Positions 1 to 54,030 of a stretch of DNA of 54,030 nucleotides are shown here, piece by piece. A program made the translations under genes and the position numbers. Below the pieces are notes generated by a model. It saw nothing but the letters and a program-made list of their open reading frames with translations, had not been told where the DNA came from and ran no database searches. Source of the DNA: an uncultured bacterium (lineage in GTDB: Bacteria > CSSED10-310 > CAZUFC01); assembly GCA_964619725.1 (NCBI GenBank), contig CAZUFC010000054.1, forward strand, positions 1 through 54,030, written 5' to 3'. Within the stretch, counting starts at the first letter, position 1. The number at the start of each line of letters is the position of its first letter.

Positions 1-226
1 TGTGGGTCGGGCTCAAGGTCGGCGAAAGCGTCAACGTCGGGGACTGCGTCGGCGTCTCCGTCGGACTGTAGGTCGGGCTCAAGGTCGGCGAAAGCGTCAA
101 CGTCGGGGACAATGTCGGCGTTTCAGTCGGACTGTGGGTCGGGCTCAAGGTCGGCGAAAGCGTCAACGTCGGGGACTGCGTCGGCGTCTCCGTCGGACTG
201 TCGGTCGGACTCAAGGTCGGACTTAA
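1..226 (-). repeat. Coding tandem repeat, 66-bp period (22 aa of SPT/TPT linker)
   Basis: ggtcgggctcaaggtcggcgaaagcgtcaacgtcggggac recurs at 5, 71 and 137. The minus frame reads [21 protein letters not shown]. Confidence 0.9.
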
Positions 227-1486
227 CGTCGGACTCAGCGTCGGCGTTTTCGTCGGCGTCAAGGTCGGGCTTAAGGTCGGCGTTTCTGTAGGTGTTTCGG
301 TCGGCGTTATCGTCGGCGAAAAAGTCTCTGTCGGCGCCGCTGTCGGAGTCGAATAGCCCGTTTCACTCCCGAAACTGCTCCAGGACGGTTCCGGATTCCT
401 GTAACGCGATATCCTGAAATCATCATATCTGATCGCTCCCTGCCTGATACGAAAACGAACCGTTTTCAACGTCAACGTCGTCGTGTCGCTGGTCGGCGAT
501 ATCTCTCCATATGTGCTGCCGTCCCGCACAATCTTCATATACTCATCATCCATATAAAAATCCAGAGTATACCAATGGTTAGTCGTTCCCGTCGGTTTGT
601 CTTTAAAAACAGAATCCGTCGTTGTACCCTGGACTCTCTTCCTCATCACCTCACTGTCGCCCGAAGTAGTATAATAATTTCCTCCATAAAAATATTCGTC
701 ATCATCTCCGTTCGTTTCCCATAAAATCGTATTGAACGTAGCTCCTTCCACTACAGAACTGTAAACATTGTAAGTATAATGAAAATATAATCCTGTATCA
801 TTAAAAGCATTCTCCGGAAAATACATGTATCTCACCTGGTTGTCGCTCGACGCGTTCAAATAACCCCACTCGTTTGATGAATCATAATTGTGATTCCCTG
901 TGTAAACGCCTAAATTCGAAGAAAAATCATCAAACCATAAAAATGTCTCCGAAGCATCACTCGCGCTGCTCGCCCCAGAATTCCCGTAATACATCAATAT
1001 CTCATCGTCGCTCTCCGCGTCAGATGAAACTTCAACCCATATCTCCGCATTATCCCCGTTCGTTTTCTCCTCAATCCAATAATCCAAAGTCGTAGAATTG
1101 TCCACGTCCACAAAACGAATATCCGAAAAATCAGTGTTGCAGTGTCCATGACAATGAACATCATAACTCGATCCATTCGAATCATAGCCCACCACGATTT
1201 TCATCTGATAATCATTCACCGAATTGCTTATATTGCAACTCTTGTAATATCCCCAGCTCGAATTCCACCAATAACCGTCACGGTCATTCCCGAAACTCCG
1301 TATCGGTTCCCTTATGCCGCCCTTAAGACTCCCTGTGATTACCATAGACAAAAACGCGGCCATGATGATCCAAAATTTCTTTTTACCGGTGCATGAGAAT
1401 GCAAAAGAGCGATTCTCATCCTTTCTCCCTGCAATTGTCCGAAAGCTTTGTTTCAGGACTCTCCGAAAAAACGCATGATCTCTCAT
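1..1486 (-). CDS. Secreted DUF2341-like domain protein with Pro/Thr/Ser-rich linker (3' end runs off the window)
   Basis: Not in the ORF track. Manual translation gives an open frame from ATG at 1486 to the window edge. It has a hydrophobic stretch [21 protein letters not shown]2341-like motifs ([53 protein letters not shown]) and then (S/T)PT repeats. The start codon is uncertain. Confidence 0.8.
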
Positions 1487-1674
1487 CTTGAAGCTTCTTC
1501 TCCCGTTTTTCTAATATTTTAAATTTTTATATATTAAAAATGCGAATGATCTTCTCAACCATCCCTTTGTGAGGAGACCTCACTTTCGTAATAATCATTA
1601 TATTAACGATCAATATAAATGCAAATGCCGCTGCCCCTTCAAACAATATCAGGCATCTATCCTAATGAAATCGC

Positions 1675-1791
1675 GGGACTGGTCAAACCGGGGGAACACT
1701 TCTTCCATAACTTTTTACAGTTTATTTCAGTAATCGGGGTCGGGATCGGGATCGCAATCGAAACAAAATGATGGTAATTCTGTCGAATTGT
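1675..1791. repeat. Dispersed intergenic repeat, copy 1 (partner at 13788-13888)
   Basis: By manual alignment the first 70 nt match 13788-13857 at 55/70 positions without gaps. It is followed by ATCGGG-like hexamers. Confidence 0.8.
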
Positions 1792-1868
1792 AACCTTAAA
1801 AGACGCACTTTTGATCAATGCCAAAAATTGATCTCAATGAACTTACGATGGAAGCATCTTATGCTCAG

Positions 1869-1918
1869 CGCCTGTCCAGCATCACGTTTTATATGGACAA
1901 CGGGACGCTGGACAGGCG
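1869..1918. other. Stable hairpin downstream of the 1951-2349 gene
   Basis: Arms cgcctgtccagcatcacgtt and aacgggacgctggacaggcg are 18/20 complementary with a 10-nt loop. There is no clear U-tract on the minus strand. Confidence 0.55.
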
Positions 1919-1950
1919 TTTCGAGTTGCCGAAATTTTCGCGGACAGTCG

Positions 1951-2349
1951 CTAGCCTAAAACCTGGAGCAATTTATATACCGCCAGGGTGAAAAGCAGGA
2001 AGCTGATCAACGTTACGACATAAGCCGTCTTCGTTGTAGGTTCAGCTTTCAGCGCCGGATTATTTTTCTTTTCTTCCGCTTCTATTTCTTCCTTTTCTTT
2101 ATCCGTCAGAAGCTCTGGTTTACTTTCGTAAACGCGTCCGTAATAGCTCAGCGACGTTGTATTGTTTATCCCAAAAGCGTTAAAGAAGAAAAATGAAGCC
2201 AGGAAAAAGGCGAGCATGAGTTTCCATTCAGCGCCCTGAGCGAATAAAACGATGGATGTTATGAGACCGGCGACAGCGATAAGGGTCATAATGATACCTA
2301 TCCAGAGTATCGCCTGGTGTCTTCTGGCTTTTGTCAACTCCTGCGTCAT
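1951..2349 (-). CDS. Small membrane protein, about 3 TM helices, unknown function
   Basis: 132-aa ORF with three hydrophobic segments and a GGAGGAG RBS upstream. Confidence 0.75.
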   Translation of the reverse strand: MTQELTKARRHQAILWIGIIMTLIAVAGLITSIVLFAQGAEWKLMLAFFLASFFFFNAFGINNTTSLSYYGRVYESKPELLTDKEKEEIEAEEKKNNPALKAEPTTKTAYVVTLISFLLFTLAVYKLLQVLG

Positions 2350-2436
2350 AATTTATTTCTCCTCCATATAAACTTCGATTAAGTTTTGGCGGTTTTTGTA
2401 TCCATGATCAAAAATCGCTTCACAAGAGCCGTCGAG

Positions 2437-3483
2437 TTAACTTATCAAACCTCTCTGATAACCTCTCAGGAATCTGGAAAGGGTTTTGGGTTCGGCGTAT
2501 TTGAAGAAATCGCGATTGACGTCGGTGAAATTTTTTCCCTTAAAGATCAGTTGATCGATCAGTTCGTAAGTCTTCTCGTCGGTAATCAAATTGTCCATGT
2601 TCGCGGATGCGATTTCAGCGGCCAGCTTCGAACGGCGATCGCATATTTCTCTGACTCTGTTGCTGACGTTTTTTTCCTTGCCGTTAAAATAAATTATTTT
2701 GGGATAACCGCAAACGCCTGCAGTTTGTCTGAAGGCAAAGTTCAACCCTTTGAGCAGTGCGATGAGCCCGTCGACGCGATCTACGGAATCCCGACGCTCC
2801 ATAATTGATCTGGTATCGGCGAAACGGCTGAACTGCAGTTCGCATGTATCGCGTCCTGAACCCTGCGCCAGAAAAATTTCATGAACTTCTTCACAAACGG
2901 GCCAACGTTCCGTCATATAAAATATCTTAAAGCCGCATTCCGGTCTGTATCCCGCCAGAACCTGGGAATTCCCGTATATTCCTTTAACTTCCTGGGGAGC
3001 TCCTTTATTCGTAATCAGATTGACGGCTTCTTCGATCACTTTGTCGTCTTTTATAGTTATTTCCCGATCTTTGCTGGAATATTTTCCTTCCACCAGGTCA
3101 TTCGCCCTGAATCCGAACTGGCCGACGAGATAATCGTCTATGTGTTCTCTTTTTATCCTGGTGCAAACGTCCTGAGCTATCTGAGCGAGTTCGGCCAGGG
3201 TTTTAAATTTTTCAGGGACCGCACACAGCTTTTTCTTTTCCGCAGAATAAAGCCGAGTGTATTCCTTTTCCACCTGAACGATGAATTCATCGCCGACACT
3301 GGAGCTTCCGGTCTGCCCCATAAACATCCAGGTCTGTTGTTCTTCGCCGAGTTCGCGGTTCGTGACCTGTCTGATTTTTTCGGGCGTAAAAAATACCACC
3401 CATTCGGGATTCCAATACCGAACTTCATCACATATCATCAAACCTTCATCATGATTCAATCTTAATGCATTTATCGAAGTCAT
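2437..3483 (-). CDS. Proteasome-beta/Ntn-hydrolase-like protein, putatively active (Thr1)
   Basis: Starts MTSINAL...GLMICDE. After Met removal it has Thr1, Asp18 and Lys35 (EKIRQV), then MGQTG, VLAGY, FLAQGSG and the helix DGLIALLKGL...GVCG, in proteasome-beta order. Confidence 0.7.
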   Translation of the reverse strand: MTSINALRLNHDEGLMICDEVRYWNPEWVVFFTPEKIRQVTNRELGEEQQTWMFMGQTGSSSVGDEFIVQVEKEYTRLYSAEKKKLCAVPEKFKTLAELAQIAQDVCTRIKREHIDDYLVGQFGFRANDLVEGKYSSKDREITIKDDKVIEEAVNLITNKGAPQEVKGIYGNSQVLAGYRPECGFKIFYMTERWPVCEEVHEIFLAQGSGRDTCELQFSRFADTRSIMERRDSVDRVDGLIALLKGLNFAFRQTAGVCGYPKIIYFNGKEKNVSNRVREICDRRSKLAAEIASANMDNLITDEKTYELIDQLIFKGKNFTDVNRDFFKYAEPKTLSRFLRGYQRGLIS

Positions 3484-4583
3484 TCGGATTTCCTCCCCTT
3501 TCCCTGCTTTTTCGTTTCCGTGCCTTTTGCGTCCATCTCCTCCATTATCTCAGGAATTTCTTTTTCCTTGTAATTTCTCAACAGTAAATCCAATGCCATC
3601 GAATCCTTTGCCGAATCAAAGAATTTCGCTTCAGTCTTTTCCACATCCGCCATTTTTAAAACTAATTCCTCCAGAAGCTTGATCATCTTATCCTCAGCGA
3701 TCATACCCGCCATCTGGGCTCTGACTATTTCGACGCAAAGCCTGGAACGGGAATCAATATATTCTCTGCAGCGCAAATCATGCGTCCCGGCGCCTCCGTC
3801 CAGCAGAATAAAAGGAAAATTACCTCCAATTTCTTTGAAATGCTGCGATGCCAATATGCTTGCCTTTATCAGCTCCACCAACCCCTCTATCGTCGAATAG
3901 CCCTTTTTCCTCAGGGGCAGATGCTTCTGGTTGAAGTCCATGCCGAAAGACATGCCTACCGCATATTTGCCCGCTCCAATGCTTTCGAAACCCTCATGCA
4001 CATAACCCCGGATCGAATTTTCAATCGACAGATGATAACAGCCTATCCCGTCACGAGAATCATGCCCGAATATGACCGCCTTGCTGTCATACACAGCCTT
4101 CAACAAAGCATCTTTAGTCTTTACCGAAGCTATCTGTCTGGCTTCATCTTTGATCTTTTGAGTATTAATCGAAACCTTTTTGCCCTTGTGGTCGAAGTAT
4201 CCCTGGTTCAGTTCGTCCGTGTCGAATCCATAATAAAATTTCAACTTCTGATCGACGCGTCGCCTTACCGCTTCCTGCAGCTTATCGAAAGCTATCCGCG
4301 CCACATCCTCGATCGTCGACGGCGCCGGCGTCTCCCCGTTCTCACCTCTCAATATTCGTCCCAGTTCTTCCCGCGTATCCCTGACCGTCTCATGATGAAT
4401 TGAAGGATATCCCACGCCGCCGTAAATGATCTCCAGATTCCAGGCTTCGCTCATCTTCTCGTCCGTTATTATACTTAAACTGTCGGCGTGATATCTTCTG
4501 CGAAAAAAAACAGTCCAGTACTCCTCATCGGCAATAATCGCTCCCTTATCCCGATCAAAACGCAAGATATTGACCAACGACAT
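3480..4583 (-). CDS. Proteasome-beta/Ntn-hydrolase-like paralogue, putatively degenerate (Ser1, no Lys, GAG)
   Basis: Starts MSLVNIL...GAIIADE, then IYGGVG, STIEDVARIA, AVIFGHD, FESIGAG and EGLVELIKASILA...EIGG. It has an AGGAGG RBS and a 4-bp overlap with the next gene. Confidence 0.7.
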   Translation of the reverse strand: MSLVNILRFDRDKGAIIADEEYWTVFFRRRYHADSLSIITDEKMSEAWNLEIIYGGVGYPSIHHETVRDTREELGRILRGENGETPAPSTIEDVARIAFDKLQEAVRRRVDQKLKFYYGFDTDELNQGYFDHKGKKVSINTQKIKDEARQIASVKTKDALLKAVYDSKAVIFGHDSRDGIGCYHLSIENSIRGYVHEGFESIGAGKYAVGMSFGMDFNQKHLPLRKKGYSTIEGLVELIKASILASQHFKEIGGNFPFILLDGGAGTHDLRCREYIDSRSRLCVEIVRAQMAGMIAEDKMIKLLEELVLKMADVEKTEAKFFDSAKDSMALDLLLRNYKEKEIPEIMEEMDAKGTETKKQGKGRKSE

Positions 4584-4737
4584 CTTTTAAAATCCTCCTG
4601 TAATTTTGTGACCTGTAAGTTCACCTAATAGCGTAAATTCTGTAAAATTACGAAAAACTTCGCTATTTTGTTTTCCATTCGTCCTCATCATCTCTTTCGT
4701 CTTTGAATCTTCCCCGGCGTCAGCGCAAAACCGTCCG

Positions 4738-5295
4738 CTAGCTCTCCTGTTCGCGGTTTTGCGAGGTAATTCGTATCAACGCTTTCCTGTAGTGATCAAA
4801 TGTTTTATCATCAAAGAGCACGAACACAATTTCTTTCAATTTCGTCTCAACGCCTTTTATATATGCCGTAACGGTTTTCATCGCCGTCTCCGCCGCTTTA
4901 TCCGCCGGGTATCCGTATATTCCCGTGCTGATGCTCGGAAACGCTATCGATTTACAATCATGTTTATCCGCCAGTTCCAGGCTTGTCCTGTAAGCCCCGG
5001 CCAGCTTTTCTTCCTCCTCACGCGTCCCTCCGCTCCATACCGGACCGACAGCGTGTATCACATGCCTGGCCGGTAAATTACCCGCTCCCGTTATAACGGC
5101 GCTTCCCGTCGGACACATGCCTATCTCCCGGCACTCATCCAGCAACCTGGGACCGGCTTTTTTGTGTATCGCTCCGTCTACGCCGCCGCCGCCCCGCAAA
5201 CCGGAATTGGCGGCAGTGACTATAGCGTCGGTCTTCTGATCCGTGATATCACCCTGCACCAGCTTCACGACGGTACTACCGATCTTCTTTTCCAT
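4738..5295 (-). CDS. ymdB: Macro-domain protein (O-acetyl-ADP-ribose deacetylase, YmdB-like)
   Basis: Motifs GDIT, DAIVTAANSGLRGGGGVDGAIH and SIAFPSISTGIYGYP. Start moved to ATG 5295, behind a GAAGG RBS. Confidence 0.92.
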   Translation of the reverse strand: MEKKIGSTVVKLVQGDITDQKTDAIVTAANSGLRGGGGVDGAIHKKAGPRLLDECREIGMCPTGSAVITGAGNLPARHVIHAVGPVWSGGTREEEEKLAGAYRTSLELADKHDCKSIAFPSISTGIYGYPADKAAETAMKTVTAYIKGVETKLKEIVFVLFDDKTFDHYRKALIRITSQNREQES

Positions 5296-5317
5296 TTCGC
5301 AACCTTCCTTCGCATCC

Positions 5318-6571
5318 TTACTTAACAAGATTATACAAAGATTTAATCTTTTCCGTAAAATCTTCCCGAGGATCGAATCCCGTTCCTTTATATCGAACTC
5401 TACCCTTCTTATCCAGTACTATCATGCTCGGAATTCCCTGCAACTGAAACTTCACCATAGCTTCTGAACTGTGAGCCAAAGGCAGATCAAGCGATTTCTT
5501 ACTCATAAAATCTTTTATCTTAAGCTTCACGCTCTCCCGGTCTACGCTCAACGCCAGAAATTCTATATCACCCTTCGATTTCAACTTCTCATAAGCCTCT
5601 TCAAACTTGGGCAACTCTATATGACAGGGTTTGCACCAGGTCGCCCACATATTCAAAAAGAGCACTTTGCCCTTGTAATCACTCAATTTCTTTTTCGTTT
5701 TGCCGTCAAGCATGTCCAGCGTCACACGCGGAGGTTCCTCATCAATAAGACTATCTTTTAAAACCTGGAGCTTCTGCTCTTCCAGCGCCTTCTCCGCATC
5801 ACTTACCGCTTCGTCAAATCCTGCTTCATTTCCCCCGTGCGCCGATTTATAAACTTCCCTTAAAAAAGCTTCTCTTTCTTCCGTTAAATCTTCCTTCGGA
5901 GCGAGCAACAACTTGCCTGTCTTCCAGGCGTCTTCATAACGGTCCATCTCATGATAAAGCCTGGCCAGCTTCATTCGCAATTCAGGAATATGCGAGAAAT
6001 CCTCCATTAATTCTTCCAGAATTTCGAGCGCTTTCTGATTTTCTCCCTGCTTCATATAGACAAGCGACAGAGTGTCTTTTATCTGGGCCAGTCTCTGAGC
6101 TTTTATGGCTTCAAACTGACCGGCGTCCATACCCGCTCCGCCGGAAGACTGCAGATTCCCGATCATCTCAACGGCTTTTTTCGCCATCTTTTCAGCCCTG
6201 TCCAGCCTGATTTCGGTTTCCGCCAGTTTGTAAGCCAGTATATTCAAAAAATCGGGACTCCTGTTCTCCATTTCCAATTCCGCTGCCTTTTCCCAAATTT
6301 TCTTCGCCTTCTCCTGCTCGCCGGCCTCCTCATATGTCACGCCCAACTGTATATAAGCCGATCCCGTGAATACCGAATCCGAGTGATCTTCAATGAATTT
6401 TTCGAGCGCTTCGATCTTCTCGTCCGTATCTTTCTCCCGCATCGCTTCCATTAATTCCATGCGTATCTCATCCGCGCTTTTTTCCGTTGCAGCCGCATTA
6501 TATCCCGGAGGACCAATCAAAATCGCAGATGCAACCGCTAATGACATAATCAAAAGATTTCCTTTTTTCAT
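5318..6571 (-). CDS. Exported TPR-repeat protein with C-terminal TlpA/ResA-like thioredoxin
   Basis: Signal-like N-terminus, TPR-like helices and LNMWATWCKPCHIELP (CxxC). Start moved to ATG 6571, behind a GGGAG RBS. Confidence 0.85.
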   Translation of the reverse strand: MKKGNLLIMSLAVASAILIGPPGYNAAATEKSADEIRMELMEAMREKDTDEKIEALEKFIEDHSDSVFTGSAYIQLGVTYEEAGEQEKAKKIWEKAAELEMENRSPDFLNILAYKLAETEIRLDRAEKMAKKAVEMIGNLQSSGGAGMDAGQFEAIKAQRLAQIKDTLSLVYMKQGENQKALEILEELMEDFSHIPELRMKLARLYHEMDRYEDAWKTGKLLLAPKEDLTEEREAFLREVYKSAHGGNEAGFDEAVSDAEKALEEQKLQVLKDSLIDEEPPRVTLDMLDGKTKKKLSDYKGKVLFLNMWATWCKPCHIELPKFEEAYEKLKSKGDIEFLALSVDRESVKLKIKDFMSKKSLDLPLAHSSEAMVKFQLQGIPSMIVLDKKGRVRYKGTGFDPREDFTEKIKSLYNLVK

Positions 6572-6875
6572 CTGAATCTCCCTGTTTATCTTCAACATCG
6601 CGTTTACCGGAGAATCCGGTCGTCTATTCTAATATGCCTTTTGAACAGAAGTAAACCGTATGAGTGAAAAAAAGTCGGAACAAGGCATTGAATTTTTGGT
6701 CAGTCTTAATAGGAATCAATTGAATTGCTGGTTGGCATGCGGCTGTTTTCAGATTTTCCTTGACCTTAAATTTCATTTTATTATATTTGTTTATCCGGTT
6801 GACGCCGGTTTTTAATGGAATTAATGTTCTTACGTTGACGATTAACCCAAAGCAAAATAAGGCTGCGAGGTTCAG

Positions 6876-8159
6876 ATGAGATTATATGAAAATGAAGCAA
6901 AAAAAGTTTTCAGAATGATGGGAATGTCATGCCCGAAAAGTTACGGGGTGATAAATTCGCCGGAGGCCCCCTTACTGGTTGAGGCCGGTTATCCTATGAT
7001 GTTGAAGGCATTGGTGTTGATCGGCGGCAGGGGCAAGGCCGGCGGCATCAAGAAGGTCGAGAATCCCCAAGAAGCGCGAAATGCTGCAGCTCAAATATTG
7101 GGGGCGCGCATTCGCGGCTACGAAGTGAATAGTCTGTTGGTCGAGGAAGCCGTCGAGGAGGTCGCGGCATGCTATGTTGGCGTAACCATGGACCCCGCCT
7201 CTTACAACCTGGCGCTGATGGTCAGTCCTTCCGGCGGAGTAGATATTGAAACTGTGGCGAGAGAAAGGCCGGAGGATATACTGAGGATAGAGATTCAGGA
7301 TAATGCGGAAGAATTGCCGCAGGAAAAGGCGCAACAGGCTGCAGAATTTTTAACGTCGAAACAGTATGCAGACGATCGATTAATCGAAGGTCTGGCGCTG
7401 ACTGTTACGCAACTCTATAATCTTTTCCAGAAATATGACTGTAAAACGGCTGAAATTAATCCTTTAATTATAAGCAAATCAGCTCCTTCGGCTGCTGATG
7501 CTAAAATTGTCATCGACGATAATGCTCTATTCCGCAATCAGGAGTTGCTCGAATCGCTCGGAATCGAAAAAAAGCGACATGACGTTTCCGAATCAACTTC
7601 TCGTGAAATCAGGGCGCTCAAAGCAGGTTTTCCTTACGTAGACCTTCTGCCTGAAGATTTTGAAAAGGACAAAACAAAGCTTTACGTGGGACTGGTCCCC
7701 GGAGGCGCAGGTTACGGCATATTCTCTATTGATGAAGTCGTAAACGTAGGTAATCGTTTCTTCGACGGAAACGCAGTTCCCGTTAATTTTATGGACAGCG
7801 GCGGAGGTCCCTCGCAGGCTGCAGTCGAAGAGATGTTTCATCTGCTGATGGACTATGACATCGTCGATCTCATCATTACATCACGTTTCGGCGGCATTTC
7901 CAGTTGCGATGTGTTCATCAGAGGCTTGATACAGTGCATCCGGGATCGCTATTCACAGGGTCGGCGCCTGGTTCCCGTTTACGGACGCATGGTCGGTACC
8001 GACCTTCCCAGCGCCGGCGCATTCCTGGAAAAAGCCCTTGCCGAAACCCCTGAAGCTCTCTCAGAAATGAAAATCATAGTGGGCAACAGAAAAATTATGG
8101 CGGAAGTGATCAAAGAAGCCCTGGAACGAGGATTCTCTCTGAAAGGAGACGCAGTATGA
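6876..8159 (+). CDS. Succinyl-CoA synthetase beta-like ATP-grasp subunit (citryl-CoA synthetase/ACL-beta-like)
   Basis: Motifs MRLYENEAK, LKALVLIGGRGKAGGI, GGVDIE, AEINPL, DAKIVIDDNALFR and NFMDSGGG. Confidence 0.85.
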   Translation: MRLYENEAKKVFRMMGMSCPKSYGVINSPEAPLLVEAGYPMMLKALVLIGGRGKAGGIKKVENPQEARNAAAQILGARIRGYEVNSLLVEEAVEEVAACYVGVTMDPASYNLALMVSPSGGVDIETVARERPEDILRIEIQDNAEELPQEKAQQAAEFLTSKQYADDRLIEGLALTVTQLYNLFQKYDCKTAEINPLIISKSAPSAADAKIVIDDNALFRNQELLESLGIEKKRHDVSESTSREIRALKAGFPYVDLLPEDFEKDKTKLYVGLVPGGAGYGIFSIDEVVNVGNRFFDGNAVPVNFMDSGGGPSQAAVEEMFHLLMDYDIVDLIITSRFGGISSCDVFIRGLIQCIRDRYSQGRRLVPVYGRMVGTDLPSAGAFLEKALAETPEALSEMKIIVGNRKIMAEVIKEALERGFSLKGDAV

Positions 8160-10297
8160 CGACTCCACAAAAAATAAACGTCAAAGACGGACTTCTGTTT
8201 TATCTCATATCGAAAATCAGGCCTGAACTGGCCAATAAAATAGCCGAAAAAAATGAAGTGGAAACTGCCATCGTAGGACTCGGACGTCAGGGAGTCAGAC
8301 ATGCCGGCATTATGAAGGACTTCGGGACCTGTATATCCGCCGGCATAGCTCCCGGCAAAGGCGGTCAAAAGATTCATGAAACCATTCCGGTTTACGACAG
8401 TGTGAAAGACTGCCTGCAAGAACATCCTGACATTGCAGCAGTGAGCATCTGGCGTCATTATTCCATGGCCAAAGAAGCCGCCCTGGAAGTCATCGAATCG
8501 GGCATCCCTTTCGTCGTTCTTATAACCGAAGGCATTCCTCTCAAGGACGTCCGGCATATATTAACGGCGGCGAGGAGACACAATACATTGCTGCTGGGCG
8601 GCAATACGCCGGGAGTAATCTTTCCGCCTGAAGGCATAAAGATCGGCATGCTGCCTGATGTTTTCTATCCCGAAGAAATCAGGGAAAATGTTTTCGGTCC
8701 GCATGGAGTCACCATTATTTCCCGCAGCGGGGCCATTCTTTATCACATGTCTGATGCCCTGGCCAGCGTCGGCGTTGCTCAGAACGCTGTGCTGGGCATC
8801 GGCGGCGACGGAGCTATCGGAACGCCCTTCAAAGATATCGTGCCCCTGGTTATGGGACATAAAAATACCGACCTGGTCGTCATAGCAGGCGAAATAGGCG
8901 GATGCGCCGAAGAAATGCTGGCTCAACGTAAAAAAGAGCATCCTGAACTCTTCCCCAAGAAAATCGTCGCCCTCATCTCCGGCGCCAACGCTCCCGAAGG
9001 CAAAACCATGGGGCATGCCGGCGCCATCGTTGCCCCAGGGCAGGAATACGGCACATTCCAGGCCAAGAAGAAAGCGCTGGAAGAAGTCGGCATTCCGGTC
9101 GCCAACAGCCAACTGGACCTGATATCCCTGGTCAAAAAAGCCTTGAACGGTAAAAAATACTTTCAAGCCGAACGTTACTACCAGAAAATGAAAAAAATGT
9201 GGGAAGCAAAACCTCCCGAACCCACCTGGGGCACCCTCATCACCAGAGTAGCCCCCAATGACCTGGTGATTCGCGGTTATCCCCTGAAAAATCTCGTTGC
9301 GGACGAATCGCTCATGAGTGTCGTTCATCTGCTTATCGAAGGAAAACTGCCCGCGCAGGAAAAACAGACGGAAATGGAATCCCTGTTCATTGAATCTCTT
9401 AAATATGAAATCCCTGATATTGAAATTTTCGACCAGGAGGACATATCGCAGACCCTATCCCGTTTTCTGCTGACCGATCCGCAATTAATCGAATTCAATC
9501 CTCAAACTGAAAACGGGGCATTGAATAAAACGGTCCTGTGCCTGGCGAGGACTGCCGCATTCCTGGGAAAACTGAATGGAATAAAAGAGGTCGAAACTGA
9601 AGTCCTTGGCGGCAGACTGGCCTTCAATGAAATTATTTATCGCCTCCTAACCGGAAAACAAACCACCGACATCAGGAACGCCAGGTTATTCGAATCCATG
9701 ATAGTCGCCAGCGTCGATCACGGCGTCACGCCTCCTTCGGCACAGGCTGCCGTCATCGCCGCTTCCGTCAGGGCATCTTACGAGACCGCTATCGCCCACG
9801 GAGTCGGCGCTATCACCGATGTTCACGGCGGGGCAGGAGCTAAAGCAGCCCTTTTCTTTAAGAATGCAGTAGAAAAATCCAGAACGGAAGGCCTCACGCT
9901 GAAAAACGCTGTCAAAAAGCAAATAACAAAAGCCGCAGACTCTGGCAAAAGAATCGAAGGAATGGGACACAGAATTCATACGCAAGACCCCAGAAGAGAC
10001 GTCATCTGGAGCATGGCCGAAAAAGCCGGCGTCGACGGACCGGCCATAAAAATTTCCAAAATGATCGGAGAACTCTTCGATCAGATACGAGGTCTGAACC
10101 TTCCCATAAACGTAGACGGAGTCATCGGCGCTGTTGTCTCAGACATGAACCTCGATCCCAGACTGGCAAAAATAATATTCATCTACGGCAGAATCGCAGG
10201 ACTCTCCGCACACTACTACGAAGAAATTACAACCCAACCCCCCATGAGAAGAATTAATTTCGCTCAGGCTGTTTATAAGGGAAAAGAGAATAGTTGA
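8156..10297 (+). CDS. SucD-like CoA-ligase alpha subunit fused to a citrate-synthase/citryl-CoA-lyase-like domain
   Basis: N-half: ITEGIP, GGNTPG, ISRSG, GIGGD, GEIGG and the phospho-His motif MGHAGA. C-half: IRGYPL, DHGVTPPS, HGGAG, GMGHRIH..DPR, NVDG and GRIAGLSAH. It overlaps the upstream gene by 4 bp. Confidence 0.85.
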   Translation: MTTPQKINVKDGLLFYLISKIRPELANKIAEKNEVETAIVGLGRQGVRHAGIMKDFGTCISAGIAPGKGGQKIHETIPVYDSVKDCLQEHPDIAAVSIWRHYSMAKEAALEVIESGIPFVVLITEGIPLKDVRHILTAARRHNTLLLGGNTPGVIFPPEGIKIGMLPDVFYPEEIRENVFGPHGVTIISRSGAILYHMSDALASVGVAQNAVLGIGGDGAIGTPFKDIVPLVMGHKNTDLVVIAGEIGGCAEEMLAQRKKEHPELFPKKIVALISGANAPEGKTMGHAGAIVAPGQEYGTFQAKKKALEEVGIPVANSQLDLISLVKKALNGKKYFQAERYYQKMKKMWEAKPPEPTWGTLITRVAPNDLVIRGYPLKNLVADESLMSVVHLLIEGKLPAQEKQTEMESLFIESLKYEIPDIEIFDQEDISQTLSRFLLTDPQLIEFNPQTENGALNKTVLCLARTAAFLGKLNGIKEVETEVLGGRLAFNEIIYRLLTGKQTTDIRNARLFESMIVASVDHGVTPPSAQAAVIAASVRASYETAIAHGVGAITDVHGGAGAKAALFFKNAVEKSRTEGLTLKNAVKKQITKAADSGKRIEGMGHRIHTQDPRRDVIWSMAEKAGVDGPAIKISKMIGELFDQIRGLNLPINVDGVIGAVVSDMNLDPRLAKIIFIYGRIAGLSAHYYEEITTQPPMRRINFAQAVYKGKENS

Positions 10298-10341
10298 AAA
10301 TCGATTACGGAATTTGCTTTTAGTCCTGGAAAACAACGATC

Positions 10342-10620
10342 TTAAAATATTATATTGCCCTCTTTACTAAAGGATATCTCAAATTCATTTTCCAAGGCTC
10401 GCCTGAAATAAATTTGTTCGGGATGATTTTCAAGGTGATTCAATAATCTCTCTCTTCCTAATTCTATCTCCAGATCCTTTAAACGTTTTATATCGTTTTT
10501 CCTGTCTCGAGCCAGACTATCATTATTCAAATCCAGCAAATCTATCAAGTTTTTTGCTTCTTCATCTTCCTCGTGAAACCTTATGTAATAGCCATCATCA
10601 AATACTCTCAGGCGCTGAAA
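10342..10620 (-). pseudogene. C-terminal fragment resembling HNH-endonuclease-family proteins
   Basis: AT-rich stretch translating to DEEAKNLIDLLDLNNDSLARDRK...IYFRRALENEFEI, similar from memory to tails of defence-associated HNH proteins. No HNH core is present upstream. Confidence 0.4.
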
Positions 10621-10804
10621 AATGACATAAATATGAGAGGAAAATCGATCAGCACAGTTCCTGCTGATAATTCCCGACTTTCCTTCACAGAACCAAGAAT
10701 AATCAAAAAAGTTTTTTTCAATGCCGCCATGCAAATAGAGCGCTGATGTTTATCATTGACATTTCAAGATGAATCTACTCGTGAGCTGCAAACATTTAAA
10801 TTTT

Positions 10805-11824
10805 CTAAATCGAATCCCAGAAATCATCTTCAATGATCATTCCGTCAAACTGGAGCAGTTTATTCACTGCTCTCTCGGCCTTGCTTTTTCCGCTGATGAT
10901 TTTGTTGACGGTCGAAGCGATCGGCATTGTTATCTTATGTTTTGCAGCATAACGGCAAACGGCCTTGACGGTCCTTATTCCCTCTGCCGATCCTTCGATT
11001 TCCTTCACGGCGGTCTTCACCTTTTTCCCTTTTCCGATCAGGTATCCGAAAGCATAATCCCTGGAATATTTGGCCATTGAAGCGGTCATAAGGTCACCCA
11101 GGCAGGCCGTGTCAGCGAAGGTTCCTTTTTTAGCCTGGAATCTGATCGCAAAATTGCATATTTCCTTGAGCGCCCAGGAAAGCAGAAAAGCCGTGGTTCC
11201 GATGCCGTAACCCAATCCTGCCGATATGCCGCAGGCGACGGCGTAAATGTTTTTTAAAGCGCCGCAGATTTCCACGCCTGTCAGATCATAACTTCCATAT
11301 ACTTTGAAAGTGGTTCCGTTCAACAATTCCCTGACCTCTTCAATGACTTCATTGAATTCTGAAGCTATCACTGATGCGGTGGGAACGCCTCGACAAATTT
11401 CTTCAGTAAAACACGGTCCAGCCAATGCTCCGGTCTTTTTTACCGGCGTCTCTTCTTTGACGATCTGCGACATGCGTTTCAACGTTTCACCTTCCATCCC
11501 TTTTGTACTGCTGACCATGATATGGTGCGGCGACAAAAAACCCACTTCATTCTGAAGCGTTTTCCTTAAATCATCTGCATTAATGCCGTAAAAAATTATG
11601 TCACAGGTTTCCCCTAATTTGCGGAGCGATCCCGTAGAGCGAAGGCGGGATTTCAATGATTTTTCAGAAACGTCATTCATGCCGCAGGCGACCTGAATTA
11701 CATCATCAATATCAACTTTTCGATCCCCCCAGACCAGAACATCATTATCTCTGCTTATAAGCAAGCCGGTTACTACGGGAGCTATGCCTTCCCTGCCCAT
11801 TATTCCTATCGGCTTTTTTTTCAT
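10805..11824 (-). CDS. gpsA: NAD(P)H-dependent glycerol-3-phosphate dehydrogenase (divergent)
   Basis: Motifs STKGME, LAGP, GVEICGALKNIYA, LGDL..T..SR and AEG. It is adjacent to an acyltransferase. Confidence 0.85.
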   Translation of the reverse strand: MKKKPIGIMGREGIAPVVTGLLISRDNDVLVWGDRKVDIDDVIQVACGMNDVSEKSLKSRLRSTGSLRKLGETCDIIFYGINADDLRKTLQNEVGFLSPHHIMVSSTKGMEGETLKRMSQIVKEETPVKKTGALAGPCFTEEICRGVPTASVIASEFNEVIEEVRELLNGTTFKVYGSYDLTGVEICGALKNIYAVACGISAGLGYGIGTTAFLLSWALKEICNFAIRFQAKKGTFADTACLGDLMTASMAKYSRDYAFGYLIGKGKKVKTAVKEIEGSAEGIRTVKAVCRYAAKHKITMPIASTVNKIISGKSKAERAVNKLLQFDGMIIEDDFWDSI

Positions 11825-11827
11825 GAA

Positions 11828-13420
11828 TTACTCCAGCTCATAACCGGTCAATCGATTCCGGTAATAAAAAAGCACATTGGCGTACCGGGTATAAAGCCGG
11901 TCTTTTTTACGATAAATTACGGGTTTTCGATGAAATATTCGGAAGTAACGCAATGCCTGGTTTATAACGAAATCGCTCGTTTCAGTCCTGATAATCGGTT
12001 CCAGCCTTATCCTGTTCTGCTTCTCCAGTCTGATCATTCGTTGCGCCAGTCTCTCATATTGCTCCTTCAAATCCTTAAAAGAGACGCTGAGATCATAAGC
12101 CTCCTCCTTCAGAAATTCAAACAGTTCCCCCGAAGCTGACTGACGAAAAAGCAGTTTGAAGAAAACGTAAGCCACGGCATGAGTGCAAAGAATATAAGTA
12201 TTGGCGTAAAACGAGGCTATTACCTTTTTTTCCAGTTCACCCGTATAAATCCGGTCGCGCTGATCGTCTTCGGTTATTTTACCTCTTCTCTTGACGTAAC
12301 CTTCGATGTCTATTTTTCGACCCCTGCAGTCGATAGAAGCGCCGTGTTTGTCCACCGCATTCCCGAAAGGGTCCAGCGGTTCGCAAAAGTGAAGATAGAG
12401 TTTTCCCTCCATGTTCAGCAGATGCTCAATGAATTTATATATGACGTAAGGATTCGAAGATTCGTCGTCCAGTATGATGTAACGGGACTTCCCCGTTTCT
12501 TTCAGATGGTCCTCTATGAGGGTATACGCCTCAAGCACAAGGTGATAAGACAAAGTTACCGGCACAACGAAATACTTCTTCTTTTCTCTTTTTAACCTGC
12601 TGGAAATGAATGCTTTCAGCGGCGTTCCCAATAATCCCTTTTTCAATCCCTGCTCAATTGCCCCCGAGCGGCTTCGCGTTCCGCCCGGAAAAAACAGGTG
12701 GTCATATCCGCGTTCCAGGGTCGTTTCCGCAAATTCTTTCAGCAGCGACTTGTAAAGCTCAGATTTTTTTAACCGGTCAACCTTGTAAGCCCCCAGATTG
12801 TTCATGAAAAGGTGAAACAAGGGCATTTGAAAAAGGTTCAATCCCGCACCGTAAAGCACGGGAGGCAAATCATTTTTATACAGCGAGAATCCCATAACCG
12901 GAGAATCCAGATTGCTTAAATGCTCCGGCACATAAATCAATACGCCGCCCTGTTCCTTCAATCGCCGGAGCTTATCTACGCTTCCGTCCACGATCATAGT
13001 GTTCTCGATGGATGGAATGCGAGGAAATTTACGCAGTATTCCCAATGGCGACATGGTATTCAGCAGAAGCGTCAATCCTCGGGGAACCAGGATCGTGGCT
13101 ATAGAATAAACCAGCGGATTGAAATTACCCGTAATCTCATCCATGTAATGCTCAATGCTCCGCTCCAGTACGCTTTTCAACTCACCTCCTGAACTTTTCG
13201 CCGCATCACGGGACAATTCTTTATAAAAGTCCTTTTCCGCAGCGCTGTTCTTATAAATCTTACCGTGCTTGCGCAGCCTCTCCCGTTCATGAAAAACAAC
13301 GCCGTCGACAATCTCCTGCACACCGGTTTGCGATTTTGAACCGGTAAAGACTTTCTCGCATACTCGCGCCTTGACTTCCGCCTTGATTTTTTCCTTATCA
13401 TCCTTGAATTGATGAAGCAT
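11828..13420 (-). CDS. Glycerol-3-phosphate acyltransferase (PlsB/PlsC acyltransferase family)
   Basis: HxxxxD motif (EHLSNLD), GAGLNL, FFPGGTRSRSG and VPVTLSY. Start is ATG 13420 or GTG 13426. Confidence 0.85.
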   Translation of the reverse strand: MLHQFKDDKEKIKAEVKARVCEKVFTGSKSQTGVQEIVDGVVFHERERLRKHGKIYKNSAAEKDFYKELSRDAAKSSGGELKSVLERSIEHYMDEITGNFNPLVYSIATILVPRGLTLLLNTMSPLGILRKFPRIPSIENTMIVDGSVDKLRRLKEQGGVLIYVPEHLSNLDSPVMGFSLYKNDLPPVLYGAGLNLFQMPLFHLFMNNLGAYKVDRLKKSELYKSLLKEFAETTLERGYDHLFFPGGTRSRSGAIEQGLKKGLLGTPLKAFISSRLKREKKKYFVVPVTLSYHLVLEAYTLIEDHLKETGKSRYIILDDESSNPYVIYKFIEHLLNMEGKLYLHFCEPLDPFGNAVDKHGASIDCRGRKIDIEGYVKRRGKITEDDQRDRIYTGELEKKVIASFYANTYILCTHAVAYVFFKLLFRQSASGELFEFLKEEAYDLSVSFKDLKEQYERLAQRMIRLEKQNRIRLEPIIRTETSDFVINQALRYFRIFHRKPVIYRKKDRLYTRYANVLFYYRNRLTGYELE

Positions 13421-13787
13421 GTACACCTCTCGAACGTATCAGCCTTCATTCATCGCGACCGGCGAAAAAATCATCGAAAAGCTGCAATGGCCGTTCGCCA
13501 TCTCTTTCAATTCACCCAATCGCAATTTTTTATCTGAGTTTTTCACCATTTTCCCCGTCCGGAAAATTCGGCACTATTAAAAAATAATGAGGACAGGATG
13601 TCAAATGATCGGATGAGTCACTTCTATTCAAAATAAAAATGGGGACTGAGCAAACACAGGTTATAGTTGTCTTAAAAAATCGGCGCTATGAAATCCCCCT
13701 CAGAAGCCTCAGTTATTCACACACATAACACAAGGAAAGTATAAGAATATGAAAATTTTAACCGTGAGAGGGTTTCACAAAAAAACA

Positions 13788-13888
13788 GGGACTGATCAAA
13801 CCGTGGTTTCACTTCTTTCGACACGTTTGACAGATTGATTCATTAATCGGGGTCGGGGTCGCAACAAAATAATTACAAGTCGAAATGT
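13788..13888. repeat. Dispersed intergenic repeat, copy 2
   Basis: Aligns with 1675-1791. A shorter echo, gggactgagcaaac, lies at 13642. Confidence 0.8.
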
Positions 13889-13920
13889 GTTGTCCTTATC
13901 ATATTTTCAAAGCTTCTTAA

Positions 13921-14254
13921 TTATTCAAGGCTGCGAAAATTGTAAACTCCCATGGTCTGGTTTCCAGTATCGGGCCAGACAAAGTGTTCTACGACGGAAA
14001 TGACGATCGTGCCACAGGGAACGTCAACCGTTTTGAATGCCGGTTCGCGGGACCAGCCGTCCCAGAGCCGTCATTCTGAGTTGATGTCCAGGATGACGAA
14101 TAAGGTATGGCGGGCAGGGCGTACCCGTGTAATTGTGAAGGAAAGCTTTCAATTCGCATTCATCACCCGGCGAAAAACGTTCATCAGGCATCTGCAGCGT
14201 AACTCCCAGTTGAAGGACCGGCGTCCGCGTATACGGCGGGGTGACGATCAGAAT
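13921..14254 (-). pseudogene. Decayed C-terminal domain of a PT-linker secreted protein
   Basis: The minus strand reads ILIVTPPYTRTPVLQLGVTLQMPDERFSPGDECELKAFLHN. After a frameshift near 14110 it reads LFVILDINSE*RLWDGWS...VDVPCGTIVISVVEHFVWPDTG, with an in-frame TGA at 14071-14073. Confidence 0.55.
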
Positions 14255-14750
14255 GGGCTCTGCGGAGGGCTCTGCCCCCCCCGTGCGAGACCTTGGACCT
14301 TCGAAGCGGGATCGGTGTTACGGGGCTCTACGGAGGGCTCTGACCCCCTGCGAGACCTTGGACCTTCGAAACGGGATCGGTGTTACGGGGCTCTGCGGAG
14401 GGCTCTGCCCCCCCCCGTGCGAGACCTTGGACCTTCGAAACGGGATCGGTGTTACGGGGCTCTACGGAGGGCTCTGACCCCCTGCGAGACCTTGGACCTT
14501 CGAAGCGGGATCGGTGTTACGGGGCTCTGCGGAAGGCTCTGACCCCCGTGCGAGACCTTGGACCTTCGAAGCGGGATCGGTGTTACGGGGCTCTGCGGAG
14601 GGCTCTGACCCCCGTGCGAGACCTTGGACCTTCGAAGCGGGATCGGTGTTACGAGGCTCTGCGGAAGGCTCTGACCCCCGTACGAGACCTTGGACCTTCG
14701 AAGCGGGATCGGTGTTACGAGGCTCTGCGGAGGGCTCTGACCCCCGTGCG
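14255..14750. repeat. Tandem array, about 7.5 copies of a 65-69 bp GC-rich unit
   Basis: Consensus gggctctgcggagggctctgacccccgtgcgagaccttggaccttcgaagcgggatcggtgttacg. Units start at about 14255, 14323, 14388, 14457, 14522, 14588, 14654 and 14720. Length variation is in the poly-C tract. Confidence 0.97.
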
Positions 14751-14920
14751 GTTTGTCGGCGTATTCGAAGGATTCCCCTAAGGCGTTAACTTTGGCGTCG
14801 AATTCGGTGTTATGACGTGTTCTTGCGGAAGAGTCGTCTCGTATATTTACGGTATTATTTTTTCCGGCTGTGCTCCTCATCACCATCAACAGTTTGTCGC
14901 TGCATCGCAGAGGGTCCGGA

Positions 14921-17900
14921 TCATTCGATGCCTTCTACACCCAGAGTTGTGCATGTTTTTTCTTCACCGGGCGGGATATTGTCTGGTTTTCTGTCCAGGT
15001 AGTAATACATGACGGGCACAATAATCAAGGTCAATATTGTTGCGATGGCCAGCCCGAATATGACGGCTACTCCCATGGGACCCCACCATTGTGAATTTTC
15101 GCCGCCTATGACGAATTTGAATTGCTGAAAGTCGAATGATAAACCTGTGCTTAACGGAATGAGGCCGAGAATCGTGGTGGCTGCGGTCAGCATAACCGGT
15201 CTTAAACGAATAGTGCCGGCTTCTATAATAGCTTGAACCTTGGGATACCCTCTTTCCCTCAGTTGCTCAATAAAATCGATCAGCACAATGGTGTTGTTCA
15301 CCACAACGCCAGCCAATGAAATAGCTCCTATACCGGTCATTAGGATGCCGAAAGGAATTTGCACGATCGTCAATCCCAGCAATACGCCTATCAAGGAAAG
15401 CACGACTGAAAAGATGATTATGAAAGGCTTCGTCAGTGAATCAAACTCAGTGATCAGAACAAGCGCTATAAGAAACAAAGCCACCAGGAATGCCTTTGAC
15501 AGAAAATCTTTTGTTATCTCCTCTTCCTCATTCTGTCCCGTGAATTCCATCCTGTATCCAGCCGGCAACTCCATCTTCCTGATTTTTTCCCTGGCTTTGC
15601 CCAGCAACATTTTGGGGTTCACGCCTTCCTCAGCATCAGCAGATACGGTAATGGTACGCCTGCGATCAATATGCCTTATGGTTCCCGGACCGCCGGCCAG
15701 TTCAATCTCAGCTATGTTTTTCAACGGGATAAGTTTGCCTTTGGCGGCAATCTCCAACGTGGAAATATCTTCGACGCTGGACCGGTATCCTTCGCCTAAC
15801 CTTACCGTTATGTCGTGCTCTTCATCCCCGACTCGATAATTGGACGCTTCCGTTCCGTTGACTGCCGTCCTTACCGTGGAAGCCAGCAAACTGGAATTGA
15901 TGCCTAACCGCATGGCCCGCTCCCTGTCCACCAGTATCCTCAGTTCGGGTTGTCCGCTTTCAAAATCATCACTTAAATTTGCAGTACCGGGAATTGTTTT
16001 TATAAGCTCCCTGGCTTTCTGAGCCAAGTTATTCAATGTACCCAAATCCGGTCCAGATATTTCCAGATTAATGGGCGCTCCCGTCGGCGGACCGAATTCC
16101 TCCCGAACCACTTCAATATCAGCGCCGGTTAAATAGTCCAATTGATTTCTGAGCCTGGCGATGTGTTCCATGGTCGAAATGGAACGTTCATGGAAGTCTA
16201 CGAAGTCTAACGTAATACGTGCAAGATGAGTCGTCGTACCGCCTGCAGCGCTCAGTACATTTGTTCCTCCCCCGGAACCCACATTTGTCACATAAGTTTC
16301 CAGATCAGGAACTTCTTTAACATCCTCTTCTATCTGCCTGGCCAGTTCATTGGATGTCTCCAGATTAGTGCCGACCGGCGCTTTAATAAGCACGAAAGCT
16401 TTTTCCGGATCAACGGAAGGGAAAAACTCCACGCCTAATCTTTGCAGATTGAAGACGAAATAGAGCATTACCGTTAAAATAAAAACAGCGACTGCGATCA
16501 ATATCGTAATTACTCGATGCACCATGGCCCAGCAAAGGAATCGATTATACGTTTTTATTATCGGATGCTGGTGATACCGCTTAATCGCCTCCTCGCCGGC
16601 CTGTCCTTTAACCTTCAAAAACCTGGCGCAAAAAACCGGATTGATGAAAACCGCTACCGCCAGGCTGGAAAGAAGCGTAATGATGATCGTCTTGGGAAGA
16701 TATCCCATAAACTCGCCCATGATTCCCGGCCAGAACAGCATGGGAGCGAAGGCGCATATAGTGGTCAAGGTCGATGCGGCAATAGGTTTTACCACTTCCT
16801 GGGCCGCTTCAGCAGCAGCTTTTTCCCGTCGTTCTCCCCCTTTGACATGCCTGAAGGTATTTTCGATCAGAACGATGGAATTGTCCACGAGCATGCCCAG
16901 CGCCAGGATCAGGCTGAACAGCACGACCATATTCAGGGTTATGCCGAAAATTCCCAGGACAATGAATGTTATCAACATACAAAGCGGGATGGCGGCGCCG
17001 ACCAGGATAGCATTGCGGAATCCTAAAAACAGAAATAGAACGATTACAACCAGGATAAGTCCAGTAATAATGTTATTTTCCAACTGATGCACCATATCCC
17101 GGACAAACTTCGAGTTATCCTGGATTATCTTAATCCGCAGCTTATCGCCGAATTGCATTCTTAAATCATTCAACAAAGCTTTGATTTCGTCGGAAATGCG
17201 TATCAGGTTCTCCCCGCTCCGTTTCGTAACAGACAGAGTAACGGATTCGGACCCTTCCGTCCTGGCGATTGTAGTTCTTTCCTTAAATCCGAACTTGACC
17301 TCGGCGACGTCCCTGATATGAATGTTGGAGCCGCCGAAGGATTCAATGACCCAATCGCCGATTTCATAGGGAGTTTCGGCTTCCCCCGGTATTCTGATCA
17401 GATATTTGTATTCGCCAATATCGATTTTACCGCCGGGAATGTTGATGTTTTCCGTCTGAATGCATTGAATGACGTCCTGAAGCGAGAGGTTATAATGGGA
17501 AAGTTTAGCGGGGTCTACATTGACCTGGACTTCCCTTTCCAGGCCTCCCGAAATATTGACGTCCAGGACGCCCGTTATCATTTTTATCTGATCTTCCAGG
17601 TCTTCAGCGATTTCCTTGAGTCGGATCAAACCCTGCTCTCCGCTTAAACTGACGATCATAATGGGAAAATCAGTAAAATTAATTTCCGATATGATGGGTT
17701 CTTCAGCATCGGGAGGCAATTCCGGCTTCACCAGATTGACTTTATCCCTTACTTTCTGCAGGGCCGTATCGATATCCGTATTCGGCTCAAACTCAACCAT
17801 GACCGAACTCATGCCCTCACTGGAATTCGAAGTGAGCTCTTTCACATTTTCCAATCCTTTGAGCTCCCGTTCGATTTTATCCGTAATCAGGCTCTCGATA

Positions 17901-18073
17901 TCCGCCGGAGAAACCCCCAGATAAGGCACGGCTATAGTGATATACGGAATTTCAATATCGGGAGCGGCTTCCCGCGGGAGTTCCATATATGTAATAAGTC
18001 CGAATACTACAAGAATAACGACCGATACCAGTACTGTCAGCGAGTGATTGACGGCTAATCGAGGCAAATGCAC
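14921..18073 (-). CDS. RND efflux permease (AcrB/AcrD/AcrF family)
   Basis: 1050 aa with GMLVDNSIVLIEN, GVVVNNTIVLID and RLRPVMLTAATT, and a 12-TM pattern. Confidence 0.95.
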   Translation of the reverse strand: MHLPRLAVNHSLTVLVSVVILVVFGLITYMELPREAAPDIEIPYITIAVPYLGVSPADIESLITDKIERELKGLENVKELTSNSSEGMSSVMVEFEPNTDIDTALQKVRDKVNLVKPELPPDAEEPIISEINFTDFPIMIVSLSGEQGLIRLKEIAEDLEDQIKMITGVLDVNISGGLEREVQVNVDPAKLSHYNLSLQDVIQCIQTENINIPGGKIDIGEYKYLIRIPGEAETPYEIGDWVIESFGGSNIHIRDVAEVKFGFKERTTIARTEGSESVTLSVTKRSGENLIRISDEIKALLNDLRMQFGDKLRIKIIQDNSKFVRDMVHQLENNIITGLILVVIVLFLFLGFRNAILVGAAIPLCMLITFIVLGIFGITLNMVVLFSLILALGMLVDNSIVLIENTFRHVKGGERREKAAAEAAQEVVKPIAASTLTTICAFAPMLFWPGIMGEFMGYLPKTIIITLLSSLAVAVFINPVFCARFLKVKGQAGEEAIKRYHQHPIIKTYNRFLCWAMVHRVITILIAVAVFILTVMLYFVFNLQRLGVEFFPSVDPEKAFVLIKAPVGTNLETSNELARQIEEDVKEVPDLETYVTNVGSGGGTNVLSAAGGTTTHLARITLDFVDFHERSISTMEHIARLRNQLDYLTGADIEVVREEFGPPTGAPINLEISGPDLGTLNNLAQKARELIKTIPGTANLSDDFESGQPELRILVDRERAMRLGINSSLLASTVRTAVNGTEASNYRVGDEEHDITVRLGEGYRSSVEDISTLEIAAKGKLIPLKNIAEIELAGGPGTIRHIDRRRTITVSADAEEGVNPKMLLGKAREKIRKMELPAGYRMEFTGQNEEEEITKDFLSKAFLVALFLIALVLITEFDSLTKPFIIIFSVVLSLIGVLLGLTIVQIPFGILMTGIGAISLAGVVVNNTIVLIDFIEQLRERGYPKVQAIIEAGTIRLRPVMLTAATTILGLIPLSTGLSFDFQQFKFVIGGENSQWWGPMGVAVIFGLAIATILTLIIVPVMYYYLDRKPDNIPPGEEKTCTTLGVEGIE

Positions 18074-18075
18074 GA

Positions 18076-19164
18076 TTATTCCTCCGTTTTCTGCTGAATT
18101 TCCGATGCGACATTGATCGATTCTTCGTCAACCAGGTCCCGTTGCCCCGAAACGATAAGCCTGTCACCGAATTCCAATCCCTCAGCTATCAAAGCCTGTC
18201 CATCGGCCGTAACTTCAATCTTGATTTCACGTAATTTCGCTTTGCCCTCTTCCACAATGAAAACCACGTTCTTGTCGGCCCTTTCCACAATAGACGTCTG
18301 AGGAATAACCACCGCATCCTCATATTGTTTCCGCAATAATTTAACCCGGGCTATCAAACCCGTTCGAATTACGCCATCGGGATTATCCAACTTCAATTCC
18401 AGAGGAAAAGTATGGCTTCTTTCATCCGCACTCGGCGAAACATATGTGATCTCCCCCTCAAAAACGCCTTCCTCAAGCATATCAAAGATGATTTCCACTT
18501 TCTCGCCTTCTTCAAAATAAATAATGTCCTTTTCAGGAATACCTACAGAAATTTTAATTTTATCCATTTGCTCGATATCAGCTATTCCGGCTCCGGGTGG
18601 AGCAAATTCTCCCAATTCAAAATACTTCTCTACAATGATACCCGAAATAGGGGCATCCACGCGGGAACGATCCAACGCTACTTTTGCCTGTTTCAGGCGA
18701 GCCCTGGCCGATTCGAATGCAGCTACAGCCGAATTGTAATCCCGTTCGGTTATCGCATTAGCGGCATAAAGCTTTTGAGCCCTCTGATAATTCGATTCCT
18801 GGAGATCATAGTTCGCTTTCGCCTCGGAATATTGCGCATCCTGCAGCTCGGAATCGATGTCCGCCAATCTGTCGCCTTTTTGGACATCGTCTCCCTTTTC
18901 AAAATATATCTTTTCTACTACTCCTCCAGATTGAGCGGCAACGGTCACATGCTTCCATGGCTCCGAATTTCCTGTTAATTCAAGATAATCATTTATCGTT
19001 CGCGGTCCCAGAACAATCGTCTTTACATTCGGTTTTTTGAAGGTTACGGGCGAAGGTTTTTCTGAGGAAACGGGCTTGGAGCCGCATCCGCCCATCATCG
19101 TCAGAATACAACACGTCAATGTCAGACTAAATATTTCAAACAGTATTCTATTTCTCGCTCTCAT
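18076..19164 (-). CDS. RND membrane-fusion (periplasmic adaptor) lipoprotein
   Basis: Lipobox-like MGGC, GVVEKIYFEKGDDV and APISG. It lies between the TolC and AcrB genes. Confidence 0.93.
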   Translation of the reverse strand: MRARNRILFEIFSLTLTCCILTMMGGCGSKPVSSEKPSPVTFKKPNVKTIVLGPRTINDYLELTGNSEPWKHVTVAAQSGGVVEKIYFEKGDDVQKGDRLADIDSELQDAQYSEAKANYDLQESNYQRAQKLYAANAITERDYNSAVAAFESARARLKQAKVALDRSRVDAPISGIIVEKYFELGEFAPPGAGIADIEQMDKIKISVGIPEKDIIYFEEGEKVEIIFDMLEEGVFEGEITYVSPSADERSHTFPLELKLDNPDGVIRTGLIARVKLLRKQYEDAVVIPQTSIVERADKNVVFIVEEGKAKLREIKIEVTADGQALIAEGLEFGDRLIVSGQRDLVDEESINVASEIQQKTEE

Positions 19165-20584
19165 TCAGATTATTCTCCTCGTTGGAAATTTTTTGAGGAA
19201 ATGCAGCCGTATCCAAAGATTCCAAAGGCCCTAATCCCAGGGCAACAGCCAACTCAGCCGTTGCGAGCTGCAGATCGAACATCGCTTTTGCATATCCCAA
19301 TTCCGCACTTCTTTCGCCCCTGATGGCTTCCAGAACTTCAAGATAGGTCGCAGCGCCCAGGTTGAACATCTCGTCCGCAATACGCCTGGCCTCCCTGGCC
19401 GTCCTGACCGCAGTCCGGGCCGCTTCAACGCTCTGGTCCGACTTTATTCGCTCATCAATCGCAGTTTTGACTTCAAGCTCTATTCCATCTTTCAAGCGGT
19501 TAATTCCCAATTCCTGTTGCCTGTATCGCGACTCGACCTGTTTAACCCGACCTGAAGTGCGAAATCCGTTAAATAAAGGAAAACTCATATTTATGGCCGC
19601 GCTCCAGGAACGATAATCCGGATCCCCCAGATTAGTCTCATCAGCCGCTACGTAACCATATTCGCTGTTTAAATATACAGAGGGCCTCAAAACTGATTTT
19701 TTAACAGCACGGTCCAGCTCCAGCAATGCCAGAATCAGCTCCTGATCCTTTAATTCAGGTCTGTTCTCGAAGGCGAATTTCCTGCAATCGCAAAAATTCA
19801 ACTGCAAGTGTGATTCAGTAGTGTCCAATTCAACAGGAGCCGTTTCCCAGGTGGTCTCCAGCGGCAACGACAGCAGCGCGTTCAAATTCGCCTGCGTCAG
19901 CGAAACTGAATTCCTGGCCGCTATCAGCTCCGGTTTCATCGATTCCAGGGCAGTCCTGGCGCTCAGCAATTCCAATCTGGTTGCCGCCCCCAGCTCATAA
20001 CTTTTTTGCGTCTTGCTGTAAAATTCCTCCTGCCGAGCCAACACTGCCTTGTTGACCCGCAGCGTCTCCTCTGCCAGTCCCACTGATAAATACGCCCTGG
20101 TTATGGATAATGCCGTTTCATGCTCTGTCCTGTTCAACTGATGGGAAACCCTTCTCTTTTGTATCTTCGCCGCTTCAATCGCATTTCCCACCCGTCCCCA
20201 GGAAAACAATGTCTGAGATAACCCTAAAGTAGTCTGATATAAATTCTGCGGGTCAATTGAAAATTCAAATCCCGGCATATCCTGGAAATCCTCAAATGCA
20301 TCGCTGTTCAGCACGCTCGGGTCCCTGTAACGTAATGCCGAAGCATTTAACGTCAATGCCGGCAAGGCATCCGCTCGCGCTTCACGATAATACTGAGCAA
20401 ACTCAAAAAGAGCTTCTCGCGCTATTAAAACCTGCGGGTTCTGCTCCAGTCCCAGCGCTACTGTCTGTTCTAGATTCAAATTCTTGTCCGCTGCCGACAG
20501 ATCATGCTGAGCGACGGCGACGATCAACGCAATTATAACCGGACATAACACCTGAATTCTTAAGGTCTTTTTGAAAAATCGCAC
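19148..20584 (-). CDS. TolC-family outer membrane efflux protein
   Basis: Signal peptide, repeated YELGAATRLELL / FNLGAATYLEVL helices and FPLFNG. Confidence 0.92.
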   Translation of the reverse strand: MRFFKKTLRIQVLCPVIIALIVAVAQHDLSAADKNLNLEQTVALGLEQNPQVLIAREALFEFAQYYREARADALPALTLNASALRYRDPSVLNSDAFEDFQDMPGFEFSIDPQNLYQTTLGLSQTLFSWGRVGNAIEAAKIQKRRVSHQLNRTEHETALSITRAYLSVGLAEETLRVNKAVLARQEEFYSKTQKSYELGAATRLELLSARTALESMKPELIAARNSVSLTQANLNALLSLPLETTWETAPVELDTTESHLQLNFCDCRKFAFENRPELKDQELILALLELDRAVKKSVLRPSVYLNSEYGYVAADETNLGDPDYRSWSAAINMSFPLFNGFRTSGRVKQVESRYRQQELGINRLKDGIELEVKTAIDERIKSDQSVEAARTAVRTAREARRIADEMFNLGAATYLEVLEAIRGERSAELGYAKAMFDLQLATAELAVALGLGPLESLDTAAFPQKISNEENNLNESEK

Positions 20585-20636
20585 AGTAAATCATACCTCC
20601 AACCGGCAACCTTTATAGGCAACCCGCCTCAGTCTG

Positions 20637-22454
20637 TCAAGGAAAATTAGTCGCCTGCAATTCGTCTCCAGGAGGAGTTTCACTCGACGACAAGCGATCC
20701 CCCTTTTTAAAATCGTCATGCTGATAAGACGTTACGCGCACGACCTCTTCAAGAGTCGTTACGCCTTGCAATATTCTTTCAAAACCTCTATTTATAAGCC
20801 GCTCAAATCCATTTCTAAATGCCAGCTCCTCAATGGTTTCTATTGGCCTCCTCTCAGCGATGGCCCGCTGCATTTTTTTATTCAGAACTAAAATCTCATA
20901 CAGCGCTGTTCGGCCCTTGTATCCCGTGAATTTACAGTTGTCACACCCCAATCCTTTGTAAAACCGCATGTTTTTCCTCTGATTCCCGTCAATCGAAAGA
21001 CGTCTCAACAATTCCGGGTCCGGTACCGATTCCTGCTTGCATTCAGGACAGATGACCCTCACCAGACGCTGAGCGATGATAGCCGCGATTGAAGATGAAA
21101 TCAAATAATCGTCGATCCCCATATCCCTGAGTCGTACGATCGTTTCAGGCGCGCCGAGAGTATGAACCGTACTGATGACGAGGTGCCCCGTAATTGAGGC
21201 GCGCATGGCTATATCAGCCGTTTCCGCATCCCTGATTTCACCCACGACGATTATGTCCGGGTCCTGGCGCAAAATTGACCTTAATCCGTCAGCAAAAGTC
21301 ACTCCGCCCGCTGAACGTATGTTGACGTGGTTTATGCCTTTAAAAGTGTATTCCACGGGGTCTTCCAGAGTGACTATGTTCATCATCGGGTTATTCAGGT
21401 AATTCAAACAGGCATGGATCGTCGAAGTCTTTCCGCTGCCTGTCGGCCCCGTCACCAGTATCATTCCCTGCGGCAGCTTCGCTATCTCCTTCAAAGTCCC
21501 AAGGTGCTTATCGTTGAAACCTAATCGTTCCAATGACAATAATTCGACGTCCTTCTTCAATATACGCAATACCGCTTTTTCACCGAAAACAGTCGGCAAA
21601 GTCGAAACCCGGAAATCAATCGTTTCATCTTCGTACCTCGCCTTTAAATGGCCGTCCTGCGGCTTCCTTCTGACAGATATGTCCATGTTTGATATGACTT
21701 TTATCCTGGAAATGAGCGCCCTGTGTAAACGAACAGGCGGAAAAAAAACGTCGTGAAGCATGCCGTCGATACGGTATCTTACACGCAAAGAATCCTGATG
21801 CGGCTCTATGTGTATATCACCGGCTTTCATCCTGATTGCCTGAAGTATGATAAAATTGACGGAATTTACGATCGGCTTTTCCTCTGCTTCCTCTTTCAAG
21901 TCAATTACCGAAACCTCTTCTTCCTCGCTCTCCTCCCTCTTCTCGCTTTCCCCTATCTGAAGATGCTGGAGCGCCTTCATAAAAATCGTTCCGTCATGCA
22001 GGATGCTTTCCTGGACCTGGTCGGGCTTGTAAAAATAATCAATCAGTTTCTGAATGTTGGATTCAAATGCCAATACAGCCTTTACCCTCGATACGCCCGA
22101 TGCAAATCTTATCTCATCCAATGCGGCAAAATTGTTCGGGTCCGCCATACCCACGTACAACACGTTGTCCTTAAAACTGATCGGCACCGCTTTACACTTT
22201 ACCGCCGTATCCGCGCGCAACATTTTCACGGCAGCAGGATCGATATCCTGAACTCCCAGTTCTCGTGAACGTATTCCTTTCTGACTTTCCAGTAAATCAA
22301 GAAGTTCATCGGGGTCAATGAAATTCTGCTTCAATAATATTGACCCCAATCGTCCCCCTACCTCCTGCTGAATCCTTAATGCCGTCTCCAGTTGTTCCTG
22401 AGTTATAATTCCCTTTTCTATAAGCAATTCGCCTATCTTTTTTCTTTTTTCCAT
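20637..22454 (-). CDS. PilB/GspE-family secretion ATPase with N-terminal MshEN-like motif
   Basis: KIGELLIEKGIITQEQLETAL..Q...RLGSILL, Walker A GPTGSGKT, TLEDPVE, LRQDPDIIVVGEIRD and Zn-binding CPEC/CDNC. Start probably ATG 22454. Confidence 0.92.
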   Translation of the reverse strand: MEKRKKIGELLIEKGIITQEQLETALRIQQEVGGRLGSILLKQNFIDPDELLDLLESQKGIRSRELGVQDIDPAAVKMLRADTAVKCKAVPISFKDNVLYVGMADPNNFAALDEIRFASGVSRVKAVLAFESNIQKLIDYFYKPDQVQESILHDGTIFMKALQHLQIGESEKREESEEEEVSVIDLKEEAEEKPIVNSVNFIILQAIRMKAGDIHIEPHQDSLRVRYRIDGMLHDVFFPPVRLHRALISRIKVISNMDISVRRKPQDGHLKARYEDETIDFRVSTLPTVFGEKAVLRILKKDVELLSLERLGFNDKHLGTLKEIAKLPQGMILVTGPTGSGKTSTIHACLNYLNNPMMNIVTLEDPVEYTFKGINHVNIRSAGGVTFADGLRSILRQDPDIIVVGEIRDAETADIAMRASITGHLVISTVHTLGAPETIVRLRDMGIDDYLISSSIAAIIAQRLVRVICPECKQESVPDPELLRRLSIDGNQRKNMRFYKGLGCDNCKFTGYKGRTALYEILVLNKKMQRAIAERRPIETIEELAFRNGFERLINRGFERILQGVTTLEEVVRVTSYQHDDFKKGDRLSSSETPPGDELQATNFP

Positions 22455-22908
22455 AACTAAAATTCCCGATATTCGCTCACACTTTTTCACATGTTTTATT
22501 CTTAATGAATGGCGTGCTAATCAAACTGCAGATTAAATTTTTCTGAATTAAATAAAAGGCGTGACGACTGCTCAGCGCCCCATTCCCCTTGCATGATGCC
22601 GCAGCCAACGCTTCTCGTTCACACTTTCAATATATTGTTTTCATTTCATCATGTCAAAATCCCTTATCGCTCCCTGTCCCCCTCAGGCACATCAGCTTAA
22701 AAATATGTTTACGGACAGAGATTTGCCGAATAAATTTCATCCAAGCGTTAACGCTCAATTCGATTTCACTTACATCTCCGCCTGAACTCGATCCTTCGAT
22801 GTCCCTCTTCGACTTTCGGACTAAGTTCGCTCCCCCCTTGCGTTCATTGCCCTGCCCCTCTTTACATTCCGGCACAAGATTGGTAGCTTTGTCTGTGAGG
22901 AGGAGCGG

Positions 22909-24165
22909 ATGTTCAAGACTTTCTTTTCAGCATCGGCATTGACTATGATCAGTTTAATTTCTTTTACCGCACAGACCGTCATTTTTCCCATCCCGGAAGA
23001 AACCGTCAAACAACACTTTTATAATGATGAATTAGCCGAAGAACTTCAGAACAAAGTGAATCTGGCCGAAGAAAAACTCGACACAATACATGAAAAACTG
23101 TCCCGACTGCCCGGATATGAAAAACCCCCCGCTTACACCCATGCAAAATACAAAAAATCCTACGAATTGGAACAAGTCAGGGAATGGCTGGAATACGGAT
23201 GGGTCAAAACCAACGAATTCGGATGGCCTATCCTGAAAGAAAAAATTAATGACACACTGCCCGGCTGGCTGGATGATTTCAAAAACCAGGTCGAGGAAAC
23301 TTTGAAAAAATTTCCCGACGGTAATGTTCCGCCGGATGAATTAAAAAAATTAATCGATACGGAAGAAGATATTTCAGATTTCATTTCAGTTCAGAAACAC
23401 TATATCGTCAGGACGAACAAATGGGATAAATGGTGCAGGAAAGGACCCTGGCTCATGGAAGACTCTCCTCCGCAAAAGCTTAAAGAAGAAATCGACATTC
23501 TTGAAGCCTATCTCAGAGGCGAAACGGATTCCATGGTCATTCTTGACAAACTTTTTCAGGGAAGGCAACCCGGTTTCGAATGCGATGAGGAATTCGTCAA
23601 GGCCTGCCTGGAAGACAAAAAAACCGTTTATGAATGGTACCATGAATACCGCCTGCAGCGGAAAAAAGGCATGGACCTGCAATTGACCCCAGAAGGCTAT
23701 GTTTTTAAGCTTCATATCGATATTTTCGGCCAGGGAGCAAGACAAGAAACGGCCGATATCCTGAAAAACGGATTGGAACGCTTCTGGAAAGGCGCCGTTT
23801 ATGCTGTTCCTTTTAAAACCGTCGCCGATATCAGAATTTTGCAGGCCGAGGATTCTCCTTCCGAACAAAGAGTTCAAATACGTATAGGAGCAGAAAACGA
23901 TGATGAAATTTGGCCGTCTGATACTGAATTGCCCTATAATCTGGACGAAGAAACAGCAGCCCATGAATTCGGTCATAACATCGGGTTCCGCGACTATTAC
24001 CGCGATGTGTATGATTTCGAAAAGCAAACCTACAAAACATATCAATGGGACATTTTCAGTCTTATGTCCGCTCAAAACGGCCCATGTCCCATCGTCACTC
24101 ACAAAGAATTGGCCGCCATAGTCGATGCATATGCCCAAAATGAAAAATCTCCGAAAAAAAACTGA
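22909..24165 (+). CDS. Putative secreted zinc metalloprotease-like protein
   Basis: GGAGGAG RBS, signal-like N-terminus, HExxH motif AAHEFGHNIGFRDYY and a downstream SLMS (Met-turn-like). Confidence 0.6.
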   Translation: MFKTFFSASALTMISLISFTAQTVIFPIPEETVKQHFYNDELAEELQNKVNLAEEKLDTIHEKLSRLPGYEKPPAYTHAKYKKSYELEQVREWLEYGWVKTNEFGWPILKEKINDTLPGWLDDFKNQVEETLKKFPDGNVPPDELKKLIDTEEDISDFISVQKHYIVRTNKWDKWCRKGPWLMEDSPPQKLKEEIDILEAYLRGETDSMVILDKLFQGRQPGFECDEEFVKACLEDKKTVYEWYHEYRLQRKKGMDLQLTPEGYVFKLHIDIFGQGARQETADILKNGLERFWKGAVYAVPFKTVADIRILQAEDSPSEQRVQIRIGAENDDEIWPSDTELPYNLDEETAAHEFGHNIGFRDYYRDVYDFEKQTYKTYQWDIFSLMSAQNGPCPIVTHKELAAIVDAYAQNEKSPKKN

Positions 24166-24229
24166 TTATCGCGCAACTTGCCGGCAGTCTCGACCGATAA
24201 CATATTGAGAGCGTTCTTGACGGAAGGAG

Positions 24230-24760
24230 ATGATCATGAGCGACATCAAAATCGGAAACGATCGAATGGGCCGAATAAACGAAAATAACGCCGCAGGTAT
24301 TAATGATATTAAATCAGGCGTTAAAGAAGCCGCCAGGAATATCGACACAATTTCTTCGGAAACTCGCGATTTTTTCTTTTCATTGAAAAACCCCGAAAAA
24401 ATAAGCGAACAGAACAACCATTTCGATTCAGCGCTTTTTAATGACGCCTCACGAAATTTTAAAATCCCGGCGCCTTCATCTGAAACTCTCGCCGACTTCG
24501 ATTCCCGTAAGCCGACATCCGGCATAACCGAAAATACTAAAAGCAGAATTAAGGAATTTTCAAAGCTTATTCAAGATAAACCGGAATTATTAAAAAACAT
24601 GATGGAAAATTCCGGCCATGCGTCGACAGAGAGGCGGGAGCAATTAGAAGAAAAAATCGGACTGGTTGAAAGGTCCGTCAATGCCCTGGAACTTTTCGAC
24701 AAGCTGACGTCGAAATCAGCCGCTCATTTCAGGAAAGCGCCGGGAAGCGAAATGCCCTGA
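24230..24760 (+). CDS. Hypothetical protein
   Basis: 176-aa ORF with a GGAAGGAG RBS (start 24230 or 24236). No recognisable motif. Confidence 0.6.
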   Translation: MIMSDIKIGNDRMGRINENNAAGINDIKSGVKEAARNIDTISSETRDFFFSLKNPEKISEQNNHFDSALFNDASRNFKIPAPSSETLADFDSRKPTSGITENTKSRIKEFSKLIQDKPELLKNMMENSGHASTERREQLEEKIGLVERSVNALELFDKLTSKSAAHFRKAPGSEMP

Positions 24761-25038
24761 ACAAATTCGCCGTCCTGACGGATAATTCATGTTTTTTCAT
24801 GAATTATAAAGCGCTTTTGAGAACGCTTTCCGTACCGAATTTATTGGGTCTGATCAAATGCTGGTTGAAATTTTTCCGGCGCCTGATCAAATAGAGGTTA
24901 CGATTTTTGCTTATAAGTCAATCTTTTATCTGCGATGATACGAGCTATCCGTAATTTCGTCGAGATGCGAATTGCTTCTAGAAATCGGGGCATTGTAATC
25001 ATAGCCGTTTTTTCTAATCTTCTCTAAAGTTACCAAAG

Positions 25039-25125
25039 TTACTTCCCGGTCTCCTTCTTGTCCTCTTCGATGACGACAGCAGTTCCGTAAGCCAGTAATT
25101 CAGCAGCGCCGGCCATGATCTTCAT
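25039..25125 (-). pseudogene. C-terminal fragment of a YbjQ/UPF0145-family gene
   Basis: Reads MKIMAGAAELLAYGTAVVIEEDKKETGK*. AAELLAYGTAV is the characteristic YbjQ C-terminal motif, and the rest of the gene is missing. Confidence 0.6.
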
Positions 25126-25279
25126 CGAAATCCTTATCGAACGTACGGGATGATCACTGCATTCTTGACTTGTGCCATGGTCTTATTTATTTTGAATCTA
25201 ATTCAGCTTTTTCCCCGAATAATTTTCGGAGAAAGAAACTGTTGATTAAAAGCGTTAAGGTTACGGGAAGGTTGAAGAA

Positions 25280-27862
25280 ATGAATGCAAAATTGAAAAAA
25301 GAGATAAAGGAAAAAGCTTCCGTCCTGTTTTTAGAAAGGCGTCCTGAGGCGAAAGCGCTTTCCGATGATGAACGGAATAATGTGATGTTTGAGATGGCGC
25401 CTGAAGCCCTGTTTTCATTTTTTATTAATCAGTCCACCGATTATCTGAAATTACTGAAACAGTATGACAAAAAGTTTACCGATTCAGATATTGAATGGTT
25501 TCGTTCTTATCGCGCCAAAGCCATGCTTGAACGCGACGAAAAGGGTCGACTGAAAACCTTCATTCCCGATGTGAATTACTTCAAAGCCATTCAGGATCAT
25601 TTCGACCGGGACAAATGCATAGCGGCTTTCGTTCTGGCTTACGAGCTGGCCTACATTGATTATTCTTTTCTCAAAAAAACATTCCCTCCCGATCAAAGAC
25701 AAAAAATGCGCGATACCGCCGCCGATGAAGCGCTGCAATTGCTTAAAAACACATCAGATCAGAACCTGGTCGATCATTATGAAACCATAGGCTGGACATT
25801 CCTGATCCAGGAAGTGACCGACAATCTGTTGAATCTTTTCCAACCTCTTCCAAAAGAAAGTCTCACAACCTGGGGACTCAATATCAAAGACTGGCGCCGG
25901 CTCCTTAATTGTCTTCATCGTTATGAATTATCCGGCAGACTGGATAAAATAGACATTCTTTCCTATTTCCATAAAAATATGTCGCCCCTGAAGTGCCCTC
26001 TGGATGATAATTTCAATCAGTTTGAACATGCCGTTTTTCTGGCTTCCAGAATCGACAGAAATCAGGAAGATGAAGAGTCCCTTTTCTATGCCGTTGAATT
26101 AGGAGATACAGGCTGGATAAAGGAACTGGCGAAAGGCGGAATCGATGTTAATGTTCAGAACAGCGAGGGCCAGACGCCACTGCATGTTGCGGTTATAGAA
26201 CAAAAATTAAACGTTGTGCAAACCCTGCTGCGAGAAGGAGCCGACGTAAATGTTACAACCGCTTCCGGATACTCGCCTCTTCACCTCGCCGCCATGAAAG
26301 ATGACCCCGGAATGATAAATTTTCTCCTTGATAATAAATCACTTATAGCAGCTCAAGACAACCACGGAAATTCTCCTCTGCATCTGGCCGCTGCTCAAGG
26401 CGCCTTCCCAGCCGCCGAAAACCTGATAAAATCCGGCGCTCCTCTGAATCTGAAAAATTCTGAGGGCAAAATTCCTGCGCGACTCGCTAAAGAGAATCGA
26501 CATAAAGATTTGTACCGCTATATATCGACAGAACAAAAATCATCCGGAAAACCGACGACCGAACCTGAAAGCGCCCCTTCCGGCTCTCCCAAAAAAGACA
26601 AGTCGAAAAACCTGAAGGTTCCCGTCAATAGAAAGAAACAAACAGAAAAACCGGCCCTGAAACCAGGCAAGAGCATCAAGACAGAAAAACAAGAAGACGA
26701 AATGAAAAAAGCAAAAGAGAAGATATTTGATCGAAAAACGGAAAAAAACCAGAAAAAAGATAAAAAACAGCCGGCTCTTCCTTTTAAAAATAATGGAAAG
26801 CGGAAATTTAAATCCTTACCCGACGCGCTCATTTCAAAAAAAGAAAACGACAGCCCTACGCTGTATCGGATAATCTATCTCCTTCCCATCATTTTCGGTA
26901 TTGTGATTGCAGTAATTATTCTACCCGAAGGTACTCGCGAACCCGCACCCGTTTTGCCCTCTCCGTCTCCGCATATCGCACAACCAACCGTGAAACCTTC
27001 CATAAAGCGAATAAAGAATTTTATTGAAAACGTAAAACCTGCTCCCGGCCCGCCGCTGACATGGGAGGCTTTGCTTGAAGACGACTCAGTTCCTTTCATG
27101 GTCGAGCAATCTCAAGAAGAAATAAACGAAACGTTGAAAACTATTCACGGGGAATATCCTCATCCGCTTGACCGACTGATGGTTATACTGAAATGGAGAC
27201 TCGGAACCCCCTATGAAAGCGCCTCCCTTGGCGAGGGAACAGGCATCGATCCCGATCCTCTCTTTCGGCTCGATAAAACGGACGGTACAGTGGAAACCCT
27301 GGTCGATTACATCCTGGCCAGAACGCCCGATCTATCTCAAGCCGATGAACTTATGATCGAAACCGGCTATTGGAAACGGGAAAAATATCCGAGGCCTTCT
27401 TTCGAGTCCCGCTATCATTTCACTTCCCACCGCATTTATCATTCTCCCCATTTCTTTCCCCTGAATGAAAAACGCTTCCCAAAGGAGAGCATTAAAAAAA
27501 TAGGGTTAACTCTGAATCAAAAAGAGAACGGCGGTTACCTCCTGGATATTGATTGGAGCCTTGAGCAACTCATTCAATACACCCCGACAGGTTCCATCAA
27601 TCAAAACCTGCTGAATGAATTGCCCAGAGTATGCGGAATTGCTTTCATCAGAGAAAATTACTTCTCCAAAGGACTGGCCGTCGGACATGAAGGATTCCTG
27701 GTACAAGGCAAAATCCTTGTTCATGCTTCATCCGTTTCTAAAAAAGTTATCCAGGAAAATTTTGACGATTATCTCAAACAGGATTCAGGACGACTCAATT
27801 CGGGCGCGCTCTTCTTCGGTTTTAATTTCCCAACCGAGGAAAACAGATCACAAACAAACTGA
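25280..27862 (+). CDS. Ankyrin-repeat / single-TM / DUF1460 (AmiA-like NlpC/P60) protein
   Basis: Ankyrin motifs GQTPLHVA, GYSPLHLA and GNSPLHLA, a Lys-rich linker and TM IIYLLPIIFGIVIAVIIL. Then LGTPY..LGEG.G.DPDPLFRLD, HEGF and VHASS. Confidence 0.8.
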   Translation: MNAKLKKEIKEKASVLFLERRPEAKALSDDERNNVMFEMAPEALFSFFINQSTDYLKLLKQYDKKFTDSDIEWFRSYRAKAMLERDEKGRLKTFIPDVNYFKAIQDHFDRDKCIAAFVLAYELAYIDYSFLKKTFPPDQRQKMRDTAADEALQLLKNTSDQNLVDHYETIGWTFLIQEVTDNLLNLFQPLPKESLTTWGLNIKDWRRLLNCLHRYELSGRLDKIDILSYFHKNMSPLKCPLDDNFNQFEHAVFLASRIDRNQEDEESLFYAVELGDTGWIKELAKGGIDVNVQNSEGQTPLHVAVIEQKLNVVQTLLREGADVNVTTASGYSPLHLAAMKDDPGMINFLLDNKSLIAAQDNHGNSPLHLAAAQGAFPAAENLIKSGAPLNLKNSEGKIPARLAKENRHKDLYRYISTEQKSSGKPTTEPESAPSGSPKKDKSKNLKVPVNRKKQTEKPALKPGKSIKTEKQEDEMKKAKEKIFDRKTEKNQKKDKKQPALPFKNNGKRKFKSLPDALISKKENDSPTLYRIIYLLPIIFGIVIAVIILPEGTREPAPVLPSPSPHIAQPTVKPSIKRIKNFIENVKPAPGPPLTWEALLEDDSVPFMVEQSQEEINETLKTIHGEYPHPLDRLMVILKWRLGTPYESASLGEGTGIDPDPLFRLDKTDGTVETLVDYILARTPDLSQADELMIETGYWKREKYPRPSFESRYHFTSHRIYHSPHFFPLNEKRFPKESIKKIGLTLNQKENGGYLLDIDWSLEQLIQYTPTGSINQNLLNELPRVCGIAFIRENYFSKGLAVGHEGFLVQGKILVHASSVSKKVIQENFDDYLKQDSGRLNSGALFFGFNFPTEENRSQTN

Positions 27863-27916
27863 TGAATTCATGAAATGGCATTTATTTCTTAATGCTTAAG
27901 TCTGGAATAGCCTGAA

Positions 27917-28000
27917 TGCCGAAGGGGGGATTCGAACCCCCACAGGATTTCTCCCACTAGACCCTGAACCTAGCGTGTCTGCCAATTCCACCACTTCGGC
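27917..28000 (-). tRNA. tRNA-Leu(CAG)
   Basis: The reverse complement gccgaagtggtggaattggcagacacgctaggttCAGggtctagt...gttcgaatcc...ttcggca folds as a cloverleaf with a long variable arm. CCA is not encoded. Confidence 0.95.
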
Positions 28001-28055
28001 GTATCCCAGCAGAAATCCGCATCGATTATTATATAGCCGCATGCGGCTTGTCAAG

Positions 28056-28218
28056 TACAAATCGTCAAAAACTCCAGTTCCCGCAGATTCGAGCGTGGCG
28101 GACCGGAGGACCGCGGAATAATAGCTGCGCTTTGTTGAGCAAGGCCCCAGGGAGCAGCGTTTGGAGACGCAGTGATATGGACTTTCGTAACAGTTTTTTT
28201 ATGAGAAAACCGGGCTAA
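28056..28218. mobile_element. MITE-like element, degenerate copy (one terminal repeat eroded)
   Basis: Aligns along its length with the reverse complement of 46083-46267 (ttcccgcagattc..gc.tggcggac.g.aggac.gcggaa...gttgagcaaggcc.cagggagcagcg...gatatggac..tcgtaacag...atgagaaa..cggg.taa). Confidence 0.75.
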
Positions 28219-28988
28219 TCCTTTTCCTTCTTCTTTTTCGCTAAAAATCTTGAAACGATGAGGCTGATCTCAAATAAAACAAAAATAGGACCGGCCATCA
28301 TTAATTGCGTTATGACGTCCGGGGGAGTCAAAAAAGCTCCGGCAATAACCGTGATCAACAGTACATATTTTCTTTTTTTTGCCAGAGCATCCGGCGTGAC
28401 TATACCTATTCTGGTCAGAAATATAATGACCAGCGGCAGTTCAAAGACTATTCCGAATGCCAGCAGCAGACGAGTGCTGAATTTAAGGTAATCTTTGATC
28501 TGTATCATTGGCTGGATGTAGTCCGGCGTCAGGTTGATGAAAAACTTGAAACCCAGCGGAAAAACCTGCGAATAACCGAATAACGCACCAGTTATGAACA
28601 GAACAGACGATATTCCCACAAAGGGAATGGCGTACTTCTTTTCATGCCCGTACAAACCGGGAGCAATGAATCGCCATATCTGATAAAAAATGTAGGGAGA
28701 AGCGCATATTATTCCAGCGATGACCGCGACATGAAGATATGTGAAAAAAGGTTCGGGAACTGAGGTAAAAACCAGCGGAGTCCCCTCCGGAAGCGCCTTT
28801 CTTAAAGGAGCCGCCAGAAGCTCGAAAAGCTTTTTCGAGAAAAAAAGACTGATGATGACAAAAACGCCCGTACCCAAAAACGCCTTAATGAGGATAGACC
28901 TCAGTTCTTCCAGATGTTCTATGAAAGACATGGTTTTGGTAGATTCAGACGCCGTGTCGTATTTTTCTTTATCAGGTCTGTCGCTCAT
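28215..28988 (-). CDS. tatC: Sec-independent translocase subunit TatC
   Basis: Motifs [27 protein letters not shown] and LTPPD. Confidence 0.97.
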
Positions 28989-29226
28989 TCTCTGAAGAAT
29001 CTTCTTGCTCGTTGTTCTCCTGGTGATCCGTATCAGGTTCCTCTTTCTTTTGCCGGCTTTCCGCCTCTAATTTATGCATGGCATCCTGCAGTTCGCTGGA
29101 TGCTTTTCTGAATTCAGCCATGCCTCGCCCCAAAGCCTTTCCTAATTCCGGCAACCGCTTGGGACCGAAAATAATCAATGCAACGATCAAAATTATAAGC
29201 AATTCCGGTATACCTATTCCAAACAT
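28972..29226 (-). CDS. tatA: Twin-arginine translocase TatA/TatB subunit
   Basis: [33 protein letters not shown]. Confidence 0.93.
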
Positions 29227-29271
29227 ATTTATTCCTCCCGCAGGAGAGTCATAAAAATAACCATGAAATTT

Positions 29272-30300
29272 TCAACTCCATTTTCCGCATCGAGACCCCC
29301 AGCACGCCGCCTGTTCACCGTCGACGAAAATTCTGAGTATCTCGCAATGATTAGGACACTCTTCGCATTCAAAACTCTTAGTCGCTATTTTTTGTATGTC
29401 CACTCCATCAAAACCTCTGAACCGAGTGCCGTTAAGTCCGTTTTTTCTGGCTTCCTGCGCCAGAAAGGCAGCGCCGACAGCGCCCATGACAGTGCAGTTT
29501 TCAGGGACGATTATACTTTGCTTCAGGTATTTTTCGAAAGCTCTCCGTATGCCTTCATTTGCAGCTACGCCTCCCTGAAAAAGAATCGGTCCCCGTATTT
29601 CCTTTCCGCGAGCGACGTTGTTGATGAAATTTCTCACCAAAGCTTCACATAATCCTGCAACTATATCTTCAACAGGATGCCCCAGTTGCTGCTTATGGAT
29701 CATATCCGATTCAGAAAACACCGTACATCGTCCTGCTATGTGAGTCGGATGCCTGGATTTTAACGCCAGGTCCCCGAATTCCTCCACTGGGATATCCAGC
29801 CTCGCTGCAGTCTGATCGAGAAAAGACCCTGTTCCTGCTGCACAGACAGTGTTCATGGAAAAATCGACAACGACGCCTTCCCTTATCAGAATAATCTTGG
29901 AATCCTGACCGCCTATCTCTATTACTGTTTGCACATCCGGACACTCTCTCATGGCGCTCATAGCGTGAGCCGTTATCTCATTCTTTATTACATCCGCTCC
30001 AACGACCAGACCGGTCAGTTTTCTTCCGCTTCCTGTCGCGCCGACTCCGTTGACGAAAAATTGTCCGTTCAGTTTATCGTTTAATTCCGTAAAGGTCCCC
30101 TGTATGGCCGTTAAAGGAGTCCCCTTCGTTCTTTTATAAGTAACATGCAAAATGTTTCCGCGCTCATTTATGATCGACGTATTCGTGCTGACCGATCCGA
30201 CGTCTATTCCCAGATATATATTTTCTTTTTCCTCTTTCACTTTTTTCGCTCCCCAAAGAAACGTCTTCTTATTATAGTAATAATCGGGCTTCAGTATCAA
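29272..30300 (-). CDS. 2-hydroxyacyl-CoA dehydratase activase (HgdC; BadF/BadG/BcrA/BcrD ATPase)
   Basis: Motifs GIDVGSVST, ATGSGR, NEITAH, EIGGQDSK, MNTVCAAGTG and RCTVF, plus C-terminal CEECPNHC. The true start may be GTG 30240. Confidence 0.9.
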   Translation of the reverse strand: MILKPDYYYNKKTFLWGAKKVKEEKENIYLGIDVGSVSTNTSIINERGNILHVTYKRTKGTPLTAIQGTFTELNDKLNGQFFVNGVGATGSGRKLTGLVVGADVIKNEITAHAMSAMRECPDVQTVIEIGGQDSKIILIREGVVVDFSMNTVCAAGTGSFLDQTAARLDIPVEEFGDLALKSRHPTHIAGRCTVFSESDMIHKQQLGHPVEDIVAGLCEALVRNFINNVARGKEIRGPILFQGGVAANEGIRRAFEKYLKQSIIVPENCTVMGAVGAAFLAQEARKNGLNGTRFRGFDGVDIQKIATKSFECEECPNHCEILRIFVDGEQAACWGSRCGKWS

Positions 30301-30436
30301 GCATGATCAGCATAACTCAGTCAGCGTCCGAAAATCTCGAAAAAAGTTATACTCCGGCAGACCTCATTTGATTGACACAGATGAATTCTCAGTTTTTAAC
30401 GGCTTTTTCAGGCATCCCAAAAACAACGCCTGATTT

Positions 30437-30838
30437 TCAGTCCACTTCCTTTCTCTTATTCAGTATTTTCTGAATACTGAACGCCGGCCAAAGGGTAAAA
30501 GCGAGTATGCTGAAAAAACATATCATTCCTATCATCCCATAACTGAAATGACTCGTATCCAGGCCGTCCGGCGGCGACCACAGAAACATGTAGAGCTTGA
30601 TGAGCAATCCTGCAATAATTCCGAAAACAGTAAAAATCGAAAGGCTCCGCAATTCTTTTTTATAATCCTTTCCCTCCTTTGTTTGAAAAAGGATTATTGC
30701 CGCAGGTAAAAGAAGAACTCCCGGCATCCACAAAGGCAGGCTCCGAAAAAAGCTGAACTCTCCGATCGTAAAAGCAAAGATGAAGTAAACGATCAGTAGA
30801 GTGGTAAATCGCGTGTTATATCTGTTTTCTCTCGTCAT
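30437..30838 (-). CDS. Hypothetical membrane protein (about 4 TM)
   Basis: 133-aa ORF with four hydrophobic segments. Confidence 0.65.
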   Translation of the reverse strand: MTRENRYNTRFTTLLIVYFIFAFTIGEFSFFRSLPLWMPGVLLLPAAIILFQTKEGKDYKKELRSLSIFTVFGIIAGLLIKLYMFLWSPPDGLDTSHFSYGMIGMICFFSILAFTLWPAFSIQKILNKRKEVD

Positions 30839-30939
30839 GCACTCAATCGGTCGAATGAATCATCGCCTTTCCGTATAGACCTTTTAACCGGCATATCACT
30901 CGACGGTCAGGTTCAGCGCGTTTCTGTTTCTTCAACGCG

Positions 30940-32202
30940 CTAGTCGCGCAACCAGACCGGAATGCCGTCTTTGATGACCACATGGACATGGTTTTCCCCG
31001 AAATGATACATCCAGTAAGCGATGTCCGGAACATCGACTATCAAAAGGTCCGCCCGTTGACCCACGCAGATGTTCCCTCTGTCCTCTCCCCGGGCGACAG
31101 CGTAAGCCGCGTTGACCGTTGCCGCTCCAAGGACTTCATCAGGCGTCATTTTCATTTGCGTGCAGGCCTTCGTCATTATGAGCGGCAAATTCTGCGTCAT
31201 GCATGAACCGGGATTAAAATCGGTCGCTAAAGCTACCGGCAGTCCTGCATTGATTAAACGCCTTGCATCCGGGTACTTATCCATGCCCATGAAAAAATCG
31301 CAACCCGGCAGCAGTACGGGTATCACCTGATTTTTTTTCAGCGCCTCTATTCCCCTTGACGAAATATACTCCAGATGGTCCGCCGATATCGCTTTGACTT
31401 CACCCGCCAATTCAGCTCCGCCTGAATCGGTCAGTTGTTCCGCATGAATTTTGGGCTTCATACCATATTGACATCCCTTTTGTAAAACTCTCCTGGACTC
31501 ATCTACAGTAAATACCCCTTCCTCGCAAAAAACGTCGCAGAACTCAGCCAATCCCGACTCTCCGACATGCGGAATCATCTCTTCCAGAACCGTATCCAGG
31601 TAATCCTGCTTGCTCGATACTTCAGGGGGCATTTCATGAGCGCCCAGAAATGTGGGAATGACATCTACAACATGCACCTCCTGCAACTTCGCAGCCGCTC
31701 TCAACATCTTTACTTCCGTTTCAAGATTCAACCCGTATCCCGATTTCACTTCCACGGTGGTTATACCGAAATTCAAAGCCTTATCCAATCGCTCGACACC
31801 GCTGTCTATCAATTCATCCTCTGAAGCCTTTCGCGTATCTCCTACAGTTCTTTTTATTCCGCCGCCTTCCGCAGCTATTTTCATATAAGGCACGCCTTGA
31901 AGTTTTTTTTCAAATTCGTCCTGACGCGTTCCTGCAAAAATGGTATGAGTATGGCAGTCAATCAGCCCCGCTGTTACCAATTTTCCCGATGCATCTATAA
32001 TGTCTGCAGCATTGTGCTTCGCATATTCCTCCGGTAATTCAGTTTCAGAGCCTAACCAGACTATTCGATCTCCCTCTATTATTACGGTCGTCTTTTCCTG
32101 TACTATAGGATGCCTCAAAGCTTCAGAAAAAACTCCCGATCCTTTCTTTGAATCATACGAAATTACAGTACCGTTTCGTATCATTAATATTGATTCTGTC
32201 AT
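30940..32202 (-). CDS. hutI: Imidazolonepropionase
   Basis: Motifs GLIDCHTH, GGGI..TV, EVKSGYGL, PTFLGAH, DVFCE, HAEQL, SADHLE and ATDFNPGS. Confidence 0.95.
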   Translation of the reverse strand: MTESILMIRNGTVISYDSKKGSGVFSEALRHPIVQEKTTVIIEGDRIVWLGSETELPEEYAKHNAADIIDASGKLVTAGLIDCHTHTIFAGTRQDEFEKKLQGVPYMKIAAEGGGIKRTVGDTRKASEDELIDSGVERLDKALNFGITTVEVKSGYGLNLETEVKMLRAAAKLQEVHVVDVIPTFLGAHEMPPEVSSKQDYLDTVLEEMIPHVGESGLAEFCDVFCEEGVFTVDESRRVLQKGCQYGMKPKIHAEQLTDSGGAELAGEVKAISADHLEYISSRGIEALKKNQVIPVLLPGCDFFMGMDKYPDARRLINAGLPVALATDFNPGSCMTQNLPLIMTKACTQMKMTPDEVLGAATVNAAYAVARGEDRGNICVGQRADLLIVDVPDIAYWMYHFGENHVHVVIKDGIPVWLRD

Positions 32203-32461
32203 ATATGTTCCTATGAAAATAATGAACTGACGGCACGATCATGGCGTCTGAGAACAATAGTCCCTATTCATAAGTTTAAGCGACTAATTACGGAGCAGTC
32301 CTGCAAGAATGCGCCGACAGTTCCTGTAATGAAAAACATCCTTGCAACCATCCAATTATTTACCCATCCAGCCCTTGCCGCTTTCCGGCCAAACGAGATG
32401 AAATGCCTTCATGGAAGCTAATCCATAACTATGGATTTTCCACCGGCTTTCCTCTTCTTTG

Positions 32462-32614
32462 TTATGATTGTTTTTCTTCCTTTTCTTCTTTCTCAGGATG
32501 AATCGGAAACGATATCGTCGTACCTTTGTTGCGCAACCTGGCTTTTCTGGCCTTGCCGCTCTTAACCCTTCTGTGGTGTCTTCTTCTCTTGGTTTTCTTT
32601 GTGTTCGATGCCAT
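32462..32614 (-). CDS. Small highly basic protein (50 aa), below the ORF-track cutoff
   Basis: MASNTKKTKRRRHHRRVKSGKARKARLRNKGTTISFPIHPEKEEKEEKQS*, preceded by a GAAAGGA RBS. Confidence 0.6.
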   Translation of the reverse strand: MASNTKKTKRRRHHRRVKSGKARKARLRNKGTTISFPIHPEKEEKEEKQS

Positions 32615-32766
32615 GTTTTCACATCCTTTCCGTATAGTCTGACGCGATCCGCATTAACGTCGATTTCACACGACCAGCGATCTGACGCAAGCTATTAATA
32701 CAACATTTCCGAAAAAAAAACCACACCAAAATGAAAACTCACCCGGTTTTGTTTCAGAAATGAGCA

Positions 32767-34047
32767 TTAAACGCGAAGGATCTTTTTACATTTTTTGAGT
32801 AAACGGACTGCAAGAAATTTACTTTTCAGTTCGCTCAGCTTTCTCCTGCGATCGAGATAAATGATCCTGGAATAGTCGAGGGCTTCTTCCCAGTCAGAAA
32901 TGATGAATCGCCCATTTTCCCTGGCGGTAAGATAGAGTTTTGAGCCGGGGAATGGCATGCTGGGCTGAAAGATCAATCTATCGGCCGGCAATTTTAAGCC
33001 GAATTTTATCGTTTCCCAGGATTCTTTTTTTGTTTCCGTCGGAATACCGAGTGAAAAAGAAGCTGTAGATTTGATACCCGCTTTTCTAACCATCAAAATG
33101 TCTTCATGGACTTTTCCAAGGTCTACGTCAGTGTTTAAAACTTTTAGAAGTCTCGCGCAGCCGGCGCCCAGGCCAAAGAAAATTTCCTCGCAACCAGCTT
33201 TTTTCATAATTTCAACCAACTCGGGATCGATGAAACCAATCCTCGTATAACATATCCAAGGGAGACCCGCGCTGATGTCAATCAGAGCCCTGCTGAGTTC
33301 AATGGCACGTTTTCTGTTCAGAGTAAAAGTTTCATCGTAAAATTCGATTTTTTCAATGCCTGAGTTTTCTTTTAATTTAATAATCTGGTTAATAACCCTT
33401 TCGATGCTGTATTCTCTGACGGGTCCCGGCCCGAATTTCTGATGAGGACACTGTGCGCATCGAAAAGGACAACCTCTAAATGTCAGGATATGACCCAGTT
33501 TGCCTTCCGGGCCGCTTCCCCCCGGGAACAAATCCCAGGCGGGGTCAGGCCAGTCGTCGAGCGAATCGATCATATCAGCCGGAGGATTATGTACGACTTT
33601 TCCATCCGACAATACGGAAACGCCTCGAATGCTTCGCCAGTCCCTCTTTTGTTCAATAGCTTCAAGCAGCGCCTTAAAAGCGATTTCCGCTTCTCCCCTG
33701 ATAACCAGTTCCGCATCTTTATGCCGCAAAAATTCTTCGGGAAAATTCGTAGCCTGAATGCCCCCAAAGACTATCGGAAGTTCAGGAAACTGGTCTTTGA
33801 TGACTTGGGCGGTTTTGAGAGTTTGCGAGCGGTTGAGGATATATGTGTCGAATCCGATTAATTGAAAGGTGTTCCATGACCTATCATATTCTTTTATCAG
33901 GTTGTCGGCGTCCATGCCATGTTTTATTTTCACATCCCATCCGCATTGTCTAGCCACAGCCGCAACGCTTGCCAATCCGGCAGGCAGGGGAGAAGGGAAG
34001 GGTTTGTTCCAATGAGGATATAGGCAGACCAGTAAAGCTCTCATCAT
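32767..34047 (-). CDS. B12-binding radical SAM protein
   Basis: N-terminal cobalamin-binding-like domain (PAGLASVAA, IVFGGIQAT, VIRGEAE) and a CxxxCxxC motif (RGCPFRCAQC). Confidence 0.88.
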   Translation of the reverse strand: MMRALLVCLYPHWNKPFPSPLPAGLASVAAVARQCGWDVKIKHGMDADNLIKEYDRSWNTFQLIGFDTYILNRSQTLKTAQVIKDQFPELPIVFGGIQATNFPEEFLRHKDAELVIRGEAEIAFKALLEAIEQKRDWRSIRGVSVLSDGKVVHNPPADMIDSLDDWPDPAWDLFPGGSGPEGKLGHILTFRGCPFRCAQCPHQKFGPGPVREYSIERVINQIIKLKENSGIEKIEFYDETFTLNRKRAIELSRALIDISAGLPWICYTRIGFIDPELVEIMKKAGCEEIFFGLGAGCARLLKVLNTDVDLGKVHEDILMVRKAGIKSTASFSLGIPTETKKESWETIKFGLKLPADRLIFQPSMPFPGSKLYLTARENGRFIISDWEEALDYSRIIYLDRRRKLSELKSKFLAVRLLKKCKKILRV

Positions 34048-34128
34048 TTTTTAAGGACTCTTCTCACTGTATACTTTAATATTCTCCAAGTTCAAAACCT
34101 GCCTGTCACAGTAATCCTTGCTGAAATA

Positions 34129-36057
34129 TCAAGGGTCCGTATCTTCAATCAGCTCCATAAGGTCTGTTTCAGGCATAATGCCTTCGCCGTGATTTCTATC
34201 GATATGGATTCTTTCCCATAACTCCAGCAAGGCCAAATTCCAAAGTTTAAAAGGAGCTTTTTCTTTGCCTGAATAAAAATCATCGACGATCCTCCGAACC
34301 TCATCGGCTTTAAATCTTCCTCTACGCTCCATGGAAGCTGGAGATAAAAGGCGCTGTATCGCCGATTTCAAACAGCCCCTCGCCCAAACTGACATCGGTA
34401 CGATAAAACTCATTTTTTTTCGTTTACGCGTCACTTCAGGCAAAAAATCACCCAGCGCCTTTATCATAGAAGTTCTTAATCCCATATCGCCGTATTTGAG
34501 TCTAAAAGGCAGAACCGCAGCGGCTCGAAGCACATTCTTGTCCATAAGAGGACTTCTGGCTTCCAGCGAATGAGCGAAAGACATCTGATCCAGATCGCGA
34601 ATCTGCAAATTTATCACTTCATGCTGCACGAAAAGATAAAAAAATTGATCAAACTCAGAGATACCGTCGATTTCTGAAAGCAAACGCCTGATTACTTTAT
34701 CGGATATTTCCGGCTCCGGAAGACTTTTGAAGAAATCTTCTCTGTAAAGCGCTGGTCTCTCATCATTTTTAAAGACAAATTTAAGGTGTTCGTATTTTTC
34801 GGCGGTACCAAGCGAATAAGTCAATAAACGATTTATCCTTCTCAGCAACCTGTTTTCTGAAACCTTCCCTCCTTCGCTTTTGAAAATTTCCAGTAATTTT
34901 CTGCGGAATGAGGGTGAAAGATGCTCTACGAAACGCTCAAATTTATTCAATCGAAAAAGCTGGTAATACCAGTGACTGCCCACGAATATCTCATCGCCGC
35001 CGGTGCCGGTCAAGGCTGCATCGCACTCCTGCGAAGCGAATTTCGACACCAGGTAGCTGTTTATGGCATCTCCGCTGGGCTGCTCCATAGAACGGACGAT
35101 CATCGGCATTTCATCATAGACATCATGCGCCTTAAATCCAAATTCGTAATGCTCCGTTCCAAACTTACCGGCGATCGCCTTCGCATAATCGAATTCGTTG
35201 AATTTGCCGTATTCGTCGTCGCCGGTATAACCGATGGTGAAAGTTTTTAAAGGTTTGTCCCTCATGCGTGACGCCAGTCCTACAACAGCCGTCGTATCAA
35301 AACCGCCGCTCAAGAACGCCCCAGGGTCATCCGTCCGCAGACATCTTGAAACCGCCCCTTTCACCGCCTTTCTGACATCATCTATTAACGCGTCATCCGG
35401 CTTTCGATCACCCTCGCCACAGCTCAGCGTCGAAGAAAACATATTGAACGCAATATCCGTCTCGCAAGAACCTGAGTTTAAATCCTTGACCATGATCCCG
35501 CCGGCCCTGAGCTGTCTGACGTCCGAAAAATAGGTATAAGGGTCCGGTAATGTTATCATCGCTAAATATAAGTCTGTCGAAACCGTTTCTGTGCGGCGGC
35601 CGGCAAGTCCGGTCATGGTCAAAGAACAAATTCTCGAAGCACATGAAAAAAGACCTTCCTGATCGCTGTAATATAACGGTCGGGAACCTGATGGATCACG
35701 ATAAAGGATAATTTTTCCCGACTTTTCATCTATAATGACGAGAGAAAAAAATCCCTCCAGCCTGCTTAATCCTCCGGCTCCTTCCTTCTTATAAAAATCA
35801 AGGACGGAACCGGCCTCTCCAGGACAGGAAAAAAAACCGTCCCATACAGCTAAAAGACCTCTGTGGGAATCCTGCTCGAAAGGCTTTGAATTCAGTCTAT
35901 CATAAACGCCGGCGCCGGCTGCGCCCCCATCGCAATCAAACCACTTCATGCCGTCAGGAGCACGCAATTTATTGCTAATTCGTATCTGAAGCTTTTCATC
36001 TTCAGTCAACTTCCTGGTAGTAAAAAAAAATGCGCCCATTCGCTTTAAATCCCCCAC
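34129..36057 (-). CDS. Asparagine-synthetase-like ATP pyrophosphatase lacking N-terminal Cys
   Basis: Motifs RDPSGSRPLYY, PP-loop FLSGGFDT, GTGGDEIF and SLEARSPLMD. There is no MCGI start. Confidence 0.85.
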   Translation of the reverse strand: MGDLKRMGAFFFTTRKLTEDEKLQIRISNKLRAPDGMKWFDCDGGAAGAGVYDRLNSKPFEQDSHRGLLAVWDGFFSCPGEAGSVLDFYKKEGAGGLSRLEGFFSLVIIDEKSGKIILYRDPSGSRPLYYSDQEGLFSCASRICSLTMTGLAGRRTETVSTDLYLAMITLPDPYTYFSDVRQLRAGGIMVKDLNSGSCETDIAFNMFSSTLSCGEGDRKPDDALIDDVRKAVKGAVSRCLRTDDPGAFLSGGFDTTAVVGLASRMRDKPLKTFTIGYTGDDEYGKFNEFDYAKAIAGKFGTEHYEFGFKAHDVYDEMPMIVRSMEQPSGDAINSYLVSKFASQECDAALTGTGGDEIFVGSHWYYQLFRLNKFERFVEHLSPSFRRKLLEIFKSEGGKVSENRLLRRINRLLTYSLGTAEKYEHLKFVFKNDERPALYREDFFKSLPEPEISDKVIRRLLSEIDGISEFDQFFYLFVQHEVINLQIRDLDQMSFAHSLEARSPLMDKNVLRAAAVLPFRLKYGDMGLRTSMIKALGDFLPEVTRKRKKMSFIVPMSVWARGCLKSAIQRLLSPASMERRGRFKADEVRRIVDDFYSGKEKAPFKLWNLALLELWERIHIDRNHGEGIMPETDLMELIEDTDP

Positions 36058-36185
36058 GCTAAAATCGTCATAATACTTTTATTCCAAACATTGGACAAAC
36101 ATTCCTGCAGGTAAACGCATCTCGTCCGCCGCGTTAATATCAAAATTTCCGCTCGTTGCCGTCGCGTTTTTAATTCCAACAGGAA

Positions 36186-37418
36186 TTAATTCTCCATATC
36201 GGGAATCTTAAAAATAAGACGGGACTGGCCGATCATGATGTCATCGCCTGGTTTGAGCACCTGTTCTTTTACTCTTACTCCGTTGATGAAACTTCCGTTA
36301 GAACTGTCCACATCAATGAGCGCATATTGATGACTTTTATACACGACCTGAGCGTGATGTCTGGATACGCTGGTATCTTCCGATAATTGAATATCGTTAT
36401 CCATACCTCTGCCGATTTTAACCAGCGGCGTGGTGATTGGATAAGACTGACCTTTATGCTCCCCCTCAATTATTTCCAATATTGGAATAGGCCCTGCCGC
36501 CTTCTTCTGCTCCTCTTCCTCCTCCAACGATTCTTCCAGATCCTCAGAAAGGTCTCTTCTTATCGTCGGCGACTCGTCGTCAAAAGAGTCGTCATCCAAA
36601 TCTTCCAGATATTCTTCAAAATCCTCGTCATCCAATTCGAAATCAGACAGACTCTCATCTTCCTCAACCGCCTCAACCTCTGACGCTTCTTCATGTTCTT
36701 CTTCCGCCTTTTCTGCCGCCTCTTCCTCCTGTTCCGATTCCACTAATTCCTCAATCGCCGCCACGTCACTCCTGGAACTTTTTTGCTGCTTTCCAACATC
36801 TCGGGCGCCGGATACCTCATATTCAGCCGATTCCTCCTCAAGCTCTTCCTCTTCCTCTTCTTCTTCTTCTTCCGTCTCCTCAAGCCCCTCCGTCAAGTTC
36901 TCAACCGCCTGTTCGATGTCAGCAGAAAGATCAACGCCCATTTCCTTCTCAAGCGGCTCCACGGAACTGATGTTTTCCTGATACAGCTTAATCACTGCGT
37001 CCATACCGGCAATACGGGACTTGATCTTCTCTACCTGCGATTTGATATCTTCCTTCCGGGGACCAAAATCTTCATTGGAAAATTCTCCCGCCAGATGCCT
37101 TAATTCAAGCTCTTCCTGATCCTCAATCTTCAATTCCAGTTCCGTATTAAGCTTAACCTTCTCCTGATCCTTCGCCTGTATCGCTTCTTCCAGCTTCAGC
37201 TTGTGAGGCTTAATCTGTTTCAGAAGCTCTGTAAGTTTCGACGTATACTCGCTTTTAACCTTCTTGAAAACCTTTTCACGGACCTTCTCTTTATGCTTCT
37301 TGACGAGATCCAATCTTTCCTGATAAGTGCCGATTTCCTGACGGATCGATTTGAACTCTTTCAGAAGAGGGTCTTCCTCTTCCGCTATTTTACGTTCTTC
37401 TTTTCTTTTCTCATCCAT
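36186..37418 (-). CDS. Coiled-coil / acidic linker / FHA-domain protein
   Basis: C-terminal KIGRG..NDI...SVSRHHA...SSNGSFING, a long Glu/Asp-rich linker and N-terminal heptads. Confidence 0.88.
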   Translation of the reverse strand: MDEKRKEERKIAEEEDPLLKEFKSIRQEIGTYQERLDLVKKHKEKVREKVFKKVKSEYTSKLTELLKQIKPHKLKLEEAIQAKDQEKVKLNTELELKIEDQEELELRHLAGEFSNEDFGPRKEDIKSQVEKIKSRIAGMDAVIKLYQENISSVEPLEKEMGVDLSADIEQAVENLTEGLEETEEEEEEEEEELEEESAEYEVSGARDVGKQQKSSRSDVAAIEELVESEQEEEAAEKAEEEHEEASEVEAVEEDESLSDFELDDEDFEEYLEDLDDDSFDDESPTIRRDLSEDLEESLEEEEEQKKAAGPIPILEIIEGEHKGQSYPITTPLVKIGRGMDNDIQLSEDTSVSRHHAQVVYKSHQYALIDVDSSNGSFINGVRVKEQVLKPGDDIMIGQSRLIFKIPDMEN

Positions 37419-37623
37419 TTCGATTCTCCTGCAACAAAATTCATTTTCATTTTAATAGTATACTGATTGTTTCCACTTACGGCAAGTCCCAAATATTGAT
37501 CTTAAAATCAATCAAATGGGCTCTGCTTTATAATCGATGCCTCCTGTTAAACAAATTAAATGATTTCCTTTCTTTAAAAATGTATTTTTCAATCTTCGCG
37601 CTCGTCCTTCATTGAGCCGATTA

Positions 37624-38637
37624 TTAAGTCATCAATGCAGAGATTTTCGTTTCAAGCAGAAATCGAGTCGCTTCTTCGGGCGGAGTAGGATTGATATAGA
37701 AACCTGTTCCCCACTCGAATCCAGCGACCTTGGTCAGTTTCGGCATAATCTCAATGTGCCAGTGATAATAGGGATTGTTTCGCTTGTTGAATGGAGAAGT
37801 GTGCAAAACGAAATTATAAGGAGGATTCTCCAGAACGCAATTTATCCGAACGAGGATTTCTTTCATAACCCGGGCTAAAGAGTGAATATGAATTTCCAGC
37901 GCATCTTCAAAGCTGGAATCGTGTTTTTTCGGGAGGACCCATGTTTCAAACGGGAATCTTGGGGCGTAAGGAGCCAGCGCCACGAAATGTTCGTCCTGGA
38001 TGATCACACGAACGTTGTCTTCTAATTCCTGATCAATGATGTCGCAGAAAATGCACCTTTCTTTGTAATTGAAATAAGCGCGTGCCCCTGTTAATTCTTC
38101 AACGACCCTTTTAGGCACAATCGGCATCGCTATAATCTGTGAATGAGAATGCTGAAGCGATGCGCCGGCGGCTTTGCCTTCATTCTTGAAAACCAGCGCA
38201 TAACGGAACCTCCTGTCCTTTTGTAAGTCCAGTATGCGGTCCCTGTAGGCCCAAAACACATCCTGCACTCCTTTGTCGTCCAGGTCCGCAAGGGTCTTTG
38301 AATGGTCAGGCGTCTCTATGACCACTTCATGCGCGCCGATCCCATTCATCTTGTCGAAAATACCTTCACCCCTCCTGTGTATGTCTCCTTCAATCTGCAA
38401 CGCCGGAAATTTATTTGAAACAACCCGTAAAAACCATCCCTCACCGTTCTTTAAACTGCCCGATCTCCTGTAGGCCAATATTTCCGGCGGCGTCTTGTCC
38501 TCATGTCCTTCACAAAAAGGGCAAAATTTGTTCTCGCGTTCCTCCCGGCCGGACCCAAAATCGGAAGGCCGCTTTCCACGCTCCGTTGATATGATTACCC
38601 ATCTCCCGATTATCGGGTCTTTCCGTAATTCCGGCAT
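37624..38637 (-). CDS. galT: Galactose-1-phosphate uridylyltransferase
   Basis: MPELRKDP...RGKRP, CPFC, NKFPAL, GAHEVVIE and GASLQHSHSQ. Confidence 0.95.
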   Translation of the reverse strand: MPELRKDPIIGRWVIISTERGKRPSDFGSGREERENKFCPFCEGHEDKTPPEILAYRRSGSLKNGEGWFLRVVSNKFPALQIEGDIHRRGEGIFDKMNGIGAHEVVIETPDHSKTLADLDDKGVQDVFWAYRDRILDLQKDRRFRYALVFKNEGKAAGASLQHSHSQIIAMPIVPKRVVEELTGARAYFNYKERCIFCDIIDQELEDNVRVIIQDEHFVALAPYAPRFPFETWVLPKKHDSSFEDALEIHIHSLARVMKEILVRINCVLENPPYNFVLHTSPFNKRNNPYYHWHIEIMPKLTKVAGFEWGTGFYINPTPPEEATRFLLETKISALMT

Positions 38638-38900
38638 CCCGTTTCCTCCAAAAACTCCTTACATTATAATACCGAATTGTATGCTGATAAAGGCGAGTTT
38701 TTTCATAATTGTTCGGCCATTTGTCCTCTGCATCCCGAGGCTCAGAATCGCTCTAAACTAATTACATCAATAAACCTGAGAAGTCAAACAAACGTAAGAA
38801 CAAACCAAGCAACGTCATCATTCCGCAAGCTCAACCAGTGCACAAAATATAATAGTACTTCGACCGTGTTTTCCAGAAAAAAATCTTCCCCGCTTCGATA

Positions 38901-40325
38901 TTATCCGATCATAATATTCGATTCAGGATACTTATACTTTGCCGGAGTTTCCGTTCCCTGGCTCATGGCCAGTATGAGCGTCAAAGGCCCGATTCTTCCG
39001 GCGAACATGACGAAAATAATGTTGAGTTTACCCCAGAGCGACAGGTGCGGGGTAGCTCCCATGGATAATCCAACTGTTCCGAAGGCCGAAACCGATTCAA
39101 ATAAAAGCGCCTGAAAGCGTCCCCTGGCTAAAATTTCCGGCGGCAAATTCCATTCTGTGAGGAGCAGAAGCATGAATGATGCAGTTATCAGCCCGACCGA
39201 CAATACCACAATTGTGACCACTTTAAACAGCAATTCATTGGTTACCGTTCGTCGAAACAATTCTACATTCTGTTTTCTGCTGATGGTTTTCTTTATCATG
39301 GCGATCAATGCTGCGAAAGTCGTGGTTTTTATTCCTCCCGCTGTAGACCCCGGCGATCCTCCAATGAACATAAGAACAATCAGCATGACGATTGAAAAGG
39401 ATGAAAGAGTCCCAATTTCGATAGTATTGAAGCCGGCAGTTCGCGGCGTTATAATTTGAAAAACAGAACTCAGTATTTTTTCTGATGCATTTGAACCGCT
39501 CAACGAGCCGCCCGACTCAGCCATATAAAAAAAAGGAACAGGCACAACGATCAACAACAGACTGGTCCATAAAACCACTTTACTCTGAATCGATAACTTC
39601 GGCGGTATGCTCTTGCCTTTTCGACCGAAAATTTTATCGTACATGTTGTCGATAACTATATATCCGACACCGCCCAGAAGGATCAGCGCTATTACAGTGA
39701 AGTTGACCATATAATCGCCGGCGTAATCCGCCAGACTCTTCGTAAAAACAGAGAATCCAGCATTGCAAAAAGCTGAAATAGAATGGAATAAGGAAACGAA
39801 ACACCCTTTTCCAACCCCGAATCTCGGTATGAACCGGGTAGCCAAGAGCAAAAAACCGACCGATTCAAATAAAACAGTCAATAAGGCTATCGACTTCAAA
39901 TGCTTGATAAGGTCCTGCCTGGAAGGAAAATCCAATGACGCCTGAACATACTCGGCGCTTTTCATCCCCATTTCCCTCCTGAACAATAAGGCAAAGAGAG
40001 AAGAAAAAGTCATAATGCCTATGCCGCCGACTTGAATGAGAAAAATAAGGATTATCTGCCCATATGCGGAAAAAAAAGTCCCCGTGTCGACTACGATTAA
40101 TCCTGTCACGCATACCGCAGAAGTTGCCGTAAAAAGACTGTCCAGCAAGCTCAATGAACCGGGTTCACTATGACAAAACGGAAACATCAGCAGAATGCAC
40201 CCGATCGCTATACCAGCGGCAAAACTCAAAGCCACTATATGAGCAGGAGTTAAACGATTCGAAATTTTACTGACCAAAGCAAGCATTTTCTCAATCCCGG
40301 GAATTTTCGATAAGATCGAATTCAA
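38901..40325 (-). CDS. Trk/Ktr potassium uptake membrane subunit (TrkH/KtrB)
   Basis: Four pore motifs SAVCVTGL, SAFCNAGF, PRTAGF and SAFGTVGLS, plus GSTAGGIK. Confidence 0.93.
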   Translation of the reverse strand: MNSILSKIPGIEKMLALVSKISNRLTPAHIVALSFAAGIAIGCILLMFPFCHSEPGSLSLLDSLFTATSAVCVTGLIVVDTGTFFSAYGQIILIFLIQVGGIGIMTFSSLFALLFRREMGMKSAEYVQASLDFPSRQDLIKHLKSIALLTVLFESVGFLLLATRFIPRFGVGKGCFVSLFHSISAFCNAGFSVFTKSLADYAGDYMVNFTVIALILLGGVGYIVIDNMYDKIFGRKGKSIPPKLSIQSKVVLWTSLLLIVVPVPFFYMAESGGSLSGSNASEKILSSVFQIITPRTAGFNTIEIGTLSSFSIVMLIVLMFIGGSPGSTAGGIKTTTFAALIAMIKKTISRKQNVELFRRTVTNELLFKVVTIVVLSVGLITASFMLLLLTEWNLPPEILARGRFQALLFESVSAFGTVGLSMGATPHLSLWGKLNIIFVMFAGRIGPLTLILAMSQGTETPAKYKYPESNIMIG

Positions 40326-40404
40326 TCTTTCAACTCCGTCTGCTCATCCTTGAAATGATGTCTGAACAATTAAACATCTAGCTTCTTCGGACTTCGAAAA
40401 GAAT

Positions 40405-40441
40405 AAAAAAAGGACCGCATTTTGTCAAATGCGGCCCTTTT
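40405..40441 (-). terminator. Rho-independent terminator after the OMP gene
   Basis: Minus strand GGGCCGCATTT-GACA-AAATGCGGTCC followed by T7. Confidence 0.8.
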
Positions 40442-40505
40442 CAGTCAGCTTTCGTTCGTTAACCGTCCGGTCAACGTCGTAAGCCGCGGCTTACTTCAAC
40501 AAAAC

Positions 40506-41462
40506 CTAGAATTTGTAATTTATCCCGAACGAGAACCTGAATCCCGAAAGTCCTAGATCATAGGAGTCTTTCAGGTCAAAATCAAATCTGGCTTTTTTGT
40601 CGCCTTCCTGATTTTCAGGATGATCCTGTTCAGGGTCCTCAGCGGGTGATCTGAAATCCAGGTGATCGTAGAAAGCCTGCGTTTCGCTCAGATTCTCCGG
40701 TTCCCATGTGGCGCTGGCGTACTGGTATTGAACCTCGAAGAAACTCATCAAATTGTCTGTAACGGGATATTCCACTCCGCCCGTCACATGAACGCCGAAA
40801 GTCAATCCGTCATCTTCCAGCTTGTAGACTTCTTTTTCGTCCGGCGAGAATTTGAATTCTCTGTCGATGAAATGCCACATCTTGTAGGTCAATTCCGTAT
40901 TCATTTCCCACCAGTACCAGCCTAATCCGCCTCCGCCGTAGAAAACGGCATCTTTGACCGGATACAGATAATTGAAGCTGTGTTTCAACTGCATAATTGA
41001 AAAATCAGCCCATTCCTCGAAATCAAAAGTTTTGAAGTTGTTGTTGTTTCTGAAGTTCTGTGATTCCATTACGTATTCCAGAATCTTGATGTCTTCGGCT
41101 TTGTGATAGTCGAAATCAAAAGCCGTGATCTCAAAATTCTCAAAACGAATGGTACCCCGAATAGCCGGCGTCAGTCCGAAACGACTGAAGTCAGAAGCCT
41201 GAGCTGCTGCTGCAACCGTATCGACCTCTTCCCATGCGTATCCGTCGCCGCTGCTCTTCCAGTTTTCCTCGTATACTTCCTTACCCTCAACATAATCGGT
41301 CCAAAAATCTCCGCCTCCGATAAATTGAAAATGATTGAAGCGGACACCTATTGAATAATCGGCGGCCAGCGCCGGAAGCGCAAATAACAGCACTACGACG
41401 GCGGCCCCGATTTTTATCGAATTTCTCTTCATTCTAACACTCCCTTTTGTTAAATGTTCCAT
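40506..41462 (-). CDS. Outer-membrane beta-barrel protein
   Basis: Signal peptide (start probably at MKRNSIK), alternating beta strands, FYGGGGLG and a C-terminal GINYKF. Confidence 0.8.
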   Translation of the reverse strand: MEHLTKGSVRMKRNSIKIGAAVVVLLFALPALAADYSIGVRFNHFQFIGGGDFWTDYVEGKEVYEENWKSSGDGYAWEEVDTVAAAAQASDFSRFGLTPAIRGTIRFENFEITAFDFDYHKAEDIKILEYVMESQNFRNNNNFKTFDFEEWADFSIMQLKHSFNYLYPVKDAVFYGGGGLGWYWWEMNTELTYKMWHFIDREFKFSPDEKEVYKLEDDGLTFGVHVTGGVEYPVTDNLMSFFEVQYQYASATWEPENLSETQAFYDHLDFRSPAEDPEQDHPENQEGDKKARFDFDLKDSYDLGLSGFRFSFGINYKF

Positions 41463-41522
41463 TTTCGTTCTTCAATGACCATATTTCGGAACAAGTTTCT
41501 TCGCCAAAACTGGTCTTCATTC

Positions 41523-44462
41523 TTAAAACTTGAACAACATGCTCAGTCGATAGCTTCTCACGCCCATGTGAGCGCCGTCGGTGCCGAAAACCTGCGGTCG
41601 ACCGGATTCCCATTTGTCGTCCATCGTTCTCTGCAGCAGATATTCGTTGTTGAATATATTGAAGATGTCGAAAATGACCGTGAAGGTCCCAAATTTGCCC
41701 TCTTGAATAGGAAAGTGCTTCTGAATGCTCAAATCCATAGAAGCGACGGGAGGCAGTCGATAAGTGCCCTGTCCGCTTTCCATGTCGGCCCATTCCGGGT
41801 GATATTTATTGGGTTCGCCCGGATAGACTGAATTGTCGCCGTACTGAGGTTCCTGGAATCTTCGGGAATAGGCGTAACCGTTTCGGTAGAAATATGTGGC
41901 GCCGAGACTGAAGGCGTAAATTTTGTTCGGGAAGAAATCATAAGCCGGATTCAACTTGACGTAGTGATTGATATCGTAGGGAAGTTTACCTGATACGTTT
42001 CTGCTGAGGTCAGGAGTGTCATAATATTCCGAGAAACTGCTGACCGTTCCCGAACCGCTGTAACCGCCGCCGGAGAAACCAGGCTGATCGCCGTATACCG
42101 TTCCTTCAGCTACCGCGTAGGTGTAGGAACCCAGGAATGTGAAGTTCTTTCTCTGTGTTCTGAGAGTGAATTCCAGTCCATTATATTCCCTGTCCGCGCT
42201 GCTGGGAAGGTTGGTCACCAGATAGTGATCGAGCGAATAATCACGGTCGGGCATCCTTTGCTCAACATCATCCCTGTATTCATCATAAGGAACATCCCAG
42301 GCCAGGAAATATTCGCCGGTGCTTTCCTTGAACCATACGCCGACGTCCTCGATCAAATCCGTCGTTTTTCGGTAAGTGTATGTCCAACCGACTGAAACGT
42401 TGTCAAAAACCTCATGCTCGGACCCGATCTGAAATTCGTCCGAATACTCAGGCTTCAGGTCCGGGTCCACGGTATTCGTGTTCTCATAAGTTCCGGTCGT
42501 GTCGATCTGCCAGGAAGAACCGTCAGGATACCTGTTGGGATTGTCCATGAATTTTTCTTCCGAACCGGAATAATCATACTTGGACTCGTCAGGAAGATCA
42601 GTAAAGGTTTCGCGGTAATAGGTCCGGAAAACTGTGTCCGTCTCATTCAGCATCTGAGGAATCTGAAGGTTGGAAGGATTGTAGTAACGAGCCAGCACGA
42701 CCGTTAATTTGTCAGTGCCTTTACCTCTTAAATCCCAGGAAAAACCGAATCTGGGGGCGATTGACGTGAACTGAGCCACATAATCGTCGGTGCCGAGTTT
42801 CTGGCTTCCTCCGCTGATTTCTTCGGTTTTGGCTTTCTTGACGTCGTTCTGGAACCACATGAATTCAGGTCTGAAGCCCCAGTTAAAGGTCATGTTATCT
42901 TTAAATTTCCACGAATCCTGTACGAACAAGGCTCCGTAGTAGCCGTAATACTTCGTCATACCGCCGGAGAAGACTTCAGTCAACGTATCCGCGGGTTGTC
43001 CGGCAACGGTCGTGTTGAACGTGTAATAGAATCCGCCGGGTATGCCGACTTCACGTTCGACCCAAAGATGCTGATATTCCGCTCCAACCTTGAAATCATG
43101 GCTGCCTTTTATGAATTCATCCATGAACCAGCTCAACGAAAGGTTAAAATTCCATCGGTTACGGCTGTTTTTCCGGAATTCCGTGGGAGCGCGGTCCGTT
43201 ATGCCTCTGGCTTCATCAGTGAAACCGGGAGTGCCGTAATCGCCGTTGGCGGGAATGCTTGAATTTAAGACCACTTCAGAAAAAGCGGCCTGGAAATTCA
43301 TGAATGTGCTGGCGCTGATCAGCCACGTCCAGTCGGCGCCGTAAAAAGGCCCGCCCTGTTCGTAATTCGTCAAAGCAGCAGCCGTTACATTGTTGCCGGC
43401 ATTGTCATTTTCATCTTCCCAGTTTTCCTCGTTCCACTTCAGCGTGAACTTATGAGCGGAAACAGGTTGCAGGGTTAATTTCACGTAAGGTCTGATGATC
43501 GTACGGTCCGTATCGACTGTCGCAGACGGGTCCTGCTTGTCGTCGGCGGGATCGCTTAAAATGTCAGCTTCTGATGAGTCATTGTAATACCAGGCTGTTA
43601 TAAAAAACCATATGCGGTCCTTCATTATGGGGCCGCCCAGAGTCAACGTCGGAAGCCATGTCACGTCTCTTTCAGGCTCCGTGGTTTCATAAAATGAACT
43701 GGATTCCCAGGTGTTGTCTCTATACTGGACGCGCAACGAACCGGAGAATTTATTTCCGCCGGATTTCGTCACTGCGTTGACGATACCGCCCAACGCACGG
43801 CCGTATTCCGCTGAGAATCCGCCGGTCTGAACTTCGACCTGCTCCAGAGCATCCGCCGCAACATTGGAACCGAAAGTTCCCGTCAATGAATCGGTCGTAT
43901 CTACGCCGTCCAGCAGGTATACGTTGTCCTGCTTGGTTCCGCCGTGTACTTGAGGATTGCCGCCGCCGACCATTCCTGCCGACATGGTCATCGCATCCTG
44001 ATAATCCATGTTCCCGGGCAGCTTGTCTGTAAATTCCTTCTCAATATTAACCGCCTGGGTCGTCGTCGTTACGTCTACCACCGGAGCATCAGCCGTAACC
44101 TCAATCGTCATCGAAACCTCAGTCATCGCCATTTGAAGATTGATCTGAGTCGTCTTGTTGACTTTTACGTCGATTTCCGGATACTTGATGGTCTTCATGC
44201 CCATCATTTCAGCCGTTAATTCATACGCTCCGGGCGGCAATTCGGGAAATCGATACACGCCGTTCTCGTTCGTATACGCTGTTCTGTCCCCCTGTAAATT
44301 GGGACTCGTAATGGTCACGGTTACTCCAGGCAACGGATTGCCGGCGCTGTCTTCAATCTTTCCGCCGATCACGCCGGTCAATGCCGCATAAACTCCCCCC
44401 GCGACAGCTACTATCATGATAATCGCCATCATACAGGGAAAATATCTTTTTACTTCATTCAT
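41523..44462 (-). CDS. TonB-dependent receptor, Oar-like, with carboxypeptidase-regulatory-like N-domain
   Basis: GNPLPGVTVTI, plug motif NVYLLDGVD...EVQTGGFSAEYG..GGIVNAVTKSG and a C-terminal Phe. Confidence 0.9.
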   Translation of the reverse strand: MNEVKRYFPCMMAIIMIVAVAGGVYAALTGVIGGKIEDSAGNPLPGVTVTITSPNLQGDRTAYTNENGVYRFPELPPGAYELTAEMMGMKTIKYPEIDVKVNKTTQINLQMAMTEVSMTIEVTADAPVVDVTTTTQAVNIEKEFTDKLPGNMDYQDAMTMSAGMVGGGNPQVHGGTKQDNVYLLDGVDTTDSLTGTFGSNVAADALEQVEVQTGGFSAEYGRALGGIVNAVTKSGGNKFSGSLRVQYRDNTWESSSFYETTEPERDVTWLPTLTLGGPIMKDRIWFFITAWYYNDSSEADILSDPADDKQDPSATVDTDRTIIRPYVKLTLQPVSAHKFTLKWNEENWEDENDNAGNNVTAAALTNYEQGGPFYGADWTWLISASTFMNFQAAFSEVVLNSSIPANGDYGTPGFTDEARGITDRAPTEFRKNSRNRWNFNLSLSWFMDEFIKGSHDFKVGAEYQHLWVEREVGIPGGFYYTFNTTVAGQPADTLTEVFSGGMTKYYGYYGALFVQDSWKFKDNMTFNWGFRPEFMWFQNDVKKAKTEEISGGSQKLGTDDYVAQFTSIAPRFGFSWDLRGKGTDKLTVVLARYYNPSNLQIPQMLNETDTVFRTYYRETFTDLPDESKYDYSGSEEKFMDNPNRYPDGSSWQIDTTGTYENTNTVDPDLKPEYSDEFQIGSEHEVFDNVSVGWTYTYRKTTDLIEDVGVWFKESTGEYFLAWDVPYDEYRDDVEQRMPDRDYSLDHYLVTNLPSSADREYNGLEFTLRTQRKNFTFLGSYTYAVAEGTVYGDQPGFSGGGYSGSGTVSSFSEYYDTPDLSRNVSGKLPYDINHYVKLNPAYDFFPNKIYAFSLGATYFYRNGYAYSRRFQEPQYGDNSVYPGEPNKYHPEWADMESGQGTYRLPPVASMDLSIQKHFPIQEGKFGTFTVIFDIFNIFNNEYLLQRTMDDKWESGRPQVFGTDGAHMGVRSYRLSMLFKF

Positions 44463-44605
44463 ATCTTCCTACCTCCAAATAAATTTCCTTAATGAATTTC
44501 CTGATGAGATAAAACCTCCAACTCCACACTGACAGAAATCCCCCGCAGCCATCACCTCCTTCTTGTTATGGTGTTTGCAGTAAAACCGTTGCAATCTCCG
44601 GTTCA

Positions 44606-45547
44606 TTACAAATACTCCATTAATCCCTTGACTTTATCCTTGTCCGAAGCGTTCGGAGCCGCTTCCAGATACTTCTGGAAATACTTCTTGGCTTCAGCGT
44701 TGTTCTTCAATCTCAGCGAAATGTAACCCAGTTGCCGGTAAGCGTCCCCATAATTTTCCTTCATCTCCGTAGCCATCTTGAAATACTTAATCGCTTCCTC
44801 AAGCTTGCCCGTGTTCGCACACAAGGCCGCCACGTTGAACGGAACCGTTGCGTCAGCCTCATCTCCCGCAAGCTCAAGATACTTTTTCCAGTCTTCGATC
44901 GCTTCTTCGTATTTCTTCGTCGAATTATAAGTCGCTCCACGGATAAGATAAGCCTGCGTGTACTCTCCGTCAAGCTCTATCGCCTTCGACATATGCTCTA
45001 TCGTCTTTTCGTGATTCTGTTCCTGATAGGCGATGTTCCCCAACAGAAAATATGCCTGCTTAAGCTCAGGATTATTCTTGATCGCAGACTCCAACAACTC
45101 CTTCGCTCCTTCAAAATCTCCCGCATTATACTTGTCCGCCCCGGCATTGAAATCCTGAACGGCCTGCTCCTCGGGCGTCAAAGGCGTCATCTCGCGAGCC
45201 TCCTCAATCGTCAACATCTCAAATGTGTGCTCCAGCTTGCGCCCGGGCGTAATTTTGACGGGCATCTTCATTGTGACGTAATCTTCTTTTTCCATCGTGG
45301 TTTCCCAGACCACCGGGTCCAGACCCACCTTTTGAAAAACTCCTTTTCGATTGGTCTTCAATTCAAACATGACCGTTCGGTTTTTTACGTTCACCATCGT
45401 AATCTTGACGCCCTTTATCGGTTCGCCCTCACTGTCCACGACTCTGCCTATTATACTTCCCTGAACGCCTGCCTGACAATCGCATACGCTGATTATCCAA
45501 AGCGCAGCAAGCAGCGCCGTCAAGAACGCCGTCTTTTTTCTCTGCAT
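44606..45547 (-). CDS. Exported protein: carboxypeptidase-regulatory-like domain plus TPR repeats
   Basis: Signal peptide, GRVVDSEGEPIKGVKI and multiple TPR helices. Confidence 0.85.
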   Translation of the reverse strand: MQRKKTAFLTALLAALWIISVCDCQAGVQGSIIGRVVDSEGEPIKGVKITMVNVKNRTVMFELKTNRKGVFQKVGLDPVVWETTMEKEDYVTMKMPVKITPGRKLEHTFEMLTIEEAREMTPLTPEEQAVQDFNAGADKYNAGDFEGAKELLESAIKNNPELKQAYFLLGNIAYQEQNHEKTIEHMSKAIELDGEYTQAYLIRGATYNSTKKYEEAIEDWKKYLELAGDEADATVPFNVAALCANTGKLEEAIKYFKMATEMKENYGDAYRQLGYISLRLKNNAEAKKYFQKYLEAAPNASDKDKVKGLMEYL

Positions 45548-46082
45548 TGTTAAAACTCCATTCTCATTTTTTCGATTAACATTTCTCCGACCTTCTCCTC
45601 ATAAAAAAAACAATCGTGATTATATAGCGACAGCGTTTCCTTTTGTCAACTCTTTTCCTCAGAAAAAATATCAGCCGGTCTGGATTTCAATGGTATTTCC
45701 TCCCATCCTTCTAACTATTACCCCATCTTTTTTGCAAGGTTCCATTTTTTTCAAAAAAAAACCGAATTTTTTCTTTTCTTCGGACAGAATAAAATAAACG
45801 CTTTGCTCTTCAGTATCGTATGAAGTTGACGATGATTCCAAAATTTTTCATCAAAGAAAAAAAAGGAAAAAATCAAATAAAAAAAATGGAATTAAGACGC
45901 CTCTCGGTCGCATCCGATAGTGAAAATCGAAAAACAGACCGGGTTTTTCAGAATTTTAAGCGCAGGCTAAGCCTCTATCAGTATTTCGTCTGGCTCGATC
46001 TCCGCATTCCAGGTCTTACCGGCGCTCCCTTACGCCGCAATTTTGAATTCAACCGCTCATCACACGAATCTGACGAATGCCC

Positions 46083-46267
46083 TTAACCCGCATTTCTCAT
46101 ACAAAACCTGTTACGAGCGTCCATATCCCCGCACCTTCAAGCGCTGCTCCCTGCGGCCTTGCTCAACGTAGCGCTGCTATGTTTCCGCAGTCCTTCAGTC
46201 CGCCATGCTTGAATCTGCGGGAATCTGAACGCTCTCACTACGATTTTGTATGAGAAATCCGGGTTAA
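46083..46267. mobile_element. MITE-like element, 185 bp, 24-bp terminal inverted repeats
   Basis: ttaacccgcatttctcatacaaaa (46083-46106) and ttttgtatgagaaatccgggttaa (46244-46267) are 23/24 complementary. It is non-coding and has a second copy at 28056-28218. Confidence 0.8.
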
Positions 46268-46665
46268 TACCTCTCATCGAAATAATCTGCGAGAATCTTA
46301 CCGTGATCGAATGCCAGAGTGGAGGGCAGATTATCGCGATGAAAAACGCCTATGTCGGCAGCATCATCTTTGGCCTTCGGGTTTCCTTCGGCTTCGGCAA
46401 TGAAGACCAGACTGACGGTGTGCTTTCTGGGGTCCCTGTCCGGCTCCGAATAAACATGGAATTGCCGAACCAGGCGAACATCCAGATCAGTCTCTTCCCT
46501 GGCTTCTCTTACCGCGGCAGTTTCATAACTTTCGCCGTAATCCACAAATCCTCCCGGGATAGCCCATCCATATGGAGGATTCTTTCTTTTAATGAGGACA
46601 ATACCTCCGTTTTTCATTTCAATTATTATATCGACAGTAGGAATCGGATTTCTGTATTGCGTCAT
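46264..46665 (-). CDS. NUDIX hydrolase
   Basis: Nudix box [25 protein letters not shown], plus RDPR and LAFDH. Confidence 0.95.
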
Positions 46666-46731
46666 AAGATTATGTTCCTTGAGATTGCTTACGTTTTTTT
46701 TCGATTTGAAATGTGCCGTCAGACAGATGTT

Positions 46732-47451
46732 TTATGAAGCGCGTTTAATCAAATCTATCATGTCCCTGACAGCCTGATGGAGTCCGGTGAAGAGGGCCCT
46801 TGAGACGATCGAATGTCCGATGTTCAATTCTTCGATTTCGGGTATTGCAGCGACAGGAACGACGTTAAAATAGTTGAGGCCATGGCCTGCTACTACGGTC
46901 AAACCTTCATCAGCCGCTTTCTGTGCTTGACCTGCCAGAATATCCAATTGTATTTTTTTCTGTTTTCCTCTAGCCTCAGCATAACGTCCCGTATGCAGTT
47001 CAACGGCATCAGCTTCCGTTTCCCGGGCTGCCCGAATCTGTTTTTCGTCAGGATCAATAAAAAGACTGACATTCATCCCGGCCTCTTTCAACTTTGCGAC
47101 AGTTTCTTTAATGTGATTCTTATTCGCATAAACGTCGAGCCCGCCTTCGGTTGTGATTTCCTTTCTTTTTTCCGGTACAAGCGTAACCGTGTCAGGTTTG
47201 ATATCCAGGGCAATACTTATAATTTCTTCTTCAGCCGCCATTTCCAGGTTCAAAAGAGTCTGCACCAACTGCCGCAATAAACGGACGTCCCTGTCCTGAA
47301 TATGCCTTCTGTCCTCTCTCAAATGCACGGTAATCTGATCCGCGCCCGCGTTCTCAGCATTCAGGGCAGCCGCAATCGGTTCCGGCTCTATGCCTCCCCT
47401 CGCCTGACGCAAAGTCGCAACATGATCGATATTTACTCCTAATCTTATCAT
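46732..47451 (-). CDS. pdxJ: Pyridoxine 5'-phosphate synthase
   Basis: [29 protein letters not shown] and ELNIGH. Start moved to ATG 47451. Confidence 0.97.
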
Positions 47452-47540
47452 ACAGCCAGCCTCCTTTCCTGAAAACGTATGTTCAAACATACGCCTTTAA
47501 CCCTCAAATCGCTATAGCTCGACAATTACTTCTTTTTTTC

Positions 47541-48563
47541 TCATTCAGTCTCGGCATCCTTTTCAGGGATCGCTTCAGTCTCCTTCTCCTCTTGAGCCGC
47601 CGGAACTTGAGTCGGTATCGCCGGTATCATGACATTGACTTTGCGGGGAATGATCTGGAGCGCTTCAATGCCCCTGGGCAGGTCTTTGATCTCCGGAACG
47701 ATTTCATATTCACCCGGCGAGTATTCCGACAACTCAATGCCGGCCCACAGACTCGTCTCATCTATTTTTCGCAATTGAATCGCCGGTCCTTTCAACAGGA
47801 CTTCCACTCTGGTCGGTTTAAATTCGATCCCTTGAAAACCGGTTGAAGCGATTACTTGTACCATAACCAGTTTCTCTTCAATTCTTTGTTTTATTTCAAT
47901 AAATATAAGCGCCGTGTTCTTGTCCACAAAACGTACTTTTTCAGACTCTGCTTTTAAAAGAACCCTTTGAGTAAAACTGCTGCTGACGCCTGAAATATCA
48001 ATGGGTTCTGAAACCACACCTTCAATGTTCTCTAAGTAGCTGACCGGGCCTGAGACTCTTACCCTTTCCGGAGTGGACCGGAATCCCATCAATTGATATC
48101 CCTCTGCCGGTCTTCCCCTTATGTCCGGGCGAATACCGACTTCTTTCTGTATCGTTTTTTCCAGGCGCACATCAATTACCGAGGGACTTACGTCCACAAC
48201 GTCTACCCCTGCCGGTATGCCGCTGATGCGATCAGCCGTCAAACTCAGACTGGTTACTCCTTCGCTGACGTCCGTGGGTAGTTCAAGATTGGCCGTTATC
48301 GCAGAAGTGTTTATGCTGGTCAATATGCTCCTCAACCCCCGGATTCTGATCGATACCGAAGACGAATTAATCTCTACGATTTCCATGTTCTGCGGCATAT
48401 TCCTTATCTGCCAGGAAACTTTATTGATCTCTTTTTCGGCCTTCTCCTGGTTAACGACGAAAAACCATAAAGCACAGGCAGCGATTAACGAAAATATTTT
48501 TAAACCCGGATTATTCAGGAGTTTTTGCTTTAAAATAATAAGGTATGTGCGGAATGATTTCAC
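47541..48563 (-). CDS. cdaR: CdaR/YbbR-domain diadenylate cyclase regulator
   Basis: N-terminal TM KIFSLIAACALWFFV and repeated beta-rich YbbR-like domains. It follows cdaA directly. Confidence 0.85.
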   Translation of the reverse strand: MKSFRTYLIILKQKLLNNPGLKIFSLIAACALWFFVVNQEKAEKEINKVSWQIRNMPQNMEIVEINSSSVSIRIRGLRSILTSINTSAITANLELPTDVSEGVTSLSLTADRISGIPAGVDVVDVSPSVIDVRLEKTIQKEVGIRPDIRGRPAEGYQLMGFRSTPERVRVSGPVSYLENIEGVVSEPIDISGVSSSFTQRVLLKAESEKVRFVDKNTALIFIEIKQRIEEKLVMVQVIASTGFQGIEFKPTRVEVLLKGPAIQLRKIDETSLWAGIELSEYSPGEYEIVPEIKDLPRGIEALQIIPRKVNVMIPAIPTQVPAAQEEKETEAIPEKDAETE

Positions 48564-49343
48564 TTACTTTTTGATCCTGTAGATTTCATACAATCTTCTC
48601 TTAAGTTCTTCATGGTCCGACATGCTTTCCAATCGTCCTCCCAATACCAGGGATATTTTGCCGGTTTCCTCGGAAACAACGGCTACGACGGCATCCGTTT
48701 CCTCGCTTATTCCCACGGCAGCCCTGTGTCGCGTGCCGTACCGCCTCGGTAAAAACGGATTCTTCGTTAAGGGAAGAAAACAGCCGGCCGCCGCTATCTT
48801 GAAATCCTTTATTATAACGGCCCCATCATGTAATGGAGAATGAGGGAAAAAAATGCTTCGGAGCATCTCGCTGGTAACTGCTGCGTCCAGTTCCGAACCC
48901 AGCTCGATTATGGGCTGCAATCCCGTTTTTCTCTCAAGAACGATTAAAGCGCCTGTCCGCGACGTCGAAAAAACATCCGCAGCCTTAGCTATTTCATTAA
49001 TTACTTTCTCATTCAAATTTTCATGCCTGAAAAAAAACTTGTGCCTTCCGAATTCAACCAGGGCTCGTCTTATTTCAGGCTGAAACAGCACTATAATCGC
49101 GATCAGAGCGACCGACCAGAAGTGCTGGAGTATCCAATTCAGAGTATGGAATTCCATGTAATGCGAACTGGATATCTTGGACATGAGGAAAAATACGATG
49201 AAAGCGAAGATCATCTGAACGGCTATGGTGCCTTTGATGATAAGAAGAAGACGATAAATGATATACGCCACGATGACGATGTCCAGTATGTCCTGCCATC
49301 TTATGACGATATTCCCGATATAAAACAGCGCATCCAAATTCAA
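48564..49343 (-). CDS. cdaA: Membrane diadenylate cyclase CdaA
   Basis: Three TM helices, FQPEIRRAL, PLHDGA and GTRHRAA. Confidence 0.95.
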   Translation of the reverse strand: MNLDALFYIGNIVIRWQDILDIVIVAYIIYRLLLIIKGTIAVQMIFAFIVFFLMSKISSSHYMEFHTLNWILQHFWSVALIAIIVLFQPEIRRALVEFGRHKFFFRHENLNEKVINEIAKAADVFSTSRTGALIVLERKTGLQPIIELGSELDAAVTSEMLRSIFFPHSPLHDGAVIIKDFKIAAAGCFLPLTKNPFLPRRYGTRHRAAVGISEETDAVVAVVSEETGKISLVLGGRLESMSDHEELKRRLYEIYRIKK

Positions 49344-49359
49344 CGTTCTTTTCCTTCTC

Positions 49360-50565
49360 CTACCCGGTTCTGTAAATCCGGTCGCATATCATAACGACTT
49401 CCTTCATTTCACCGGCGTCATGAACTCTTAATATGTCCACGCCCTTCTGCACGGCTGCAGCCGACGCGCCGGCCGTGCCGAAAACAGATTCAGATGGTTG
49501 TCGCTTCAACGTTTTCCATATGAACGATTTCCTGGATATTCCCAGCAACAGGGGAAATCCCATACTCCGGAACGTTTCTAATCTCCTCATGATTCGAAAA
49601 TTCTGCGCAGGATTTTTGGCAAAACCTATTCCCGGATCAATGATGATCTTATCAGCAGCGATCCCGTAATCCAGCGCCTTGGATATCGATTTGCCCATCT
49701 CATGCTGTATCTCGTTGAAAAGCGATTCATATCGGGATTTCCGCTTCATGTTCGCGGGAACTCCACGCATATGCATAAGTATGACGGCAGCGCCGCTTTT
49801 TACGATGCATTCAGCCTTCTCTTCCGACGCATGACCAAGCCCGCTTATATCATTAATTATTTGAACGCCTTCATCCAAAACAACCCTCATGGTCTCCGCA
49901 TGATAAGTATCGACGGAAATCGGAACGCTTAGTTTTCTAACCAAAATCCGAACGACCGGAAGAATCCTTCCTAATTCTTCCCCCGGCGTCTTAGGTTCAG
50001 CCCCCGGACGACTGGACTCTCCTCCGATATCGATAATATCCGCGCCCTTATCCTCCATCAACATCGCTCTCTCCACTGCTTTCAGCGGGTCAGAGTATTT
50101 TCCTCCATCATAAAATGAATCAGGCGTTACGTTTATTATGCCCATCAAAAGCGTTCGCTTTCCCAACTCCAGACTGCCGCCCGGGTAAGTCACGGAAAAG
50201 AAGCATTTCTTCCGGTTCTCCCAACCCGACGACATTCGTTCTCCCATAACCCGCAACCGAGGTTCCTCTTCCATTCCGCGCGCTAGTCTCTTGATGGTCG
50301 ACGAATTGCCCACGCCGCAGCAGAAAAGTCTCCCGGAAGCGCTTTTTCTTGTAAAACCTTTGATTTCGTTTGCCCATTCAGGTCGCTTGGATATTGCATC
50401 AAACGGAATATCCGGGGGAACCTCAAATTGGACGGCGGCCTGAGGAAAATCCAGCTCCTTTAAATCAAAAGGAGAAGCGTACCCTTCCTTTTCGAGAAAG
50501 TTCCCGGCATCTTTCTGTGAATTGAAACTAAAAAATGCGATGTCGAATGAATTATTCCTTTTCAA
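49360..50565 (-). CDS. folP: Dihydropteroate synthase with N-terminal extension of about 130 aa
   Basis: [36 protein letters not shown] and LRVHD. Confidence 0.95.
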
Positions 50566-52376
50566 TTAGCGGAACTCTTCTCCAATCCGTCTAACATACG
50601 GCTTAAATCAGAATGATCAAGCGATTCTTTTTCCAGCAGGGCATTTGCGAGTATTTGCAATTGGTCAATGTGGGTCTGCAATAATTTTTCTACTCGTTTA
50701 AAACACTCCATCACGATTCTGTGAATTTCCTCGTCGATCGTCTGCGCGGTCTTTTCACTGTATTCATTTCGATGAGCGAGTTCGCGACCCAGAAAGACTT
50801 GATCGTCTTCACTGCCGTAAGTCAGGGGACCCAGTTTGTCGCTCATCCCCCAATTACAAACCATGTGTCGAGCGATTTTAGTTGCCCTTTTCAAATCATC
50901 GCCGGCACCTGTCGAAATTTGATTAAAAATAAGGAGTTCCGCAACGCGTCCCCCTAATTTAACGCAAATCTCGCCTATTATACTCTCTTTTTGATAAATG
51001 TATTTATCGTCCAGCGGCAACAGTTGAGTCACACCTAACGCCCTGCCCCTCGGAATGATCGTGACTTTATGAATCGGATCGGCCTCCGGCAGCAACCAGG
51101 CAACGAGCGCATGACCGGCTTCATGGTAGGCTATCCTCTTTTTATCTTCTTCACTCAGAACCATGCTCCTGTGCTCCATTCCCATCAACACCTTGTCTTT
51201 CGCCTGTTCCATATGCGACATGGCCACGGCGTCGCCATCATCGCGGGCGGCGATCAATGCCGCTTCATTGACGAGATTCTCCAGGTCCGCTCCGGAAAAT
51301 CCGGGCGTTCCTCTTGCCAATATGGACAAATCGACATCCTCAGATATGGGAATGTTCCTGGTGTGAACCTTTAAAATGCCCACGCGGCCTCTTACATCGG
51401 GACGATTGACCACGACCTGCCTGTCAAAACGGCCCGGACGAAGCAGCGCCGGGTCAAGAATGTCGGGTCGATTCGTCGCCGCTATTAAAATCACTCCCTC
51501 ATTCGACTCGAATCCGTCCATCTCCACTAAAAGCTGATTCAGCGTCTGCTCACGCTCATCATGGCCTCCGCCTAACCCGGCTCCCCGCTGCCTCCCCACT
51601 GCATCGATTTCATCCATGAAAATAAGACAGGGAGCATTCTTCTTGCCCTGCTCGAACAAATCTCTGACTCTTGATGCCCCCACGCCTACAAACATTTCTA
51701 CAAAATCAGAACCGGATATTGAAAAAAACGGCACTGCAGCTTCCCCGGCTATCGCTCGCGCCAAAAGAGTCTTTCCCGTTCCCGGAGGACCCGTCAACAA
51801 CACGCCTTTGGGAATTTTTCCTCCCAATTTCTGGAACTTCATCGTATCCTTCAAAAATTCAACGATCTCCTGCAACTCCTCCTTCGCCTCCTCTATCCCC
51901 GCTACATCCGCAAAAGTTACTCTTTTTTGAGAATGACTCGATAATCTGGCGCGGCTTTTTCCGAAAGCTAACGCGCTCTTTCCGCCTCCCTGCATCTGGC
52001 GAAGAAAAAATATCCATATCCCTATGAAAAGCAAAAGCGGAAACCAGGAGACCAGAGTCGTCAGCCATATGTTGTCGTTAACCTCCTCCGCTTTTATCTT
52101 GACATCGTTTTCACGCAGTATCCCGACCATTTCATCGTCGTCCGGAGCATACGTTTTAAAATACTGCAACTCCCCTTCGTCCGTGATGTACTGCCCTTTT
52201 ATTTTCTGCCCCTTTATCGTTACTTCCTTGACGTCGCCCCGCTGCGCTTTTTTGATGAAATTACTGTAATTAATCTCCACATAATCCTTGTGTTCCACGA
52301 CAAAGGTCTGGATTACCAAAATCGACACGGCAACAATCACCAGCCATATCGCTATGTGCTTGAACTTAGGATTCAA
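50562..52376 (-). CDS. ftsH: ATP-dependent zinc metalloprotease FtsH
   Basis: Two TM helices, [28 protein letters not shown] and HEAGH. Confidence 0.98.
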
Positions 52377-52499
52377 CGCTGACTCTCCTTCTCCTCTCCT
52401 GCATCGAATTCTTCAACGCATTAAACCTCCTCACATTTTTTACCATAAGTTCGCTCTTTTAACAATATCAATATATAATGAAATCATCCGTTTTTATCA

Positions 52500-53921
52500 T
52501 TATCCTCGGTCACCCTGCTCGCGGTTCATCGGAAATTGAATCAATATGGTTATCTTAACAGGCCGGTCGCTCTGCTTCGTAACCGACTCGGACAATCCCC
52601 CACCTGCAACCCATAATATCTCACCCCCGCATTCCAATACCGGCGCCCGGCTCCTTTCCTCCTGATTCATACCCATCTCACGAAACAAATCTTTCAATTT
52701 CTTCCTTTTTCCTTTCATGCCTGTCCGCCGAAAACGATCACCCGGTCTCCTGTTCCTTATTAAATAAGGAGGCTCAAACAGGTTTCCGTCAAAAGTAAAA
52801 ACAAAATCTGCAGCGTCCCGCTCTTCTTTATTCACCGGCATCCCAGTCGCCCTGAACGTAAAACCGATCTCTTCAATCCTCCTGCTTTGCTCTAATTCAA
52901 GGAAATATTCGTAACGAATCGAAGCGCTTTCATCCCTCTTCCCCTGACTATGAATCAAAACTACTTCATCTCTCTTTTCAATCCTTAATCCTTCCGGCAG
53001 ATGAATTTCTCCTCTTTTCTTCCTGGATGAAATCAGCTTCTCGACCAATCCCGCATGCCTTAACGTCCATCTCACTTCCTCATTCCCCGAATGCTTCTTC
53101 AGCAGTTTAAACATCAATCGCTTCTTTAATCCCTCCGGAACCGACCGAATTCCGCATAGATCATAAGCATTTTCCTCCCGTTCGCTCCTTGTCCGCTGCA
53201 ATATTTCCTCCGTCTTCCGGTCAAGATACTTATCTTCCTTCCGCATTAAATTCACAATCCGCTGAACAGTCCTCCCTAAATTGGGATTAATTTCCTTCAG
53301 ACAGGGAACCGCCTTGCTGCGAATCCGGTTTCGGGGATATTGCAGCTCCCGGTTAGTCGAATCGATACGGTATGGTATGTTGCGACTTTCCAGATATTCC
53401 CTTATCTCCCTGCCTGAAACTTCCAATAACGGACGAATGAATAGTCCCCTCCTCGCCGGTATCCCCGACAGGCCTGCCCTCCCGGCTCCCTGCACAAGTC
53501 TTAACAATACTGTCTCAATCTGATCGTCAGACGTATGACCGGTCGCAATCCTGTCAGCCCCCATCCTTTCAGCGCTTTTTTTCAAAAAAGCATACCTCTT
53601 CCTTCGAAGAAAATCCTCAGGTCCCCGTTTCAATCTCTCCGGAAACTCCTCAACCGGCAATTCCTCGCATATCACAGGCGTTCCCATCTTCTGAAAATAT
53701 TCAACAACGAATTCCATATCCTTCCGGGACTCATTTCCCCTCACGTTATGATTGTAATGGGCTATAGAAAAATCCAGGTCGAACACGGTCTTTATATTCA
53801 TAAAAACGCCCGCCAGAGCCATGGAATCCGGTCCCCCGGATACGGCTATCAGAACCCTGTCGCCCCTGCTTAAAAGGTCAAATTTATTTATTGTACTGAG
53901 GATTTTTTTTTCGAATGTCAC
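52500..53921 (-). CDS. tilS: tRNA(Ile)-lysidine synthetase
   Basis: AVSGGPDS, HYNH, TGHTSDDQIET, IRPLL, DSTN..RNRIR and C-terminal domains. Confidence 0.96.
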   Translation of the reverse strand: MTFEKKILSTINKFDLLSRGDRVLIAVSGGPDSMALAGVFMNIKTVFDLDFSIAHYNHNVRGNESRKDMEFVVEYFQKMGTPVICEELPVEEFPERLKRGPEDFLRRKRYAFLKKSAERMGADRIATGHTSDDQIETVLLRLVQGAGRAGLSGIPARRGLFIRPLLEVSGREIREYLESRNIPYRIDSTNRELQYPRNRIRSKAVPCLKEINPNLGRTVQRIVNLMRKEDKYLDRKTEEILQRTRSEREENAYDLCGIRSVPEGLKKRLMFKLLKKHSGNEEVRWTLRHAGLVEKLISSRKKRGEIHLPEGLRIEKRDEVVLIHSQGKRDESASIRYEYFLELEQSRRIEEIGFTFRATGMPVNKEERDAADFVFTFDGNLFEPPYLIRNRRPGDRFRRTGMKGKRKKLKDLFREMGMNQEERSRAPVLECGGEILWVAGGGLSESVTKQSDRPVKITILIQFPMNREQGDRG

Positions 53922-53973
53922 GGACCGAAAAGTCGGAAAAAGATGCGATATTGAAAAAAGAAATAATAAAAAA

Positions 53974-54030
53974 TGGCGGTGCAGGGATTTGAACCCCGGA
54001 CACGCGGATTATGATTCCGCTGCTCTAACC
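53974..54030 (-). tRNA. tRNA with CAT anticodon, probably elongator tRNA-Met (5' end outside the window)
   Basis: Reverse complement ggttagagcagcggaatCATaatccgcgtgtccggggttcaaatccctgcaccgcca. Confidence 0.9.

Follow-up and report, generated by a model that had tools for sequence, protein, structure and literature searches.

A translationally coupled gene pair of an uncultured CSSED10-310 bacterium probably encodes a catalytic-type and a degenerate subunit of a divergent proteasome-like peptidase

The window analyzed here, a stretch of 54,030 nucleotides from an uncultured bacterium of the phylum CSSED10-310, contains two overlapping genes on the minus strand that encode proteasome-like paralogues. 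The upstream gene A (3480..4583, minus strand) is an ORF of 367 aa encoding a degenerate, non-catalytic-type copy, and the downstream gene B (2437..3483, minus strand) is an ORF of 348 aa encoding a catalytic-type copy. The stop codon of A and the start codon of B share an ATGA overlap (3480..3483, minus strand) indicative of translational coupling. A Shine-Dalgarno-like sequence for gene B, GGGGAGGA (3491..3498, minus strand), was read within the 3' end of gene A, 7 nt upstream of the ATGA junction, and a Shine-Dalgarno AGGAGG (4594..4599, minus strand) was read 5' of the gene A ATG. Both ORFs and their 4-bp overlap, first reported in a first-pass annotation of the DNA, were recovered at these positions. 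The end-to-end resemblance that it had described was reproduced by BLASTP, with 24% identity over 344 columns (E 1e-34), and as this match runs from end to end, A and B are paralogues. The direct neighbours of the pair in the window encode a Macro-domain protein, a TPR-redoxin protein, and a small membrane protein. As to expression, the search returned no data for A or B, and no RNA run is listed for the stretch, which is listed in the DNA of 4 runs from one microbial-mat study.

By family alignment, gene B carries Thr2 directly after the initial Met, Asp19, Lys36, and Gly-Ser-Gly at 208-210, while gene A carries Ser2, Asp19, a Ser at the Lys column (Lys33-equivalent), and GAG replacing GSG. 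The motif sets first read from the two copies (Thr/Asp/Lys/GSG versus Ser/Asp/Ser/GAG) match the family column table. The N-terminal nucleophile, Asp17, Lys33, and Gly-Ser-Gly of proteasome-like Ntn hydrolases were thus present in B-type proteins, whereas A-type proteins do not hold the full set. Judging by their position, spacing, and conservation, Asp19 and Lys36 probably correspond to Asp17 and Lys33 of the proteasome.

Relatives of the pair were numerous. A word-indexed search returned 68 relatives, of which the named ones were "hypothetical protein" bar one; a 218-aa fragment among the relatives is named "rRNA-processing protein FCF1" by one source. Searched exhaustively, 1.84 billion representatives yielded 214 matches at E<=1e-3, of which 108 reached E<=1e-10 and 40 reached E<=1e-30; one match, to a 5409-aa repeat protein, is spurious. 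Accessions encountered in the family include OGL42185.1 and MBW2964981.1. Clades were defined on 178 full-length proteins (290-400 aa) out of 216, which fell into 92 long Thr-type proteins of about 345 aa with the N-terminus MTSINA, 40 short Thr-type proteins of about 310 aa with the N-terminus MTVINAMK, and 46 degenerate-type proteins of 350-390 aa. The named short Thr-type proteins were from Candidatus Woesearchaeota.

Thr directly follows Met in 89 of the 92 long Thr-type proteins, which bears out the earlier observation that no propeptide is present, and in 37 of the 40 short ones. Conservation in the long Thr-type (n=92) was 100% for Lys36, 97% for Asp19, and 100, 98, and 96% for G208, S209, and G210, respectively. 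The degenerate type keeps Asp19 (91%), has a variable Lys column and a G-x-G instead of GSG, and is alone in having G203 and R225 invariant. Its residue after Met (44 of 46 proteins start with Met) was Ala in 26, Gly in 9, Ser in 6, and others in 3. The closest orthologues of gene A begin MSLVNF or MALVNF; as the Ser1 of A varies even among these, it is not regarded as a nucleophile. Beyond the shared C-terminal LRGY motif, the tail of degenerate proteins is 25 residues long at the median, against 4.5 residues in the long Thr-type, and the median tail charge was +2, mildly net positive, in the degenerate type compared with +1 in the shorter Thr-type tails.

A tree was inferred with IQ-TREE from 88 sequences sampled from the 178. 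Each group lay on one side of a branch, with SH-aLRT values of 100 for the degenerate, 100 for the short, and 72 for the long type. Because the degenerate proteins form a single clade, the tree shows, at the level of aligned sequences, that the A-type lost Thr1 and Lys once, in one ancient clade. Selection was assessed by the Nei-Gojobori method on 54 orthologous locus pairs, and omega, where dS was unsaturated, ranged from 0.03 to 0.22 in Thr-type and from 0.03 to 0.27 in degenerate genes. These low values argue that the degenerate gene is maintained under purifying selection and is not decaying.

Sequence evidence for kinship with proteasomes was weaker than that from structure, and independent of it. 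Neither A nor B had a meaningful match in Pfam, NCBIfam, PADLOC, or PHROGs, and PF00227 matched neither protein at its gathering score or at E<=1. Sub-threshold PF00227 matches of 20.9 and 17.2 bits (cut-off 22.4) occurred in 2 of 10 relatives scanned. A single-sequence phmmer search of B against PDB sequences returned nothing. The family profile gave 77 matches to PDB sequences at E<=10, the best with E 6.6e-4 over a region including GSG; the best 60 of the 77 were nearly all proteasome chains, the exceptions being SiAga1 and two designed helical repeats. A profile restricted to the N-terminal part (residues 1-110, 43 fragments) retrieved no proteasome chain from the PDB, its best match being an unrelated protein at E 0.12. 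With hhalign, comparison to six canonical beta, alpha, and HslV proteins of related genomes gave E 5.7e-4 and a probability of 29.6% over 85 columns. The profile of the short-type alignment gave 34 matches, all within the same short family, and provided no bridge to annotated proteasome proteins.

Predicted structures placed both proteins among proteasome subunits. AlphaFold2 models built on a 149-sequence alignment reached a pLDDT of 96.9 and a pTM of 0.93 for B, and 95.9 and 0.91 for A. Each model had at least 500 Foldseek matches in the PDB at E<=1e-3. Among the top matches listed for B, all were 20S proteasome alpha or beta chains, the best being 8g6f_C (E 7.4e-10), while 7ls5_H aligned with TMt 0.81 and rmsd 2.9. 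The best match of A was 7pxa_U, a 20S proteasome chain (E 2.9e-9, TMt 0.76), and all its matches among those listed were proteasome chains except Anbu 5nyw_H at rank 48. Structure comparison scored highest with 20S beta subunits, at 23.4 (rmsd 2.3, 195 aligned) and 23.2 (183 of 183), followed by Anbu with 22.1 (216 aligned), PrcB with 19.6, alpha subunits with 18.4-18.6, HslV with 18.4, BPH with 16.6 and 15.8, acid ceramidase with 12.3, and Connectase with 11.2 and 10.7. Among ESM Atlas models, one of a Thr-type homologue and one of a degenerate-type homologue aligned to PF00227-bearing clusters with TM values of 0.58/0.73 and 0.60/0.68, respectively. In a viral structure library, 36 matches were found at E<=1e-3, all of them small phage proteasome-like proteins with TMq <=0.41, and none of the 36 spans the insertions. 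Both models contain the alpha-beta-beta-alpha sandwich of proteasome subunits, and as predicted structures they show that A and B both have the proteasome (Ntn) fold. The Ntn-hydrolase fold and the proteasome motif order proposed for both copies from the letters of the DNA are in this way borne out by the predicted structures and their top matches.

The predicted order of elements was read from the model of B. It begins with S1 (4-8) and S2 (13-18), followed by Asp19, short strands, Lys36, and S4 (37-39), a short helix (43-49), and S5 (52-58), which ends in a Gly-rich loop. The helices H1 (61-86) and H2 (96-123) lead into an insertion (124-171) composed of a helix, a beta-hairpin, and two helices. 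Four strands across 173-207 then precede the GSG, followed by H3 (211-223), an extra helix (227-232), H4 (236-253), strands at 262-267 and 277-280, H5 (283-296), and four more helices up to 347. The model of A has the same elements and an additional long terminal helix (340-360). The presence of a shared insertion, first estimated at roughly 60 aa, is thus retained in the models at a smaller size of about 48 residues, and the small helix at 227-232 of B is a second insert, between H3 and H4. The helical C-terminal extension first described for both proteins is seen in the models as about 50 residues, with one long helix more in A.

This architecture sets the pair apart from the known members of the proteasome family. 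In the 20S proteasome, beta subunits have a propeptide and alpha subunits an N-terminal extension, whereas B starts with Met-Thr and has no propeptide and A starts at the structural position matching B in the models, with no N-terminal extension. Compared with 20S subunits, A and B add the insertion of about 48 residues after H2, the small insert between H3 and H4, and the helical C-terminal extension of about 50 residues. As A and B are each other's closest relatives, their split is separate from the alpha/beta duplication of the 20S proteasome. HslV and BPH are compact proteins of 171-185 residues that form homo-oligomers and have no insertions, in contrast to the 367 and 348 aa of A and B with their insertions, and neither A nor B approaches the compact HslV subunit of about 175 residues, which acts together with HslU. 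Anbu is encoded by a single gene and has no large insertion, unlike the gene pair described here. The conserved operon partners of Anbu are ATP-grasp and transglutaminase-like proteins, and no such genes were found among the neighbours of the three pair loci of the window genome or among the recurrent neighbour clusters. Connectase, likewise a proteasome homologue, resembles B in its Thr1, its extra elements, and its lack of a propeptide; its two-helix insertion between S3 and S4 over the active site is absent here.

Further proteins for comparison are found in the catalogue of Fuchs, Alva and Lupas (2021), which reported 22 new proteasome-like families (PMC8665760). Among these, the "Proteasome homolog with Multiple Insertions" (PMI) families are of interest, since PMI-3 and PMI-4, with the published representatives OGZ26396.1 and HDY66466.1, combine a long insertion after H1/H2 with an H3/H4 insertion and have no propeptide (PMC8665760). 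Insertions at both of these sites occur in the model of B (124-171 and 227-232). The accessions encountered in the A/B family, OGL42185.1 and MBW2964981.1, are different from those two representatives. The genomic context of PMI-3 and PMI-4 was uninformative according to the authors, the Results and Discussion of PMC8665760 make no mention of pairing with a degenerate paralogue, and the taxon ranges in its Table 1 do not name the phyla of the A/B family for PMI-3 and PMI-4. None of the open papers found to cite PMC8665760 characterizes PMI families as judged by title or abstract. The A/B family, compared with PMI-3 and PMI-4 by the description of their insertions, may be one of these or a further family, and given these families its status as undescribed, which the first-pass annotation had assumed, is uncertain.

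Pairing was examined in the window genome (9.17 Mb, 344 contigs, 90.9% complete), in 40 other sampled genomes, and in a locus scan. The window genome has three pairs, on contigs C54, C12, and C99, and the degenerate gene is upstream in all of them. Family matches occurred in 12 of 13 sampled genomes of the same phylum, with 2-10 matches each, and in 0 of 27 genomes of other phyla. The locus scan covered 185,579 species genomes with a 48-sequence long Thr-type alignment as the query and returned 76 loci from 38 assemblies, every one a MAG, with 1-5 pairs per genome. Their labels include CSSED10-310, Vulcanimicrobiota, Wallbacteria, Muiribacteriota, Sumerlaeota, Schekmanbacteria, Planctomycetota, Bacillota, Synergistia, and Gemmatimonadota.

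Across the 76 loci, about 70 of 74 assessable Thr-type genes have a degenerate gene directly upstream. The script filter found such a gene on the same strand for 67 of all 77 Thr-type genes, and inspection added three more, L031 with a 466-bp gap and the partial genes L086 and L090. One of the 77 is the second Thr-type gene of a triple in which a degenerate gene is followed by two Thr-type genes (L017/L027), three lie at a contig end where pairing is not assessable, and three (L048, L049, and L056, which form one sub-clade) are partnerless even at E<10. The junctions between the degenerate and the Thr-type gene (n=71) showed a 4-bp overlap in 35 cases and a 1-bp overlap in 6, and 65 lay within 33 bp. 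Short Thr-type genes were single family members at 24 of 24 metagenome loci, and as this clade is always solitary, pairing is specific to the clade with a degenerate partner. The expectation that homologues occur as pairs and keep Thr1 and Lys was therefore confirmed for the long Thr-type, with about 70 of 74 genes paired, Thr in 89 of 92 proteins, and Lys36 in 100%.

Thr-type and degenerate genes also diverged together. Identity matrices of the two types correlated with r = 0.91 across 67 pairs, a value for which, together with adjacency, genetic linkage alone suffices and which is no proof of binding. Twelve Thr clades nest in four degenerate clades, each Thr clade corresponding to exactly one degenerate clade, and the best neighbour agreed between the two types at 64 of 67 loci. 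The matched clades and the correlation argue that the A/B module was duplicated as a unit; the three pairs of the window genome belong to three different clades.

The pairs have no conserved third gene beside them in the 76 scan loci and the window genome, and the three pair loci of the window genome have no neighbour in common. The earlier statement that known partner genes are absent holds in part, in that the pair neighbourhoods contain no AAA+ or other fixed partner gene. Those neighbour clusters that recur do so through synteny between orthologous loci; in one orthogroup the pair is preceded by oligopeptide-transporter genes and followed by polyprenyl synthetase, recN, nadK, an FtsJ/TlyA-like gene, dxs, and RNase Y. 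Ser/Thr kinases were the only neighbours recurring across orthogroups, with 24 ORFs at 21 of 78 loci in 17 of 39 genomes. They were rejected as partners and kept as a lead, as their position, strand, and architecture vary and none of the 34 Ser/Thr kinases of the window genome adjoins one of its three pairs.

Taken together, A and B probably form a self-contained, translationally coupled module that encodes two subunits of a divergent proteasome-like (N-terminal-nucleophile) peptidase. From the initial proposal of one catalytic and one structural subunit, the catalytic-type B, the degenerate A, and the conserved pairing stand, and a structural role of A is retained as a candidate function. Through translational coupling, A would be made in step with B. 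As B has no propeptide, its Thr1 would presumably be exposed by methionine aminopeptidase; Met can be removed when the second residue is Thr, Ala, Gly, or Ser. The two proteins could then form an A/B hetero-oligomer in which B is catalytic and A serves as a non-catalytic scaffold, gate, or adaptor, and which would be analogous to 20S alpha/beta through a separate duplication within the A/B family. The longer, mildly basic C-terminal tail of A may act in recruitment or gating, and the substrate of B would be a peptide or protein. No other proteasome-like homologue has a propeptide, and propeptide-free proteasome subunits are inactive until assembled (PMC8665760), so the missing propeptide would be no obstacle for B.

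The three long Thr-type genes without a neighbouring partner suggest that B-type proteins may work alone. It is accordingly conceivable, though unlikely, that B acts as a homo-oligomer or monomer and that A is a co-expressed pseudoenzyme (adaptor, inhibitor, or chaperone) and not a stoichiometric subunit, for which the always solitary short Thr-type relatives and the locus with one degenerate and two Thr-type genes (L017/L027) also speak. Against this, about 70 of 74 assessable Thr-type genes keep the upstream degenerate gene, mostly with overlapping stop and start codons, and every Thr clade has its own degenerate clade. We give a somewhat lower chance to the module being a Connectase-like sequence-specific transpeptidase/ligase or processing amidase and not a degradative protease. 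Connectase is a Thr1 proteasome homologue that acts as a ligase (PMC7980362; PMC8665760), and large insertions might block ring assembly, as argued for PMI-3 and PMI-4, the long insertions at the H1/H2 site being described as able either to block rings or to form a cap (PMC8665760). That the pair encodes an Ntn amidohydrolase with a non-protein substrate (a lipid amide, a beta-lactam-like compound, or a nucleotide) appears very improbable, as the Thr/Asp/Lys layout and the top structural matches belong to the proteasome branch and no metabolic gene is conserved as a neighbour.

The proteasome-like nature of A and B is established and was in kind already anticipated in print. The new element is that a catalytic-type gene is paired with a degenerate paralogue dedicated to it, an arrangement that is conserved and in which both genes diverge together, compared with a solitary archaeal relative. 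The origin of separate catalytic (beta) and non-catalytic (alpha) proteasome subunits is a long-standing question, and a similar split appears to be repeated here within a different branch of the proteasome family, for which a living unpaired relative and several co-diverged isoform pairs per genome provide comparison material. A wider reading, which we hold at slightly under even chances, is that the family represents a second, independent proteasome-style division of labour, in which duplication gave rise to a catalytic and a dedicated non-catalytic subunit of a new hetero-oligomeric protease with 1-5 cognate pairs per genome, in phyla mostly without HslV or 20S, while the solitary Woesearchaeota form would reflect the ancestral homo-oligomeric state. 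As the system comprises two genes with no propeptide and no accessory ATPase, its assembly, gating, and the role of the pseudo-subunit are testable by co-expression.

The window genome has no PF00227 match and is one of 10 genomes without a PF00227 protein among the 14 of its phylum, in which A/B may therefore be the main proteasome-like machinery. PF00227 proteins were found in the other 4 of 14 genomes. The single same-phylum genome without the paired family (87% complete) has three PF00227 matches, which is suggestive, at n = 1, of PF00227 proteins and the paired family substituting for each other.

A near-invariant L-R-G-Y motif was found close to the C-terminus of the new proteasome-like family in all three clades (long Thr-type, short Thr-type, and degenerate), with L339 and R340 conserved at 90% or more across 149 sequences. 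Beyond it, Thr-type proteins have a few more residues, and the tail of degenerate-type proteins is longer. P0068, a relative from the sequence search, is a truncated family member of 218 aa, and the label “rRNA-processing protein FCF1” given to it by one source is probably a misannotation.

Genes matching PF00227, the Pfam proteasome family, were absent from 10 of the 14 genomes of the window's phylum, CSSED10-310. The only genome of this phylum without the new family, G002 (87% complete), carried three PF00227 genes, two of them a prcB/prcA-like pair and the third HslV-like.

Large multidomain Ser/Thr kinases often adjoined the pairs of degenerate and Thr-type genes (loci L028, L029, L032–L035, L050, L051, L069, L080, and L081, among others), and their architectures were either kinase-AAA_16-TPR or two kinase domains. 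In one orthogroup, the degenerate gene, the Thr-type gene, a gene for a DUF4388 protein (186 aa), and a dual kinase gene followed one another on a single strand. One locus, numbered both L017 and L027 (genome G001, contig C154), held a triple of one degenerate gene followed by two tandem Thr-type genes.

In the window, a Macro-domain protein (4738–5328, minus strand; E 7.5e-46) is encoded directly upstream of the degenerate gene (3480–4583, minus strand), and beyond it lies a gene for a TPR and redoxin/thioredoxin-like protein (5318–6598), all on the same strand. The corresponding position upstream of the degenerate gene was occupied by an ORF of about 420 aa in orthologous loci elsewhere. Of the two other pairs of this genome, that on contig C99 (L008) has genes for a MazF/PemK-like toxin and for a PD-(D/E)XK nuclease downstream of it, and that on contig C12 (L007) has an IS200-like transposase gene on its downstream side.

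Two overlapping plus-strand genes of the window, one with ATP-grasp_2 and Ligase_CoA domain matches (6876–8159) and one with CoA_binding, Ligase_CoA, and Citrate_synt matches (8156–10297), are an ATP-citrate-lyase-like pair, which hints at a reductive TCA cycle. A 495-aa ORF (2–1486, minus strand) extends past the end of the window and has a long Pro-Thr/Ser-Pro-Thr-Leu repeat region at its end.
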